Notes: generated by a model from the letters alone, not told the origin. A stretch of DNA of 64,000 nucleotides from Candidatus Latescibacterota bacterium (GCA_965243025.1 CBDETY010000003.1:6304001-6368000); one strand, 5' to 3'; shown: positions 1 to 64,000, counted from the first letter of the stretch. Made by a program: numbers and translations.

Positions 1-840
1 TCGCCGGAAGGGGGCCGCACCCACAGCCATTACTTCCCGTCCCGCGGCCAGTGCGGAGACTGCCACACGCCCGCGTCCGGGTACGTCCTCGGCCTGCGCA
101 CCGGGCAGATGAACCGCGACGGCCTTATCGAGAGTTGGGAACGGGAGGGGCTGTTCGCCGGCGAGCTGCCGGCTGCCGGGACCTGGGCGAAGTGGCCGGA
201 GCCGGAGGACGAGAGCCTCCCCCTGGTGCCGCGGGCCCGCGCCTACCTCGCCGCCAACTGCGCCAACTGCCATCGCCCGGAGCACGGCAGCCGGGCGCTG
301 TTCGACCTGCGCTTCGACACGCCGCTGAAGGAGACGGGGATCCTCGAGAGCGCCCGCCTCGGGAACCTCGGGATACAGGAGGCGCGGATCGTCGAGCGGG
401 GGGAGCCGCAGCGTTCCCTGCTGTACGTGCGCATGCTCGAAACCGGCAGGTGGCGCATGCCGCCGCTGGCCACCGCCCTGGTCGACACGCAGGGGGCGGG
501 GCTGGTCGGCCGCTGGATCGAGCGCCTCGGGGACCCGACCGCGGTCGAGGTGGCTATGGGAGAGCAGGGGCTGCCGGGGGAGTTCGCGCTGCTGCCGCCG
601 TATCCCAACCCGGCCAACGCAACCCTGTCGATCCCGTTCGCCCTCGCTGCTTCCGGGGATGCCCGGCTGGAGGTGTTCAACCTTGCGGGGCAGCGGGTCG
701 AGACCCTGTGGGAGGGGGCGAGGCCGGCGGGCGGCCACCTGCTGCGCTGGGACAGCGGCGGCCGCGCGAGCGGCGTCTACGTCGTCCGCCTGACGGCCGG
801 CGGCCGCATGCAGTCGCGCAAGGTGATGCTGCTGCGCTGA
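1..840 (+). CDS. 5'-truncated secreted c-type cytochrome domain protein (two CxxCH motifs) with C-terminal T9SS/FlgD-like sorting domain
   Basis: Frame 1 is open from base 1 (SPEGGRTHSHYFPSRGQCGDCHT...). Second motif CANCH. C-terminus PTAVE...YPNPAN...VFNLAGQRV...GVYVVRL...KVMLLR. Confidence 0.75.
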   Translation, partial: SPEGGRTHSHYFPSRGQCGDCHTPASGYVLGLRTGQMNRDGLIESWEREGLFAGELPAAGTWAKWPEPEDESLPLVPRARAYLAANCANCHRPEHGSRALFDLRFDTPLKETGILESARLGNLGIQEARIVERGEPQRSLLYVRMLETGRWRMPPLATALVDTQGAGLVGRWIERLGDPTAVEVAMGEQGLPGEFALLPPYPNPANATLSIPFALAASGDARLEVFNLAGQRVETLWEGARPAGGHLLRWDSGGRASGVYVVRLTAGGRMQSRKVMLLR

Positions 841-853
841 GCCGAACCGGTCC

Positions 854-1666
854 TCAGCCCCGGCGGGCGAGCAGCTCCCGCACCTTCTCCTCGTCCTCGG
901 GGTTGGTGACGCCGATCCAGTCCTCGTCGGAGACGTACACGTCCATCACCAGCTTCCCCGATGAAACGAGACCGTCGATCTCGGTCGGCAGCAGGCACTC
1001 CGCCGACGGATCGCCGGCGTGCTCCGCCTTGAAGGAGGCGAGCACCTCCCCGAGCAGGCCGAGCACCGGCGGGTGGAACCCGAACAGGTTGACGTTGCAG
1101 ATGGTGTCCGGCGTCAGGCCCCTGGCCGCCATGTTGCCGCGGTCGAGGTCGAACAGCTCGGCGGCTGACTTCAGGGTTCCGTCCTCGTTGAGCTCGAACA
1201 CCCCCCGGTTCACCGTCCCTTCCTCGGGCAGCATCTTCGCCAGCGGGAACCCCACGGTCGCCGCGTTCTCCGATCTCCCCAGGTGACCGGCGAGGAGCCC
1301 GAACGCCTGCTCCCCGCAGATGTCGTCGCCGTTGCAGACCACGAACGGACCGCCGACGAAATCCCGGGCGGCGCAGACCGCGTCGACGGTGCCCCACGGC
1401 TTCCCGCGGATCTCGGGGTCGAACTCCTGCAGGGCGTAGTCGACAGGGACGCCCCTGTGCCGCGAACCGAACAGCTCCTGAAACGGGGTGCGCGTCGCCT
1501 CGCCGACCACGAACACGACGCGGGAGATACCGGCGCTCAGCGCCTGTTCGAGAATGAACTCGACGAGCCTTTCGCCGTTGGGGCCCACCCTGGCGAACCC
1601 CTTGATGCGGCCGCCGAAACGGCGCGAAAGACCCGCGACCATGCAGACAAGTGTGACCTCTGGCAT
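854..1666 (-). CDS. Nucleotidyltransferase / NDP-sugar synthase family protein
   Basis: N-terminal MVAGLSRRFGGRIK, KPWGTVDAV and VCNGDD motifs. Confidence 0.85.
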   Translation of the reverse strand: MPEVTLVCMVAGLSRRFGGRIKGFARVGPNGERLVEFILEQALSAGISRVVFVVGEATRTPFQELFGSRHRGVPVDYALQEFDPEIRGKPWGTVDAVCAARDFVGGPFVVCNGDDICGEQAFGLLAGHLGRSENAATVGFPLAKMLPEEGTVNRGVFELNEDGTLKSAAELFDLDRGNMAARGLTPDTICNVNLFGFHPPVLGLLGEVLASFKAEHAGDPSAECLLPTEIDGLVSSGKLVMDVYVSDEDWIGVTNPEDEEKVRELLARRG

Positions 1667-2012
1667 TCGTAGAAACCGTCAGGTAATGGGGGTGAAGCAG
1701 TTGCGGAAGGGGATTCGTCCAACTTAGGCGCTGTCCGGCTGGGCGCAAACTTCCATTACGGCTCTTCCCCGGGACCGGCTCCGGGCTCGCGATAATCCCC
1801 GGCGAACCTGGAATGCGAAGCATGAGGGCGCCTTCCAACCCCGGAATCCCGGCATCGGACCGGGTTTCTGCTCCGGGAAGCGGGAATCGCGATTTCGCAC
1901 AGACCGCGGCACCCATCTCTCAGGTGCTGTCGGGCGGTCAACGCGGTATTTCAGTATCGTCCCCGGCACCGCCCAGAAGCTCCTGCCCCGACAGAAAACC
2001 CTGGAGAACGCC

Positions 2013-3389
2013 ATGGCCCGGCTGCGCCCCCTGCCCTTCGTCTTCCCTCCCTTCGATTTCCTCGAAGACGAGCGCGTCCAGGACGAGCTGATCGCCGGCG
2101 GCGTCGGCGACCTGATGCTCGTCTGGGCCCACCTCTACGACGAGCGCCCCCACCCGGAGGCGACGCCCCACCGCCGCCGAACCGATGGGCGGTTCGTCCG
2201 CGACTACTTCGCCGCGCCCCGCCGCGGGCGCCTGGTACCGGCCGCCTTCCGGGCAACCCCCGAGCTCTACGAAGGCATGAACTGCACGCCCCCGGAGCTG
2301 CCCCCCGGGATGGAGGAGAAGTCCGAGCGCCTCGGGGCCGTCATCGAGCAGCTGTCGGCCAAGGGAGTGCGGGTCTGCGTGTTCGGCTACCTCGGCGACG
2401 GTCCGGACGGCCCGGCGACCTGGCCCTCCGAGGAGTCGCGGCGCGCCCACCGCTGGGAGTACGCCGAGGCTCGCGTCCGCGACTTTCTCCTGCACTTCCC
2501 GGCGCTGGCCGGCTTCGTCACCGACGGCCCCGGATTCGGGTACGAGATCACCCCCGGCTTCACCGGCGGAGGCCCGCTGACCTTCGCCCCGCTGCCCACC
2601 GGAGAGGAGGCGGATGCCCTCGCCGCCGAGCTCGGGGCCGACCTGTCCGCCATGGAGGCGGCCTCCGGCCGGCTGCGGGACTGCCTGCGCGGACTCACCC
2701 CGGAGAAGGTCGACCTGTTCCTCGACAGCCAGGCCGGGGTCTTCGACGCCGTCGACCTGTTCATGGAGGACGACGCCGTGGTCGACCTGCTGCGCTTCAA
2801 GACCCTGGCGACCGAGCGCGAGGTCGGGGCGATGAACCGGGCCGTCAAGGCGGCCGACCCCCGGCTCGAGTACGGCATCTGCCCCCGTCTGCCCTGCTTC
2901 GTCCCCTTCCAGGGCTGCAACTTCCGCCGCCTCAACCGGTTCTGCGACTACAACCAGACCAAGCACTACCTCTGGACCGGCGGCCGCGACGGCTTCCGCG
3001 GGACCCTGGAGCGCTACCGGAACACCCTGCGGGAGTGGAACCCCGGCCTCGGCGACGACCGGATCGAGGCGCTGATCTGCCGCCTCCTCGGGGTGGAGCT
3101 GCCCGGAGACTACCGCATCGCCGACTTCGACCGCCCGGCTCCCTGGAGCTTCTTCGAGAAGGTGGTGTACCGCGAGTCGCGCAAGATGCTGTTCCGCATC
3201 GGCGACCCGGAGCGGATCTCCCCGTTCGTCGGCCTCGAGCACGGGGGCAGTCCCTGGATGACGGCCGAGGAGCTCGACTTCCTCTTCCGGGCGATGGCCG
3301 AGGCCGGGCTGACGCGCTTCACCTACTACTGTTTGAACGACGTCACCGACGAGATCTGGGAGGTGATGACGCGGTATACCGCGGACTGA
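2013..3389 (+). CDS. Hypothetical protein, possibly glycoside-hydrolase-like TIM barrel
   Basis: 458 aa, host-like codon usage, GGAGA RBS. No diagnostic motif recognised; fold is a guess. Confidence 0.6.
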   Translation: MARLRPLPFVFPPFDFLEDERVQDELIAGGVGDLMLVWAHLYDERPHPEATPHRRRTDGRFVRDYFAAPRRGRLVPAAFRATPELYEGMNCTPPELPPGMEEKSERLGAVIEQLSAKGVRVCVFGYLGDGPDGPATWPSEESRRAHRWEYAEARVRDFLLHFPALAGFVTDGPGFGYEITPGFTGGGPLTFAPLPTGEEADALAAELGADLSAMEAASGRLRDCLRGLTPEKVDLFLDSQAGVFDAVDLFMEDDAVVDLLRFKTLATEREVGAMNRAVKAADPRLEYGICPRLPCFVPFQGCNFRRLNRFCDYNQTKHYLWTGGRDGFRGTLERYRNTLREWNPGLGDDRIEALICRLLGVELPGDYRIADFDRPAPWSFFEKVVYRESRKMLFRIGDPERISPFVGLEHGGSPWMTAEELDFLFRAMAEAGLTRFTYYCLNDVTDEIWEVMTRYTAD

Positions 3390-3547
3390 GCGGGGCCCGG
3401 GCGGCCTGGCTGGGGCCGTATCCCGGTAAACGAGATAATCCTCCAACGGAACCAGTGCGGAAAAGCCCCTGAACCTGTCCAAATTTGGAGAGCCTGTTCA
3501 TCCATTCCCTTCATCTCCAGAAGACGGTCATCTTTTGGCCTCCGGGC

Positions 3548-3577
3548 TTGCTTATATGCACGTTTGTTCAGTATATT
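3548..3577 (+). promoter_or_regulatory. Putative sigma70 promoter of the ssp operon
   Basis: TTGCTT-18 nt-TATATT in an AT-rich stretch ~110 bp upstream of the cysteine desulfurase. Confidence 0.4.
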
Positions 3578-3685
3578 CTGATGTGTACAACGTGAGCCGG
3601 TACCGTGTTAACACCTGAGACCAGACGGGCATTTCCTCGCCTTCCGATCTGCAAAACCCATCTCTGATTTACAACTCTCCGGCCC

Positions 3686-4873
3686 ATGAGCATGGAGCCT
3701 TCCGAGATCTATCTCGACAACAACGCCACGACTCAGCCGATGCCCGAAGTCCGAGCCGCGGTGTTGAATGCAATGGGTTCGTTCGGCAATCCCTCCAGCA
3801 GCCATGCAGCCGGCGAACGTGCGCGCGAGCAACTGCACAACGCGAGGTTGTCGCTGGCCTCTCTTCTCGGGTGCGAACCCAACGCGATCGTCTTCACCAG
3901 CGGCGCCACCGAAGCGAACAACACCGTCATCCGCAGTTTCTCCGGTACCGAAAAACGGATCGTGTCGACCTCGGTCGAACACTCATCCGTCCTCGCCCCC
4001 CTCGACAGAAGTGAGCGTGAAGGAACCGAAGTCGTGCTGCTTCCTGTCGATAGAAGCGGAATCGTCGATCCGGACGACCTGAGGGATGCGATCACCGTGG
4101 AGACCTCCCTGGTATCGATTCAGTGGGTGAACAGTGAGACAGGGGTTGTCCAACCGGTCGAGGATTTCGGGCGAATCTGCTCGGAAGCCGGGGTGCCGTT
4201 CCACACGGACGCGGCACAGGCTGTCGGAAAGCTGCCAGTTAGGCGGCGCGAACTCCCGGTCGACTTTGCGTCGATTGCAGGCCACAAGTTCCACGCACCG
4301 CCCGGTACAGGGGCTCTGTATTTGCGCGGCAGTGCTTGGCTCAAGGGTCTACTGGACGGCGGCGATCAGGAATCGGGCATGCGAGCAGGCACCGAGAACG
4401 TCCCGGGCATCGCCGGCATGGGATGTGCTGCCACCATACGTGCAGGATCTCTCCCCGAGACCATCACCCGGCTCGGCAAGCTGCGCGATCTGTTCGAGAG
4501 CGAGGTCATGGACCGGTGCCCCGGCGTGTCCCTAAACGGGGGGCGCGCCACCCGCGTGTGCAACACCACGAACCTGCTCTTCGACGGCGTGGACGGGCAG
4601 GCCCTGGTAGCCCGGCTGGACCAGCGGGGAATCCGGTGCTCGCAGAGCTCGGCATGCACCAATCACCGGCCGGAGCCCTCGCACGTGCTGCGGGCAATGG
4701 GACTGTCTGAGGAGGAAGCCTACGCAAGCGTCCGCTTCAGCTTGTCGGTGCTGAACAGCGAGGAGGAGGTGGTCGCTGCGGCCACCGCCGTGGCGGAAGT
4801 AGTGGCACAGGTAAGGGCATTTTCGGACTGGAAGGACACAAGCCAAACGGAGCTGTCGGGGGTGACCGAATGA
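3686..4873 (+). CDS. sspA: Cysteine desulfurase (DndA/SspA type) of a DNA phosphorothioation cluster
   Basis: YLDNNATT, GNPSS, FTSGATEANN, HTDAAQ, GHKFHAP (PLP Lys), RAGTEN and CSQSSAC. ATGA overlap with the DUF4007 gene. Confidence 0.85.
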   Translation: MSMEPSEIYLDNNATTQPMPEVRAAVLNAMGSFGNPSSSHAAGERAREQLHNARLSLASLLGCEPNAIVFTSGATEANNTVIRSFSGTEKRIVSTSVEHSSVLAPLDRSEREGTEVVLLPVDRSGIVDPDDLRDAITVETSLVSIQWVNSETGVVQPVEDFGRICSEAGVPFHTDAAQAVGKLPVRRRELPVDFASIAGHKFHAPPGTGALYLRGSAWLKGLLDGGDQESGMRAGTENVPGIAGMGCAATIRAGSLPETITRLGKLRDLFESEVMDRCPGVSLNGGRATRVCNTTNLLFDGVDGQALVARLDQRGIRCSQSSACTNHRPEPSHVLRAMGLSEEEAYASVRFSLSVLNSEEEVVAAATAVAEVVAQVRAFSDWKDTSQTELSGVTE

Positions 4874-5778
4874 AATTCGGAGGACACGAGACCTTCCCCG
4901 TTCGGGAAGGGTGGCTGCACAAAGGGTTGAAGCTCGTCGTCGAAGAGCCCGAAAAGCTCGTTGACGAGCACGTTGCCGACTGGCTTGGCGTGGGCAGAAA
5001 CATGGCCAAGTCGATCCGCTATTGGCTCCAGGCGACAGGCCTGTGCGAGCAAGTCTCGGGGACCCGGCCTCGCAAGAGCGCCCTGCTGCAAACCACTCCT
5101 CTGGGAAGTCTCGTCTGGGAGCGCGATCCCTACTTCACCGACATAGGCACCTGGTGGGCGCTCCACGTGAACCTGATCAGCAGCGATGAGCACGCGTTCA
5201 CCTGGGATTGGTTCTTCAACAGATTCAAGCTGCAGCGCTTCGACAAGGCGGTGTGCGTCGAGGGACTGCAACGGTTCCTCCAGATGCATCGGGGTCGCAT
5301 GCCCAGCCCCCGCACCCTCGACCGGGACGTGAGCTGCCTGCTGCTGAGCTATTCGAGAAGCCTCCCGGACAGGGAGGTGGATCCGGAGGAGGCGCAGGAG
5401 TCTCCGTTCGTCGAGCTGGGCTTGCTGTCCCACTACTGGACAAGCGGGTACTACGAGGTCGACCAGGGCACGAAAGCGATTCCCGCTCATATCCTGTGCT
5501 ACTCCCTGACCAGGGCCTTCGGCGGCGACGCCCACGACGGCCCGATCCAGGCCTCGGTCCAGGAGTCGTCACACCGGCGGGGCGGTCCGGGGACCGCCTT
5601 TTGCATGACCGCGGAAGACCTGTACGAAGCCGTGATTCAGGCGGAAGACGAGCAGGTCGGTCTCGAAATCCACGGACTGGCGGGGCAGCGAAACCTCGTC
5701 GTCGAGCGACGGGAAGAAACGAACTGGCTGGATGGATATTTCAACCATGCGGGATTGGACGGGCTCCATGCAGCTTAA
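4870..5778 (+). CDS. sspB: DUF4007 family protein (SspB-like)
   Basis: N-terminus MKFGGHETFPVREGWLHKG, LGVGRNMAKSIRYWL, DPY...TWWALHVNL, SPFVELGLL. Confidence 0.85.
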   Translation: MKFGGHETFPVREGWLHKGLKLVVEEPEKLVDEHVADWLGVGRNMAKSIRYWLQATGLCEQVSGTRPRKSALLQTTPLGSLVWERDPYFTDIGTWWALHVNLISSDEHAFTWDWFFNRFKLQRFDKAVCVEGLQRFLQMHRGRMPSPRTLDRDVSCLLLSYSRSLPDREVDPEEAQESPFVELGLLSHYWTSGYYEVDQGTKAIPAHILCYSLTRAFGGDAHDGPIQASVQESSHRRGGPGTAFCMTAEDLYEAVIQAEDEQVGLEIHGLAGQRNLVVERREETNWLDGYFNHAGLDGLHAA

Positions 5779-5997
5779 AACAATATCCACGGCCAGAGAC
5801 CCTGTCTCGCAGGACTCATTTCTGCGTTCGATAAAAATCGTCTACGACGGAAGAGCCAGGTCGGATCGCCCACTTCCGTCGAGGACCGAATTGATGAATT
5901 GTTCGCCAGGCTCGTCGATCTCGTCGGCGAAGCAGAAGCGGAGAGGAGGCTGTCCGTGATTCGGCAAAAGAGGACGGAGGAATCGCTCGATGGCTAG
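5768..5997 (+). pseudogene. sspC: Internally deleted SspC-like ATPase: N-terminal ~27 codons joined out of frame to ~48 C-terminal codons
   Basis: ATG 5768 overlaps the sspB stop and reads MQLKT...SFLRSIKIVYD. From ~5851 another frame reads KSQVGSPTSVEDRIDELFARLVDLVGEAEAERRLSVIRQKRTEESLDG*, with its stop (5995-5997) overlapping the sspD ATG at 5990. Confidence 0.65.
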
Positions 5998-6805
5998 CAT
6001 GCAAGAGGCGTTGGAAAGCCTGTCCGACAAGAGCATCCGCCATATCGTCAGTATCTCAGGAGGTAAAGACTCTACCGCGCTCGCCCTGTATCTGCGCCAG
6101 GATTTCCCGGAGATCCCCGCGGAGTACGTGTTCTGCGATACCGGCTGTGAGTTGCCCGAGACCTACGAGTACCTCGAACGGCTGGAAGCACTCCTGGGCG
6201 TGGAGGTGCAGCGGCTCAATGCTCTCGACGATCTCAAGGTCGCGAGGAAGCCAGGTCGCAATCCCTTCGATCTCTACCTGAACGAGCTCTATGGCGGATA
6301 CCTGCCGAATCCGCGTTCGAGATGGTGCACGAGGGTGCTGAAGATTCAGCCGTTCGAACGCTTCGTCGGCGACAGTCAGGCGTTCAGCTACATCGGGATC
6401 CGCGGCGACGAAGACAGGGAGGGGTACCAATCGAAGAAGCCACCGGTGATTTCACAGCGGCCGAACATCCTGCCCGTGTACCCTTTCAAGGACGCGGGGA
6501 TGGTCCTTGAGGACATCAAGCGAATTCTGACCGAATCGGGAATCGGTTTGCCGGGCTATTACCGCTGGCGGTCCCGTTCCGGCTGTTATTTCTGTTTCTA
6601 CCAGCAGGTAGGGGAGTGGCAGAACCTCAAGGAGGTACACCCCGATCTTTTCGAAAAAGCAATGGGGTATGAGCAGGATAGCGCCGGAGACCGGGGCTAT
6701 ACCTGGGTCGACGGACGGCCGCTACTCAGAATTGCGGAGCTGGCGGAGCGGGAGGAGATCCCAGCGCCAGATCTGGCCGAAGGTTGTGCCGTGTGTCATT
6801 TGTAA
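5990..6805 (+). CDS. sspD: PAPS-reductase-family protein (SspD/DndC-like)
   Basis: PP-loop SISGGKDS, FCDTG-ELPETY, RWCTRVLKIQP, RSRSGCYFCFYQ, C-terminal CAVCHL. Confidence 0.85.
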   Translation: MASMQEALESLSDKSIRHIVSISGGKDSTALALYLRQDFPEIPAEYVFCDTGCELPETYEYLERLEALLGVEVQRLNALDDLKVARKPGRNPFDLYLNELYGGYLPNPRSRWCTRVLKIQPFERFVGDSQAFSYIGIRGDEDREGYQSKKPPVISQRPNILPVYPFKDAGMVLEDIKRILTESGIGLPGYYRWRSRSGCYFCFYQQVGEWQNLKEVHPDLFEKAMGYEQDSAGDRGYTWVDGRPLLRIAELAEREEIPAPDLAEGCAVCHL

Positions 6806-6844
6806 CCTTGACGGTACGCCCGAATCTCGTCCTCTTACTGATCG

Positions 6845-7746
6845 ATGAATCGGGACGAGTTCCTCAAGAAGATCGAGCGCATCAACGTCTGGCAGCGTCG
6901 CGGTGAACGCGCGCCGCACAAACCCCTGCTGCTGCTGTTTGCGCTCGGACGCGTCCTCCGCATGGAAGAGCGCCTTGCCCCCTACATGCAGATCGAGAAG
7001 CGGCTCACGGACCTCCTGAAAAACTTCGGTCCGCCCCGCAAGGCGTGGCACCCTGAGTTCCCGTTCGGCCGCCTGCCCGCCGACGGACTCTGGGAGATCC
7101 CCGGGGGAAAACCCTGCCCCGCACTTCCAAGGGAGATCTTCACATCGGCCAGCTACGCAAGCGCGGGGTCCAGGGAGGTTTTCCAGCCCAGCTTTACGAC
7201 CTGCTCCGCAACCGCCCCGAACTAGTGAGAGAGGGGGCACAAAGACTCTTGGAGGGGCACTTCCCCGAGTCCCTGCACGACGAGATCCGCGATGCGGTTG
7301 GCATCCCCCGTAACTGGGTGGTTAGGGATGCGCCGCTTTCCCCGCGGCGGGACCAGGCCTTTCGCAACGAGGTCCTTTGCCAGTACCAGGGACGCTGCGC
7401 AGTCTGTGACTTCGACGTGCGTCTGGGAGAGGATCTGATCGGTCTGGAAGCCGCCCACATCAAGTGGCATGCGGCCGGAGGTCCGGACGAGGTCGCGAAC
7501 GGACTGGCCTTGTGCGGACTGTACCACAAAGCGTTCGACAAGGGCGCGCTCGGTCTGAAAGCCGATGAATGCTCAGGCTACAAGGTGCTCGTTTCCAGCG
7601 ATATCAAAGGTCAAAGCGCCCAGCGCTGGTTTCTCGATTACCACAAAACGCCTCTCCGGAAACCTCGAAACCGTTGCCTCGGCCCCGACCCCAGTTTCGT
7701 GAAGTGGCATGAGAAAGAGGTTTTCCGCCGCCCGGCTCTGACCTGA
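6845..7746 (+). pseudogene. Phosphorothioated-DNA-binding restriction endonuclease (SBD-HNH), 1-nt frameshift at ~7103-7111
   Basis: SBD motifs ERAPHKPLLLLFALGR and PEFPFGRL..GLWEI. The -1 frame after G5A4 continues TLPRTSKGDLH...VREGAQRLLEGHFPESLH into the HNH part CAVC...LEAAHIKWH..GGPD..NGLALC..HKAFD. Confidence 0.8.
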
Positions 7747-7900
7747 CCGCGGCAACCACCCCTGGACAGGCCTGTTCTCCGAAAGGACCGGGCTCTTGAA
7801 ATAGTGTCTCAGTTTGAATGAGACATTACCGTCTGGCAGAATGACCCGGTCACCCGGGAACCCGCTCCGCAGCCTGCCCCAGAACCTACCGGAGCCTCGC

Positions 7901-9304
7901 CTACCCCACTCCCACCCCACCCTCCGCTCGCAGCCACCTCCGCTCCTCCCCCTCGGCCCACGGATACCTGAAGTGCTCGGCCAGCTCCCGGTTGGCCGGC
8001 TGCTCCAGCAGCTCCTCCAGCGCCCCCCAGGCCTGCTCGTACGACCGCGTCTGGTGGTTCTCCAGCGTCTCCCACAGCAGCATGCTCCGGTCCCCGGTCC
8101 GGTACGCCTCCAGCTCCCGCTCCATCCTCAGGATCTCCGGAAGGACCTGCTCCAGCATGATCTTCTTCGGCAGCGGTTCCAGCTTCAGCGGCCGGATCCC
8201 CTCCCCGTCGATCACCGCCGGCACCTCGACGACGACGTCGTCGTCCACCCCGGGCAGGGCTCCCCGGTTCGGCACGTTGACCTGGAACTTCCCGCGCACG
8301 TCGTTGGCGAGCGCGTCGATGATCGGCACCTGCTGCTCCTGGGTGCGGGTGGTTCCGAAGACCTCCGTCATGCGCGCCTCCGGGTCGGCGCACGCCGCCC
8401 GCACCTGCTCCATCCTGCGGTCGAGGCGCTCGACGAACACCGGCCGCGCGATGTGCGTGTCCGGCCCTCCGAACGGCTCCCCGTACCAATGCTTCTTGGT
8501 GGCGATGTCGGTGTGATACCACCAGCCGCCCCGCCGCGGCGTGTCGCCGATCGGCATCAGCCCGTACATGCGGTACTGGTGGATGGTGCCGCGCGACAGC
8601 TGGATGTCGTGGGTCGAGCCCGCCTCGTGGGTCGCCCAGTAGTTCTCCCCCTCCTCCTCGATCCAGCGGTCGATCAGGGGATAGGCGTCCTCGCCGTCGT
8701 AGCGGAAGCTCGTCATCCAGATGCAGTGGTTGACCCCGGGCGCCTCGAAGTCGACGCGGTCGAGGTCGAGGCCGAGCTCGTCGACGATGTGCAGGTACCC
8801 GAGATGCCCGTGGCAGAGGCCGCAGATCCTGACCGGCATCTCCCTCGTCATCAGGGTGCAGCCGTCGAACACCGGGTTGCCGGACTGGATCAGCCACGCC
8901 TCCGGGCACAGCCGCTCCATGTCGCGGCCGAGCTCCATCATTACCCTGAACTGGTAGAAGGAGCCGGCCTCGACGCCGCGGTAGTAATACCCGTGCCTGG
9001 CCATCAGCTCCCTCATGTCGGCCTGATGGTGATGGCTCTGCACCATGGCGGTGTCGATGACGAAGTCGCAGCCGCGCAGCGCTTCGGCGCGGTCGGTGGT
9101 CTGCTGGAAGCGCAGCCGCGCCCCGACCTCGTCGGTGTAGCGCCCCGCCATGCGGGTGACGGCGTCGAGGCGCTCGGCGTCGATGTCCATGAAGTGGACC
9201 TCGCTCCCTTCGAGGTTGGGCGTCAGGCAGAGGTCCTTGACGAGGCCGAGGCTGAAGGTGGCGGAACCGGCGCCGATTACGCCGATGCGTACGGGACTGG
9301 GCAT
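7901..9304 (-). CDS. Glycoside hydrolase family 4 (alpha-glucosidase/alpha-galactosidase)
   Basis: IGVIGAGSATF NAD-binding start, QSGNP, GLCHG, GVNHCIW, VNVPNRG...VVEVPA. Confidence 0.9.
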   Translation of the reverse strand: MPSPVRIGVIGAGSATFSLGLVKDLCLTPNLEGSEVHFMDIDAERLDAVTRMAGRYTDEVGARLRFQQTTDRAEALRGCDFVIDTAMVQSHHHQADMRELMARHGYYYRGVEAGSFYQFRVMMELGRDMERLCPEAWLIQSGNPVFDGCTLMTREMPVRICGLCHGHLGYLHIVDELGLDLDRVDFEAPGVNHCIWMTSFRYDGEDAYPLIDRWIEEEGENYWATHEAGSTHDIQLSRGTIHQYRMYGLMPIGDTPRRGGWWYHTDIATKKHWYGEPFGGPDTHIARPVFVERLDRRMEQVRAACADPEARMTEVFGTTRTQEQQVPIIDALANDVRGKFQVNVPNRGALPGVDDDVVVEVPAVIDGEGIRPLKLEPLPKKIMLEQVLPEILRMERELEAYRTGDRSMLLWETLENHQTRSYEQAWGALEELLEQPANRELAEHFRYPWAEGEERRWLRAEGGVGVG

Positions 9305-9455
9305 GTCATTCCTCCGGCGATCGAATTCGGGGACGCCGCCGGAGCGGGTCCCGGTGAGGTCTATGTTCCATTGTTATCGGCGACAGGTGGAAGGATTGGG
9401 TCAAGAACGGGTTCCATCGGGGCCATCAACATTAATGCCGCCGTGGTCCGCCGAC

Positions 9456-9890
9456 ACGGGCCCTCCGTTCATTTGGGTCGGGGGGCCGGTTGTCGCTGCC
9501 GAAGAGGCCGGGCCGTTTTCTGCCGGCCATTCCGTGTTGATTGCGCCTCGGAGCCGCCGGACCGGCCCCCTTGTTTCGGTAGCTCGCGGGCGCCCGGTTG
9601 CCGCCGCTCGCGAAAGCCGGGTCATGCAGTGCCTCCTGGGCTCGCAACTCCGCACGTAATCCCGCCGCGGTCACCGGCCCTTTAGTTCCGTCGCTGGCGG
9701 AGCCCGGTTTTCACCCCTCGCGAGGGCCCCGGTCATGCAGTGCCACACGATCGCTCAATCGCGTGAATCCCGCCCGCTGCCCCGCCCGAACGGGTCCTTG
9801 GGTCCGTCGCTCGCCCGGCCCGGTTTGCCGCTCGCGAAAGCCCCAGGGCAGTGGCTGCCCCCCGCAATACCGAGAGCATCCGGCCGGCCG
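9456..9890. repeat. Degenerate non-coding tandem repeat, 3-4 units of 105-117 bp
   Basis: Units start at ~9456, 9561, 9673 and 9790. Shared core GCCCGGTT..C(G/C)CTCGCGA(A/G)(A/G)GCC..GGTCATGCAGTGCC; the first unit is the most diverged. Confidence 0.7.
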
Positions 9891-10015
9891 CGGCAGCATT
9901 CCCGCTCGCGGCGTTTGCCTTCGCATGTCGGCCGCCCTGGTACGCCCGCTCCGGCTCCTCGCGAGCCTGCTGCATCGGCGGCCTTCGTTCATTACCCCTG
10001 TATTCGCACCCGGCA

Positions 10016-11122
10016 TCAGCCCAAGTTTCCCAAGACCGCGGCAGCCCCGGCCTCGTCCGATACCCCCTTCTCCCGGTTGCCGTATGTCAGGTTTCCCTGC
10101 ACCAGCACGTTCCGCGCGCCGGCCTCGACGCGGATTCCGTACCGCTGTCCGGCGTCGTCGACCTTGACGTGGTCGTGGACGGAGCAGATGCATCCCTGGA
10201 TCACCACCTGTTCCGCGCTCCCGGCGAGAATCCCCGCCTCCCGGTTGTTGTAGGCGTGGACGCCGCTGACGATGGTGTTGGCCGGGTCCCGGCCGCCCCC
10301 CTCGCCGTCGACGACGACGCCGCTGCCCCCGCGGGTGCCGCCGAAGTCGCTGCCGCCGGTGACCGTCGTGTCCTCGGTGTTGCGGCCGATCCGGATTCCC
10401 GCGCGGCCGTTGCGCACCCCGGTGACGCCGACGATCCGGATCCCCTGGTTGCGCTCGTACCCGCTCTCGGGGGAGGAAAGCAGAATCCCGCAATCCAGGC
10501 AATCCGAGAATTCGCCGCCGACCACCTTGACGTAGTGGCCGCGCTCGATCTTCAGGCCGACGCCGTTGACCTGGGGGTCGCAGAACTGGATCTGGGCGGC
10601 GTCGACCACGGCCCCCCGTTCGCCGCCGCCGCCGCGCAGGTGGAAGCCGATGCCGCAGTGGTTGGCGCCGACGTTGTGCAGCGAGAGCAGGTCGGTGGCG
10701 CCGCGCACCAGGATGCCGGCCTTGCCGTTCTCCTTCCCCGAGCCGACGAAGTGCAGGTCGCTGACGGTGACCCCGGCCGCCTTGATGCGGTTGCCGAAGA
10801 TGTCGAGCAGGTCGATGGCCCGGTCCGATCTCAGGACGGTGCCACCGCCGCCCCGGATACCGCGGGCCGCCCCCTGCAGGTGGACGCCGTGCCGGTCTTC
10901 TATGGTCACCGTCGAGGTCAGGTCCCAGGTGCCGGCGGCGATGGTTATGCGGCCGCCTTCGGTGGGCAGGCTGTCGACGGCCCCCTGGATGACCGCGGAG
11001 GCGTCCCCGCCGCCGGCGACGACGCGGCCTCCCATGGCCGAGGCGGCCGCCGCTTCACCCGCGGGGTTCCGGTGGATGTAGATGTCGGGGGACATCGCGG
11101 GAGCGGTCACTTTCTCTTGCAT
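10016..11122 (-). CDS. Right-handed parallel beta-helix repeat protein (pectate-lyase-like fold)
   Basis: D.SAVIQGAVDSLP..GGRITIAAGTW start, followed by repeated N..AGI.I beta-helix rungs. Confidence 0.75.
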   Translation of the reverse strand: MQEKVTAPAMSPDIYIHRNPAGEAAAASAMGGRVVAGGGDASAVIQGAVDSLPTEGGRITIAAGTWDLTSTVTIEDRHGVHLQGAARGIRGGGGTVLRSDRAIDLLDIFGNRIKAAGVTVSDLHFVGSGKENGKAGILVRGATDLLSLHNVGANHCGIGFHLRGGGGERGAVVDAAQIQFCDPQVNGVGLKIERGHYVKVVGGEFSDCLDCGILLSSPESGYERNQGIRIVGVTGVRNGRAGIRIGRNTEDTTVTGGSDFGGTRGGSGVVVDGEGGGRDPANTIVSGVHAYNNREAGILAGSAEQVVIQGCICSVHDHVKVDDAGQRYGIRVEAGARNVLVQGNLTYGNREKGVSDEAGAAAVLGNLG

Positions 11123-11247
11123 TGCTTTGAGCGGGCGCAGGCAGATGGTTCACCCGTCCCGGCCTGCCCCGGGTTTGCCCGCAGCTCCGCGCTGGCCGGC
11201 GGCATCCCCGGAGTCGAACAGGGCCGGGCTTCTCCCGCTGCGGTTTT

Positions 11248-13197
11248 TCACCAGAAGAAGAGGTAGTTGCCCTGCATGCCGGTGAAGCCGTCGACCACCA
11301 GCCACAGCCCTCCGGTCAGGTACTGTCCCAGAATCAGGCCCAGGAAAAAGGGCCGGACGCGATTGTACAGTCCCACGCCCCCGTGGTGCAAAGCGACGGT
11401 CTTGGCCACCCAGGCCACGAACATGCTGGCCATCACCTGGTGAGTGCACCAGACTGCGCCGATGGGGAAGCTCAGGGGGTGTATGGGCCACCACGCCAGG
11501 CGCTGGTGGGCGAGGGTCAACAGGATCTGCACCACGCCCCCGAACCCGACGAAGGCGAGGCTGTCCCAGCGCACGGCGCTGTCGGCGGCCAGGTGGTAGG
11601 AGATGAAGTCGAAGATCCGCCCTCCGGCCGCGGTTCCGAAGAACCAGTGGGCGCTCAGGTTTACCGCGCCGTGCCGGTAACCGAGCAGGAACATGGTTAC
11701 CGCTGCGCAGCAGATCGAGGCGGCCATCGCCGCGGCGATTCCCAGCAGCAGGCGCTTCCTCTGCCCCGCGACCATCCCGTGCGCAAGTTTCAGCCCGTGA
11801 GCCACGGCCGACATGGCCGATGTCCGCATCTCTCCGGCCCAGGGCAGGGTCATGCCGAGGGCGCCGACGCTCGCCGCCGGCATGTTGGCGCTGCCCACTG
11901 CGGCGACAACGAAATCCCCGGGCATGATGGGAATCCGGCTGACGGCGAGGCCGCCCTCGACGACTACCCGCGTGATTCCCAGAAGAAGCAGGAAGAACAG
12001 GACCAGGAACGCCGCGGCAACCCCGGCAGGCATCCCGGTTGCGACGAGCCAGGAGGCGATGAGGGCAAGGCTCCCGGTCAGCAGAAGGACCGTCTGCCGG
12101 CAGGTGAGAAGCTCCTCCCGTTCTCCCTCGCCGCCGCCTCGCCATGCCTGGACCAGGAACCTCCGGATATGGCGGCGCGCCACCCACAGCGCCGTCGCGG
12201 AAAAAACCAGCATGGCCCCCGTCCCCTGGTACGCGGGATAGACAGCGGGGCTGGTGTTGAATACCAGGCGCTCTCCACTGAAAAGGCCGACCCGCATCAG
12301 CACCACTTCCTCGATGATGGTCAGCGCCGCCATGAACCAGATCGAGAAGCTCAGTTTCGTGGTCAACAGGAAGCCGAAACCGATCCCCGCCCAGTTGATG
12401 CCCATCGGAATGTCCACGGCTCCGTCGGCGAAGAGCACATGGATGAAGGTGGGCAGACCCATCGGGAAGTTCGGGTGGTAGTGGTGCAGGGCCTTCATGG
12501 AGTAGAGGACCAGCGGAACACCTGCCCCCAACCAGAAAACGGGGTTCCCGAGTACCGATGCCGGCCGTATCCCGTTCTCCCGTTCCCCCCCGATCAGGGC
12601 GATCGGAACCTGTACCAGGGGGTAGAGGAGGCGCTCGTTGTCCATCCATTGCCGGCGCAGCATGATCGTCAGGGCGACGATGCTTCCCAGCAGGCCGCAC
12701 ACCAGCACTCCCCACGCCGCCAGGGGTTCGAGCCAGGCCTCCCACGGTATGCGTTCGCCGCGCGAAAGCCCCTCGAAAAACCCCCGGGCTGCCGACCGGT
12801 CGCCGACGATGAGCCAGGGCTGCAGGTGCGGGAGCACGGTCTCGAGCCACTTGTTCTCCGTGGACGCGTAGTAGATTCCGCCGGAGATGGCGGGAATCAG
12901 CATCCCCACCAGGCCGTTGGTGGGCAGGACGCAGGCCACCATGGCCATGATGTACAGGGTCGCCAGCTCGACCCGTGAAAACTCCCAGGATCGACGCGCC
13001 AGGCGTAGGGCGGGGTTGACGACGAGCACCAGCAGGGAGAAGGCGAAGAGCGCCGCCCCCATGCTGTAGTCGAAGTTCATCGTCGAACCCGAGATCATCA
13101 GGTTCTCCCAGGCCGCACCCCCACCGATTGCCGCAGCCAGCAGTATCCCCGCGATCAGGGCGCGCACCGTGATCCCCCGGTCATTCGTCGCTGTCAC
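11248..13197 (-). CDS. DUF6785/DUF6784 family multi-pass membrane protein (putative transporter)
   Basis: Many TM segments, ILRRQW-like 'MLRRQWMDNERLLYPLVQVP', WWPIHPL, RPFFLGLILG. Confidence 0.8.
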   Translation of the reverse strand: MTATNDRGITVRALIAGILLAAAIGGGAAWENLMISGSTMNFDYSMGAALFAFSLLVLVVNPALRLARRSWEFSRVELATLYIMAMVACVLPTNGLVGMLIPAISGGIYYASTENKWLETVLPHLQPWLIVGDRSAARGFFEGLSRGERIPWEAWLEPLAAWGVLVCGLLGSIVALTIMLRRQWMDNERLLYPLVQVPIALIGGERENGIRPASVLGNPVFWLGAGVPLVLYSMKALHHYHPNFPMGLPTFIHVLFADGAVDIPMGINWAGIGFGFLLTTKLSFSIWFMAALTIIEEVVLMRVGLFSGERLVFNTSPAVYPAYQGTGAMLVFSATALWVARRHIRRFLVQAWRGGGEGEREELLTCRQTVLLLTGSLALIASWLVATGMPAGVAAAFLVLFFLLLLGITRVVVEGGLAVSRIPIMPGDFVVAAVGSANMPAASVGALGMTLPWAGEMRTSAMSAVAHGLKLAHGMVAGQRKRLLLGIAAAMAASICCAAVTMFLLGYRHGAVNLSAHWFFGTAAGGRIFDFISYHLAADSAVRWDSLAFVGFGGVVQILLTLAHQRLAWWPIHPLSFPIGAVWCTHQVMASMFVAWVAKTVALHHGGVGLYNRVRPFFLGLILGQYLTGGLWLVVDGFTGMQGNYLFFW

Positions 13198-13232
13198 GGT
13201 TTTTCCCCGGGCGCGCTTCTCCTGCTGCCGAC

Positions 13233-13264
13233 AAAAAAAAGGGAGTGCCTTTCGACACTCCCTT
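13233..13264 (-). terminator. Rho-independent terminator of tRNA-Glu
   Basis: Stem AAGGGAGTG/CACTCCCTT followed by a T-tract on the minus strand, ~10 nt after the tRNA CCA. Confidence 0.8.
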
Positions 13265-13274
13265 CTAAAATTCG

Positions 13275-13350
13275 TGGTAGCCCGTACGGGATTCGAACCC
13301 GTGTTACCGGCGTGAGAGGCCGGCGTCCTAGGCCTCTAGACGAACGGGCC
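13275..13350 (-). tRNA. tRNA-Glu (anticodon CTC)
   Basis: GGCCCGTTCGTCTAGAGGCCTAGGACGCCGGCCTCTCACGCCGGTAACACGGGTTCGAATCCCGTACGGGCTACCA. Cloverleaf, CCGGC/GCCGG anticodon stem, GTTCGAATC T-loop, encoded CCA. Confidence 0.97.
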
Positions 13351-13373
13351 ATGGTGCGGTTGGGAATCGGTTA

Positions 13374-13402
13374 ATTCTATCCCGGAACGGCGCCGCTGTC
13401 AA
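13374..13402 (-). promoter_or_regulatory. Sigma70 promoter of tRNA-Glu
   Basis: TTGACA-17 nt-TAGAAT on the minus strand, ~24 nt upstream of the tRNA. Confidence 0.8.
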
Positions 13403-13478
13403 CGGTTTGGAGGCTCCCGAAGGCTGTCCGTAAAACCGTGTCCATCCCTATATTCGGCCCCTTCCGGCGCTTCCGATC

Positions 13479-14228
13479 ATGAACAAGCCTTCCTTCACGA
13501 CCGGCTACGAGAACCTGTCCCTGGCGGACCGGCTCATGCGCGTGGTGTACGCCCCGCGGACGAGCTACGAAGCGGTGCGGGACGACCCGACGTCGCAGGA
13601 CTGGCTGCTGCCGGTCATGCTGATGTGCCTGGTCTGGATCGGCTCGAACTACGCGACCCTGTCGGTCACCGCCGACCCCGGGCTGCCGGCGATGCAGGAG
13701 CGCCTCGACGGGTTGTCGGAGGAGCATCGGCAGCAGGCCATGGAGAATCTCGAAACCTGGCGCGACCACGGCTGGATGACCCTGCCCCTGGTGAACGGCC
13801 TTTCGACGGTCGTCTGCGTCGGTCTGGTGATGCTGGGGGTCGGGCGCTGGATCCTGCGCGCCGACGTCACCCTGCGGCAGATGCTGACCCTGAAGGGGTA
13901 CGCCGCGGTCATCGTCGCCATCGAGAAAGTCGTCAGCACGCCGCTGATGCTGATTTCCCAGAAGCCGTTCGTCCACCTCGGGCCGGGGGCTTTCGTAGGG
14001 GAGGAGGCGGCCGGCACCTTCCTGGGCAAGATGCTGATCGGCATCAACCTGTTCGACCTGTGGCAGGTGTACGTCGTCGGCATCGGGCTGTCGGTTATGG
14101 CCCAGGTCCCGGTGAACCGGGCGCTTCCGTTGGTGCTGTTCCTCTGGGTGTTCTGGCTGGCGATGGGCGCCGCGGTTCCCGAGCCGCCGGGGCCGCTTCC
14201 CCCGGCGCCGGAAACGCCGGCCGGGTAG
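13479..14228 (+). CDS. YIP1 family membrane protein
   Basis: APRTSYEAV..P..DWLLP start, about five TM helices, INLFDLW motif. Confidence 0.75.
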   Translation: MNKPSFTTGYENLSLADRLMRVVYAPRTSYEAVRDDPTSQDWLLPVMLMCLVWIGSNYATLSVTADPGLPAMQERLDGLSEEHRQQAMENLETWRDHGWMTLPLVNGLSTVVCVGLVMLGVGRWILRADVTLRQMLTLKGYAAVIVAIEKVVSTPLMLISQKPFVHLGPGAFVGEEAAGTFLGKMLIGINLFDLWQVYVVGIGLSVMAQVPVNRALPLVLFLWVFWLAMGAAVPEPPGPLPPAPETPAG

Positions 14229-14234
14229 CGCTGG

Positions 14235-14383
14235 CGTTATTCGGCTGCACCCAGACTTCCACTTCGTCGATCACGATATCCCCCCCGGCATCCGGGTCTC
14301 CCTTCGTCAGCGTCATTTCCAGCCGGTTGTCGCCATGGGCCATCGCCTCCGGCGGCACCGGGAACCAGCGGGTTCCGGGATGC
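14235..14383 (-). pseudogene. 3'-terminal remnant of a larger gene, truncated next to the higBA module
   Basis: Protein-like frame HPGTRWFPVPPEAMAHGDNRLEMTLTKGDPDAGGDIVIDEVEVWVQP, resembling a beta-sandwich C-terminus; begins right after an in-frame TAG, with no convincing start or RBS. Confidence 0.45.
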
Positions 14384-14413
14384 TAGCCACTACCGTGGTT
14401 CGCCCGGAGGCCG

Positions 14414-14442
14414 TTGCGATTTATCGCAAAATGCGATAATGT
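14414..14442 (+). promoter_or_regulatory. higBA promoter with two overlapping palindromic operators
   Basis: TTGCGAT-tt-ATCGCAA (14414-14429) and TTATCGCA-aaa-TGCGATAA (14421-14439); TTGCGA-17-TAATGT. Confidence 0.6.
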
Positions 14443-14449
14443 CTTTTGA

Positions 14450-14737
14450 ATGCACGTCATCTCTCGCAAAGCCCTTCGTGAGTTTTGGGCACGGCATCCC
14501 GATAGCAAGATGCCCCTGAGTCGGTGGTTCAGAATCATGCGGCAGACCCGGTTCAACAGCTTCACCGCCTTGCGCCACACCTTTCCTTCTGCCGACAAAG
14601 TCGGGGATTTTGTCGTGTTCAACATCGCCGGCAACAAGTACCGCCTGGTTGCCTCCATTCACTTCAATCGGGAAAAAGTGTATATCCGTCATGTACTTAC
14701 ACACCATGCCTACGACCGTGGAGAATGGAAGACATGA
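14450..14737 (+). CDS. higB: Type II TA toxin, HigB family
   Basis: MHVISRKALREFW..HP, FPSADKV, VFNIAGNKYRL, LTH..YD. Confidence 0.9.
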   Translation: MHVISRKALREFWARHPDSKMPLSRWFRIMRQTRFNSFTALRHTFPSADKVGDFVVFNIAGNKYRLVASIHFNREKVYIRHVLTHHAYDRGEWKT

Positions 14738-15132
14738 GCGTCATTACCCCACAGCATCGGCGATCCTGGACGCAAGTGAGTTCCCTGCTCAGGATTGGGA
14801 ACGAGCAGGAGTATGATCTGGCCCTGGAGCGCCTCAACAGCTTGGTTGATGAAGTGGGTACTGATGAGCGGCATCCACTCTATTCTCTGCTCGATACCCT
14901 TGGTGCAGTTGTCCATGCCTGGGAGGAACAACATCATCCCATGCCAACTCCGGGGGGGGCCGATTCACTTCGATTTCTTATGGAAGAGCACGAATTGACC
15001 CAGTCGGATTTGCCTGAGGTGGGTTCTCAAGGGGTGGTTTCGGAGATTCTGGGGGGCAAGCGGGCCCTGAACGTCAGGCAGATACGCGCCCTGTCCGAAC
15101 GGTTCGGCGTTTCACCCGCAGTTTTCGTCTAG
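14734..15132 (+). CDS. higA: Type II TA antitoxin, HigA family (HTH)
   Basis: ATGA overlap with higB. LRFLMEEHELTQSDLPEVGSQGVVSEILGGKRALNVRQIRALSERFGVSP. Confidence 0.9.
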   Translation: MSVITPQHRRSWTQVSSLLRIGNEQEYDLALERLNSLVDEVGTDERHPLYSLLDTLGAVVHAWEEQHHPMPTPGGADSLRFLMEEHELTQSDLPEVGSQGVVSEILGGKRALNVRQIRALSERFGVSPAVFV

Positions 15133-15291
15133 TGCCTGCGCGCCGATTGGTCCCAAATGCCGTCCCGGGCAGCCCGGGTCAGCGGAAAAATTGCCCCGAA
15201 GCTCCTCTCCCAGGTTGGGACCGGGGCATTCAAACCGGCGCCCGGTAGATACCGGTCAGGCCCGGTACCTGTCTGGAAATGCAATTGCCTG

Positions 15292-16431
15292 TCAGGGCAG
15301 GCCGGCTTCGCGGCAGAATGTCGAGAACGGCAGCACGCGGGTGCCGGTGTTTTCGTTGCCGAAGTCCCTCTCGCCCAGGTGAACCTGGTAGAACCGCGGG
15401 ATATCCGTCCGCTCCCTGAAATACCGGCATGCCGGGGCGGCGCTCTGCTCCCCGCTCTTGCACTCGACCGCGAATTCGGCAGCTCCGCCGCGGAGAACGA
15501 CGAAGTCCACCTCCCGCCTGTCGGTATCGCGGATGAAGCGCAGCTCCATCTCGTACCCTTCCGTGTCCTCGACGAAGTGGCAGTATTTCAGGAGATGGCC
15601 GGCCACCATGTTCTCGAAGCGGACGCCCCGGTCGGGAACGCGCGACCAGTCCCAGAAATACAGCTTCCTTTCCTTGCGGACCGCCCTGATCCTCGTCCCT
15701 CCGAACGGTGGAATGCGGTAGCAGAGGTACAGCCTTTCGAAGATCGTCAGCCAGCGTTCGACCGATTCGTGCGACGCCTGCAGCAGCCGGGCCAGGCTGT
15801 TGACGGAGAGCGGGGAGCCCACGCACCCCGGCAGGTGAGACAGCAGGAGATCCAGCATCGAAATCTCCCTGACGTTCTCCAGGTCGCGGAGGTCCTCGTG
15901 GATGATCCTCGAGGAATGCTCGCGCTGCCAGCGGCGATGGAAGCGCACCTCTCCCCTGAGAAACGGCTCGGGGAAACCGCCGAACCGGAGCAGCTGCTCC
16001 GATAACGCCTCATCAGGAGCCGCCCCGTATTCCGTCGCCGTGAAAGGATGCAGCCGGAAGTAGTGGTACCGCCCCTGCAGGGAATCTCCCCCCTTGCGGT
16101 AGTAGTCGAGCCGCGCCGACCCGGTGACGATGAAGGAAACGGAGCTTCTGTTCCTGTCGAACAGTCCCTTCACCAGATTCCGCCAGCGCGCGAACTTGTG
16201 GATCTCGTCGAAGATGATACGGGGCTGCCCGGAGGGCAGGCGTTCCGCCAGGATATTCTCGCGGTCTGCAAGCGCGTCCCAGTTGAGGTAAGCCGGGGAC
16301 GACTCGTTGCTGCCGGGTCCGAGCAGAGAAAGGGCAAGGGTGGTTTTTCCGACCTGCCGCGGCCCGCCGACGAATACCATCCGGTTGGCGAGGTCCGCTT
16401 CGATATGGTCCCTGACGTAGCGCGGCTCCAT
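15292..16431 (-). CDS. AAA_14 ATPase with DUF4143 domain
   Basis: GPRQVGKTT, FDEIHK, VTGSA, SLQGR, GGFPE, KLYFWD, FENMV, REVDF, AVECK. Confidence 0.9.
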   Translation of the reverse strand: MEPRYVRDHIEADLANRMVFVGGPRQVGKTTLALSLLGPGSNESSPAYLNWDALADRENILAERLPSGQPRIIFDEIHKFARWRNLVKGLFDRNRSSVSFIVTGSARLDYYRKGGDSLQGRYHYFRLHPFTATEYGAAPDEALSEQLLRFGGFPEPFLRGEVRFHRRWQREHSSRIIHEDLRDLENVREISMLDLLLSHLPGCVGSPLSVNSLARLLQASHESVERWLTIFERLYLCYRIPPFGGTRIRAVRKERKLYFWDWSRVPDRGVRFENMVAGHLLKYCHFVEDTEGYEMELRFIRDTDRREVDFVVLRGGAAEFAVECKSGEQSAAPACRYFRERTDIPRFYQVHLGERDFGNENTGTRVLPFSTFCREAGLP

Positions 16432-16483
16432 CCTTTTGCCAGCCCAGGAGAAAGGCGTTGGTGTTTCAGGTAATACCTTAATT

Positions 16484-16495
16484 TACTCATGAGTA
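16484..16495. promoter_or_regulatory. 12-bp palindrome in the AAA_14 gene promoter region
   Basis: TACTCATGAGTA lies between TTGACT and TAAATT on the minus strand. Confidence 0.35.
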
Positions 16496-16670
16496 TTTCA
16501 GAGTCAACATGAAAATAGTCATGGACAGGATGGCAACCCTCGGAATGTCTGTCGGGAGTCCCACCAACCCGTCGGCTTCCTTCCTCATGCGCGTTGCCCG
16601 GGGAGGTTGATCGAAGTTACTTTGACCTTGAGATCCGGGAAAAGTTTGGATACATATAACATCGGGAATC

Positions 16671-16907
16671 ATGCCGACTATTCTGAGAAGCGGACCGTAT
16701 CAATTTTACTTTCTTTCCGGGGACCAAGGCGAACCTCCGCATGTACATGTCAGGCGAGATCGGCAATTCGCCAAGTTTTGGTTGGAACCCGTTGTTCTGC
16801 AGAAGGCAGGTAGCTTCGACACACCGGAAATTCAGCGCATTCAGAGGATCGTACGACAGAACCAAACAGCATTTTTGGAGGCGTGGCATGACTTCTTTGA
16901 CAATTGA
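16671..16907 (+). CDS. DUF4160 domain protein (TA-like)
   Basis: MPTILRSGPYQFYF, EPPHVHV, AKFWLEP, EAWHDFF. Confidence 0.85.
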   Translation: MPTILRSGPYQFYFLSGDQGEPPHVHVRRDRQFAKFWLEPVVLQKAGSFDTPEIQRIQRIVRQNQTAFLEAWHDFFDN

Positions 16908-17214
16908 ACTGGAATTACCCAGGGCCACTTGCATCCGAGCTACCGACGATACACTGACAGCGGAGTTGGCTGACGGACGCCGTATTTCCGTCCCGCTGAC
17001 TTGGTATCCCAGGCTCGTTCACGCAACGCAGGAAGAACGAAACCACTGGGAGCTGATCGGCGACGGGCAGCACATCCACTGGAAGGATCTCGACGAGGAC
17101 ATCAGCGTGGAGAACCTGATGGCTGGACAGCCTTCAGGGGAAAGCAAGCGATCCTTTGAGCGGTGGCTCACTGCAAAAAAAGAAGGACGTGATCTCACAC
17201 TCGATGAGCTATAA
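16888..17214 (+). CDS. DUF2442 domain protein (partner of DUF4160)
   Basis: LADGRRISVPLTWYPRL..AT.EER..WELIG.G.HIHW.DLDEDIS; overlaps the upstream gene. Confidence 0.85.
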   Translation: MTSLTIELELPRATCIRATDDTLTAELADGRRISVPLTWYPRLVHATQEERNHWELIGDGQHIHWKDLDEDISVENLMAGQPSGESKRSFERWLTAKKEGRDLTLDEL

Positions 17215-17433
17215 ACAAAAGCCCCAAAATTTCAACGCCGGGGGACAGCTGTATTTGTGTGAAGATCCCCCCCTCGGCTTTGCCCTTGCCCGAGGTTCCA
17301 TAAGTAACTCCCAAATCCCGTGGCGGCCCCCTCCTGCCGTCGGTACATTTGAAACCCCTCGGCATCCCCGCCGATCGCAGCGCCCCCACCGCATCTTCTC
17401 CCCCGCGCACCAGCCGCCGCCCTGGGAATTTCC

Positions 17434-18138
17434 GTGTCCGAACATATCGGCATCCTCCGGGAGCGCTCGCTCCACGCCTCGGTCAAGCAGTGGTACGCCC
17501 TGCCGGGCGACCTGCTGGAGGAGCGGGTGGGGGGCTACGTCGTCGACATCGTCCGCGACGGCAGCATCGCCCGCGACCGCCAGCTGCTGATCGAGATCCA
17601 GACCCGCGGCTTCGCCCCCCTCAAGCGCAAGCTGCGGCAGCTGACCGAGGAGTACGAGGTCAGGCTGGTTCACCCGATCCCGCGCGAGAAGTGGATCCTG
17701 CGGCTCGCCGCCGACGAAGAGACCGTGATCGGCCGGCGCAGGTCCCCGAAGCGGGGGATGGCCGCCCACCTGTTCGAGCATCTCGTCAGCATTCCCGAGC
17801 TGGTGAGCAGGGACTCGTTCAGCATCGAGGTGCTGATGATCCAGGAGGAGGAGGTGCGCTGCTACGACGGCCGCGGCAGCTGGCGCCACCGCGAGTGGAC
17901 GCGCCGCGACCGGCGCCTGCTCGACGTGGTGGAGCGCCGGATTTTCGCGCAGCCGGCCGATTTCCTCGGCTTCGTTCCGGCGCAGCTGAACAGGCCGTTC
18001 ACCAACCGCGAGTTGGCCGAGAGCACCGCCTACGCCCCCCGGCTGGCGGAGAAGCTCACCTACTGCCTCAAGAAGATGGGCGCCCTGGAGGTGGTCGGCA
18101 GGCGCGGCAGGGCGCAGCTGTTCGCCGAGGCGGCCTGA
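17434..18138 (+). CDS. Hypothetical protein with PD-(D/E)xK-nuclease-like N-terminus and C-terminal HTH
   Basis: LRERSLHASVKQWY, YVVDI...LIEIQT; C-terminal PFTNRELA...TYCLKKMG. Confidence 0.65.
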   Translation: MSEHIGILRERSLHASVKQWYALPGDLLEERVGGYVVDIVRDGSIARDRQLLIEIQTRGFAPLKRKLRQLTEEYEVRLVHPIPREKWILRLAADEETVIGRRRSPKRGMAAHLFEHLVSIPELVSRDSFSIEVLMIQEEEVRCYDGRGSWRHREWTRRDRRLLDVVERRIFAQPADFLGFVPAQLNRPFTNRELAESTAYAPRLAEKLTYCLKKMGALEVVGRRGRAQLFAEAA

Positions 18139-18237
18139 GCGGAGAGAGCTGTCGGCGGTGAGGGTGCGCTTGTTGCGCCGGTGTTGCCACGGCAGGGCGC
18201 AGCTGTTCGCCGGGGTTGTCTGAGCCGAGAGACCTGT
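18105..18237 (+). repeat. 48-bp imperfect direct repeat duplicating the 3' end of the preceding gene
   Basis: CGGCAGGGCGCAGCTGTTCGCCG (23 bp identical) at 18105 and 18190; similarity extends through the TGA stop to GAGAGA.CTGT. Confidence 0.75.
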
Positions 18238-18355
18238 TACCGGTAGTACGGGGTTGTTTTTTCGTCCCCGGCGAGGCCTGCCTTTGCCGCCGCGATTGCC
18301 CGCAGGTGCCGGCGGGGCGAACTTCACCGCGTCCGGAACCTGACCTGAAAAGCAC

Positions 18356-19180
18356 ATGACCAAGCTCGCCTTCATGAGCAGCGTTTGCCCCGACTGGACG
18401 CTCGGCGAGGTCGCCGGCGCCATGAAGGAGAACGGCTACACCGGTTTCGAGCCCCGCGTCGAGTGGGGCCACCTCTGCGGCATCGAGGCCGACCTGCCCG
18501 CGGAACGCCGCCGCGAGACGCGGGACCTGTTCGCCTCCGAGGGTCTCGAGATCTGCTGCCTGGCAACCGGGGTGCGCATGGCGGAGCCGGATGCCTCGGA
18601 GCGCGCCCACCACATCGAGGATCTGCGGCGTTACCTCGACCTCGCCGCGGACCTGGAGTGCGGGCTGGTGCGCACCTTCGGGGGCCGCCGCGACCGCGGC
18701 GCGGAATGGGCCGGGGTGGTCGACTACGTCGCCGCCGGCTACCGGCAGGTCGTCGACCAGGCGCGGGACGCCGGCGTCACCCTGCTGCTGGAGACGCACG
18801 ACGACTGGTCCGCCACGGCGCCGGTGCGCGCCGTGATCGAAGCGGTGGATCACCCCTGCCTGCAGGTGCTGTGGGACTTCATGCACCCGCAGCGGATGAT
18901 GGAGACCCCGGCCGAGTCGTTCCTCGCCGTCGGCATGCTGACCCGCCACACCCATGCCCACGACGGCCGCTGCGTCGACGGCAGGCTGCAGCTGCTCGAC
19001 CGCCTCGGCGACGGGGAGATCGACCACGCCGTTCCGCTGCAGCTGCTGAGCCGGGCGGGCTTCGAAGGGTACGTGTCGGTCGAGGTGATCAACCGGTCCG
19101 GAAGCGGCTACGATGCCCAAGCCGTGCTCACCCAGCACGCCGGGGAGCTGCGGCGCCTGGCCGCCTCGCCCTCCGGTTGA
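18356..19180 (+). CDS. Sugar phosphate isomerase/epimerase (xylose-isomerase-like TIM barrel)
   Basis: GFEPR, VRTFGG, LLETHD, LWDFMH, HTHAHD, GDGEID, VSVE. Confidence 0.85.
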   Translation: MTKLAFMSSVCPDWTLGEVAGAMKENGYTGFEPRVEWGHLCGIEADLPAERRRETRDLFASEGLEICCLATGVRMAEPDASERAHHIEDLRRYLDLAADLECGLVRTFGGRRDRGAEWAGVVDYVAAGYRQVVDQARDAGVTLLLETHDDWSATAPVRAVIEAVDHPCLQVLWDFMHPQRMMETPAESFLAVGMLTRHTHAHDGRCVDGRLQLLDRLGDGEIDHAVPLQLLSRAGFEGYVSVEVINRSGSGYDAQAVLTQHAGELRRLAASPSG

Positions 19181-19238
19181 GAGGGGATACCCGTTCCCCT
19201 AGGTTACCGGCCCGCCCATCCATTTCCCCCCGAGTCGG

Positions 19239-19715
19239 ATGACCCAACAACACCCACCCGCACAGCCGGCCGCTTTCGTCAAGCTTGCGGTCTTCGAAAA
19301 CGAGCTCGAAGCGCGCCAGTTGGAGTCGGAGCTTCTCAGCCGCAGCATACCCCACCTGGTCAAATCGTACCGCGACCCGGCGTACGTGGGGATCGTGCAG
19401 AACCACCGCGGCTGGGGCCATCTGGAGGCTCCCGCCATGTTCAGGGAGGAAATCGAGCAGATCCGCCGCGACCTCGGCGAGTCGGCGGACCCTCTCCCGC
19501 CGGGCACCCCGAAACCCGGTTTTGTCCGCTGGGCTACCTGGCTGTTTCTCGGCTGGCTTGCCGTCCTCGGGATGATGGCTTGGTCCGCTGACGAAGGTCT
19601 CCTTGTCAATTGGGTATCCACGGTCCTCATCCTGGTCCTGGCCGCCTGGTTCATTCGCCGCCCGGCAGGGCGCATCCTCGAGAGGCTTAGAACCCGCACC
19701 CGCGAAAGCTCCTGA
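19239..19715 (+). CDS. Hypothetical membrane protein with DUF2007-like N-terminal domain
   Basis: ENELEA..LES.L..RSIPH.VKSYRDPAY.GI, followed by two TM helices. Confidence 0.55.
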   Translation: MTQQHPPAQPAAFVKLAVFENELEARQLESELLSRSIPHLVKSYRDPAYVGIVQNHRGWGHLEAPAMFREEIEQIRRDLGESADPLPPGTPKPGFVRWATWLFLGWLAVLGMMAWSADEGLLVNWVSTVLILVLAAWFIRRPAGRILERLRTRTRESS

Positions 19716-19735
19716 CCTCAAACCCCCGGAAACCA

Positions 19736-21088
19736 ATGTCAATGGACAACGAATCGTCGCACGAAATCAGGGAAGCGCCCCGGGGTCTCGGCGGCATGCT
19801 GCGCAACATCGGCCCCGGGATCGTCGTCTCAGGGTCGGTGGTCGGCTCCGGGGAGCTGCTGGTGACCACGCGCATGGGGGCCGAAGTCGGCTTCGTGTTC
19901 CTGTGGGGGGTCATCGTCGCCTCGGTGGTCAAGTACTTCATCCAGGTCGAGCTGGGCAGGCAGTGCCTGCTCAACGACGAGACCACCATTCAGTCGCTCG
20001 ACCGGGTCCGGGGATTCAGGATGCGCAACACTTCCTGGAACGCCTGGCTCTGCATCCTCGGATTCCTCGGCGTCATGATCGCCCTCGTCGGCATCCTCGG
20101 TTCGGTGGGCGGGATGATGAGCTCGGTGTTTCCGTGGCTTCCCAAGTGGGCGTGGAACTGCGTCATCTTCGCCCTGCTCAGCGTGCTGATCTACCGCGGC
20201 CTCTACGAAGACCTGGAGAAGATGGTCTCCTTCCTGGTCGCCGCCTTCAGCCTCATCGTCATCTTCTGCGTCCTCGCCCTGCAGGGCACGGAGCACGCCA
20301 TCACCGGGGCGCAGCTGGCCTCGGGGCTGCGCCTGGCCATGCCGTCCGAAGGGGCCTTCACCGCCCTGGCGGTAATGGGCTCGGTCGGGGCCACCGCGGT
20401 CGAGCTGTTCATCTATCCCTACTGGATCCGGGAGAAGGGGTACCCGCGGTTCATCGGGCCGCGCGACGATTCGCCGGAATGGCGGGAACGCTACCGCGGC
20501 TGGATGCGGGTGGTGGCGGTCGACGCCGGGGTCTGCACCGGAATCGCCGTGGTCATCACCTGCGCCTACTACCTGCTGGGGGCCTCGATCCTCAACAAGC
20601 TCGAGGTGATGCCCGAAGGCTACGAGGTCGTCGACAACGTATCGCTGATCTTCACCGAGTCCCTTGGGGGGTGGGCCAAGAACATCTTCATGTTCGGCGC
20701 CTTCTGCACCCTGTTCTCGACCCTGCTGGTGTTCGCCGCCAGCTCCGGGCGGGTCATGCTCGATTTCCTGCGCCAGATCCGGGCGGTGGCCCCGAAGACG
20801 AGCGAGCAGCGGATGTTCCTGCTGCGGGTGCTGCAGATCGGCATCCCGCTGCTCTGGCTGCTCGGCGAGCTGCTCTACGCGCAGAAGCCCTTTCTGCTGC
20901 TCCGGCTCGGAGCAAACTGCAACAACCTGCTGCTGATCCCCTTGGCGTTCGGAGTGATGCACCTCGCCATGCGCCTCGGAGAGCGGGTGCGCATGCCGAT
21001 GTCCATCGAGCTGGGGTTGATGATCACGATCTGGGCGGTGACGATGTTCACCGGGTTCAACCTGTTCCAGCTCTGGACCTCGAACTGA
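19736..21088 (+). CDS. Nramp-family (YcsG-like) transporter
   Basis: IGPGIVVSGSVVGSGEL..T..GA..G, KYFIQVELGR, YPYW..EKG, LFSTL; many TM helices. Confidence 0.85.
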   Translation: MSMDNESSHEIREAPRGLGGMLRNIGPGIVVSGSVVGSGELLVTTRMGAEVGFVFLWGVIVASVVKYFIQVELGRQCLLNDETTIQSLDRVRGFRMRNTSWNAWLCILGFLGVMIALVGILGSVGGMMSSVFPWLPKWAWNCVIFALLSVLIYRGLYEDLEKMVSFLVAAFSLIVIFCVLALQGTEHAITGAQLASGLRLAMPSEGAFTALAVMGSVGATAVELFIYPYWIREKGYPRFIGPRDDSPEWRERYRGWMRVVAVDAGVCTGIAVVITCAYYLLGASILNKLEVMPEGYEVVDNVSLIFTESLGGWAKNIFMFGAFCTLFSTLLVFAASSGRVMLDFLRQIRAVAPKTSEQRMFLLRVLQIGIPLLWLLGELLYAQKPFLLLRLGANCNNLLLIPLAFGVMHLAMRLGERVRMPMSIELGLMITIWAVTMFTGFNLFQLWTSN

Positions 21089-21449
21089 GCCCGGCCAACA
21101 GCATCGGCAACGCTCGCAGCTCACGCTTCAGGGGATCCAGCACGTACCCCAAGGCTTCGAGGGTGACCACACCGAGGAGATTGCTGTCCCCGGTCTCGCC
21201 GAAGATAACCGGCGCCGCCCCCCGCTGGTCCTTGTAGCGGAACAACGCATCTCCCAGGTCGCGTTCGATCTCGTCGCCATTGGCCAGGGTAAAAGCCCGG
21301 CGAGAGTGCGGCCGAATGCCCAGATCGTCGAGGACGGCCCGCTGGACGACGGAGTAGACGGCACCGGAGTCGACGAGGAAACGCTCGGTATGGAAGTGTT
21401 CCGAGCGGGCGGGATTGGCGATGTCGATGTCGAGATAGGTAAGTCCCAT
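21057..21449 (-). CDS. Clan AA (retropepsin-like) aspartyl protease
   Basis: FLVDSGAVYS, LANG, LLGVVTLEALG..LDP. Confidence 0.85.
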   Translation of the reverse strand: MGLTYLDIDIANPARSEHFHTERFLVDSGAVYSVVQRAVLDDLGIRPHSRRAFTLANGDEIERDLGDALFRYKDQRGAAPVIFGETGDSNLLGVVTLEALGYVLDPLKRELRALPMLLAGLSSRSRAGTG

Positions 21450-21667
21450 GGGACGCACTCCGGTTGCTGAATCCCCGGCTCCAGAGCGAATGCGGCCGGG
21501 GCGGATTTCAATTTCTGTATCTCTATCATCACCGTTTCGCGTGCTGAGTCAACACCGGGCCTCTGCGGGAGGGCATTTCGGGGCTCGACCGAGCAATGTC
21601 ATATTGCTATCGATTCAAGGGGTAGGTGGGCCCACTCCGGCCGTCCGCGCCGGCAAAGCCCTGGGCC

Positions 21668-24337
21668 TCAGTACTCGTACGACAGCGAGATGTTCCAGCG
21701 CCGCGGCAGCCCGAGGAAGACGCGGGCGCTGGCCGCGTCGTGCCCGTCCCCGTCGTCCGCGTCGGAGACGTAGAGCTCGTCGAGCAGGTTGAAGACGTGC
21801 AGCCGCAGCCTCGTCCTGCCGTCGCCGAAGGCGCCGCCGGGCAGACTCCACCCCGCGTGCAGGTCCACGAGGTTGTAGTCCGGAACCTTCCACGACTGCC
21901 GGCGGTCGCCGGGGTCGGTGCGGTTGGCCGGGTCGAAGCGGGCGTAGTGATCCATGAACCGCCTGAAGCCCAGCGAGGCGTAGAGGCCCTGCGCGGGAAA
22001 CAGGGCGGCGCTCAGGGCCAGGCTCTTCTGCGCCGCGTCCCCGACCTTCAGCCCCCCGGCGTACACCTGGAAACTGCCGACGGCTTCCGGATCCTCCTCC
22101 GGTGAGAAGGTGACGTCGACGTCGTTGAGCCATTCCCACTCGCCCAGCGACAGCATGCCGCGCAGCTCCAGCATGGGGTGGAGGCGCGCCTTGAGGTCGA
22201 GCTCGACCCCCTTGTGCAGCGCGTCGATGCCGTTGAGCAGGAACCGGAAGCTCTGGTCGAGCTTGTCGCTGTAGATGCTCTTGGGCCAGGAGCGGTCCAT
22301 CCAGCGGGTGTAGTAGAGGTTCGCGTTTCCGGTGAAGCGGCCGGGCTCGAGGTAGCCGGCCCCCAGCTCGAAGGAGGCGACCTTCTCGTTGAAGGTGGGA
22401 TCGTAGAGGCTGTTGTCGTAGTGGTAGACGGAGTCGAACTTCGGCGCCGTCGACAGCCAGCCGGCGTTGGCGTAGAGATTGACCGTGGAGGTCAGGTTGT
22501 AGTTGCCCCCGAGCTTCACGGTGTAGCCGTTGAAGTTGGCCCAACCGGTCTCGTCCCACTCGCCGTCGACCTTGGGGCGGAAGTAGTCGATGCGGCTGTA
22601 CCCCGTGATCGACCCGGAGGCGCTGGTGAAGGCGGTCAGGTCTCCGAACCGTCCCTCGAGCTGGGCGAAACCGCCGCCCCAGCGCGTGAGGCCGTCGTTG
22701 TGGTAGGAGACCTTGTCCCCGAGCCGCTTGACCGGGCTCGCGGCGTTGGCGTCCCACTCGTAGACGAAGTAGTCGGCCCCGAGCAGGTTGCGAACCTCGC
22801 GCCAGTGCTGGCCCTTGTAGTAGCGCAGGTCGGCGCCCAGGGCGAGCCTGAAGGCGCTGCTCAGGCCGTATTCGGCCGTCCCCAGGTATCCGTACCAGAA
22901 GTGGCGGTTCACCGAGTTGCGGATCGCCGTCTGCGCGGCGATCTCGTCTTTTCCCACGTCCCCTGCGTCCACCAGGTCGGGGTCCGCTTCCGCCGCGGTC
23001 ATGGTGTTGAGCTCGTCCGCAACCCGCTGCCAGTCGATGCTGCCGTCGGCGTGCTGGCCGGGGTTGGCTCCCAGGCGGCCGGTGCCGCCCCCCTTGCCGC
23101 GGGAGAAGTAGAAGACGTTGGACAGGATCAGCCGCTCGCCGGGGGTCCAGTACCAGTTGAGGTTGACCTGCGGCTTGTGGTAGAAGTTCTCGCGCTCCAT
23201 CAGGACCGCGCTGTCGCGGGCGTCGTGGAGCTTGCCGTTGTAGTGCTCCCGGTAGGACGGGAAGGGCGACGGCCCCCAGTTGGGGTTGAAGCTGGCGCCG
23301 CGGCTCTCGGAGTCCGTCACGTCGATCCCCAGGGAGCGCGCGTAGCCGGCGTCAAAGGTGGCGATGGACTGCTTGTAGAGCCGCTGCCCGTGGCGCTGCG
23401 GGGCGCCGGCGGCGAACAGGTCGATCTTGTGCTCGTCGGAGGCGAGGAAGCTCAAGGCCCCGAAGTAGGACCAGGCCGACGTCCATGCCTGGTCGGGAAG
23501 GCCGTCTCCGGTCTTGCGGGTAACGCCGAGGGTGAGGGCGGTTCGGCCGTTCATCAACCCGGAAGAGAAGCCGACCCTGGTCTTGTAGAAGGCGGCGCTC
23601 CCGGCCTCCTGCTTGATCCGGAACCCGCGGCGCGCGCCGGCGACGTCGGTGATGATGTTCAGGGTGCCCCCGACCGAGGCGATGGCGAGGTTCGAGGCCC
23701 CCAGTCCGCGCTGCACCTGGACCGACGACGTCGCGTCCCCGAGGCCGTCGAAGTTGGACCAGTAGACCCAGCCGTTCTCCATGTCGTTGACCGGCACGCC
23801 GTTGATCATCACGGCGACGTTGCGCTGGTCGAACCCCCTGAGGTTGATGCGGGCATCGCCGGAGCCGCCCCCCTGCCCGGTGACGTACACCCCCGGCGTG
23901 TCGTCGAGGATCAGCGGCAGGTCCCGGGAGCCGAGCTTGCGGTCCACCTCCGCCCCGGGGACGTCCGAGAAGGCGACCGGCGTTTCCCGCAGCTTCGCCC
24001 GGTCGGCGACGACGACGATTTCCTGGCCCCGGAACACCTCGGGAACCAGCTCGACGAGCAGGTCGACGGCACCCGCCGTTACGAGAAGGGGAAGGCGGAG
24101 CTCCTCGTAGCCGATGTGGCTGGCGACAAGGGTGTCGCTACCCTCGGCGACGCCGGCGATCTCGAACTCCCCGTCGAGACCGGTGGAGGTTCCCCGGTCC
24201 GCGTTCTCGAGGTACACGTTCGCACCCGGAAGGGGCTCTCCGGTCCCGGCGTCGCGCACCGTGCCCTTCAGCACGGCCGCGGCCAGGGCGGAATGGGCGG
24301 GCAGCAGCAGAATGAGCGAGATCAGAATCGGCTTCAT
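21668..24337 (-). CDS. TonB-dependent receptor with N-terminal carboxypeptidase-regulatory-like domain
   Basis: GGAGG RBS and signal peptide MKPILISLILLLPAHSALA; GTVRD..TGEPLPGANV; plug LRGF...INGVP.ND.E.GWVYWSN; terminal NLLDELY...SLSYEY. Confidence 0.9.
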   Translation of the reverse strand: MKPILISLILLLPAHSALAAAVLKGTVRDAGTGEPLPGANVYLENADRGTSTGLDGEFEIAGVAEGSDTLVASHIGYEELRLPLLVTAGAVDLLVELVPEVFRGQEIVVVADRAKLRETPVAFSDVPGAEVDRKLGSRDLPLILDDTPGVYVTGQGGGSGDARINLRGFDQRNVAVMINGVPVNDMENGWVYWSNFDGLGDATSSVQVQRGLGASNLAIASVGGTLNIITDVAGARRGFRIKQEAGSAAFYKTRVGFSSGLMNGRTALTLGVTRKTGDGLPDQAWTSAWSYFGALSFLASDEHKIDLFAAGAPQRHGQRLYKQSIATFDAGYARSLGIDVTDSESRGASFNPNWGPSPFPSYREHYNGKLHDARDSAVLMERENFYHKPQVNLNWYWTPGERLILSNVFYFSRGKGGGTGRLGANPGQHADGSIDWQRVADELNTMTAAEADPDLVDAGDVGKDEIAAQTAIRNSVNRHFWYGYLGTAEYGLSSAFRLALGADLRYYKGQHWREVRNLLGADYFVYEWDANAASPVKRLGDKVSYHNDGLTRWGGGFAQLEGRFGDLTAFTSASGSITGYSRIDYFRPKVDGEWDETGWANFNGYTVKLGGNYNLTSTVNLYANAGWLSTAPKFDSVYHYDNSLYDPTFNEKVASFELGAGYLEPGRFTGNANLYYTRWMDRSWPKSIYSDKLDQSFRFLLNGIDALHKGVELDLKARLHPMLELRGMLSLGEWEWLNDVDVTFSPEEDPEAVGSFQVYAGGLKVGDAAQKSLALSAALFPAQGLYASLGFRRFMDHYARFDPANRTDPGDRRQSWKVPDYNLVDLHAGWSLPGGAFGDGRTRLRLHVFNLLDELYVSDADDGDGHDAASARVFLGLPRRWNISLSYEY

Positions 24338-24457
24338 GGACCTCCGCAGCGGGGGAAAGGACGCAAGGAGAAAATGGCCGTGGGCGCCGTTGACGAAGGC
24401 GGGAAACACCGCGCCTGCGGGGGCGGCGGCAAGGCTGGCCATGATGAGTTGTACGGG

Positions 24458-26713
<2,256 letters not shown>

Positions 26714-26852
26714 AGGCCGGTTGAGTCTCCCCGGGCTCGCGGATGTCCCCGGTCTCGATTCCGGTGAGACCGCGGTAACTCACAGAATGCCATCAGCCCC
26801 AGACACCCCGTTGATAAAGTTGCTCTGCCGGCCCCGGCCCGGATGGACTTTT

Positions 26853-27632
26853 TCAACGGGCTGCCCGGCCCGGATCGCCGCCGTACTGCTCGACGAGGTC
26901 GCGGTAGTTCACGCCCGTTCCCCCGAACAGGTCGAGCGCCGATCCCACCGTGAAGTCGAGCCGCCCCTGCCCGAGCTCGGCGACGAGCTCGACGTCCCCC
27001 ATGGATGCGATGCCCCCGGCGTAGGTCGTCGGAAGCGGACTGGCATCGGCCAGCAGCCGCATCAGCTCCCCGTCGATGCCCCCCTGCTTTCCCTCGACCT
27101 GGGTCGCGTGCACGAGGAACTCGGAGCAGAAGGGGGCGAGGCTCTCGAGGCTGGCCGCGGTGATCTCGAAGTCGGTGAGGGTCCGCCAGCGGTCCGCCGC
27201 GACGAAGTAACGCCCGTCCCGGGCGGCGCAGCTCAGGTCGAGAACGAGGTTGCCGGCGCCGACGGCGGCGGCCATCTGCTCGGCGCGGGAAGGCCAGAAG
27301 GCGGCATTCTCGAAGAGACAGGAGGTGGCGATGACGGCGCCGGCCCCGCGCCGCAGCCAGCCGGGGGCGTTGCCGGGGTTCATGCCGCCGCCGACCTGAA
27401 GCCCGCCGGGGAAGGCTTCGAGAGCCTCGGCCGCAGCCGTCTCGTTTCCCGGGCCCAGCATGATCACGTGTCCGCCGGGGAGCCCGTCGTCGCGGTAGCG
27501 CCGGGCGAACCAGGAAGCCGGCTGGCGGCTGGTGAAGTTGGTCCGCGTCCCCTGCGACGGGTCGTCGAGGGTGTCGCCGACGATCTGCACGACCCTGCCG
27601 TCGCGGAGGTCGATGCAGGGGCGGAAACGCAT
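26853..27632 (-). CDS. hisA: ProFAR isomerase HisA, eukaryotic (HIS6) type
   Basis: FRPCIDLRDGRVVQIVG, GGHVIMLG, LQVGGG, LVLDLSC, EFLVHA..VEG, TYAGG, TVGSALDLFGG. Confidence 0.88.
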   Translation of the reverse strand: MRFRPCIDLRDGRVVQIVGDTLDDPSQGTRTNFTSRQPASWFARRYRDDGLPGGHVIMLGPGNETAAAEALEAFPGGLQVGGGMNPGNAPGWLRRGAGAVIATSCLFENAAFWPSRAEQMAAAVGAGNLVLDLSCAARDGRYFVAADRWRTLTDFEITAASLESLAPFCSEFLVHATQVEGKQGGIDGELMRLLADASPLPTTYAGGIASMGDVELVAELGQGRLDFTVGSALDLFGGTGVNYRDLVEQYGGDPGRAAR

Positions 27633-27648
27633 GGCGCAGCCTGGCGCC

Positions 27649-28515
27649 CTAGCGGGCGGCGCCGACCTTGAAGGCGGGGATCTCGTCGCTGCGTTCGATC
27701 TCGTCGCCGGTGTGTTCCCCGATCCACTCCTTCAGGGGGACCTCCCCGTCCACCGGGATCTGGAAGCCCATGGCGCTGCTGCAGTCCCCGAGGAGCTGCC
27801 GGCGGACCGGGTCGCAGCGGTCGAGCAGCTCTTCCGGCATGCGGATGTAGTCCATCGGCCGCAGCCAGCGGTACCCGTACCCGAAGAAGAGGGTTTTGCG
27901 CGTGACCTGGGAATGGTTGGGGCCGACTGCGTGCATGGTGCGGTTCTCGAACAGCACGGCGTCGCCCGGCCGGCAGCGCATGGCGAACTCCTCGCTGCCG
28001 TCGAGGTCTCCTTCCGGGGGCTCGACCCCGGTGTCGTTGCTGCCCGGCAGCAGCCGGATGGCGCCGCGGCCCGGTTCGCTGATGTCGCTGAGCCAGTAGG
28101 CGATCTTGATGAACATGCGCGGCTGCGCGGGGCCGAGATCGGAGGGGCAGGTGCCGCCGTCCCGGTGCCATCCCTGGCGCCCGTACGAGGAGCCGGAGTC
28201 CGCCGGGATCGGCGGTCTCACCACGAGGTGGGAGGTGATCAGCTGGACGTTGTGGTTGAGGAGCTGGACCACCAGCGGCACGGTGGCCCGCCAGTCGAGC
28301 AGTTCGAGGAAGACGTCGTCCTCGACCAGGCAGTTGCGGAGCTGCCAGAAGCCGCGTTCGTTCAGCCCGCCGGCGCGCCTGCCGCGCTCGTACAGGCGGT
28401 CCGAGGCCTCGAGCAGGCGCTCGACCATGCCGGAGGGCAGGGCCTGCGGCACCACGAGAAAGCCGTCGCGTTCGAAGTCGTCGCGCTGTTGACGGGAGAG
28501 CGGGGTGAATTCCAT
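27649..28515 (-). CDS. Phytanoyl-CoA dioxygenase (PhyH) family protein
   Basis: FERDGFLVV, WHRD, LLPGSN, GDAVLFENRTMH...N...R. Confidence 0.88.
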   Translation of the reverse strand: MEFTPLSRQQRDDFERDGFLVVPQALPSGMVERLLEASDRLYERGRRAGGLNERGFWQLRNCLVEDDVFLELLDWRATVPLVVQLLNHNVQLITSHLVVRPPIPADSGSSYGRQGWHRDGGTCPSDLGPAQPRMFIKIAYWLSDISEPGRGAIRLLPGSNDTGVEPPEGDLDGSEEFAMRCRPGDAVLFENRTMHAVGPNHSQVTRKTLFFGYGYRWLRPMDYIRMPEELLDRCDPVRRQLLGDCSSAMGFQIPVDGEVPLKEWIGEHTGDEIERSDEIPAFKVGAAR

Positions 28516-28549
28516 GACCGGTACAACGAAATCCGGCGAACTGGGGGGG

Positions 28550-29137
28550 TCAACCCTCCTGGCCGCCGGGGACGTCCGCTGCCGCGGCGACGTACACGCT
28601 GACCGCGCTGTCCCCGGACGGGCGGCGGCGCTCGAGGCGCAGGGAATCGAGGGAATCGGGAAGTTGCAGGCTTCCGGGGTGCTGAACGAACATCATGCCG
28701 CCGCTGCCGAGCATGCCGGAGAGCGCGACCTGCTCGGCGAGCGCCAGGCTCAGGGGGCGGCCCCCCAGGGCGGTCTCGTACGGCGGGTCGACGTACACCC
28801 CGTCGTAGCGGCCGTCGGCCCGGGAGATCAGGGCCTGCGCCTTCCGGTTGGAAAGCTGCAGGCGCTCGTCGACGCCCCAGGCCCGCAACAGCTCCCGGAG
28901 CATCCGGTAGCGCCTGCCGTCCGGCTCGCAGGCGGTGACCCGCGCGCCGCGGCTGTACGCCTCCAGGGCGATCTGGCCGCTGCCGGCGCACAGGTCGAGG
29001 AAGGACCGGCCCGCGAGCGGGCCGAGCATCGAGAAGACCGCCTCCTTCAGGCGCGCCGAGGTGACGCGGATCTCCCCGTGCCTGCGCGGGTTGAAGGGAA
29101 TCGAGCGGCCTTTCAGGGAGCCGGTGACTATGCGCAC
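28550..29137 (-). CDS. rsmD: 16S rRNA m2G966 methyltransferase RsmD family
   Basis: RIVTGSLKGR, LKEAVFS, FLDLCAGSGQI.LEAYSRGA, DPPY. Confidence 0.85.
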   Translation of the reverse strand: MRIVTGSLKGRSIPFNPRRHGEIRVTSARLKEAVFSMLGPLAGRSFLDLCAGSGQIALEAYSRGARVTACEPDGRRYRMLRELLRAWGVDERLQLSNRKAQALISRADGRYDGVYVDPPYETALGGRPLSLALAEQVALSGMLGSGGMMFVQHPGSLQLPDSLDSLRLERRRPSGDSAVSVYVAAAADVPGGQEG

Positions 29138-29150
29138 GGTCGGTACTTCA

Positions 29151-29345
29151 GAGCGGGAACCGGATCGAAGGCAATGGCGTTTTCAGCCTTGGAGGATTGT
29201 TCTCGGTGCGAAAATCCTCAGCACCACCACGACAGGGTCTGGTCGTGCTCAATGCCGAAGATAACCCGGTATTCGCTTTTTCCCATCGAGCGGGGACTGC
29301 ACATCTCTGCAGTACCCGCCAGGAACTAGCCATTCCGCATGGTTG
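29151..29345. ncRNA. Candidate structured RNA (five adjacent hairpins), family unknown
   Basis: Stems GAGGATT/AATCCTC, CACGAC/GTCGTG, AATGCCG/CGGTATT, GCGGG.ACTGCA/TGCAGT.CCCGC and CAA.GGC/GCCTTG, with minimal linkers. Confidence 0.3.
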
Positions 29346-29417
29346 CACGTCTTACTCACGTCCCTGCTGTTCAAACCAGTGTATGCTTCTCGAGCTCGAC
29401 GCTCGGGGTTCGCTCGC

Positions 29418-32400
29418 ATGATCCCGGTGAAAACAGGTTTCCCGCGCAAAGCCGTGCGTAGAGCACTCCCCGCAGTCCTCCTGCTGATGCTGGCCCCCCG
29501 GCTGCTCCCGGCCGAGACCATCCCGGCCGGGTTCTTCGCGGGAATCCGGTTCGAGGAGCCGCTGCCCACGGCCTTCGACACCGGGCAGATCCTGCCCCTC
29601 GACGGCAGCGTCGACCAGGACGGGGTCGCCTGGATCCTGTTCCGGTTCCTCCCCATCGGCAGGGGGGAGCAGGTGGATTTCATCACCCCGGTGAGGGAGG
29701 GCCGCTTCGCCAGGGAAATCGTTTTCCCCCATTCGGCGCGCGGGCAGTACAGCCTCGAGATCTTCACGGGCAAGACCAGGGAATCCATGGACTACGTCGG
29801 CCGCTACTACGGCCTCAAGATGCTCCAGGGCAGGGGCCCGGTGATGCTGCCCCGGCGCTTCTTCCCCGGGTTTCTCTTCGACCAGGCGCTGCCGACCCGC
29901 CTGGCAACCGGGGAGCCCCTGCACCTGGCAGGGGAGGTGGAGGATGCCGGGGCGCACAGGGCCCTGGCCTTCAGCTTCTTTTCGCAGGATGGGTCGTCCT
30001 GGACCTCCTTCCTCCTCGTCGAGGAGGGGCGCTTCGAGCGCACCATTCTCGTGCCCGGGGAAGCGGAAGGGGCCACCGGCCTGGCCCTGTACGCCGGCCT
30101 GCGGGAGGGGAACCTTCCCTTTGTCGAAAGCTATCTCCACCTCGAAATCGCGCCCGGGGCCGAACCGGCCGAGGTGCCGCCGCTGTTCTTCGACGGACTG
30201 GCGCTGGACGAACCCCTGCCGGTGAAATGGCCCCTGCGGCGGGCGGTGATCCTGGCCGGAGAGGCGCGTCCCTTCGTGCGCCGGTTCTGGATGTATCTGA
30301 GCCGGCTCGACGGCGGGGAACCCCGCGTGCTCCCGGCCGGGCTGGAGGAAGGGCGCTTCCGCTTCCCGTTACGGCTGACCTCCGGCGAGGAAGGTCCGCT
30401 GCGCCTGTCGGCGGTTATCGAGCTGCAGGACGGCACGACCTGGGAGGCAGGGGAGTTCCTCATCGAGGGGGTGGATCTGCCGCCCCCGGACCTCGAGGTG
30501 GGTGTGGTTGCCCTCGCCCTGCTGGCCGGGAGCCCGGGGAAGGTCCCCCTGTTGAACCGGGGGAGCGGCCCCGTCGCGCTGGAGCCGCCCCGGGTAGAGG
30601 GGCCTTTCGCCGTGGAGGCGTACCCCTCCGTCCTGGAGCCGGGCGAGGCCGGCCGGATCGAGCTGAGCTACGATGGATCGGGCGATGACCAGGGTCTTCT
30701 CACCGTGCTCAGCGACGATCCCTTCCGGCCCCGCGTGTCGGTCGCCCTGTCGGGGCTGGCGGCCCGGGAGGCGGCAACCGAGCTGCTGCACCTGCGGGCC
30801 GATGCATCGGGGCGTATCGAGTCGGGCTTCGATCTCCTGGAACAGGACCTCGTCTTCGCCCTCTATGCGGCTCCGGCAGAGCGGCCCTGGCCGGGGAAGG
30901 TGTACGACATTGCCCTGGACGGCTCGGCGGCCCTGGCCAAACCGGCCGCTTCCCCGCGGGCGGGCCGCCGCGATTCCGTCGAGGCCCGGGCGCGGCGGCT
31001 CGAGCGGGCCCTGTCCCTGCGCCTGCGGCAGACCGGGCTGCCGGCTGGCAAGCCGGCGGGGGTGCAGTACGAGGTCGGAGACCGCCGCTCCTTTTTCTTC
31101 GCGGCCCAGGGAGACGTCCCGGACCAGTCCATCGAGGCCAGGGTGGTGGCCGTCAACGAACGCGCCGTCGCCTTCGTTCAGGAGGACCTGCGGGAGGACG
31201 ACGGCAACATCGGGGAGGAACAGCTGAAGGAGGGCCTCGACCTGTTCGCCGAGGATTACCCGCTCCTGGTCGAGACCTTCGGGGCTCCTTCGGACGTCGA
31301 CGGAGACGGCCGGGTGGCGGTGCTGGTCACCCACCTGATCGAGGACGTCGACGTGGGCGGTCAGTTCCGCGCCTCCTCGGTGCTGCCCCGGCGCTCGGGC
31401 GGAGACGGCAACATGATCGACCTGATGTGGGTGAACCCGCTCTATCCCGCCGAGTCCTTGCGGGCTTTGCTGGCGCACGAGTTCCAGCATCTCGTCAACT
31501 TCAACCAGCACGTCCTGGTGCGGCGGGGGATCAGCGAGGTTTCCTGGCTCAACGAGGGCCTGTCGCACCTTGCGGAGGACCTCGTGGCCGACCACCACGT
31601 CAGCGGCAACTACCACCTGGTGCGCACCTTCCTGGAGGAGCCGGGCGCGGTGGGGCTGGTCGACGGGTACCTGGTCGACTCCCCCACGCGCGGGGCCGCC
31701 TACCTGTTCGTTCGCGGCCTGGTCGACCTGCTGGGGGAGGGGGTGCTGCTGCGCCTGGTGCAGACCGGCCTGGTCGACCGCGACAACGTCGAGGCGGCCA
31801 CCGGGGAGAGCTTTGCCGACCTGATGGCCCGCTGGGGGGCGCAGCTCTACATCAGCGGCACCGGGCTGAGCGGCCACTCCCGGTTCAACTACCGCATCTC
31901 GCCCCTGCAGACTCCGCAGGGCCGGGGCTTTCCCCCGCCCGCCTCGGTGACCTACCGCCTCGGGGAGGAGCCCCCCGGGCTGGCGATCCGGCCCAGGGGG
32001 GTGCAGTTCCTCCGGCTCGAGGGCAGCGAAGCGGCGGCGCTGAGCCTGCAGACCGAGCCGCAGGCCCTGCTTGGCGCGGTTGCCCTGCCGGTTGCCAAGG
32101 CTGCGGCAGCCGCGCCCATGACTGCGGACCACTTCACCGGCATCACCCTCGACCCGCCCCTGCCGCTGCAGCTGGCCACCGGGGAGACGCTGCTGTTTCA
32201 GGGGACCACGGCCGACAGCGTCGAGGTGATCAACCTCGAGTTCGTCCCGGAGGACGGGGGGGAAGCGCAGCGGTTCTTCCTGCTGGTCCGCGAAGGGCGC
32301 TTCCTGCGGACGGTGTTTTTCCAGCACGACGAGGTTTCGACCTACTCCCTCAACGTCTACGTCGACAAGCGCCAGCCGACCCCGTTCGTCGGACGCTTCT

Positions 32401-33083
32401 TCCCGATTCGCCTCGTCCAGGGGCAAGATCCCCTGTTTGCACCGACCCGGTACTTCAACCGGGTGCGGCTCGACAATCCCCTGCCGACCTCGGCGCCTGC
32501 CAACCTGCCCTTCCGCGTCAGCGGGGAAGTGGACGATGGGGAAGCGACCCTGATGGAGTTCTCCCTGTTTCCCCAGGGAGAGGATGGGCAGCGCTCGCGC
32601 AGGGCGGAGAGTTCCCAGGGCCTGCCGGTGGAGGCCGGGCGCTTCGACGGCGAGCTGCATTTCGACGAGGTGCCCCCCGGCACCTATTGGCTGTCGCTGG
32701 ACGTCGGGCAGCCGGGGGATCTGACCTACGTCGGGGCGGTTGTCAATTTCGAGGTCCTCGAACCGGTCACCGCGGTCCTGGAGGAGGGGGAGACCGGACC
32801 GCAGGCCTTTGCCCTGTATCCCAACTACCCCAATCCCTTCAACAGGGGGACGGTGCTCTCCTTCTCCCTGCCGGAAGCCCAGCCGGAGGTCGAGCTGACG
32901 GTGTACGACCTGCTGGGGCAGAAGCTGGCGGTGCTGGTCCGCGGGGCGCGGGGGTCCGGGTTCCACTCGGTGGCCTGGAACGGCCTGGACGATTCGGGAC
33001 GGCCGCTGGCGAGCGGCTCGTACCTGTACCGGCTGCGGGCGGGGCCGCACCGGGCGGTGGGCAAGCTGATGCTGCTGCGCTGA
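29418..33083 (+). CDS. Large secreted zinc metallopeptidase (HExxH, M30-like) with repeated Ig-like domains and T9SS/FlgD-like C-terminus
   Basis: Signal-like N-terminus (start uncertain); FG.PSDVDGDG, LAHEFQHLVNF, SWLNEGLS; terminal YPNYPNPFN...YDLLGQ...SGSYLYRL...KLMLLR. Confidence 0.8.
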   Translation: MIPVKTGFPRKAVRRALPAVLLLMLAPRLLPAETIPAGFFAGIRFEEPLPTAFDTGQILPLDGSVDQDGVAWILFRFLPIGRGEQVDFITPVREGRFAREIVFPHSARGQYSLEIFTGKTRESMDYVGRYYGLKMLQGRGPVMLPRRFFPGFLFDQALPTRLATGEPLHLAGEVEDAGAHRALAFSFFSQDGSSWTSFLLVEEGRFERTILVPGEAEGATGLALYAGLREGNLPFVESYLHLEIAPGAEPAEVPPLFFDGLALDEPLPVKWPLRRAVILAGEARPFVRRFWMYLSRLDGGEPRVLPAGLEEGRFRFPLRLTSGEEGPLRLSAVIELQDGTTWEAGEFLIEGVDLPPPDLEVGVVALALLAGSPGKVPLLNRGSGPVALEPPRVEGPFAVEAYPSVLEPGEAGRIELSYDGSGDDQGLLTVLSDDPFRPRVSVALSGLAAREAATELLHLRADASGRIESGFDLLEQDLVFALYAAPAERPWPGKVYDIALDGSAALAKPAASPRAGRRDSVEARARRLERALSLRLRQTGLPAGKPAGVQYEVGDRRSFFFAAQGDVPDQSIEARVVAVNERAVAFVQEDLREDDGNIGEEQLKEGLDLFAEDYPLLVETFGAPSDVDGDGRVAVLVTHLIEDVDVGGQFRASSVLPRRSGGDGNMIDLMWVNPLYPAESLRALLAHEFQHLVNFNQHVLVRRGISEVSWLNEGLSHLAEDLVADHHVSGNYHLVRTFLEEPGAVGLVDGYLVDSPTRGAAYLFVRGLVDLLGEGVLLRLVQTGLVDRDNVEAATGESFADLMARWGAQLYISGTGLSGHSRFNYRISPLQTPQGRGFPPPASVTYRLGEEPPGLAIRPRGVQFLRLEGSEAAALSLQTEPQALLGAVALPVAKAAAAAPMTADHFTGITLDPPLPLQLATGETLLFQGTTADSVEVINLEFVPEDGGEAQRFFLLVREGRFLRTVFFQHDEVSTYSLNVYVDKRQPTPFVGRFFPIRLVQGQDPLFAPTRYFNRVRLDNPLPTSAPANLPFRVSGEVDDGEATLMEFSLFPQGEDGQRSRRAESSQGLPVEAGRFDGELHFDEVPPGTYWLSLDVGQPGDLTYVGAVVNFEVLEPVTAVLEEGETGPQAFALYPNYPNPFNRGTVLSFSLPEAQPEVELTVYDLLGQKLAVLVRGARGSGFHSVAWNGLDDSGRPLASGSYLYRLRAGPHRAVGKLMLLR

Positions 33084-33088
33084 AGGGG

Positions 33089-34639
33089 CTAAGGCCGCGA
33101 TTCGTGGTGCGGCCACTCCCCCGGCGCCGCGATGCTGTCGACCAGGGCCCTGCGCTCGAAAGCCTGCTCCACCAGCGGCAGGGCGTTGCGCTCGGTCTCC
33201 CACAGCTCCACCGCGGGGTACTCGTCGGCGATAAGGGTCAGCCTCAGGTAGTCCTCCCCCCAGTTGACGATGACGTCGTCGACGACGCCGTTGCGCCCGC
33301 GCTCGAGGTTCTCCGCCAGCCGGAGAATGGCGGCGAGCCGGGTGAGGATGGCCAGATCGTCGGCGTCGAGCAGGGCCTCGTAGGTCGAGATGTCGGGGGA
33401 GCCCTTGCGGTGGTAGCGCGCCAGCAGGCCGATCAGGGCGATCTCCCGCGGGGAAAAGCCGGCCAGCCCGTTGTAGTGGATCAATGTCTGCGAGTGTTTG
33501 TGGTGGCCGTCGTAGGCGATGACGGTGCCGAGGTCGTGCAGCAGGGCCGCCGCGTCGAGCATCTCCCGTTCCCCGGCGCCATACCCGTGCAGCGGGGCCA
33601 GCTGGTCGAACAGGCGTCCGGCGAGGTAGCGGACGTGGTTGGCGTGCTGCTTCTGGTAATCGTAGTTGCGGGCGATGTTGAGGACGCTGAAGCGGCGGAC
33701 GTCGGGGATGACGGGGAAGGGCAGGTGCTGCCAGAAGTGCTCGAAGAAGAGCCCCTCCCGGAGGCCGCACGCCGAGATCGTCAGGTCGTCGAGGCCGAGG
33801 CGGTCGAGGAACGCGGCCAGCACCAGGGCCCCGGCGAGGATGATGTCGGCCCGGTCCGGGCTGATGGGCAGGCCCTGCCGCTGGCGCAGGTCGTACCGGC
33901 AGAAGAAGTCGATCGACTGTTCGACCGAGTCCCGGGTGAGGCGGAAGCCGTGCAGGGTGTTCAGGGGGTAGCGCTGCCTCTCCGCCTCGATCTTGGCGAG
34001 GTTGCGGATGGTCCCGCCCAGTCCCACCAGGGCTTCAGGCTTCCCGAGCCAGGGTATCGAATCCAGCTGCGACTCGATCTCCAGCTCCAGGTTCCGCCGC
34101 TCTTTGGGCGCGACCGGGTCGGAGCGCACGAAGCGCTCGGTCAGGGCGAGGGCCCCGAGGGTGCGCGCTTCCCCGCGGATGTAGCGCCCGTCCCGCACCT
34201 CGCTCACCTGGGCGCTGCCGCCCCCGATGTCGAGGACGACCCCGTCCCGCAGGGTGACGTCGTTGAGGGCGCCGACGGTGCTGTAGTAGGCTTCCCGCTC
34301 GCCGTCGAGAACCCGCAGGTCGAGCCCGATCTCGTCGCGGACGCGCTGCACGAAGGCGCGCCCGTTGGCGGCGTCGCGCACGGCGCTGGTCGCCGTCGAC
34401 AGCACGACCTCGGCCCCGGTGCTCTCGCAGAAGCGCTTGAACAGCCTCAGGGTGGAGATCGCCCGGGCCGCCGCTTCCTCGGCGAGCCCCTTCTTGGTCA
34501 TGCCCTGGCGCAGGCGCACGACCTCGCGGATCTCGTCCTGCAGGCGGTAGGAGTACCCGGGGATGGCGGCGATCAGCACCAGGCGGGCGGTGTTCGAGCC
34601 GAGGTCGATTACCGCGACGTGATTGGGAGGGGCGTTCAT
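33089..34639 (-). CDS. ppx: Ppx/GppA family exopolyphosphatase with HD domain
   Basis: IDLGSNTARL, ATSAVRDAAN, GEREA, DIGGGS, GGTIRN, GLREG, ALLHDLG. Confidence 0.9.
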   Translation of the reverse strand: MNAPPNHVAVIDLGSNTARLVLIAAIPGYSYRLQDEIREVVRLRQGMTKKGLAEEAAARAISTLRLFKRFCESTGAEVVLSTATSAVRDAANGRAFVQRVRDEIGLDLRVLDGEREAYYSTVGALNDVTLRDGVVLDIGGGSAQVSEVRDGRYIRGEARTLGALALTERFVRSDPVAPKERRNLELEIESQLDSIPWLGKPEALVGLGGTIRNLAKIEAERQRYPLNTLHGFRLTRDSVEQSIDFFCRYDLRQRQGLPISPDRADIILAGALVLAAFLDRLGLDDLTISACGLREGLFFEHFWQHLPFPVIPDVRRFSVLNIARNYDYQKQHANHVRYLAGRLFDQLAPLHGYGAGEREMLDAAALLHDLGTVIAYDGHHKHSQTLIHYNGLAGFSPREIALIGLLARYHRKGSPDISTYEALLDADDLAILTRLAAILRLAENLERGRNGVVDDVIVNWGEDYLRLTLIADEYPAVELWETERNALPLVEQAFERRALVDSIAAPGEWPHHESRP

Positions 34640-34663
34640 GGCGGTTGCGTCACCAACGGGCTG

Positions 34664-35626
34664 CTACACCTCGCTCAGGTCGCGGGGGTTCGACCAGGCT
34701 TTGCGGCCGTCGGGGCCGATGACCTCGAAGCGGACCCAGCGCGAGCCGGGGCGCAGCGGGAAGGTCGCCTCCTCGAAGGTCGACCCCCGTTCGCGGTACT
34801 CGGTTCCGTAGGCGTCGTTCACGGCGCGCACCGCCTGCGCCTCGGAGCAGCGCACCGTCGCCTCCACCTTGCGGGAATCCTCACCGTCCCCGGCCGGGAG
34901 CCTCCGCAGCGAGATGTCGCGGATTTCAGGCCCGGTCGTCGAGTAGGTACACCCGCTGTTGAGCGCTTCGAGAACCGCCTCGACGGTCCGTTCCTTCACG
35001 CGCGCCATCGTCCAGCCTTCGTAGGTGTCGCGGCCCTCCGACTCGTCGGCGTGGGAATCGTCGTTGGAAAGGGCGGGGTAGAGCCGGTCCTCCAGGCTCA
35101 TCCAGTCGTCCCAGTGCACGGAGCTGTCGCCGCGGCCTGCCCGGCAGCAGGTGGTGTTGAATACTTCGATGCCCGCCAACCCGTTCAGGGGAACGGTATC
35201 GCGGAGAATGTTGACCGAGCTCCAGTGCGGGTGGGCGAGCCAGACGCTGCCTCCCTGCTCGCGGACCTCGTCGATCACCATCTGCGGCGGCATGCGCCGG
35301 GCGTCCATGTCCTCGTGGATGTTGAGGCAGACGAAGTGGTGGATCTGCCCGCCGAAGGGGTTGGAGGGGTGCAGCTCCGCCCCCTGGATCAGGACGAAAT
35401 CTTCCGGTGCCTCGACGCTGTCGACACGGGTGATGTCGTTGTGGTCGGACAGGCAGAGGTAATCGTAGCCCTGGTTTACGTACCCGTCGAGGCGCTCCTG
35501 CGGGGAGACGCGGCCGTCGGAGTTGGTCGTGTGGCTGTGCAGGTTTCCCTTCAGCCAGAAGTAGTCGTCTCCGTCAAGGGCGAAGGGGTCGACCAGGGCG
35601 TTTTCGGTGTTTTCGGTAGCGGCCAT
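34664..35626 (-). CDS. PHP-domain metallohydrolase (CehA/McbA family)
   Basis: WLKGNLHSHTTNSDG, SDH, AHP, IEVFN, NDDSH, AWSNP. Confidence 0.85.
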   Translation of the reverse strand: MAATENTENALVDPFALDGDDYFWLKGNLHSHTTNSDGRVSPQERLDGYVNQGYDYLCLSDHNDITRVDSVEAPEDFVLIQGAELHPSNPFGGQIHHFVCLNIHEDMDARRMPPQMVIDEVREQGGSVWLAHPHWSSVNILRDTVPLNGLAGIEVFNTTCCRAGRGDSSVHWDDWMSLEDRLYPALSNDDSHADESEGRDTYEGWTMARVKERTVEAVLEALNSGCTYSTTGPEIRDISLRRLPAGDGEDSRKVEATVRCSEAQAVRAVNDAYGTEYRERGSTFEEATFPLRPGSRWVRFEVIGPDGRKAWSNPRDLSEV

Positions 35627-35779
35627 GCTGTCGGTTCACTCCTCTCGGTTGAGGTTGGCGGATCGAATCGGTCTCATGGAAATCCAAGCTATAGCAAGTA
35701 TAGCGGAAAAACTTGACAGGTGTGTGGCGGCGGGCGTTGATCGAGCGTCCACACCAAATATGCACAGGAGGGGAGTGTC

Positions 35780-36862
35780 GTGAGCCGATCGAACGGAAAA
35801 GCGAGAATCGGATTCATCGGAGCCGGGTGGTGGGCGACGAGCAACCACATGCCGGTGCTGGCCGTCCGCGACGACGTCGAGCTGGCCGGGGTCTGCCGCC
35901 TCGGCAGGCAGGAGCTGAACCAGATCCAGGACCGCTTCGGCTTTGCGTACGCCACCGAGGACTACCGCGAGCTGCTCGGGCAGTGCGAGCTCGACGGCGT
36001 GGTCGTCGCATCCCCCCACACCCTGCACTTCGAGCACGCCAGCGCCGCTCTCGAGAAGGGCCTGCACGTGATGTGCGAGAAACCGATCACCACCAGGGGG
36101 GCCGACGCCCGCAGGCTGGTTGAGACCGCGGGCCGCAACGGGCTGCACCTGCTGGTCCCGTACGGATGGCACTACAAGCGCTTCGTGCAGCGGGCCAAGG
36201 CCCTGCTCGACGAGGGGGCCGTCGGCGAGATCGAGTTCGTTCTCTGCCACATGGCCTCGCCGATCCGGCCGCTGCTGCGCGGCGAGGAGTTCAGGGTGGA
36301 CGAGGTCAGCGGCCAGTCGGGCGGCAACATGTTCGACCCGGCCCCCTCGACCTGGGCCGATCCGAAGATTGCCGGGGGCGGCTACGGCCTGGCGCAGATG
36401 TCGCACTCCACCGGGATGCTCTTCTGGCTCAGCGGCCTGGAGGCCCGCTCGGTCTACAGCGTCATGTCTGCTTCAGAGTCGGCGGTGGAGATGTACGACG
36501 CCCTCGCCGTCACCTTCACCAACGGCGCCATCGGCACGCTCAGCGGGGCCGGCACCGTGCCCATGGACCAGACCTTCCAGGTCGACCTGCGGTTCTTCGG
36601 CTCGGAGGGGATGCTGCTTCTCGACTGCGAGCGGGCGCGCATGCACCTGCGCCGCCACGACGGCCGGCACGAGGTCGCCGACGTCGCCGGGGACGCCGGC
36701 TTCTACGAGTGCGACGGCCCGCCGGCGAACTTCGTCGAGCTGATTCTCGGAAAGACGGAGGTCAACTCCGCTCCCGGGGAAGCGGCGATGAGAGGAGCCG
36801 AGACGCTCGACGCGGCGTACCGTTCGGTCGCATCGGGGAAGGCCGAGCCAGTGCGGGAGTAG
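35780..36862 (+). CDS. Gfo/Idh/MocA family oxidoreductase
   Basis: IGFIGAGWWA, ASPHTLH, HVMCEKP, GGG...SH. Confidence 0.9.
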   Translation: MSRSNGKARIGFIGAGWWATSNHMPVLAVRDDVELAGVCRLGRQELNQIQDRFGFAYATEDYRELLGQCELDGVVVASPHTLHFEHASAALEKGLHVMCEKPITTRGADARRLVETAGRNGLHLLVPYGWHYKRFVQRAKALLDEGAVGEIEFVLCHMASPIRPLLRGEEFRVDEVSGQSGGNMFDPAPSTWADPKIAGGGYGLAQMSHSTGMLFWLSGLEARSVYSVMSASESAVEMYDALAVTFTNGAIGTLSGAGTVPMDQTFQVDLRFFGSEGMLLLDCERARMHLRRHDGRHEVADVAGDAGFYECDGPPANFVELILGKTEVNSAPGEAAMRGAETLDAAYRSVASGKAEPVRE

Positions 36863-37019
36863 GTGGGGTGCCGGGTGGACCTGTCCGATTGCGACTGTTC
36901 ACCCCGGTATGTACCGTCGAGTCGGATGAGCAACCCCGCCGGCACTTCCGGAGCCATTGGTCCGGATGCAATGAGTTACAGGAAAAAAGAGGGAAAGGGT
37001 CTGTGCAGGGGAAGGTCGT

Positions 37020-37334
37020 CTACGGAATAGCGAGCGGTTCGATATCCGCCAGCTCGCCTCGATGTCGCTGCTCTGATTCCCAAAGATCTCGTTTGTGTTG
37101 GGCCTTCATCCAAAATTCGGGAGAGTTTCCAAACAAGCGGGCAAGTTTCAATGCCATGATGGGCGAGATGGCGCGCCGTTCCCGCAGAAGCTCATTTATC
37201 GTTTGACGGGATACACCCAATGCCTCCGCAAGGGCAGTCACTGTCAGTGTATAGTCCGGCAGGAAATCCTCACGTAGCATTTCGCCAGGATGAGTTGGCG
37301 GGATGAGGCGTTTTCGTGTATTTGCGATGGCCAT
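37020..37334 (-). CDS. higA: HigA family addiction-module antitoxin
   Basis: PTHPGEMLREDFL, LAEALGVSRQTINEL, MALKLARLFGNSPEFW..Q. Confidence 0.9.
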   Translation of the reverse strand: MAIANTRKRLIPPTHPGEMLREDFLPDYTLTVTALAEALGVSRQTINELLRERRAISPIMALKLARLFGNSPEFWMKAQHKRDLWESEQRHRGELADIEPLAIP

Positions 37335-37346
37335 GGGATGTTCCTT

Positions 37347-37628
37347 TCAGTGATAGTCCGTGATTTCTACGTCGTAAGCGTCCCCGTCGACAAACCGAAA
37401 ACAGATGCGCCATTGTTGGTTGATGGCGATGGCGTGTTGTCCCTTGCGGTCCTTCTTCAACTGGTGCAGGCGGTTGCCAGGTGGAACTCTCAGATCGTTC
37501 AACGTGTTGGCGAGGTCGATGTATTCCAAGCGGCGGATTGCTCTTCGCACCAGGTCAACCGGCAATCTCCTGGATTCGCCAGTGCGGTAAATACGCTGGG
37601 TTTCCCTGTCTGCAAATGTCTTTATCAC
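37347..37628 (-). CDS. higB: HigB (RelE/ParE, plasmid-maintenance killer type) toxin
   Basis: VIKTFADRET, LNDLRVPPGNRLHQL, IAINQQWRICFRF, VEITDYH; GTG start. Confidence 0.9.
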   Translation of the reverse strand: MIKTFADRETQRIYRTGESRRLPVDLVRRAIRRLEYIDLANTLNDLRVPPGNRLHQLKKDRKGQHAIAINQQWRICFRFVDGDAYDVEITDYH

Positions 37629-37634
37629 CGACTG

Positions 37635-37664
37635 AGTGTAATGTGTAACGTGACACATTGTCAA
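37635..37664 (-). promoter_or_regulatory. higBA promoter with palindromic operator, probably leaderless
   Basis: TTGACA-18-TACACT with AATGTGT-aacgtg-ACACATT in the spacer; the GTG start is 6 nt after the -10. Confidence 0.7.
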
Positions 37665-37724
37665 GGTGGAATTCCATCTTCGGCGACGTTACCAGAGATG
37701 AACTAATCAAATGACGCGGAAGGA

Positions 37725-38234
37725 ATGAACAAGATTGCCGTAAGAACATCGACATTGCACGGGCAGGGAGTGTTTTCGACGGTCCATTTACGCCGGTGCG
37801 AGGTCATTCATCGAATCGACGATACCCGGGTCGTTGACGAAGAACATCCGCTCAGGCCAGACTTGGGCGAAGATCCGATCCAACGAGACTGGCTGCCGGA
37901 TGGCACCACCGTGCTGATGAAAAAGCCCGCAGGTTTCTTTAACCACTCATGCGACCCGAATGTTTTCGTGTATTCTGTTGACAGGCAGCGATTTGTACTA
38001 GCAATGCGAGACATTTTGCCGGGCAAGGAACTCTTTTTTGACTACTCGCTGAATGCCGTGAATGGTGATGTCTGGGAGTGTCGATGCGGGGCGGGCAACT
38101 GCCGACGACGCCACAAGTGCGACTTCTTCTTCCTACCGGATTCTCGAAAGCGAGATTACTTGCCTTTTCTGGATCCTTGGTTCGTAGAAGTCCACCGGCC
38201 TCTTATTCTCGAGCTTCTTGAACGCTCCTGTTAG
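37725..38234 (+). CDS. SET-domain protein-lysine methyltransferase-like protein
   Basis: LHGQGVF, FNHSCDPN, A.RDI.PG.EL..DY, post-SET CRCGAGNCR. Confidence 0.88.
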   Translation: MNKIAVRTSTLHGQGVFSTVHLRRCEVIHRIDDTRVVDEEHPLRPDLGEDPIQRDWLPDGTTVLMKKPAGFFNHSCDPNVFVYSVDRQRFVLAMRDILPGKELFFDYSLNAVNGDVWECRCGAGNCRRRHKCDFFFLPDSRKRDYLPFLDPWFVEVHRPLILELLERSC

Positions 38235-38342
38235 CGTTCCGTTCCGAAGAATCGGTTTCACGAAAGGGGCATAACAGGGACGGCGCAATAGCGCCTTCGC
38301 CCCACGCTGCGCGGCTCGGGCACGGAAGGAATACGGAGATCA

Positions 38343-38768
38343 ATGGAAAACGAACTTTTCGATATTTGCTGCGAGCGGAATCCACCTCCGGAGGATCAAC
38401 GCAGACGGCTTGTCACGGCGCTGAAACAGGGCGCGGACCTCCACGCTGACGACAAGAATGGGGTCACCGCCCTACACCATGCTGTACGCTTCAGAAGCCC
38501 GGCGGCAGTCAAGACCCTTGTCGAGCACGGTGCCAACGTCAACCGTGCCTGCCTCCGAAATGGTTCGACACCACTCCACCGTGCGGTGACGCAGACGGGC
38601 GCTCCCGGTACAGCCGGAAGGGCTCAAGCTGCCCGGGAAATCGTGGAGATTCTTCTCGCCGCGGGAGCCGACCCTTCGATTGCCAACAAGCTTGGGAAAA
38701 GACCCGTTGACTATGTAACAGAGGAACCGATCAAGTCGATGCTCAGCAACAAGGATAGTGTCGCATAA
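38343..38768 (+). CDS. Ankyrin repeat protein
   Basis: GVTALHHAV, GANVN, GSTPLHRAV, LLAAGADP. Confidence 0.88.
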   Translation: MENELFDICCERNPPPEDQRRRLVTALKQGADLHADDKNGVTALHHAVRFRSPAAVKTLVEHGANVNRACLRNGSTPLHRAVTQTGAPGTAGRAQAAREIVEILLAAGADPSIANKLGKRPVDYVTEEPIKSMLSNKDSVA

Positions 38769-38901
38769 CAACCCTGATTGTTTCCGGGAGTCAGGAGTTC
38801 CATTGTGGCAGGACTTTCGACGTTCGGCCGCGGAAACGTCAGAGGAAACAGAAACAAGATACCAGATAATCGAAAAGGTGATGCTTTAAGGTGATGCTTT
38901 A

Positions 38902-39015
38902 ATGAAATGGGCCGATCGTTTGGCGCAGGTCAGGATTCGGCGACTCTATCGGTCCGCCGTACTGGGCATTTACGATGAAGAAGCCCTCCAGGAGGTCGGG
39001 TCGGCTCTCCATCGA
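38902..39015 (+). pseudogene. N-terminal fragment of a hypothetical protein
   Basis: MKWADRLAQVRIRRLYRSAVLGIYDEEALQEVGSALH with AGGTG RBS; coding character is lost at a GC palindrome (TTCGCCGCGGCGAA). Confidence 0.4.
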
Positions 39016-39079
39016 CCGCTCCCCGGCTTCGCCGCGGCGAAACGGTGGCGGCAACCCCCCAATCCCACCAAAAGTCATA

Positions 39080-39884
39080 GTGCGCGAATTGACCAGAAAC
39101 GGTATTGAAGCGGGCCTTCGCAGGCTCGGATTGAAGGAAGGCGTTACAGTTGAAGTTCATTGTTCATTGAGCAGTTTGGGCCATGTAGAAGGGGGGAGCT
39201 GTAACTGTTGTCGATGCCCTGATGAGTGTCGTGGGAAAAACCGGATCGTTGTTGATGTCCAACTATCCGCTCGCCTTGGTCCCTTTGACCCCTGAAGAGA
39301 GGGGGAAAGGGATAGGTTGGAAACTCAGGAAACTTCCCGAGAATTCACACGAGAGAACGGTGACAGGCGCTGTTTCAAACGAGTTTCGCTTCAGACCTGA
39401 CGTGGTATGCGGTTCCGGGATCCATCGTGTCTGCGCCTGGGGACGGGATGCGGAATTGCACGCCAGGGGATACCGACACCTGCTCGAAGTTGATGGACTG
39501 GTACTTCTGGTTGGTGTAGAAATAGATCGATGTTCCAGCATGCATCTCGCCGACCGGGTGAAGATCACCAGGCAAGCCGGGGAGCGGATGAATGCCTTCT
39601 GGCCTGATGCAGGGTCCGAAATCACGGACGCAGTCAGACAGGAATATCCTTCAGATATTGTCATTGGCCCCTGGGAAGGGGTATCTGGAGGTCCGTGGGA
39701 GAACGCCAGGCACGAAGCCGAGAGGCGTGGACTGATCAAGAGAGGTGAGATCGGTCAGGCAGCCTGCTTGCTCTTCAGGGCCAGGGATCTGGTCGCTCTG
39801 ATCGAGGAAGTCCGCAAATCCGGACCTTTCCCAGTCGGCGTCAGAAAAAATGCTGAAAAAGAAGGAATAGTCCGTTGTCGATAG
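39080..39884 (+). pseudogene. AAC(3) family N-acetyltransferase, frameshift in G6 run at 39191-39196
   Basis: LRRLGLKEG..VEVHCSLSSLGHVEGG, then a shifted frame AVTVVDALMSVVG..G.LLM; TGAV, VLLVGV...CSSMHLAD. Confidence 0.75.
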
Positions 39885-40618
39885 AATCTCCTGAGGATTT
39901 CGAAGGCCTTGCGCGGGCAGGACAGGTGGTAGCCGCCACGTTGAAGGAAATGGAGGGTGCCGTTCGGGCGGGAGCAACCACTGCGGAGGTCGATCGCGCT
40001 GGTGAGTTGGTGCTCAACCGGTACGGGGCAAGGTCCGCACCTCAGGTGATTTACGGTTTTCCTGGCGTAAACCTTATCAGCGTCAATGACGAGATCGTTC
40101 ACGGTATTCCGGGGGAGCGGGTGTTCGAGCCCGGTGACATTGTAAGCCTGGATGTCACCGCCGAACTGAAGGGCTACATCGCAGACGCAGCAATCACGGT
40201 CCCGATTCCTCCATGCTCCGCCAAAGCTGCCAGATTGTGCCAGTGTTCCCGTGAGGCGTTGAAAAAGGCGGTGGCGGTAGCTCGAGCAAACAAACCGATA
40301 AATTGCATCGGCCATGCAGTCGAGCAGGAGGTTAAGCGGCAAGGATTCTGGGTTGTGAGTGAGCTTTCCGGGCACGGGGTAGGTCGGGTTATCCATGAAG
40401 ACCCCATCGTTGCGAACACCTGCGATCCCCTCGATTCGAAGCCGCTGACCAATGGTCTTGTGATCACCATCGAACCTCTGATTTCCGAGCGCCCGGCCCG
40501 AGCTGTTGAAGATCCCGACGGTTGGACCGTGAGAACCTCTAACGGCGCTCTTTCTGCTCATTTTGAGCATACTGTCGTAATTACCGACGACAGGCCTGTT
40601 TTGCTGACTGCACTCTGA
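39875..40618 (+). CDS. map: Type I methionyl aminopeptidase
   Basis: ISVNDEIVHGIP, GDIVSLD, GYIAD, GHGVG..IHEDP, TIEP, SAHFEHT. Confidence 0.92.
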   Translation: MSIESPEDFEGLARAGQVVAATLKEMEGAVRAGATTAEVDRAGELVLNRYGARSAPQVIYGFPGVNLISVNDEIVHGIPGERVFEPGDIVSLDVTAELKGYIADAAITVPIPPCSAKAARLCQCSREALKKAVAVARANKPINCIGHAVEQEVKRQGFWVVSELSGHGVGRVIHEDPIVANTCDPLDSKPLTNGLVITIEPLISERPARAVEDPDGWTVRTSNGALSAHFEHTVVITDDRPVLLTAL

Positions 40619-40758
40619 GCACCTGATTTCTGTAAACATGTCCGTGCCTGGCCGGGGCGTGCCCCTGCGCGACAGGTTTGACCTTCGGGCAGGACCCACA
40701 ACAACAGGGTCGCGCTACGCTGCCATCAGCGGACAGGAAGATTTTGAAGAAAAGCCCA

Positions 40759-41208
40759 ATGCAACCGAACGGCCCAAAGCATATCGTTGCCGCTGGCCTT
40801 CTGGTGACAAAAGGAGACCGGGTCCTTCTCGTGCGAACCCCGCGGAGGGGTTGGGAATTTCCAGGAGGGCAGATTGAGGAGGGGGAGTCTTTGCTCGATG
40901 GCGTCCTTCGCGAAGTAGCGGAGGAAGCCAATGTGCAGGCGACAGCGGATTTTCTCGTAGGTGTCTATTCTAACCTCAGTTTCAGCCGGGTGATCTTCGA
41001 TTTTCTTGGTTCCTGGGTATCGGGAGAGGCCATAACGGGCGAAGAGACCATGGATGTCTGCTGGGCTCAGAAGAGAGAAGCCGTCGAGATGATTGAACAT
41101 CCTGGCTACAGCCGCCGGCTCCAGCAGCTGCTGAAGTTTGACGGACGCGTCCTCTATCAGTCGTACACCAGCAATCCATTTACAGTGCACACCGAAAGGC
41201 TTGTGTAA
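40759..41208 (+). CDS. NUDIX hydrolase
   Basis: WEFPGGQIEEGES....LREVAEE NUDIX box. Confidence 0.88.
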   Translation: MQPNGPKHIVAAGLLVTKGDRVLLVRTPRRGWEFPGGQIEEGESLLDGVLREVAEEANVQATADFLVGVYSNLSFSRVIFDFLGSWVSGEAITGEETMDVCWAQKREAVEMIEHPGYSRRLQQLLKFDGRVLYQSYTSNPFTVHTERLV

Positions 41209-41287
41209 GGATCCTGCCGGGCGTGTTCTCCGATTCGGTTAAGGGCCACCGGAGGATGAGCCGTTTGGGCAGGTGGAGCTGTGAAAG

Positions 41288-41773
41288 ATGAACCTCAACT
41301 TCCCGCTGCCTCAGCAGGACCCCTGTTTCTTTTGCGAGATCGTAGCCGACCCGCAGGTGAATCTTGTTGAGGAGACCAATCTGGTTTTTGCCCGGGTGAA
41401 TGGGCGTCAGTATCTGGAAGGCCAGTGTGTGGTTGTTCCGAAACGGCACGCGCCGACCTTGTTTGACTTGAGTGATCTGGAAATGAACGAGGTTCTCAAG
41501 CTTGCCAGGCGCGTTGGAAGGGCGGTATCTGCCGCCGTCGGAGCGGAAGGTCTGCTTCTCTACCAGAACAATGGCGTAGCGAGCGGTCAGGAGGTTCCGC
41601 ACTTTCACTTGCACGTTGTGCCTCAGTGGATGACAGGTTCTCAAAAGGGCAAATTCCCCCCGCACATATGCCGTTCAGAAGGAATCGTTTATGAGAAGGT
41701 GGGGCCAACTCGCCTCAATGCGGAGGAACTCGCGCAGATGAGCGCCAGGATCCGCGAGCACTTACCGGATTGA
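41288..41773 (+). CDS. HIT family protein
   Basis: CFFC, VVPKRH, NNG..SGQEVPHFHLHVVP. Confidence 0.9.
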   Translation: MNLNFPLPQQDPCFFCEIVADPQVNLVEETNLVFARVNGRQYLEGQCVVVPKRHAPTLFDLSDLEMNEVLKLARRVGRAVSAAVGAEGLLLYQNNGVASGQEVPHFHLHVVPQWMTGSQKGKFPPHICRSEGIVYEKVGPTRLNAEELAQMSARIREHLPD

Positions 41774-41824
41774 TTGTACATATCTGCTAACAACTGGATG
41801 AGGGCGGCATAGGGAAGAAAGACC

Positions 41825-42190
41825 ATGACTGGCCAATTTATAGATGCCAGAACGTTTATCGGAACCACGGTCAAGGTGACCATTGACCGGCCTTTCGGCT
41901 CAAGACATCCTGAAGCCGGCTTCATCTACCCTGTCAATTACGGATTCCTTCACGGCGTGCCATCCCCTGACGGAGAAGACCTGGACGCCTATGTCCTGGG
42001 TGTTTTCCAACCGGTGGAGACATTCACAGGAAAATGTATCGCGGTTATTCAACGATCTGACGATGATGATGACAAGCTCGTTGTCGTACCCGCTGGCAGG
42101 GACTTTTCCGACGAGCAGATTCTGGCTTTGACGGAATTCCAGGAACGGTTTTTCGAGTCATCGGTAACCCGTGAAGTCGTTGCATCCTGA
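41825..42190 (+). CDS. Short family I inorganic pyrophosphatase
   Basis: IDRPFGS.HP, YPVNYG, DGEDLDAYV, DDKL. Confidence 0.85.
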   Translation: MTGQFIDARTFIGTTVKVTIDRPFGSRHPEAGFIYPVNYGFLHGVPSPDGEDLDAYVLGVFQPVETFTGKCIAVIQRSDDDDDKLVVVPAGRDFSDEQILALTEFQERFFESSVTREVVAS

Positions 42191-42349
42191 AGATTGGCTT
42201 CAGGAAGAAAAAGTTCATCTGGCTGCGCCGTAAGGCCCCGCCGGCTGGTTGTCCTTTGGCCTGTGGTCCCGTCGTTGTGCTACGGGTTTGGAAACCGCGA
42301 GACGTTAAAGAAACCTGGGAATGAGGAAGAATCACGCAATAGAGGTCTC

Positions 42350-43360
42350 ATGGCCATTTTCCATACCCTCGTACTGACAACCCTGGTCCTGATTGGACCG
42401 GTTCACGCAGAGAGAAATACCGTGCCGCAAACAGCGACCCAGCAGGACTTCACTCCACGGAACGAGTTCGATTGCCCGTATGTCCAATATGACTTTCCGA
42501 GCGTACTGATCGGGGTAGCCGAATATGACGAAGGACCGACAGGTTGTACGGTGATCGAATTTGCCCACGGCGCCGAGAGTGTTGTCGATGTGCGCGGCGG
42601 GCTGCCTGGAACCGTGATGGGCACCCAGGACGAAGATGGCCACACGAGCGCCATCTGCTTCGCGGGTGGATCACTGCTCGGATTCGAGGCGATCGCTGGA
42701 GTAACTGTGGGACTTACGGCCAGAGATGAGAGTAATCCCCAACCAGTGAGGGGGGCCATCATCTGGGATTTCGGGATGCGGGACAACAGGGTCTATCCGG
42801 ACAAACGGCTCGGTCTCGCAGCCATCGATGCACTCAAGACCGGTACTGCCCCTGTTGGTCCACGCGGCGCAGGCCGTTCCGCCACGGTGGGCAAGTGGCT
42901 GGGGAAGCCGTATCAGCCGGAGGGTGGCGGTCAAGGGGTTGGTTTTTTCAAACTCGGCCAGCTGAGGGTATTGGCCTTGACTGTTGTGAATGCCGTCGGG
43001 GGGATAACGGATCGAACAGGGAATCCGGTTCGGGGTCATCTCGACCCTGGCACCGGGGAAAGAGCGGTGGTCGAAGATTTAATGGACATCCAACCCCGGA
43101 TTGCCCCGGTGAAAGGGAACACAACGCTGACGGCGATCGTAATCAATGCGAAGATGGAACGGGACGATCTCCGTCAAATGGCCAGGGCGGTGCATGCATC
43201 GATGGCGCGCGTCATCCAGCCCTTTCACACTCAAAGTGACGGTGACGTGTTATTCGCCGCGACGACCAATGAAATCGACTCGGAGAAAAACCGGTATGAG
43301 ATCGGGCATTTCGCATCGGAAGTGGTGATGGAAGCGGTCCTGCGATGCTACGGAGATTGA
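42350..43360 (+). CDS. P1/S58 (DmpA-like) peptidase with signal peptide
   Basis: GPTGCTV, DVRGG.PGT, AGGS, VVNAVG, GNTTL, PFHT..DGD. Confidence 0.85.
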   Translation: MAIFHTLVLTTLVLIGPVHAERNTVPQTATQQDFTPRNEFDCPYVQYDFPSVLIGVAEYDEGPTGCTVIEFAHGAESVVDVRGGLPGTVMGTQDEDGHTSAICFAGGSLLGFEAIAGVTVGLTARDESNPQPVRGAIIWDFGMRDNRVYPDKRLGLAAIDALKTGTAPVGPRGAGRSATVGKWLGKPYQPEGGGQGVGFFKLGQLRVLALTVVNAVGGITDRTGNPVRGHLDPGTGERAVVEDLMDIQPRIAPVKGNTTLTAIVINAKMERDDLRQMARAVHASMARVIQPFHTQSDGDVLFAATTNEIDSEKNRYEIGHFASEVVMEAVLRCYGD

Positions 43361-43917
43361 GTCGGGTGATTATCCACATCAACGGCTATCCGGGTGTAGG
43401 CAAGCTGACGATTGCGAAGATACTGGCCGAGAAGCTGGGCGCCCGCCTGTTGGATAACCACAGCATCTACAACGTCGCCCTGGCTTTGACCGAGTTCAAA
43501 TCACCCGAGTATTACGAAACCATCCGTGCCGTTCGGGAGATTGCTTACAAACGGGTGTTGGAGGTTCCTGCCCGCATTCCGGTGATCCTGACAAATGCCC
43601 ACTCCTCCAATAGTGCATGGGGGAACGAGTGCTGGGATGCTGCAATTGACCTGGCTCGTTCACGCGGTGCGAAGCTGTTGATAGTCGTGCTGGAGTGTTC
43701 GCTCGAGGAAAACGCGCGCCGGATCCAGGGGTTGGACCGGGAGGCAAAGCGGAAGCCGCGAGACCCTGCGAGGTTTCGCGGCAATGCGGAGGATCGCCCT
43801 CTCCTGGACCGGGGTGGCGACCATCTCCTGCGTCTGGACGTTACTGAATTGGAAGCGGAAGAGTCCGCTTCGAGAATCGAGGAGTGGGTCCAATCCGTCT
43901 CCGGTGAAGATGCCTGA
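43357..43917 (+). CDS. AAA_33-like P-loop kinase/ATPase
   Basis: IHINGYPGVGKLT, LLDNH, L.C..EEN.RRI; TTG start overlaps the upstream stop. Confidence 0.8.
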   Translation: MSRVIIHINGYPGVGKLTIAKILAEKLGARLLDNHSIYNVALALTEFKSPEYYETIRAVREIAYKRVLEVPARIPVILTNAHSSNSAWGNECWDAAIDLARSRGAKLLIVVLECSLEENARRIQGLDREAKRKPRDPARFRGNAEDRPLLDRGGDHLLRLDVTELEAEESASRIEEWVQSVSGEDA

Positions 43918-44052
43918 GAGCTGGTCGCAGGTCCTTACAGCAACCCGTTTGGCACTGCGAGACATTTGGGGGGCTGGCCTTGGCCAACCCGCATATTAAG
44001 TGAAAACAGTTGCAGAAAATCGGATGAATACTCTGCCCTGAGAGAGCACACG

Positions 44053-44706
44053 GTGGCAACTGGAGTCGCAATTCGGAATTACCGGGCCTCGGATCGTGAA
44101 AATGTGAAACGGTTCGCAGCAGCGGATGAACACGAAAGGCCCGAATACCTGAAAAAGCATCCTCGATTGGGCGATTTCAGGGCGGACGGCCTGGCTCACT
44201 ATTACGATCTGGAACCCGAAAGCTTCTTCGTCGCCGAGTGTAATGGAGAATTTGCAGGCAACCTTCTTGGAGCAGTGGATAGCCTCGTCTCAGAACAGCG
44301 TGAGGAGACGTACACCCGGCGTCTCAGGAGAAGACGGTTGTTGTCGGGGGCGTACGGATTTCCAACCTGGCTTGTTCCAATCATTCGTACAGACCGTGCT
44401 CGCCCTGTGACGGCTCCGCCAGACGTTGACTTGCGCAGGTATCCCGCACATCTGCACATCGGTGTGAAGCGGGAATGGCGGCGGAAGGGTGTGGGCACCT
44501 CGTTGACGAACGCCTTTGAAGACTACCTCCGGACCAGGAACGTACCCGGGTACCATATCTACGCTTCCTCTTACCATCACGAGGGAGTTTCATTTTACCG
44601 GAAGCTCGGTCTTTGCGAAATCGGCGATTTCGAAAGACGCTTTCACGACGGCTTTCAGTGGAAGCAAGTGACCGAGTTTGTCTTCGTCAGGAAACTGATT
44701 GACTGA
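44053..44706 (+). CDS. GNAT family N-acetyltransferase
   Basis: YPAHLHIGV...RRKGVGT, A/V..FYRKLG; start codon uncertain. Confidence 0.82.
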   Translation: MATGVAIRNYRASDRENVKRFAAADEHERPEYLKKHPRLGDFRADGLAHYYDLEPESFFVAECNGEFAGNLLGAVDSLVSEQREETYTRRLRRRRLLSGAYGFPTWLVPIIRTDRARPVTAPPDVDLRRYPAHLHIGVKREWRRKGVGTSLTNAFEDYLRTRNVPGYHIYASSYHHEGVSFYRKLGLCEIGDFERRFHDGFQWKQVTEFVFVRKLID

Positions 44707-44890
44707 GAATCCCGGAGAGCAGACCCTGGACGATTTATTGGCCCCACTAAACGCACTCGTCGAGGCATTCGGGCGGCCCAGGTTTCCTTCCTGGGCGGGT
44801 GCAATTCTCGAACTTGCGGAGACAGGGGAAATCCACTGCCGGTTTGACCGGGTAATGGAAGCTCTGCGAGAGCAATCCAGGGGAAGATGA
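44699..44890 (+). CDS. Small hypothetical protein or gene remnant
   Basis: 63 aa, exactly fills the gap between the GNAT and nucleotidyltransferase genes. Confidence 0.35.
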   Translation: MTENPGEQTLDDLLAPLNALVEAFGRPRFPSWAGAILELAETGEIHCRFDRVMEALREQSRGR

Positions 44891-44891
44891 A

Positions 44892-45428
44892 ATGCCGATG
44901 ACCATCGACAATGTTCACTGGTTTCTCGACCTGTTTGAAGAACTGGGAGTTAAGGCCTGGATTGACGGTGGATGGGGCGTCGACGCCCTGCTGGGTGAAC
45001 CTGTCCGCCCCCACGATGACCTGGACATCATCATAGGGTGGCCGGAGTCACGAACTCTGACCGAAGCTCTCCTGGAGCGTGGATTCGTCGAGGTCGACAC
45101 CGATGACCGAAAGGATCGGAATTTCGTGATGGGACACCCGTCACATGGGCGGATCGATTTCCACGTTATCGAATTATCCGAAGAGGGTGGAGGAATCTAC
45201 GGTCCGGGAGAGATCGACTGGACCATCTCGGAATCGGAGCTGAATGCCGAGGGGACTATTGGCGGGAGGACGGTGCGGTGTCTGTCGGCCGACTACCAGG
45301 TGCGGTCGCATTCCGGATACCCGTTGAAAGCAACGGATTTCGCCGACATGAATGCGCTGCACCAAAGATTCGGGGTCGAACTGTCCGAGGAGCAGAAGGA
45401 AGGGCTATTGCAAAGGAATGGTCGCTAA
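44892..45428 (+). CDS. Lincosamide/aminoglycoside-2''-nucleotidyltransferase-like protein
   Basis: WIDGGWGVDALLG...RPHDDLDI, IDFH, G.IGG..VRCLS...Q..SH.GY. Confidence 0.82.
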   Translation: MPMTIDNVHWFLDLFEELGVKAWIDGGWGVDALLGEPVRPHDDLDIIIGWPESRTLTEALLERGFVEVDTDDRKDRNFVMGHPSHGRIDFHVIELSEEGGGIYGPGEIDWTISESELNAEGTIGGRTVRCLSADYQVRSHSGYPLKATDFADMNALHQRFGVELSEEQKEGLLQRNGR

Positions 45429-46213
45429 GTGCCAGACTCCTCGACGATTCCGAGCAGGCTGTTCCAGCATTTCCAACGTATGGCGCATTCCTTGTAGTGG
45501 TCGCTCTGGCCGACGCCGAGGGGGTTGCCGAATGAAAGGACGTTCCTGGGGTCTTCCCGTTTTCCGTTCCAGTCGGTGGGCGCTTCCATCGCACCGGGAT
45601 CGTGGTTCCAGGTCGGCGACGTGTTGTCCCGGGTCCGTCGGAACAGGAACTTGATCATGTGCCGTTTGGCCGGCGAGCGGTTGGCGGCGGTCCCGTGCCA
45701 GAGATCGTAGTGGGTGAAGGCCATGGTCCCGGCCTTCAGGACCATCGGCACCTGCCCTCTGATATTGGTGTAAGTTGCCATCCTGTCGGTGGGTGCATTG
45801 CGGAACTGCGTACCCGGGACGATGATCGTCGGCCCCATCTCCGGGGTTATGTCGGTCGGGTAATACAGCCCCAGCAGCCGGTCGATGCGCGTTTCCCTGT
45901 TGTTGGTGCTGTCCTGGTGCCAGGACATGTGCCCGGCCCCGGGCTGTTTGCAGTGCCAGTGGCGGTGCCCCTGCACCTCGTAGTCCTCGCCCAGCAGGCT
46001 GACGAGGACGCCCCTTACCCCCGGGTGCTCGATCACCTGCCAGAGCTCCGGCACCACGTCGGTGATGGCGTCTCCGGGATTGGAGGTCAGGCCCTCCAGT
46101 CGATTGGCGATGCTCTCGTTGAGGCCCCCGGGAAGATCGAGCTCGAGCGTGTGATATCCGTTCACGATAAAGCCGGCCATCTCCATGTCGGTGAGCAGAA
46201 GGGCCTTATCCAT
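45425..46213 (-). CDS. PhyH family dioxygenase
   Basis: FIVNGY, WHQD, MGPT..VPGTQ, THYDLWH...N...R; GGAGG RBS. Confidence 0.85.
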   Translation of the reverse strand: MDKALLLTDMEMAGFIVNGYHTLELDLPGGLNESIANRLEGLTSNPGDAITDVVPELWQVIEHPGVRGVLVSLLGEDYEVQGHRHWHCKQPGAGHMSWHQDSTNNRETRIDRLLGLYYPTDITPEMGPTIIVPGTQFRNAPTDRMATYTNIRGQVPMVLKAGTMAFTHYDLWHGTAANRSPAKRHMIKFLFRRTRDNTSPTWNHDPGAMEAPTDWNGKREDPRNVLSFGNPLGVGQSDHYKECAIRWKCWNSLLGIVEESGT

Positions 46214-46505
46214 CCTGAACCTCCTCCAGTTTCTGCAGAATGAACTCGTACCCGACCACGTCGAGATCCCTGTCGTCGATAGGCGCCTGGAGATGGGGGA
46301 ACTGCACGATCTGCCAGCCGTCGACGAGGGCGTCATGGACGGTGCGGTAGGGCCACTCCGGGACATCCGCGGTGATTTCCGCCCGGTACCCCTTGACGGG
46401 CTCGACCGGCGTGTATCCCAGGATTTCCGAGAAAACACTGGGCGTTCGCGCGTGCAGGTAGAGCAACCGCTGCCTTACTCCGCGGTTCGGTTGTGTATCG
46501 GGCAT
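46206..46505 (-). CDS. Small hypothetical protein coupled to the PhyH gene
   Basis: 99 aa: RQRLLYLH, PY.TV.DAL.DGW..VQFP, YEFILQKL. Stop overlaps the PhyH start. Confidence 0.7.
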   Translation of the reverse strand: MPDTQPNRGVRQRLLYLHARTPSVFSEILGYTPVEPVKGYRAEITADVPEWPYRTVHDALVDGWQIVQFPHLQAPIDDRDLDVVGYEFILQKLEEVQDG

Positions 46506-46703
46506 GGTGTATGTTCTGCTTATCCGTCGGACTGCGGGGTGAACGATCCGGAGCTGAACGATTAAAGGTAAGAAGGGATTATTCCATTGCGCACCGGATC
46601 GCCATTCACGGCCACGACCTGATTCGCGTTCGAGGTTGGTGCACTCCTGAACGATTTCGGAAATGGGAAAAGAGCAATCAATAGACTTGAAAAATAACAC
46701 TTC

Positions 46704-47831
46704 ATGACGAAGTTGTTCGGAGTTGGTGAGACGAGGCCGCCGTTCATCCCTGGGCTGGAGCTCGCGGAAGGATTTTTCTCGGAATTGGTGCATCCGATGC
46801 TGGAGACGCACATACCGGACATGCGATTCTCGGCTGCTGTTCTCGGCGGCGGATCAGACGTGTTGGGGTTCGATACCGAAATGTCTGCGGACCACGACTG
46901 GGGACCGCGGGTCATGCTCTTCATCGAGCCGGACGGCTACGAGAAGCACACCCAGACAATTCGAACGCTTGCCATGGAACACTTACCGCTCATGTACAAA
47001 GGCTACCCGGTGCGCATTTATTCGCCGGAGGTTATCGATCCTGGGATACGGATGCGACAGAGGCCGAACGACCCCGGACTTGAGCCACGGATTGAAATCT
47101 TTACGATTCACGACTTTTTCCAGAAGCAGTTGGGAGTTGACCTCGACAAGTCCTTGGTTGCGGCTGACTGGCTGACAATGACACACAACGGCCTGCGTTC
47201 CATTGTGGACGGACGTGTTTTCCGCGACGACCTGGGGCTCCAGGGTGCGCGTGACCGTTTTGTCTGGTACCCACACGATGTCTGGCTCTATGTTCTTGCC
47301 TCCTGCTGGCTGCGGATATACGAAGACGAAACCTTGACCGGAAGGGCAGGCAGTGCAGGCGACAATCTGGGATCGGCGGTGATTGCATGGCGCCTGATCC
47401 GCGACATGATGCGTCTGGCTTTCCTGATGGAGCGCACTTATCCACCATATCCAAAGTGGCTCGGCTCGGCATTTGCGCAGTTGCATTGCGCTTCGGAACT
47501 CCTCCCCTTGTTGGAGCGCGTCGGTGCCGCCTCGGACTGGAGGGATCGCGACCGAGCTCTGGCCGATGCCTATCGCAAGCTCGCGGAGATGCATAACGCA
47601 CTCGAGCTGACGCCACCGGTCCCGTGCGAGCCAACGCGGTGTTCGGAACGACCCTTCACGGTCAGCGGAGCGGGCACGATTGCAGAGGCCCTGCGAAAGG
47701 AAATCCGCGATCCTTCTGTCACAGCGATAGCCGACAGGTGGATGATCGGCAGCATCGACCTGTTCAACGACAGCCACAGTTTGGACGATGATCCGAGACA
47801 AAGACGGCTGCTGTTGAAGCTCTATGAGTGA
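46704..47831 (+). CDS. DUF4037 domain protein (nucleotidyltransferase-like)
   Basis: GGGSDVLGFD.EMS.DHDWGPR, DWL, G.VFRD, YP.DVW, YPPYPKWLG. Confidence 0.85.
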   Translation: MTKLFGVGETRPPFIPGLELAEGFFSELVHPMLETHIPDMRFSAAVLGGGSDVLGFDTEMSADHDWGPRVMLFIEPDGYEKHTQTIRTLAMEHLPLMYKGYPVRIYSPEVIDPGIRMRQRPNDPGLEPRIEIFTIHDFFQKQLGVDLDKSLVAADWLTMTHNGLRSIVDGRVFRDDLGLQGARDRFVWYPHDVWLYVLASCWLRIYEDETLTGRAGSAGDNLGSAVIAWRLIRDMMRLAFLMERTYPPYPKWLGSAFAQLHCASELLPLLERVGAASDWRDRDRALADAYRKLAEMHNALELTPPVPCEPTRCSERPFTVSGAGTIAEALRKEIRDPSVTAIADRWMIGSIDLFNDSHSLDDDPRQRRLLLKLYE

Positions 47832-48056
47832 CTGCGGGGACGACAAGAATCTCTGCTCCCGTTTCAGATATCACAGCAATTCACGCTGCATCCCCCACGC
47901 TCCCTGGGGCTTCGCCAATCCCGCGCTCCCAGGGTTGTGAATCGAGAAGACAATTTCGCCCCAACCGCTTCGCGGTGCGGAGGCACAGAAAGCGTTACAG
48001 GAAATGAAAGGATTATTGAAGGTTGCCCCCTCACATGCACATATAGAGGATAGCCC

Positions 48057-48476
48057 ATGTCGATAACAGGCCGGTGCCTCTGCGGCTCCGTCAGGTACCG
48101 CTCCGAGGCCAGCCCGCAATCAATGACTTACTGCCACTGCGATGACTGCAGACGCATGACGGGAAGCGCCTTCAACGTGGGTGTTGGCATCCCGCCGGAG
48201 GAACTCCATGTCAGTGGGGAGATTCGCGGATATTCGCTCGAAGACGATCACGGCCGCGTTCGGGAGTTCTGTCCTGCTTGCGGATCCCCCTTGTTCACAC
48301 GCTACCCGAACATGGTCTTTATCAAGGCAGGAACAATCGACAATTGTGAATCACTCAAACCGACGCGGCAGATCTGGACTGAAATGGCGGTACCCTGGTC
48401 GGAAATACCTGCCGACATCGAGAGCCACGTTCAGGGCGGCAGAGCAACGAAGTCGAAACGGGAAGCAGGCTGCTGA
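48057..48476 (+). CDS. GFA (CENP-V/Mss4-like) family protein
   Basis: GRCLCGSVRY, CHCDDCRR.TGS, R.FCPACGS. Confidence 0.9.
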   Translation: MSITGRCLCGSVRYRSEASPQSMTYCHCDDCRRMTGSAFNVGVGIPPEELHVSGEIRGYSLEDDHGRVREFCPACGSPLFTRYPNMVFIKAGTIDNCESLKPTRQIWTEMAVPWSEIPADIESHVQGGRATKSKREAGC

Positions 48477-48591
48477 CACGTCAACTTGTGCCGCGCCGCT
48501 TGTGCTCCTCAGCTTTCGGCAACTCCCGGCAAGCCCGGGATTGCCAGGCGGCGGTAACGCGAGGCGGCCGATGGGGTGTGAACCTGCAGCC

Positions 48592-49392
48592 ATGGGTGTC
48601 AAAACTGAAAAAGAGCACCGGGGATTAACCGAAGCCGAAGCCCTGAAACCCATCCCGGACAGGGTGGTTGTCCTCACCTTCGATGACGGCAACAGGTCGG
48701 ATTTTTCTTATGTGGGACCGCTGCTGAAGTCCTGTGGTTTCGGAGCGACGTTTTTTATCACCGAAGGCCTGGGTTTCCTCGACAACAAGGCGCACTACCT
48801 CACGTGGGAAGAGATCCGGTCCCTGCACGAGGACGGTTTCGAGATCGGCAACCACACCCGTCATCACAAGGACGTCAACACCCAGTCCCAGGAAGAGCTG
48901 CTCGCAGACCTGGTTCACATCGACGAGCGGTGCAGGGAGCACGGTATCCCCGTGCCCGAGACGTTCTGCTACCCCGGGTATCACCACGGGCCGGACTCGG
49001 TGGAAGTGCTGATGGAAAGGGGATTCCGTTTCGCGCGGCGAGGGGTCGGGCCGGAATTCGCGTACAACCTGGTAGGAGGGCGCGGCCCGGCTTACGATCC
49101 GGACATCCACCACCCGTTGCTCATCCCGTCGACAGGGGTAGCAGGTCCGAACTGGGGGTTCGAGGATCTGGTCTGGGCGGTTGAGCAGGCGAAGGACGGG
49201 AGGATCGCCATCCTGACGTTTCACGGGGTGCCCGCCCTTGAACATCCATGGGTCGACACCTCACCCGGGCTGTTCGGGAACTGCATGAACTACCTTCGTG
49301 ACCGCAGCTGTACGGTTATTGCGTTGCGTGATCTGGCTGGATACGTCGGAACACCGGATACAACCGGGAAAGAGATTTCCTGTATTCCGTAG
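48592..49392 (+). CDS. Polysaccharide deacetylase family protein
   Basis: VVLTFDDG, ATFFI, FEIGNHT..H, FCYPG, TFHGVP; start uncertain. Confidence 0.85.
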   Translation: MGVKTEKEHRGLTEAEALKPIPDRVVVLTFDDGNRSDFSYVGPLLKSCGFGATFFITEGLGFLDNKAHYLTWEEIRSLHEDGFEIGNHTRHHKDVNTQSQEELLADLVHIDERCREHGIPVPETFCYPGYHHGPDSVEVLMERGFRFARRGVGPEFAYNLVGGRGPAYDPDIHHPLLIPSTGVAGPNWGFEDLVWAVEQAKDGRIAILTFHGVPALEHPWVDTSPGLFGNCMNYLRDRSCTVIALRDLAGYVGTPDTTGKEISCIP

Positions 49393-49444
49393 AAGCTCGG
49401 TGCCGGGAGGGGAAGGTACCCTTCCAAATTCGGGACCTTCCCAT

Positions 49445-50389
49445 TCATCGCGCCACCCGTTCGAAGAGCACCGGTGTCTGGCGCATGTGTTCGATTACTG
49501 CCTTTGCCTGCGCTTCGGTCGCTGCGGCGATCGGGGGGCGCATGACACAGGTCTCGGCAAATCCCATCCCGAAGAACACCACCTGGTTGCGCGCCATCCA
49601 GTGGAGGTCGGGCAGCGCCAGTCCGCTTCGGGCCTCCTCCTCCAGCATCCCGATCACCTCGAGGTAGTTGTTCCCGTCGAGCAGCTCGAACATGCGCTGG
49701 CCGCGTTTGGGATTGAAAATCCCGGCGAACTCACCCTGGCCGGGATGGTGGTGGAAGAAGATGTAATGGGTGAACTTGCCGCCCCCGGTGATGCCCATGC
49801 GTCCTGAAAACCTGCGGACAATCTCCATGCGGTTTTCCAGGATGTAGATATCGTCCTTGATGCCGATGAATTGCTCCTCTTCGCAAAGTTCTTCGAAACG
49901 CTGAACCGGCAGCATCGTCTCGGAGGGGGCGCTCCAGGGCACAGGCAGGGCCACCGCGAGGAGAGGGATTTCGGTTTCCCTCGCCACGCCGCGGATGTAC
50001 TCCACGTAGAGCTCGCCGCAGTGGGAGGGGTTCTGCAAACAGTGCTCCGGCAGATGGACGAACGCGGCGTGCGCCCCGGCTTTCTCGAATGCCTGCACCG
50101 ACCTGACCGCTTCCCGCAGGGGACCGCCGCCCGTACAGGAGATGAACACGGCGTCGTCCCGCACCACCTCCATCACCGTGCGCGTCACCTCCACGATCTC
50201 GTCGGCGGTAACGAAATCGAGCTGGCTGTAGGTGAAGGTCAGACAAAAGTTTCGGGTATCGTTTTCGAGGTGCCAGGCTGCATACTTCGCCAGCCCTGCA
50301 TGATCGATCGAAAAATCGTTGCGGTAGAGGATCGGCAAGGGGACCATCTGGCGGTGAATCCGGTTGCGTATGTCGTCATAGTGACTCAT
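49445..50389 (-). CDS. Divergent dihydrodipicolinate synthase (DapA-like) aldolase family protein
   Basis: P..Y..DFSID..GL..Y..W, IGIKDD Schiff-base Lys, MRPP. Confidence 0.7.
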   Translation of the reverse strand: MSHYDDIRNRIHRQMVPLPILYRNDFSIDHAGLAKYAAWHLENDTRNFCLTFTYSQLDFVTADEIVEVTRTVMEVVRDDAVFISCTGGGPLREAVRSVQAFEKAGAHAAFVHLPEHCLQNPSHCGELYVEYIRGVARETEIPLLAVALPVPWSAPSETMLPVQRFEELCEEEQFIGIKDDIYILENRMEIVRRFSGRMGITGGGKFTHYIFFHHHPGQGEFAGIFNPKRGQRMFELLDGNNYLEVIGMLEEEARSGLALPDLHWMARNQVVFFGMGFAETCVMRPPIAAATEAQAKAVIEHMRQTPVLFERVAR

Positions 50390-50748
50390 GGTTTTCTCCT
50401 TTTCAGATGGGGTGGGCCCGCGGTGACGGCGAAACAGGCGAATTCCCCGGGGGGCTCAGCGGTTTCCGGTCTGTCCGCCCGGGGACAGCCCGCCCTCGTG
50501 GATCGTCAGGCCGGGGGAGGGTGAGCTCGGCCCGGCCGCATGGTCGCCGCCGGGGACAGCCTGCCCTTGGGTAATCCTGCCTGGGGAGGTTGCGGCGGTT
50601 CGTTCGCGGCCTCTATTTTCCCGCTCGACTCCGAACCCCCCGGAGCTGACATAGCCGCTGCCACAAGAGGCTCCGGGAAGCCCAGTCACAGCGGGGTCGC
50701 AGGAAGCGTCCAGGACTCCATTCTCCCAGGAAACAGGACAAGAAACAG

Positions 50749-51537
50749 ATGTTGAGTGCAGACCAGAAACGCGAGTTCGTGGAAGAGGGGTACCTCCAGA
50801 TTCCCGCCCTGGTGCCCGAATCCATGATGAAGCCCGCCTTGCGGGCGATCAACCACTCCATCGGGGAAGTGGGAGCAACGGGTGATGACCCGAAAAATTT
50901 CCGGGTTGCCGGCTTCTGCGCCGAACTGGTTACCTCCCCGATACTGACCGACATCATCAACCGCACCCCCGTCCTGAAAATTGCCGAAGAATTGCTAGGG
51001 AAGGGGAACGTATCCCCTGTGCCGTATGTCCAGATAGCGCCGCGGTTTCCCATGGCGGTCGGAAAGGAGCCCGAACCGGATTCCGGCCACCTGGACGGGA
51101 TTGGTTCAGGCAGCAACGGCACGCCCAAGGGGGAGTATATACGCAATTTCACGTTGTTCGTGGTTGTATATCTTGTGGACGTACTTGAACCTGAAAGCGG
51201 CAATTTCACCGTCTGGCCCCACTCCCATATCGAGTACGAGGAATGGTTCCGCGAGGTCGGCCACGAGGTCTTGAAAAAAGGAGTGCCCGAGCTTCCCCTG
51301 TCCCGGGAAAGAGTGATGATAACAGGAAAGGCGGGGGATGTGATTCTGGCCCACCACCAGGTACAGCACACGGCAGGACCCAATACTTCCCCTCATGTAA
51401 GGCATGCCGTCATCAGCCGCATCCCGCACAAGGATTGCGAGGAAATAAACAAGGATGCGTTCACCGATATCTGGCGGGAGTGGGAAGGTATCGCCGAGCT
51501 GACGGCGCGCTACAGGGAAACTTCCAGCAGCAACTGA
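50749..51537 (+). CDS. PhyH family dioxygenase
   Basis: FVEEGYL, GHLDG, GNFTVWP.SH, AGDVILAHH..QH...N..R. Confidence 0.87.
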   Translation: MLSADQKREFVEEGYLQIPALVPESMMKPALRAINHSIGEVGATGDDPKNFRVAGFCAELVTSPILTDIINRTPVLKIAEELLGKGNVSPVPYVQIAPRFPMAVGKEPEPDSGHLDGIGSGSNGTPKGEYIRNFTLFVVVYLVDVLEPESGNFTVWPHSHIEYEEWFREVGHEVLKKGVPELPLSRERVMITGKAGDVILAHHQVQHTAGPNTSPHVRHAVISRIPHKDCEEINKDAFTDIWREWEGIAELTARYRETSSSN

Positions 51538-51603
51538 CAGAGTGCACGCCTTGGAGCAAGGTCTTGAGCTGCGGGGCTGCGCCGGGGCGGGCGCAGGGCT
51601 GAT

Positions 51604-52506
51604 TCAGCTCTCGACCTTATCCAGGATGGACCAGTCGAACTCCACCATCTTCAGGTCCAGGTCCCGCCAGTAGTACTTGAACTCGTCCGAGTCCCACCCT
51701 TCATAAGCTTCTTCCCAGGTCATCAGGTCGATGTGGGGCCTGAGCGACATCTCCTCCACCGGCAGGGACAGCGGCTGGTAGCGATAGTCGCACGACAGCC
51801 GGACCCGGTCCCCGGTCAGGTTGGGCAGCGACCGGTGCACGGTATGGCTGTGGAAGAGGATGGCGTCGCCAACCTCCAGATCCCCTTCGACCCAGTCGTT
51901 GTCCAACTCGTCGAGGACCACGGTGCGGCCGCCGGCTCCTTCAGCGCCGCGTACCGGCAGGATGTCCAGCTTGTGGGTGCCGCGCATCAGGCTCAGGCCA
52001 CCCAGCTCCCTGGGACAGTCCCCCAGGGGGATCCAGCAGGTGTAGGTTGCTCGCGTCCCCTGGACGTAGATGAAGTCCTGGTGTGGCGGGGTGGGTGCGG
52101 TCTCCCGGTGCGGCGCCATCAGCCGGGCGATGTTGCGCGGATGGACGAACACCGGCTCGCCGAAGATTTCCTCGCAGAGGCCGACGATGGCGGGGTGGTG
52201 CGCCAGCTGGTGGAACTGCTTCATCCGGTAGACGTCCTGGTAGGCGCGTTGGTCGGCGCCGTTGGAGGCGTAGCTCTCGACCTCGTTGATCGACGGGTCG
52301 ACGATCCCCTCCTCGGGATCGGTTCCCGGCAGCAGCCATCCCCTGGCCTGGTACATGCGCAGGATGAGACGGCGCAGCTCGAGCACCTCCTCCTTGGGGA
52401 TGAGGCCGCGAAAAAGGCCGAATCCGTCTTCGTCAATTTTCCGCCGCAGGGCATCCTTGTCCCCGGCCAACCGGCTTAAATCCTGGAATGGTGAAATCTT
52501 TGCCAA
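51604..52506 (-). CDS. PhyH family dioxygenase
   Basis: EDGFGLFRG, TPPHQD, TCWIPLGD, GTH, GDAILFHS.TVH, RLSCDYR. Confidence 0.88.
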   Translation of the reverse strand: MAKISPFQDLSRLAGDKDALRRKIDEDGFGLFRGLIPKEEVLELRRLILRMYQARGWLLPGTDPEEGIVDPSINEVESYASNGADQRAYQDVYRMKQFHQLAHHPAIVGLCEEIFGEPVFVHPRNIARLMAPHRETAPTPPHQDFIYVQGTRATYTCWIPLGDCPRELGGLSLMRGTHKLDILPVRGAEGAGGRTVVLDELDNDWVEGDLEVGDAILFHSHTVHRSLPNLTGDRVRLSCDYRYQPLSLPVEEMSLRPHIDLMTWEEAYEGWDSDEFKYYWRDLDLKMVEFDWSILDKVES

Positions 52507-52660
52507 TGCCAGTCTCCTTTAATTTATCCGAAGCGGAATTCCGGCTCAATCATCTGTCAGGGCAAGCCCCCCGCCCGGGCGCGGAGCCGGTCGCATCCCG
52601 GGCGAGGGAAGGGAATTTGCTGGCGTTCGCGACTGCCACGGCAAAGAGGCTGCGACAGGA

Positions 52661-53611
52661 TCATCTCAATCCGTCGATATCGAACCTCGACACGAAATCC
52701 CAGATCAGACGACTGGTGTCGGAGCCGTCGTACCTGATATCGAACCAGACATGCCCGCCGTCGACAACCTTGTAATGGTCTACTGAAGTATCGTTGTCTC
52801 CACCTGGATAGGAGTAATGCTCTATGGTTACCCCACTCTCATTCCGGCTGGTTTCCATCGGATCTGCGCTGGTATTGTTGAAACCGGTCCAGTAAGCCAT
52901 CACCCCGTCGATCGACACCAACCCCTCGCCGCCCCCGTCATAGGGGACGACGAAATCCGAGGTGCCGTGAATGTTGATCATGGCCGTAGGGTGGGACGGG
53001 CGGCAGTTGTCGTAGGTTTCCTCCATCATCGTTCCGGCCACGGAGCCTATGGCCGCTATTCTGTCGCTGTGATAGCAGGCGAGCGCATAGGAAAAGAAGG
53101 CGCCGTTGGAGTAGCCGCAGGCATACACTCTTGCCGGATCGATGCTGTAGTTGGAAGAGATCCCGTCAATCAACGCTTCGACAAATCCGAAGTCGTCCAC
53201 GCCGCTTTTGTTTTCATCCGATTCCAGGCCGGAGTTCCAGTGCGGATCTCCATCCAGCAGGGCCCCCTGAGGGTAAACCAGGATAAAGACTTCCGTATCT
53301 GCGAGGGACCGCATGTCTGCGTATTCCAGGTACTGGCTGGCAACCCCGCCGTATCCGTGAAAGTTGAGCATCAGCGGAACTTCTGAAGTCCCATCGTAAG
53401 AGTCGGGCACGTACAGGATATACTCCCTCGTCATGCCATCGTGGACCAGCGTTCGCGCAAGCGAGTCTGTGGCGCCGGCATCGGGTGTATCCAGCTGCTT
53501 GTCATCCTTTTCCGGATCGGCATCGGGTGTGTTCAGTTGCTTGTCGCCGTTTTCCGAACAGGAGAACAGGCTTGACAACGCTATGATGGGGACGATGAGA
53601 AGGTATTTCAT
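52661..53611 (-). CDS. PHB-depolymerase/LpqP-family esterase, probable lipoprotein
   Basis: Lipobox LFSC, LNFHGYGG, VYPQG, DDFGF, GYSNGA, IHGTSD, GGHVW; 42-bp duplication (DKQLxTPDA twice) near the N-terminus. Confidence 0.85.
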   Translation of the reverse strand: MKYLLIVPIIALSSLFSCSENGDKQLNTPDADPEKDDKQLDTPDAGATDSLARTLVHDGMTREYILYVPDSYDGTSEVPLMLNFHGYGGVASQYLEYADMRSLADTEVFILVYPQGALLDGDPHWNSGLESDENKSGVDDFGFVEALIDGISSNYSIDPARVYACGYSNGAFFSYALACYHSDRIAAIGSVAGTMMEETYDNCRPSHPTAMINIHGTSDFVVPYDGGGEGLVSIDGVMAYWTGFNNTSADPMETSRNESGVTIEHYSYPGGDNDTSVDHYKVVDGGHVWFDIRYDGSDTSRLIWDFVSRFDIDGLR

Positions 53612-53635
53612 TGCTGGGTCCGTCCAGATCTACGT

Positions 53636-55783
53636 TTACTCGATTTTACCGATATCGAAGTTGAGACAGAAGCGGGCGTGTCGTCCTGCGGCCGGGTACA
53701 GGTAGGTAAGCCCACTTCCCGATGCGTCGGGATAACCCGTTGTGCTGTAGGAGCGATCGAAAACGTTGAATACGTCGAGCGTTGCCGCAACCGGGCCCAC
53801 TCGATATTTGAGCCGGCAGTCCACAGTGCTGTAGCCGGGCAGCGGAATCGCATTGGCGTCATCGAGAAAAATGCGGTTCGCAGATTTGAGGACGAGGCTC
53901 CCACCCAGGCCGGACTTATGTGCCGCGTTGAAGCCGCCGTAGATCGCATCGCGTGGAATTGCCTTGAGGAATCTGCCCGCATTCTCGCCGATTCGGGACC
54001 TGGCGGATTGGTGGGTGTAGTTGAGAAACAGATTCAGGTTGGACTTCACCGTAACCCTGAGACCCGTTTCAATTCCCCGATGCCGGCTTTTACCGATGTT
54101 CACGTACTTGAGCTGCTGAAGGTCGAAATCCAGCTCGTTCTTCATGTCCATGGTATACGCCGCGAGTGAAACTTCGCCGTACAGGAGATTCGGAGACAGT
54201 ACCGCGCGATGATAACCTCCCGCCTCGACAGATGTCCCGAACTGGGGATTCAGATCCCCGCTGGACAGGGCGATTTTGAACGGGGGATCCGGGGGGAACT
54301 GCAGGATGATCGAACGCTGGTCGTACAGCTGGTCCAGTGTCGGGGTTTTGAACGATCGCGAAACGTTGGCGTACAGATTGCCGACATGCCGGTCTGTCTT
54401 TACATAACTGAAATTCGCTCCGGCTTTCGGACTCAACTCCGAGTGAGTTGTCGATTGCTCATCACCTTCACTTGGCGATTCAGGGGCAAACCGATCCCGA
54501 ATCAGATCGGCCCGTAATCCCAGGACGAGGCGCAGGGCTTGAACCGGCGCAACTTCGTACTGCAGGAACCCGGCCGCCGAGCTCCGGGTGCCGGCGCCCT
54601 TTTCCTCCAACTCGCCGCGGGCAATGGAATCCGTCTCACTGTATTCAGGCGATCCACCGAGAAGGAACCGATAGTACTCGGACGAGAGCGAATGCACTCC
54701 CGCGTCGCCGCCAAGAACGAGGCGGTTTCTGCCGCGGGATCCCGGTTGGCCGAACGTCAGTTGCAGCGAGCTCGTGAGGCGCGAGGCTGTAAGCAGACGA
54801 TTCTTCGTGTCTGCAAACTCGGGGCTCAGTTGCAGTGTCCTGACAGCATCGGAATCGCGGTACTCCCCGGAAACCGTACCGGCGATTCTCGCCATGCCAT
54901 CGAGATTGTAATTGCCCGTTATCGCGGCCCGATGCGTTCGGTCGATGGTACGGTCGAACTTGTAGAACGGTGTGGACTGGGAGCGGTCCTCGTTCAACTC
55001 GGCGCCGGTCAACGGACCGGGTTCGTCAAATTGCTGAAAGTGATGAGTTGTCGAGAGGGAAAGTGAACCGTCGGGCTTTTGCAACAGGGCGAAGGAGCCC
55101 CCAAGGTTTCCCACCGTGCGGCCGCCATGATCCCGGAACCCGGCGTGCCGCTCTCCCGATCCGAATGCCGCATACTCGCGCCGGTTCCAGAGACCGCTCG
55201 TTCGCGCCTGTGCGCCAAGTGATCCAAAGTTTTCGCTGAATGCTGAAACCCGGGTCAGAGGTGCTTGCTCGCCGGAGGTGACCACGTTGACGACACCACC
55301 GATCGCAGCGTCGCCGTACAGGGAAGAAGCGCCCCCGCGCAGAAATTCAATCGAGCTGATACTTGCCAGCGGGATGGCATTCCAGTTCATCAGCCCTTTC
55401 TCGAGCTCGTTGACCGGCCTTCCATCGATCATGACCAGCAGGTATTCCGCTTCGCCGCCTCCATAAAAACCGCGCAGCGTTGCCAACGGATCGCGCTTCA
55501 GCCCATCGCGGTGGAGAAACGAAATTCCCGGAAGAGTCTCCAGGGCATCCGCGAGATTCTTCAGTGGCAGGAATTCCATCTCGGCGCGGGTACGCACCGA
55601 CACGGCAGCGGTAGATTCAAAAAGCGGGTTTTCCATCCGCTCCGCAGCGACAACGGTTTCTTCAACTTGATAAATCCTCTCAGAATCATCCTGGGCACCC
55701 GCCCGGTCCATGAAAACCGGTGATACCTGGTGCGCGATACAGAGGGGAATCAGGAGGTCTCTACCCAAGCGTGGACCAAACAT
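53636..55783 (-). CDS. TonB-dependent receptor
   Basis: ETVVAAER TonB box, LRGF..GG, IDG.P, IEFLRGGASSLYG..AIGGVVN, NVFD..Y; start uncertain (55783 or 55837). Confidence 0.88.
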   Translation of the reverse strand: MFGPRLGRDLLIPLCIAHQVSPVFMDRAGAQDDSERIYQVEETVVAAERMENPLFESTAAVSVRTRAEMEFLPLKNLADALETLPGISFLHRDGLKRDPLATLRGFYGGGEAEYLLVMIDGRPVNELEKGLMNWNAIPLASISSIEFLRGGASSLYGDAAIGGVVNVVTSGEQAPLTRVSAFSENFGSLGAQARTSGLWNRREYAAFGSGERHAGFRDHGGRTVGNLGGSFALLQKPDGSLSLSTTHHFQQFDEPGPLTGAELNEDRSQSTPFYKFDRTIDRTHRAAITGNYNLDGMARIAGTVSGEYRDSDAVRTLQLSPEFADTKNRLLTASRLTSSLQLTFGQPGSRGRNRLVLGGDAGVHSLSSEYYRFLLGGSPEYSETDSIARGELEEKGAGTRSSAAGFLQYEVAPVQALRLVLGLRADLIRDRFAPESPSEGDEQSTTHSELSPKAGANFSYVKTDRHVGNLYANVSRSFKTPTLDQLYDQRSIILQFPPDPPFKIALSSGDLNPQFGTSVEAGGYHRAVLSPNLLYGEVSLAAYTMDMKNELDFDLQQLKYVNIGKSRHRGIETGLRVTVKSNLNLFLNYTHQSARSRIGENAGRFLKAIPRDAIYGGFNAAHKSGLGGSLVLKSANRIFLDDANAIPLPGYSTVDCRLKYRVGPVAATLDVFNVFDRSYSTTGYPDASGSGLTYLYPAAGRHARFCLNFDIGKIE

Positions 55784-55829
55784 GAAGGCAGGTCTTCTGG
55801 CAGAGCGTTGCCTTCCCGCAGCGGTCCGA

Positions 55830-56720
55830 CTATACACAACCCGGGAACTCGCGCCCGCGGATCAGGGGCCAACCGTTGACAGGTTCCGGTCCGACAAGGC
55901 AACCGCGCTTTTTCAGTTGTTCGGTCTCTTCCGGTGTGCCGATGTACCGCGTGTCCGAGGAGACGTAGTGAATCGACCAGCCTCGCCGCCGGTTCGGCGT
56001 GGTATTCGGGCCGCTGCAATGAAGCGCCAGGCTGTGGTGAAAGGTCGCGTCACCGGCTTTCAGCGGAACTGCGACCTCTTGGGCGAGCACGTCCTCGGTC
56101 AGCATGTAGGGGAGGTGGTCCCAGTTGACCAGGCCGAAGTTGTGGCTTCCCGGGATGAATCGCACACAGCCGTTCTCGACAGTCGCATCGTCGAGCAGGA
56201 CCTGGCACGTGACCTGGAAGTTGCTGGCGAAGAAGGCCCAGAAAACCGAATCCTGGTGGTAGCGGTTCGCCTTGGCGTAGGGCGGCTTCGCAAAGACCTG
56301 GTCGTAGTAGAGCTTGATGTCCGGCCCCATCAGGGACTCGATGACGTCGACGATTTTCGGGCTCCGGACCACCGCCTTGAAAACCGGATCGTGGTACGAA
56401 GGCAGGATGAGATGGCGTATCGTATCCAGCGGGTCCTCGGCCGGGGTGCCGCCTTCGGGCGCGGTTGCTTCCCCTTTCGGGTAGACCTGGGTGCCGAGTC
56501 GGTCATGGCGGCTTCCGTGAGGTGTGGACGGGTCGTCGGCTTGAGCCGTTTCCGGAGTGTGGAGAGAGATGTTGCCCTCCGGGTAGTCGGGAACGCGGCC
56601 GAGCGCGAGGTCGGCGTAGTGGTTGCGCAGGGTGTCGAGCTCGTCCGCGGTGAGCAGCTCTCTGACGACGATATAGCCGTCTTCGAAAAACCGGGATTTC
56701 TGTTCCTGTGTCAGGGCCAT
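55830..56720 (-). CDS. PhyH family dioxygenase
   Basis: FFEDGY, AKPP, YHQD, ENGC..FIPGSH, GDATFHH..LH.S.PN...RR. Confidence 0.9.
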   Translation of the reverse strand: MALTQEQKSRFFEDGYIVVRELLTADELDTLRNHYADLALGRVPDYPEGNISLHTPETAQADDPSTPHGSRHDRLGTQVYPKGEATAPEGGTPAEDPLDTIRHLILPSYHDPVFKAVVRSPKIVDVIESLMGPDIKLYYDQVFAKPPYAKANRYHQDSVFWAFFASNFQVTCQVLLDDATVENGCVRFIPGSHNFGLVNWDHLPYMLTEDVLAQEVAVPLKAGDATFHHSLALHCSGPNTTPNRRRGWSIHYVSSDTRYIGTPEETEQLKKRGCLVGPEPVNGWPLIRGREFPGCV

Positions 56721-56874
56721 GGGAATCTCCGAATGTCAAGCGGCCTGGCGGGTGCGGGGACGATCTTCACCTGCCCCGCAGACCGGGTATTGGTTCACAT
56801 ATACGCAAAAGATCGGAAAGATCCTGAGCTTGCCTGCGTTCCGCGGCGGCCCTGCAACAGCTGGCCAACCCCGG

Positions 56875-57696
56875 TCAGACCGCCACGTTGTCCGGGCCGT
56901 AGTAGTCGTTGATGGTTGGCGCAAAGCGCCGCGTTCCCCACACCCCACGGAAGAGCGTCCGGCGCTTGGGGGGCAGCTTCTCGATCAGCTCGTGAGGAAT
57001 GTCGAAACGGTGAAACTGCGCCGTGATCGGGCAGTAGGAGTTCAGGACCGCCATTCTCGGCGTGTCGGGGTTGTGCCACAGGCCCCCGGCGTGGGTGATG
57101 GCTTCGGTGAAGATAACCAGCGATCCCTCGGGGCACTCGTAGGACTTCATGATCGGCGACCCGTGCTCGAGCAGGTGATCGGGAGTGGGGAAGTTCCCCT
57201 TGTGCGAACCGGGCGCGAAGGTCGTCCCCTCATCCTCCGGCCCGACCGGGTTGAGCTCCCACCCGACGCGCACCATGCCGCTGTAGATGCGCTGATTCTG
57301 GCAGAGGTAGGCGAACAGCGGCCCGACGCGCGGGGCCCCGTGCGGGGGCACGCCGCGCTCCCCGGCCGGCTTGATGTTGTACCACGTGCTCTCGAAACGG
57401 AAGGTGTAGGCGTCGGCCTTGTAGACCCGTTCCGCCTCGTCCCCGGCGAGGACTTCGGAGAGGATGTCGACGAGGACGGGGTGGTCGAGGAGCTCCGAGG
57501 TGGGACCGGTCACCAGGTGGAGGGTTGTCGGATCGGGATCGATTGAAGCGAAATGCTCGTGGTCGGGCAGCGATTCCGGATCGTTCTTCAGCGTCAGGAT
57601 GAACTCGCGCATCCTGCGGCACTCCTCCGCGGTCAGGACTCCCGGGACTACCAGGAAGCCGTTCAGATCGAATAGATACTTCTGCTCGTTCGTCAT
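56875..57696 (-). CDS. PhyH-like Fe(II)/2OG oxygenase with HxA instead of HxD
   Basis: MTNEQKYLFDLNGF, PPHGA, PGSHK.NF, G..VIFTEAITH. Confidence 0.8.
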   Translation of the reverse strand: MTNEQKYLFDLNGFLVVPGVLTAEECRRMREFILTLKNDPESLPDHEHFASIDPDPTTLHLVTGPTSELLDHPVLVDILSEVLAGDEAERVYKADAYTFRFESTWYNIKPAGERGVPPHGAPRVGPLFAYLCQNQRIYSGMVRVGWELNPVGPEDEGTTFAPGSHKGNFPTPDHLLEHGSPIMKSYECPEGSLVIFTEAITHAGGLWHNPDTPRMAVLNSYCPITAQFHRFDIPHELIEKLPPKRRTLFRGVWGTRRFAPTINDYYGPDNVAV

Positions 57697-57919
57697 CGGT
57701 GTTCTCCCTTGGTTCTTCTGCGGAGGGAAGAATGAAGGGAGGTTTCTCCTTCCCGGACAAGGGAACCCCGCTCCGGGAACGGTCCAGGTCCGGGCGGCCG
57801 CCCTCAGAAAGTGGTATCTCCCGCGAGAGCCCGAATGCCGTGGATGGCTTGCCGATCGGGGCGGGGCTGTGTTCCCAGGGGTGTTCTGAACCCCTGGCCC
57901 CCCAACCTCTCTCGTCAGG

Positions 57920-58741
57920 TCAGGGATCGCAGGGACGGTACTCGTTCCGCGCGTTCCAGCCCGGGTAATGTTGTTCCAGCGCCGCGAGGGTCTGGGCGGT
58001 GTAGTACGGGTGACCCGCGGGAGGGAAGCGGAACAGCTCGCGGTCCCTTGCCCCGAGGCCGCCGATGAACTCCCGAAAGTCGCTGTTGTGACCGACGTCC
58101 GTGAAGTGCCGCACTCCCTCCCAGTAATGGTCGCCGTGCCCGAAAGCAAACCCCCAGGTGTAACGCTGGCCATCCTTCCGGGTATAGTCGCTGGCGGAGT
58201 GCCAGGTGTGGGTGTGAAAAACGCACAGGGTGCCGCCTTCGCATACCAGGTGCTCGGCCTTCTCCATATCGCCGGCGTGTTCGTGGGGGATCAGCCGCAG
58301 CGGCGCCTGGTCTTCGGCAACCGCTTCGGGATGAATCCAGAACCAGATCTGCTTGTGCGTTCTGTCATCCGTCGGCGGCAGGAGAGAGTTGTTCCCGTTG
58401 TCGAGGTGGGCCTGCAGCGAATTGCATTTGAAGCCGGGATACCTCACCAGGCAGCTCCGGGGCCGGAAATGGATGTGATCCGTGCGATACCATTGGCGGG
58501 CGAACTCGATGGCATTGCGATTCAACGCAGCCTCGTTGAGTATCGGTTCGGAAAACGGGAAGATGCGGTAGTCCCAACAGCCCTCGGGAGGAGCTTCCTC
58601 AATTTCGTCCCAGGGCTTCAGGATCCTCCGCACCGCGGCGGCAATCTCCTTTCGCTGCTCTTCGTCCAGGAAGCCGTGAACGATTGCGTAACCGCGTTCT
58701 TCCAGCTCATCGATGTGGCTGTCGGTCAATCGATTGGGCAT
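57920..58741 (-). CDS. PhyH family dioxygenase
   Basis: LEERGY.IV.GFL, AHLD..NN, G....FHT.TWH.A...R. Confidence 0.82.
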   Translation of the reverse strand: MPNRLTDSHIDELEERGYAIVHGFLDEEQRKEIAAAVRRILKPWDEIEEAPPEGCWDYRIFPFSEPILNEAALNRNAIEFARQWYRTDHIHFRPRSCLVRYPGFKCNSLQAHLDNGNNSLLPPTDDRTHKQIWFWIHPEAVAEDQAPLRLIPHEHAGDMEKAEHLVCEGGTLCVFHTHTWHSASDYTRKDGQRYTWGFAFGHGDHYWEGVRHFTDVGHNSDFREFIGGLGARDRELFRFPPAGHPYYTAQTLAALEQHYPGWNARNEYRPCDP

Positions 58742-58881
58742 CGGGTGCCTCCTGTTGTCGAGTGCCGCCCGGAGAGCAGAAGATCACCGCTCGATCTCCC
58801 GCCTTTGGTGCGGGGGCCTGCCGCATCCGCTTGCATCGAACCCCCCGGTTATCGCCGCTCCCCCGGCGCCTTGACAAAGCA

Positions 58882-58901
58882 TCGACAAGGGCCCTTATCG
58901 A
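58882..58901. promoter_or_regulatory. 20-bp near-perfect palindrome (putative operator) in the divergent PhyH/GH32 intergenic region
   Basis: TCGACAAGGG/CCCTTATCGA (1 mismatch), just downstream of TTGACA at 58871. Confidence 0.35.
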
Positions 58902-58976
58902 AGGGAGCCCCGCTTGCGGTAAGATGAACGGCGTGCGGGAAAATGTTACTGGCAAACTACAGAGAAGGAGGCGGTT

Positions 58977-60428
58977 TTGAAACCGGATGAGGAGAGGATC
59001 ATCTCCGACGAAATGGCCCTCGGCTACCACCTGATGCACCCGGGAGGAGACAGCGCTCCGGGCGACCCCAACCTCGCCTACTGCCTCGACGGCACCTACC
59101 ACCTGCACTACATCCTGCAGCACCCCTGGCAGGACGGCAACTCCTTTTCCTTCGTCCACGTCACCAGCCCCGACATGCTGCACTGGACGTGGCAGCCCAC
59201 GAAGCTGCAGCCCTCCTTTACCGGCCACGGCACCTTCAGCGGCACCGGGTTCATCACCAGGGAGGGAAGGCCCGCCGCCATCTACGCCGGCCTGTCGGAT
59301 CCGAGGCACTCCTGGATCGCGGTCGCCAGGGACAGGCAGCTCAGCGGCTGGGAGAAACCCTTTCCGATACTTCCCGGAGGGGGCCCCGGCGGAGCCGACC
59401 TTCCCCTGACTATGGACCCCGACTGCTTCCTCGTCGACGACACCTACTACGCCTTTTCCGCGGCCGACGATGTTCAGCTGTGCAAGTCGACGGACCTCGC
59501 AAACTGGACCTACGTCGGGCCCTTCATGCAGCGGGACATGCCGGACGTCGCCATCGGCGAGGACGTGTCGTGCGCCAACTTCTTCCCGATCGGGAACAAG
59601 TGGATGCTGCTGTGCATCAGCCACACGATCGGTTGCCGCTACTACCTCGGCGACTGGGACGCCGAGGCCGAGCAGTTCGTCCCCGACGCGCACGCGCGCA
59701 TGAACTGGAAGCATCCCGGACAGTCGCTCACCGATCCTCAGTACCAGGACTATTTCGCGCCGGAGAGCGTGCTGACCGCCGACGGCCGCCGCGTCATGTG
59801 GTCCTGGCTCAGAACCCTCGATCCGGAGATCATGCTCAAGTCGATCCAGTCGCTGCCGCGCGAGCTCAGCCTCGACGGGGACGGCAGCCTGCGCATCCGA
59901 CCGTTGCGGGAGCTCGAATCGCTCCGCTGCGACGGGCAGGTGTTCGACGACGTGGTGGTGACCAGGCCCGAGGAGCTGCACGTCGCCGAGACCGAAGCGG
60001 ACGCCTTCGAGGTGCGCATCGCGGTGGACAGGGCGGCGGCCGAGCGCCGGCGCTTCGGCTTCCGGCTGTTCGCCGGCGGCGACGACGAAGGCCTCCTGGT
60101 GCTGATTCGTCCCGAGTCCGGCACCATCTGCCTCGGCGAAACCGAGGCGCCGTTCGCCGTCGCCGATCTTCCCGAAGGAGAGGATGTCGAGCTGCGCATC
60201 TTCGCCGACAAGTACCTCGTCGAGGTCTTCGTCAACGGCCGCCAGGCGGCATTGACCGCCCACATGACCTGGCGGGACGGCGGCAGGGGTCTGAACGCAT
60301 ACGCCTTCTTCGGCTGGGGCAACGACCCGGTCAGGATCCGCAGAATCGAGATATGGAAGCTCAAACCGACAAACCAGGGGTTTCTGGAAGCGCGCGAGAA
60401 CCGCATCTGGGAGCCCGACTTTGCCTGA
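58977..60428 (+). CDS. Glycoside hydrolase family 32-like protein
   Basis: YHL, GDPN, YHLHY, H.TS.D..HW, FSG, MDP, YAP-like YFAPES, QSLPREL, LRIF.D...VEVF.N. Confidence 0.82.
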   Translation: MKPDEERIISDEMALGYHLMHPGGDSAPGDPNLAYCLDGTYHLHYILQHPWQDGNSFSFVHVTSPDMLHWTWQPTKLQPSFTGHGTFSGTGFITREGRPAAIYAGLSDPRHSWIAVARDRQLSGWEKPFPILPGGGPGGADLPLTMDPDCFLVDDTYYAFSAADDVQLCKSTDLANWTYVGPFMQRDMPDVAIGEDVSCANFFPIGNKWMLLCISHTIGCRYYLGDWDAEAEQFVPDAHARMNWKHPGQSLTDPQYQDYFAPESVLTADGRRVMWSWLRTLDPEIMLKSIQSLPRELSLDGDGSLRIRPLRELESLRCDGQVFDDVVVTRPEELHVAETEADAFEVRIAVDRAAAERRRFGFRLFAGGDDEGLLVLIRPESGTICLGETEAPFAVADLPEGEDVELRIFADKYLVEVFVNGRQAALTAHMTWRDGGRGLNAYAFFGWGNDPVRIRRIEIWKLKPTNQGFLEARENRIWEPDFA

Positions 60429-60492
60429 GAGTCGGCGTCTACGATCCGGCCCTGTCCGGAGGGGGCGGAGGACTAAAAGGGGAGTAAGTACC

Positions 60493-61128
60493 ATGAGACC
60501 CGTAATTTTTTTGCTGTTTGGCTTGTTGGCCGCGTCCTCCACCTTGGTGCAGGCGAAGGCCGAACCGGAGGAAGGAGTCCGCTGGGCCCTGGGACTGGAT
60601 TTACCCCGGATGGATGGCATCAGCCTTTGGAGAGTGGGGCCTGACCGGGCCTGGGGCTTGGCTCTGACTCGTGCGGATTACACACACAACAATGTCACCG
60701 AGCCATACACCTACCGGGATAAGGACGGGAAACTGAAAAGAAACGACGAGGGCGATTTCCGGCTGGCCAGCCTGGTCGGTTCCTTTACGGTCCAATGGGT
60801 GGGCCCATCCTCGGGGGACGTGGCCGCGTTCACGTTTGGCACACTGCTGGGCGGCTATAACTATGTGCACTGGCCCAACTGGGACCAGGAAGAACGCACC
60901 CGCGTGTTTTACTCCGCAGGCCTGAAGGGAGGGATTGGCGTGGCCTGGAAGCCATTCGAACGCGTCGGGCTGTTCGTTTCCCAAGGAATCGAGGTCCAGT
61001 TCAAAAAGAACGACTTCCCCAGTTACAAGACCGTTGCCAGCCTGCCTCACGGCCTGACCTACTATCGGAGCGACACCTGGTCCGCAAGTTTGTCGGAGCC
61101 TGGGGTGGTGGCATTCTGGATGTTCTAA
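60493..61128 (+). CDS. Hypothetical exported protein, probable outer-membrane beta-barrel
   Basis: AGGGGAG RBS, signal peptide, amphipathic aromatic-rich strands, terminal FWMF. Confidence 0.65.
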   Translation: MRPVIFLLFGLLAASSTLVQAKAEPEEGVRWALGLDLPRMDGISLWRVGPDRAWGLALTRADYTHNNVTEPYTYRDKDGKLKRNDEGDFRLASLVGSFTVQWVGPSSGDVAAFTFGTLLGGYNYVHWPNWDQEERTRVFYSAGLKGGIGVAWKPFERVGLFVSQGIEVQFKKNDFPSYKTVASLPHGLTYYRSDTWSASLSEPGVVAFWMF

Positions 61129-61214
61129 AAGGATCAGCACTGGGTCAGAATCAGGACCAGTGCCAGCGTGGCGAAGGGGGGAAAGGCGGCCGTGGTGTTG
61201 CCGGTTCCAAGTCA

Positions 61215-61610
61215 ATGATGCCGAACGCGCATGAAACGGTGCAGGCGTATTTTGACGCCCTTGTCGTTGGTGATGCCGAAACCATCATCGCGATGATGGT
61301 CCCTGCCTCTCACTTTGTTAAAATAGGTACCGACGCTGACGAAGTTGTCGAGGGAAGCTCAGAGATCCCGGCGTATTACCGGAACCACGCCGCGAGTACA
61401 GAAGATTTCACCATCGAGTTTATAAACCTCGACGTGCAGGAACGAGACAACGTCGCGTGGTTCTACACGCGCCAGGTCTGGCGGCTGAAATGGCAGGGCA
61501 CGAGAGAGGAGTTCGTGATGCGAATGACCGGTGTCCTGGAAAAAGTTGACGAGCTGTGGAAGTTTGCACAGATCCACGCCTCTATGGGCGTTCCTGCACC
61601 TCTGAAATGA
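61215..61610 (+). CDS. NTF2/SnoaL-like protein
   Basis: IGTD..E...G, VAW, R.TGVLEK....WK..Q.HAS. Confidence 0.85.
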   Translation: MMPNAHETVQAYFDALVVGDAETIIAMMVPASHFVKIGTDADEVVEGSSEIPAYYRNHAASTEDFTIEFINLDVQERDNVAWFYTRQVWRLKWQGTREEFVMRMTGVLEKVDELWKFAQIHASMGVPAPLK

Positions 61611-61653
61611 GAAACCGGTGAGGGAGGGAGGTCTAACTCAGACAGATTGCAAG

Positions 61654-61925
61654 TTATCTAAACAAGTCAGCATGAGTACCGGTGCGCTCAAAAATGATGT
61701 CGTCCCCGTCCAGTTGTAAATGAGTAACCAGTCCGATTCAATATGGCATTCACGACGGCCGACGTAATTTCCTACGAGCGGATGATCGAAATAGCGGTCA
61801 TCAAGCCGCTTTCCCTCAATCAGGAGCCGCAGTACTGTCTTGATTTTCTCAAGGTCCTTCCCTCTCCGTTGAGATCGTTTAAGATCCCTTTCAAAGCGCT
61901 TGGAATAAAAAGGGTGCGGCATCAA
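61654..61925 (-). pseudogene. yafQ: YafQ toxin with 1-nt deletion near the 3' end
   Basis: F.RDLKR..RRGKDL.K, DHPL.GNY.G.RECHI..DWLLIY. The canonical tail LDGDDIIFERTGTHADLFR* lies in another frame after ~61714. Confidence 0.8.
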
Positions 61926-62182
61926 ATGTTGAGCTTCTTGAACATGTCATCAGCGTCTTCACACTCGACCAATTCTTCCCCTCGATCCGTCTTCTCAAAG
62001 ACGTCGCGGGTTTCCTCATTGGGTAGCTCTACGGGAAACGGCAGTCCGTTGCGCAGTTCCATTTGCTGAAAGAAAAGGGTAATTGCCTGAGTCGTAGTCA
62101 GACCGAGCTTGCTCAATAGCACCTCGACATTTCGCTTCAGCTCTGGATTGATACGTGCCCGGACAACCTCCGTCTTTGCCAT
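61922..62182 (-). CDS. dinJ: RelB/DinJ family antitoxin
   Basis: VRARI.PELK, LGLT.TQAI.LF, GLPF.V..PNEET; AGGAG RBS. Confidence 0.88.
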   Translation of the reverse strand: MAKTEVVRARINPELKRNVEVLLSKLGLTTTQAITLFFQQMELRNGLPFPVELPNEETRDVFEKTDRGEELVECEDADDMFKKLNI

Positions 62183-62203
62183 AATAGTCTCCTTCCTCGT
62201 CTG

Positions 62204-62232
62204 ACCGTAGCACGTTTGGGCTACAATGTCAA
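62204..62232 (-). promoter_or_regulatory. dinJ-yafQ promoter with inverted-repeat operator
   Basis: TTGACA-17-TACGGT; GTAGC-N8-GCTAC overlaps the spacer and -10. Confidence 0.6.
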
Positions 62233-62322
62233 GAGGGTGATCTACGAGCCCGTCGCACCGAATCGTTCGGGAATGCTCCGGGCATCGTAGCAAAGGATTT
62301 CGTCCTGCGGTCGTATCTCCTC

Positions 62323-63120
62323 CTATCTCACCCAGTGGTGCAGCAGCGGCTTGGCCCCGTCGGGCAGCGAGTCGTACACCTCCTGCGTCATGGGGAAGAC
62401 GAGGTTCGCCTCGGGCTTGCCCTCGTCGTCGACCATGTCCTCGCGCTCGGGCGTGCCGGGAACGAGGACGTTGACGTTCAGCCACCACGGCGCATACCGG
62501 ACCGTGAGGCCGGCACGCACCTCGTTCGTCCCGTTGGTGGGCACGGCGTGCCACATCCGGCTGTCGAATATCAGTACGCTGCCCGGGTCGCCTGTCGCCT
62601 GGATGCGGCTCGGGTGGTCGGACAGGTGGTCTTCTCCGTAGGCCGGGGTCCAGTTGTTCGGGATTCGATGGCTTCCCGGCACCAGCCACGTGCCGCCGTT
62701 TTCCTGCGTGAACGGCGAGAGCATGAAGATCACCGTCAGCAGCATGGGCGTGTCTGGGTACGGCGCCTCGATGGTGGCGGCGTGTTTCTGGTTGAACGGC
62801 CAGTCTGAGTGCCATCCCTGGGGACTGCTGCCCGGATGCCTCACAACGGGCGTGGACACGGTGATCTTGACGTGCCTGCCCCACAGCGCCTCGGCGACGC
62901 CCACAATCCGCCGGTCGCTCACGTACGGCGCCAGCGACTGGTTGATGGTGAAGAAGCTGCCGGCGACGCGTCGCTTCCATTCAGGGGACGCCGATCCGGC
63001 TTTCTCGATGGTCGCGAGTACGCCCTGTCTGAGTCCGGCCACCTCGCCACCCGGTATGATGCCGGGGACGACTGCCCATCCGTCTTCCCTGACGCGCGTA
63101 ACCGTCTGTTCGATGCCCAT
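62323..63120 (-). CDS. PhyH family dioxygenase
   Basis: EDGW.VV, GWHSDWP, F..ENGGT..VPGSH, G.VLIFDSR.WH...N...R. Confidence 0.88.
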   Translation of the reverse strand: MGIEQTVTRVREDGWAVVPGIIPGGEVAGLRQGVLATIEKAGSASPEWKRRVAGSFFTINQSLAPYVSDRRIVGVAEALWGRHVKITVSTPVVRHPGSSPQGWHSDWPFNQKHAATIEAPYPDTPMLLTVIFMLSPFTQENGGTWLVPGSHRIPNNWTPAYGEDHLSDHPSRIQATGDPGSVLIFDSRMWHAVPTNGTNEVRAGLTVRYAPWWLNVNVLVPGTPEREDMVDDEGKPEANLVFPMTQEVYDSLPDGAKPLLHHWVR

Positions 63121-63158
63121 GGCGCATCGCCGGGCAAGCCGCCGCCTCGAGGGTTCTG

Positions 63159-64000
63159 TCAAGACCGCGTCGAGGTCATGACCGGCCGGTGGGGCGACCT
63201 GCTCTCGTCGGTAGTCTCCATGGTCATGAGCTGGATGATGTCGTTGCTGGTGACCGCGCCCAGGAACCTCTCCGAATCCCTTTCCACGACGGGCATGACG
63301 GAAAGAGAACTCTCCGACATGCGCTGCAGCACGTCTTCGACATGCTCGTCAGGCCAGGCCAACGGGGTCTGGCGGCGTACCACGGCGTCGAGCCGGGTCT
63401 TGCCCCAGGCGTCCTTGGGCAGGTAGCGGAGCATTTCCAGGGACACGATCCCGACCAGCGCTTCCTCGTCCGCCACGACGTAGTGGGGCTGGTGCGGAAC
63501 GATCCACTGATCCGTGAAGTCGCGCACTGTGACCGAAGGCCCCGGATGCGGATGCGAGCGGTCCAGAATGTCATCGATCCTGATGTCTTCCAGGGCGAAG
63601 CGGACTACTCCCAACGGAATGTCGTCAAGTTGCGCCGGCAGGTCGGTCCTCTGGCTGGCCCGGCCCACCGCGAAATTGATCACCGCCGGCATGAAAAGGA
63701 TGTAGCAGAACATGACCAGCACCAGGAATGAGAAAACCACCTCGTCGATGATTCCCGAATCCCACATGACCAGCAACAGCGCGATTTCAGCCACTCCCTT
63801 GCCCATCAGCCCGGTGGCCACCGCATAGGGAACGGCGAGGCGGGACACGTACGCGCCGATGAAGGCGCCGGTGAAGTTGCCGAGCAACGGGATCAGGGCC
63901 AACCCCGCCATGGCTCCCAGCGGCAAGGTTGCGAAGGTGAAGCTGAAGCTCAATCCGGCTGAAGCGAAGAACAGGGGCACGAAGAACCCCTCGGCCACGC
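63159..64000 (-). CDS. Cation:proton antiporter (CPA2-like) with C-terminal CBS domains, 5' end outside the window
   Basis: GFFVPLFFASAGL, GLMGKGVAEI, and CBS-type LVGIVS...MPVV...LGAVT. Confidence 0.8.
   Translation of the reverse strand, partial: VAEGFFVPLFFASAGLSFSFTFATLPLGAMAGLALIPLLGNFTGAFIGAYVSRLAVPYAVATGLMGKGVAEIALLLVMWDSGIIDEVVFSFLVLVMFCYILFMPAVINFAVGRASQRTDLPAQLDDIPLGVVRFALEDIRIDDILDRSHPHPGPSVTVRDFTDQWIVPHQPHYVVADEEALVGIVSLEMLRYLPKDAWGKTRLDAVVRRQTPLAWPDEHVEDVLQRMSESSLSVMPVVERDSERFLGAVTSNDIIQLMTMETTDESRSPHRPVMTSTRS

Follow-up and report, generated by a model that had tools for sequence, protein, structure and literature searches.

A wrecked Ssp phosphorothioation operon with a SprMcrA-family nuclease gene after sspD, and parallel loss of Ssp writers beside such nucleases in Latescibacterota

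The ssp locus of the window (the whole 64,000-nucleotide stretch of Candidatus Latescibacterota DNA that was analysed) appears to be a decayed pair in a sponge-associated bacterium rather than a functional defence system of a new kind. Its plus strand carries, from 3686 to 7746, sspA, sspB, an sspC remnant, sspD, and an SBD-HNH nuclease gene (Table 1), and in the genomes of the phylum that were examined every Ssp writer directly followed by such a nuclease is broken. We tentatively favour the explanation that this is a wrecked Ssp writer operon in a low-G+C island, in which the nuclease in the slot after sspD would act autonomously against foreign phosphorothioated (PT) DNA while the unneeded writer decays.

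Results

Layout of the locus

Searches with Pfam, PADLOC, and NCBIfam profiles confirmed the identities, coordinates, and strand of all the genes listed in an earlier annotation made from the DNA alone (hereafter the sequence-only reading), and the starts and stops overlap as it described, followed by a gap of 39 nt on the same strand between sspD and the SBD-HNH gene. The sspA product matches Aminotran_5 in Pfam (8.5e-67) and both SspA (1.9e-122) and DndA (7.4e-120) in PADLOC, and is 84-87% identical in amino acids to its orthologues in two related genomes, G001 and G002. That of sspB matches DUF4007 (4.5e-64) and SspB (2.7e-108, covering model positions 1-291 of 293), and that of sspD matches PAPS_reduct (1.8e-13) and SspD (8.6e-90), with 97% amino acid identity to the orthologues in G001 and G002 and a dN/dS of 0.04-0.08. 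The G+C content is ~60% across the ssp region versus ~68-72% in the flanks. A scan of 3300-8100 returned no promoter-like site and three terminator-like sites, versus 3.8 expected. The downstream flank is chromosomal: the GH4 gene matches Glyco_hydro_4 (1.1e-37) and Glyco_hydro_4C (2e-34), and positions 5874-9369 align with 7886-11388 of locus L010 at 87%, and likewise with G002.

Table 1. Features of the ssp locus and its downstream flank (window coordinates).
Feature	Position	Strand	State
sspA, cysteine desulfurase	3686..4873	+	intact, 395 aa
sspB, DUF4007 DNA-binding subunit	4870..5778	+	intact, 302 aa; start overlaps sspA stop
sspC remnant	5769..5997	+	ATG overlaps sspB stop; TAG overlaps sspD ATG at 5990
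sspD, PAPS-reductase-type sulfurtransferase	5990..6805	+	intact, 271 aa
SprMcrA-family SBD-HNH (NF045808) type IV PT-dependent endonuclease gene (predicted)	6845..7746	+	frameshifted in this assembly
G-run with 1-nt deletion breaking the nuclease frame	7103..7107	+	from alignment to orthologue L010
Family-4 glycoside hydrolase (GH4)	7901..9304	-	conserved chromosomal flank, outside the system

The writer has lost most of its ATPase gene

What remains of sspC is a 5' piece of ~110 nt and a 3' piece of ~120 nt, joined at ~5878. In blastn, positions 3684-5878 correspond to 2592-4782 of the relative L012 and 5878-6804 to its 7889-8815; relative to L012, sspC has a clean internal deletion of 3,106 bp and a 5' piece that is 2 nt short as well. 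L012 encodes an intact SspC homologue of 1,111 aa (PADLOC SspC 8.5e-153) whose two ends are both matched by the remnant. The remnant itself had no match among the Pfam, PADLOC, or NCBIfam profiles and falls short of the length of about 1,050-1,110 aa that we took for a full SspC ATPase. Two sponge metagenomes from independent studies (runs X1 and X3) also yielded contigs that bridge the identical junction, and the deletion is therefore real. Because 3.1 kb of sspC are gone the writer of the window cannot work. The sequence-only reading was right in calling both sspC and the nuclease gene, with its 1-nt deletion in a G-run, pseudogenes.

The locus resembles the SspABCD-SspE and SspABCD-SspFGH systems, reportedly described by Xiong in 2020 and covered by Wang 2021 (PMC8092258), in having sspA, sspB, sspD, and both ends of sspC in canonical order with overlapping frames. 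It differs from them in that sspC is destroyed and the slot holds a predicted PT-dependent nuclease instead of a PT-requiring effector. Neither SspE nor SspFGH adjoins the writer, since the SBD-HNH gene and then the GH4 gene on the minus strand follow downstream. Elsewhere in the window's genome (G000), SspE had only a 102-residue DUF262-like match and SspF none, the latter a weak blank because the control search matched no control genome.

A SprMcrA-family nuclease gene after sspD

Frame one of the broken nuclease gene (6845-7225) matches positions 2-83 of NF045808 (9.2e-28, 97 bits) and frame two (7057-7746) positions 93-284 (2.4e-59, 201 bits, the family cut-off being 180 bits) as well as Pfam HNH_2 (8.8e-10), and the HNH motif LEAAHIKWH...NGLALC...YHK is conserved in the nuclease alignment. 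In phmmer, the N-terminal part matches the SBDs of SprMcrA (PDB 7cc9, 1.5e-5) and ScoMcrA (5zmo, 2.5e-4). The fold was modelled not on the broken window gene but on the 299-aa L010 orthologue, which shares 85% and 78% identity with the two pieces of that gene; the predicted structure (pLDDT 90.4) aligns to 5zmo_A with E 4.2e-8, TM 0.83, and rmsd 2.2 over 154 columns. The SBD assignment in the sequence-only reading is borne out by these matches, by NF045808, and by the model. H25-K26 and F72-P73 of the window form the predicted sulfur pocket, aligning with ScoMcrA H116, R117 (or K), Y164, and P165; the relevant passages of PMC6224610 give the roles of these residues and report the Y position, F in the window, as variable. 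PT dependence and sequence preference are predicted from family membership.

The product would share with SprMcrA/EcoWI-type enzymes (NF045808; PDB 7CC9, 7CCD, 7CCJ) two domains, a length of ~290-300 aa, the SBD fold of the orthologue model, and HNH_2. It departs from them in being frameshifted, in lying 39 nt after sspD within an ssp operon, and in the replacement of the tyrosine 'lid' by phenylalanine, its specificity being only predicted. Like the Dnd-locus wHTH(SBD)+SAD(SRA)+HNH nucleases and ScoMcrA (PDB 5ZMM), it joins a putative PT reader to HNH beside a PT writer, but it has no SRA domain and its neighbour is Ssp, not Dnd. Hga (SBD-PD-(D/E)XK, PDB 8H0L) shares the SBD fold, superposing on the orthologue model with TM 0.65, and has a different nuclease domain; of the two, only Hga is linked by published work to CpsCA-writing clusters.

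Alleles around the window differ in the frameshift. The X1 and X3 contigs have one extra G behind 7102, which leaves the nuclease frame open in these sister strains, and the X15 contig (near-identical, depth 10.7, probably the source sample) agrees with the window in lacking it. The frame is kept open in five related genomes: the gene encodes 295-301 aa without interruption in G001, G002, G019, and G127, and in G133 a contig break divides the copy. In G001, G002, and G019 a dN/dS of 0.12 indicates purifying selection, and no DndC was found in these three genomes, which therefore look PT-free. By its dS (0.26-0.76 vs 0.33-0.42 for neighbour genes), the nuclease has diverged no less than the genes beside it. 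We do not claim phase variation for this G5/G6 run or for an A6G8 tract in locus L050, both tracts being short.

Writers adjoining the nuclease are repeatedly broken

Among 168 genomes of the phylum, the nuclease directly follows sspD in six of the 44 that are SspD-positive (five SspD-positive genomes lie outside the examined set), so that the adjacency, for which the sequence-only reading had suggested a neighbourhood survey, is not unique to G000. It spans two ssp lineages, with SspD only 47% identical and nucleases 44-46% identical to each other. The writer is broken in all six, by six different lesions of which at least five are exclusive to these loci: 1) the 3,106-bp deletion in sspC in G000; 2) a TGA and a ~470-bp deletion in sspB in G001; 3) a ~600-bp deletion in sspB, with non-nested borders, in G002; 4) the loss of sspC in G019, where a DDE_3 IS lies at the junction; and 5, 6) in G127 and G133, sspA-sspB deletions of 1,971 and 2,095 bp whose borders are not nested. 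Loci without an adjoining nuclease are broken in 5/36 cases and have kept the writer in the other 31 (Fisher 8.8e-5, with kin that are not independent). An automatic rule of 0.85 coverage, under which L174 counted as non-adjacent owing to a contig break, scored 12/37 non-adjacent loci as broken (p = 0.007); L185, L188, L189, L196, and L197 were rescored as intact because each, like its sisters, matched a distant query in a single stop-free HSP with a coverage of 0.83-0.84.

These counts leave without support the undescribed working sspABCD+SBD-HNH variant proposed in the sequence-only reading, which had named an adjacency found only where sspC is dead as evidence against itself; this is in substance what we see, widened to any dead writer gene. 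We consider it very improbable that the nuclease used host PT marks like SspE, activated on unmarked invaders, and decayed recently. Such a system would fit the shared strand and 39-nt gap, conserved over a dS of ~0.3-0.4 within the genus, the loci L050 and L116, where the nuclease points the same way as ssp genes that look complete, and a comparable proposal by the Aravind group for wHTH(SBD)+SAD+HNH proteins as writer partners in dnd loci of 698 taxa (in the passages concerned of PMC10853773). Yet an effector that depends on a writer would be expected to retain it, and here all six writers are dead while the nuclease is intact and under purifying selection in five of the six genomes (G000 being frameshifted) and in the X1 and X3 sister strains; in L050 and L116, moreover, it is an add-on to existing effectors (SspF and SspG; PbeA-like).

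The remaining ssp genes at the adjacent loci are all intact ORFs with low pairwise dN/dS, so neutral decay would have to be recent in every lineage, and active selection against the writer fits at least as well. Since pairwise dN/dS is blind to the difference between recent relaxation and continued constraint, it was left out of the decision between release and conflict. Two other single-gene nuclease cassettes also accompany the same sspC deletion in genus g18, and writer loss there is thus not attributable to this nuclease specifically.

Contents of the slot and other linked loci

The slot after sspD held, in the loci scanned, SspF (19), SspE (4), SspH (1), PbeA-like (7), or DndB-like (5) genes and many unnamed ones. 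In g18 it has four different contents between shared flanks, and sisters with intact writers carry multi-gene modules there (PbeC-like, DndB-like with SNF2, or a 420-aa protein with DndB-like). The 474-aa HNH_4 protein in the G165 slot was rejected as an SBD-HNH relative, with no similarity and no useful PDB match. Such variety, together with the presence of the nuclease directly after sspD in only one of the 80 closest SspD loci, is what a general hot spot for defence cassettes would produce, with writer decay unrelated to the slot content. This too we find improbable: the association between nuclease and broken writers (6/6 vs 5/36) is hard to get from chance neighbours and arose twice, in ssp lineages that are unrelated and with nuclease alleles that are likewise unrelated, and about a quarter of nuclease loci (10 of the 40 that have 3 kb or more of flanking sequence on one or both sides) adjoin PT-writer genes. 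Eight of these 40 metagenomic loci adjoin dnd genes.

Conflict between writer and reader, the last option of the sequence-only reading for the inactivation of sspC and the nuclease, is a live rival, possible if rather doubtful. The SBD-HNH nuclease would recognise these Ssp marks, and self-cutting would select against the writer here and against the nuclease elsewhere, although the damage may be mild because Ssp marks lie on one strand only. Different large lesions in all six adjacent writers, compared with 5/36 controls, fit this conflict. So does the state of the 12 ssp-linked nuclease loci found in all (the window, L010, L170, L171, L173, L174/175, L026, L046, L050, L099, L100, and L116), where both partners are clearly intact only in L116. 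In L046, sspABCD and SspE are intact and the HNH histidine of the nuclease is lost (AYIKLP vs AHIKWH); L046, like L026, sits on a very long branch of unsure placement in a quick IQ-TREE tree. In G000 there is also a full dnd cluster, besides another NF045808-family nuclease that is intact; of the four g1/g18 genomes it is the sole one with dnd and likewise the sole one whose ssp-linked nuclease is frameshifted. Passages of Lutz et al. (PMC7461809) predict such outcomes for dnd.

Other observations speak against conflict. An intact writer and the nuclease most likely coexisted for a while in the g1 ancestor, because G000 keeps sspB, G001 and G002 keep sspC, and the nuclease has diverged no less than its neighbours. 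Both partners are intact in L116, and would be in L050 as well if the sspC frameshift in its A6G8 tract is an assembly error. Same-family nucleases adjoin full-length dndB/C/D in L117, L138, and L154, whereas the Ssp writers beside the nuclease are broken. Finally, CpsCA is not bound by the SBD of SprMcrA (PMC7470945), which also fits the autonomous nuclease that we favour and softens the paradox that the sequence-only reading saw in a writer and a cutter side by side.

Discussion

The reading that we tentatively prefer, an autonomous nuclease beside an unneeded writer, could work as follows. A SprMcrA-family nuclease would have replaced, after sspD, a PT-requiring effector (SspE, SspFGH, Pbe-like, or DndB-like modules). 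When DNA from a PT-writing donor entered the cell, the SBD of the nuclease would dock on the Rp-phosphorothioate links of that DNA and the HNH domain would cut near the docked site, with no need of the neighbouring writer. Effectors like SspFGH would hold the writer, because SspFGH is toxic to PT-lacking cells (passages of PMC8092258). Once the effector that made the cell dependent on its own marks was gone, the writer would be unheld and repeatedly lost by deletion, and in G000 the ssp-linked nuclease has itself started to decay. The missing effector alone may not doom a writer, because 2,211 of 2,678 sspBCD clusters persist with neither SspE nor SspFGH (Wang 2021, PMC8092258, in passages that give presence and not integrity). 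By the same count, the sequence-only reading overstated the case in calling these effectors the normal partners. Writers would decay either because they are no longer needed or because their marks come under attack from the nuclease.

As to the second possibility, we know of no HNH-type enzyme for which the reading of Ssp-type single-strand PT marks has been shown, and among published SBD enzymes restriction of a CpsCA-writing cluster is, to our knowledge, reported for Hga alone. In passages of PMC10602919 that restriction is 10-fold, so an SBD enzyme with this ability exists. The nuclease family might repeatedly enter ssp operons, be incompatible with an active writer, read single-strand PT marks, and drive parallel writer deletion, a scenario that we regard as somewhat unlikely.

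Two earlier views are at odds on whether PT nucleases avoid writers (PMC7461809) or partner them (PMC10853773), and neither, in the passages concerned, covered Ssp. The phylum offers a natural experiment, with the nuclease after sspD in six genomes with six different writer lesions and sisters with other effectors keeping 31 of 36 writers; as all six adjacent writers were destroyed, we argue that in the Ssp case the nuclease is no partner that depends on the writer. Both gene families were already known, and the parallel loss of Ssp writers is a comparative result of modest novelty. For annotation, an 'Ssp system' call is wrong at this locus, which is a dead writer with a type IV nuclease pseudogene. 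Natural intact alleles of the nuclease are available, making the reading of Ssp marks a simple test at the bench. If the nuclease does prove incompatible with the writer, an intragenomic arms race between PT writers and PT readers would be readable directly from genomes.

Structure and decay of the ssp operon and its nuclease gene

The sequence-only reading had proposed five genes at 3686-7746 of the window, the first four with overlapping starts and stops, and this arrangement is confirmed by profile searches (see the table). The operon lies in a stretch of ~60% G+C between flanks at ~68-72%. Further downstream, the genes for a right-handed beta-helix protein and a DUF6785/DUF6784 protein, past the GH4 gene, are ordinary flank and have no relation to the ssp genes or the nuclease.

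Features of the window, of its genome (G000) and of the slot downstream of sspD in related loci
Feature	Location	Strand	Remarks
sspA	3686-4873	+	Aminotran_5 8.5e-67; PADLOC SspA 1.9e-122
sspB	4870-5778	+	DUF4007 4.5e-64; PADLOC SspB 2.7e-108
sspC remnant	5769-5997	+	229 nt
sspD	5990-6805	+	PAPS_reduct 1.8e-13; PADLOC SspD 8.6e-90
SBD-HNH gene, two frames	6845-7225 and 7057-7746	+	39 nt after sspD
Beta-helix protein	10016-11122	-	
DUF6785/DUF6784 protein	11248-13197	-	4.7e-111
dnd cluster (L008)	G000:C3:1963000-1983000		dndA on minus strand; dndB, dndC, dndD, dndE; upstream PbeA (2.5e-227), PbeC-like ATPase, DUF262/HEC-06/Orf5-type gene; downstream TmtA-like gene, 1,084 aa
Second NF045808 gene	G000:C3:3857123-3858938 (L009:9100-10938)	-	intact, 297 aa, 287 bits
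Slot: SBD-HNH nuclease	L171:11617-12589		
Slot: HNH_4 protein	L181:7182-8815		474 aa
Slot: NOV_C protein	L011:8845-10010		359 aa
Slot: 420-aa protein and DndB-like protein	L012:8815-12298		

Compared with its closest intact relatives, the sspC of the window has lost 3,106 bp in a clean deletion: positions 2592-4782 of the related locus L012 align to window 3684-5878, and 7889-8815 to window 5878-6804. Intact sspC encodes 1,111-1,112 aa in L010, L012 and L013 (PADLOC SspC 8.5e-153), and a further 2 nt are missing from the 5' remnant. Contigs from two independent sponge-metagenome studies (run X1, record 1, 5602-6059; run X3, record 11, 5602-6190) bridge the junction at 5878, each with ~25 substitutions relative to the window, which rules out an assembly artefact and shows that the deletion is genuine and that a population of related strains is fixed for it. 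The runs matching window 5600-7800 (X1-X18, of which X1, X3, X4 and X15 were compared at the contig level) come from 10 studies and are nearly all labelled sponge or marine metagenomes. The bacterium probably lives in association with sponges and belongs to a lineage for which the nearest MAGs bear the labels Latescibacterota or Gemmatimonadaceae.

Both frames of the nuclease gene match NCBIfam NF045808 ('phosphorothioated DNA-binding restriction endonuclease'; family cut-off 180 bits), the first over profile positions 2-83 (9.2e-28) and the second over 93-284 (2.4e-59). The N-terminal piece matches the solved SBDs of SprMcrA (7cc9, 1.5e-5) and ScoMcrA (5zmo, 2.5e-4), the C-terminal piece is HNH_2, and in the alignment H25-K26 and F72-P73 coincide with H116, R117, Y164 and P165 in the sulfur pocket of ScoMcrA (residue roles from PMC6224610), where most homologues have K in place of R117. 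The intact 299-aa orthologue from L010 was modelled with AlphaFold on a 13-row alignment (A5; pLDDT 90.4, pTM 0.88). The model resembles the SBD of ScoMcrA (5zmo_A, E 4.2e-8, target TM 0.83, rmsd 2.2, 154 columns) and also matches SprMcrA (7ccj, TM 0.79) and Hga (8h0l, TM 0.65), and its C-terminal half matches the HNH of TagI. Relative to L010, one nt is missing from the G-run 7103-7107 of the window, which breaks the frame. Since a near-identical contig of X15, probably the source sample of the window, has the same run length (depth 10.7) and X1 and X3 carry one extra G that restores the frame, the frameshift is very probably genuine and specific to the strain, a homopolymer error being the less likely alternative. 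In four other genomes of the phylum (G001, G002, G019 and G127) the gene is uninterrupted and encodes 295-301 aa, with a dN/dS of 0.12 among the first three, and it is also open in G133, where a contig break splits it.

Recurrent adjacency of the nuclease to broken writers

The adjacency of sspD and the nuclease extends beyond this genome. Among 168 genomes of the phylum, 44 have SspD (E ≤ 1e-40), 19 have NF045808 (E ≤ 1e-25), and six have one directly after the other, in two ssp lineages: G000, G001 (which is L010 by coordinates), G002 and G019, and a different lineage in G127 and G133, where SspD is 47% identical to that of the window and the nuclease is a different allele, 44-46% identical to that of L010 (in G133 the pair is split across the contig break). 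A quick tree places ssp-linked nucleases in at least four positions. Among the best 80 of 337 SspD relatives in species-representative genomes, the family occurs within 8 kb of SspD in four (L010, L026, L046, L050) and directly after sspD in one (L010). Of the best 80 of at least 535 metagenomic nuclease loci, 40 include 3 kb or more of flanking sequence on one side or both; ssp genes neighbour the nuclease in two of these and dndB/C/D in eight.

The writer is broken in all six genomes, each time by a different lesion: 1) the 3,106-bp sspC deletion in G000; 2) a TGG-to-TGA nonsense mutation and a ~470-bp deletion in sspB of G001; 3) a deletion of ~600 bp in sspB of G002, independent of the former because each genome keeps a segment missing from the other; 4) the absence of sspC in G019, with a 1,233-bp DDE_3 IS at the junction; 5) 1,971 bp missing from sspA-sspB in G127; and 6) 2,095 bp missing from sspA-sspB in G133, with borders not nested with those of G127. 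The lesion of G019 is not attributable to the SBD-HNH nuclease, because G160 and G165 share its junction and carry other cassettes (NOV_C and HNH_4). The controls are 36 ssp loci, from 33 genomes, in which the nuclease is not adjacent. The writer is broken in five of them (L011 of G160, L181 of G165, L192 of G030, L199 of G051, L207 of G107), L013 is ambiguous (sspD stops at codon 258 of 271), and in the remaining 30 sspA-D are free of stops, near full length and matched as single HSPs; the SspD-positive G034, G038, G039 and G072, and a fragment in G131, stand outside the comparison. Because kin are not independent, Fisher's p-values (8.8e-5; 1.8e-4 with L013 counted as broken; 0.007 under a stricter automatic rule) are only indicative, and the number of distinct lesions is the stronger argument. 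The suggestion that the locus represents an undescribed working sspABCD+SBD-HNH system fares poorly: a needed writer should persist, yet it is dead in 6/6 while the nuclease is retained, which disfavours a writer-dependent partnership and makes a true new system very improbable. The parts belong to known families, and the window locus itself is a decayed remnant.

Outside the phylum, the nuclease lies between an sspB fragment and sspD in L099 and L100; sspB and sspC are missing in L026; in L046 the writer is intact, with SspE, and the nuclease lacks the HNH histidine; in L050, a Spirochaetia MAG, it lies 22 nt upstream of sspA, with intact SspF and SspG downstream and sspC frameshifted in an A6G8 tract (L050:5487-5501), a frameshift that could reflect either misassembly or a switch site prone to slippage. 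Among the 12 ssp-linked loci from inside and outside the phylum, both partners are clearly intact only in L116, where intact sspB, sspC and sspD and a PbeA-like gene lie downstream of the nuclease. Such near-exclusion would be expected if the nuclease read Ssp marks and were in direct conflict with the writer, an explanation that we rank second and consider rather unlikely. L116 itself speaks against it, as do full-length dnd genes beside nucleases of the same family in L117, L138 and L154, and PMC7470945 reports no binding of CpsCA by the SBD of SprMcrA. Furthermore, G000 keeps sspB, G001 and G002 keep sspC, and the nuclease has diverged as much as the genes next to it, so that the ancestor of the genus probably had both writer and nuclease intact for some time.

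A swap-prone slot downstream of sspD

In the best 80 of the 337 SspD relatives we ran PADLOC on 75 downstream ORFs and 53 more; 20 mostly small ORFs, from L053, L055, L056, L059, L062, L064, L065, L066, L072, L074, L076, L081, L088 and L089, were left out. The slot holds SspF in 19 loci, SspE in four, SspH in one, PbeA-like helicases in seven, DndB-like proteins in five and unnamed genes in many. The stretch from sspD to a conserved gene for an amidohydrolase is a hot-swap slot; four related genomes carry four different cassettes there (see the table), and sspC is absent from all three with single-gene nuclease cassettes.

Two other combinations recur in this position. Proteins of ~200-270 and ~600-760 aa, with no PADLOC match or a weak DndB-like one, are the first two ORFs after sspD in L029, L030, L031, L041, L042, L043, L047, L052 and L058, and are a candidate for an undescribed Ssp partner module. 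A PbeA-like helicase of ~540-595 aa follows sspD in L017, L019, L024, L054, L069 and L070; with a subsequent ~605-650-aa protein with an MzaB-like N-terminus (L017, L019, L054, L069) it is another recurrent, unnamed Ssp-linked module.

The reading that we rank first, tentatively, is that of an autonomous type IV nuclease occupying this swap-prone slot. PMC8092258, in the part concerned, describes SspFGH as an effector toxic without PT. If the nuclease replaced such an effector, the selective hold on the writer would be gone, and the writer could then decay. Chance adjacency is less probable than either this or conflict.

PT genes elsewhere and relation to published loci

A search of the whole genome G000 found no SspF and no full copy of SspE. 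It has a complete dndA-E cluster at ~1.97 Mb, with PbeA, PbeC-like and DUF262-type genes, and so carries a working-looking double-strand PT writer in addition to the dead Ssp one. Its second NF045808 gene stands among metabolic genes, head to tail with a gene encoding 313 aa; this neighbour is an HNH_2 protein, and no family matches its N-terminal domain. Neither a full-length second NF045808 copy nor DndC was found in G001, G002 and G019 (92-95% complete); given the missing DndC, these genomes seem to combine an intact reader with the lack of any known functional writer.

According to the relevant part of PMC7461809, dnd genes lie near < 3.6% of SBD-HNH homologues, and for the exceptions it was predicted that the writer would be mutated, the nuclease inactive or the specificity different. 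In PMC10853773, the dnd loci of 698 taxa contain wHTH(SBD)+SAD+HNH genes, which are proposed as alternative restriction components, and only sspABCDE is mentioned for Ssp. 'HNH' is absent from the text of PMC8092258, and both 'HNH' and 'SBD' from PMC12914056. A full-text search of the main texts of the papers covered found no description of ssp-linked SBD-HNH genes; such neighbourhoods may be listed in supplementary tables, such as Table S4 of PMC7461809 and Dataset S1 of PMC10853773. As a comparative result, the repeated association of this nuclease with Ssp writers destroyed by independent events is modest but real, and it lends itself to a clean experimental test.
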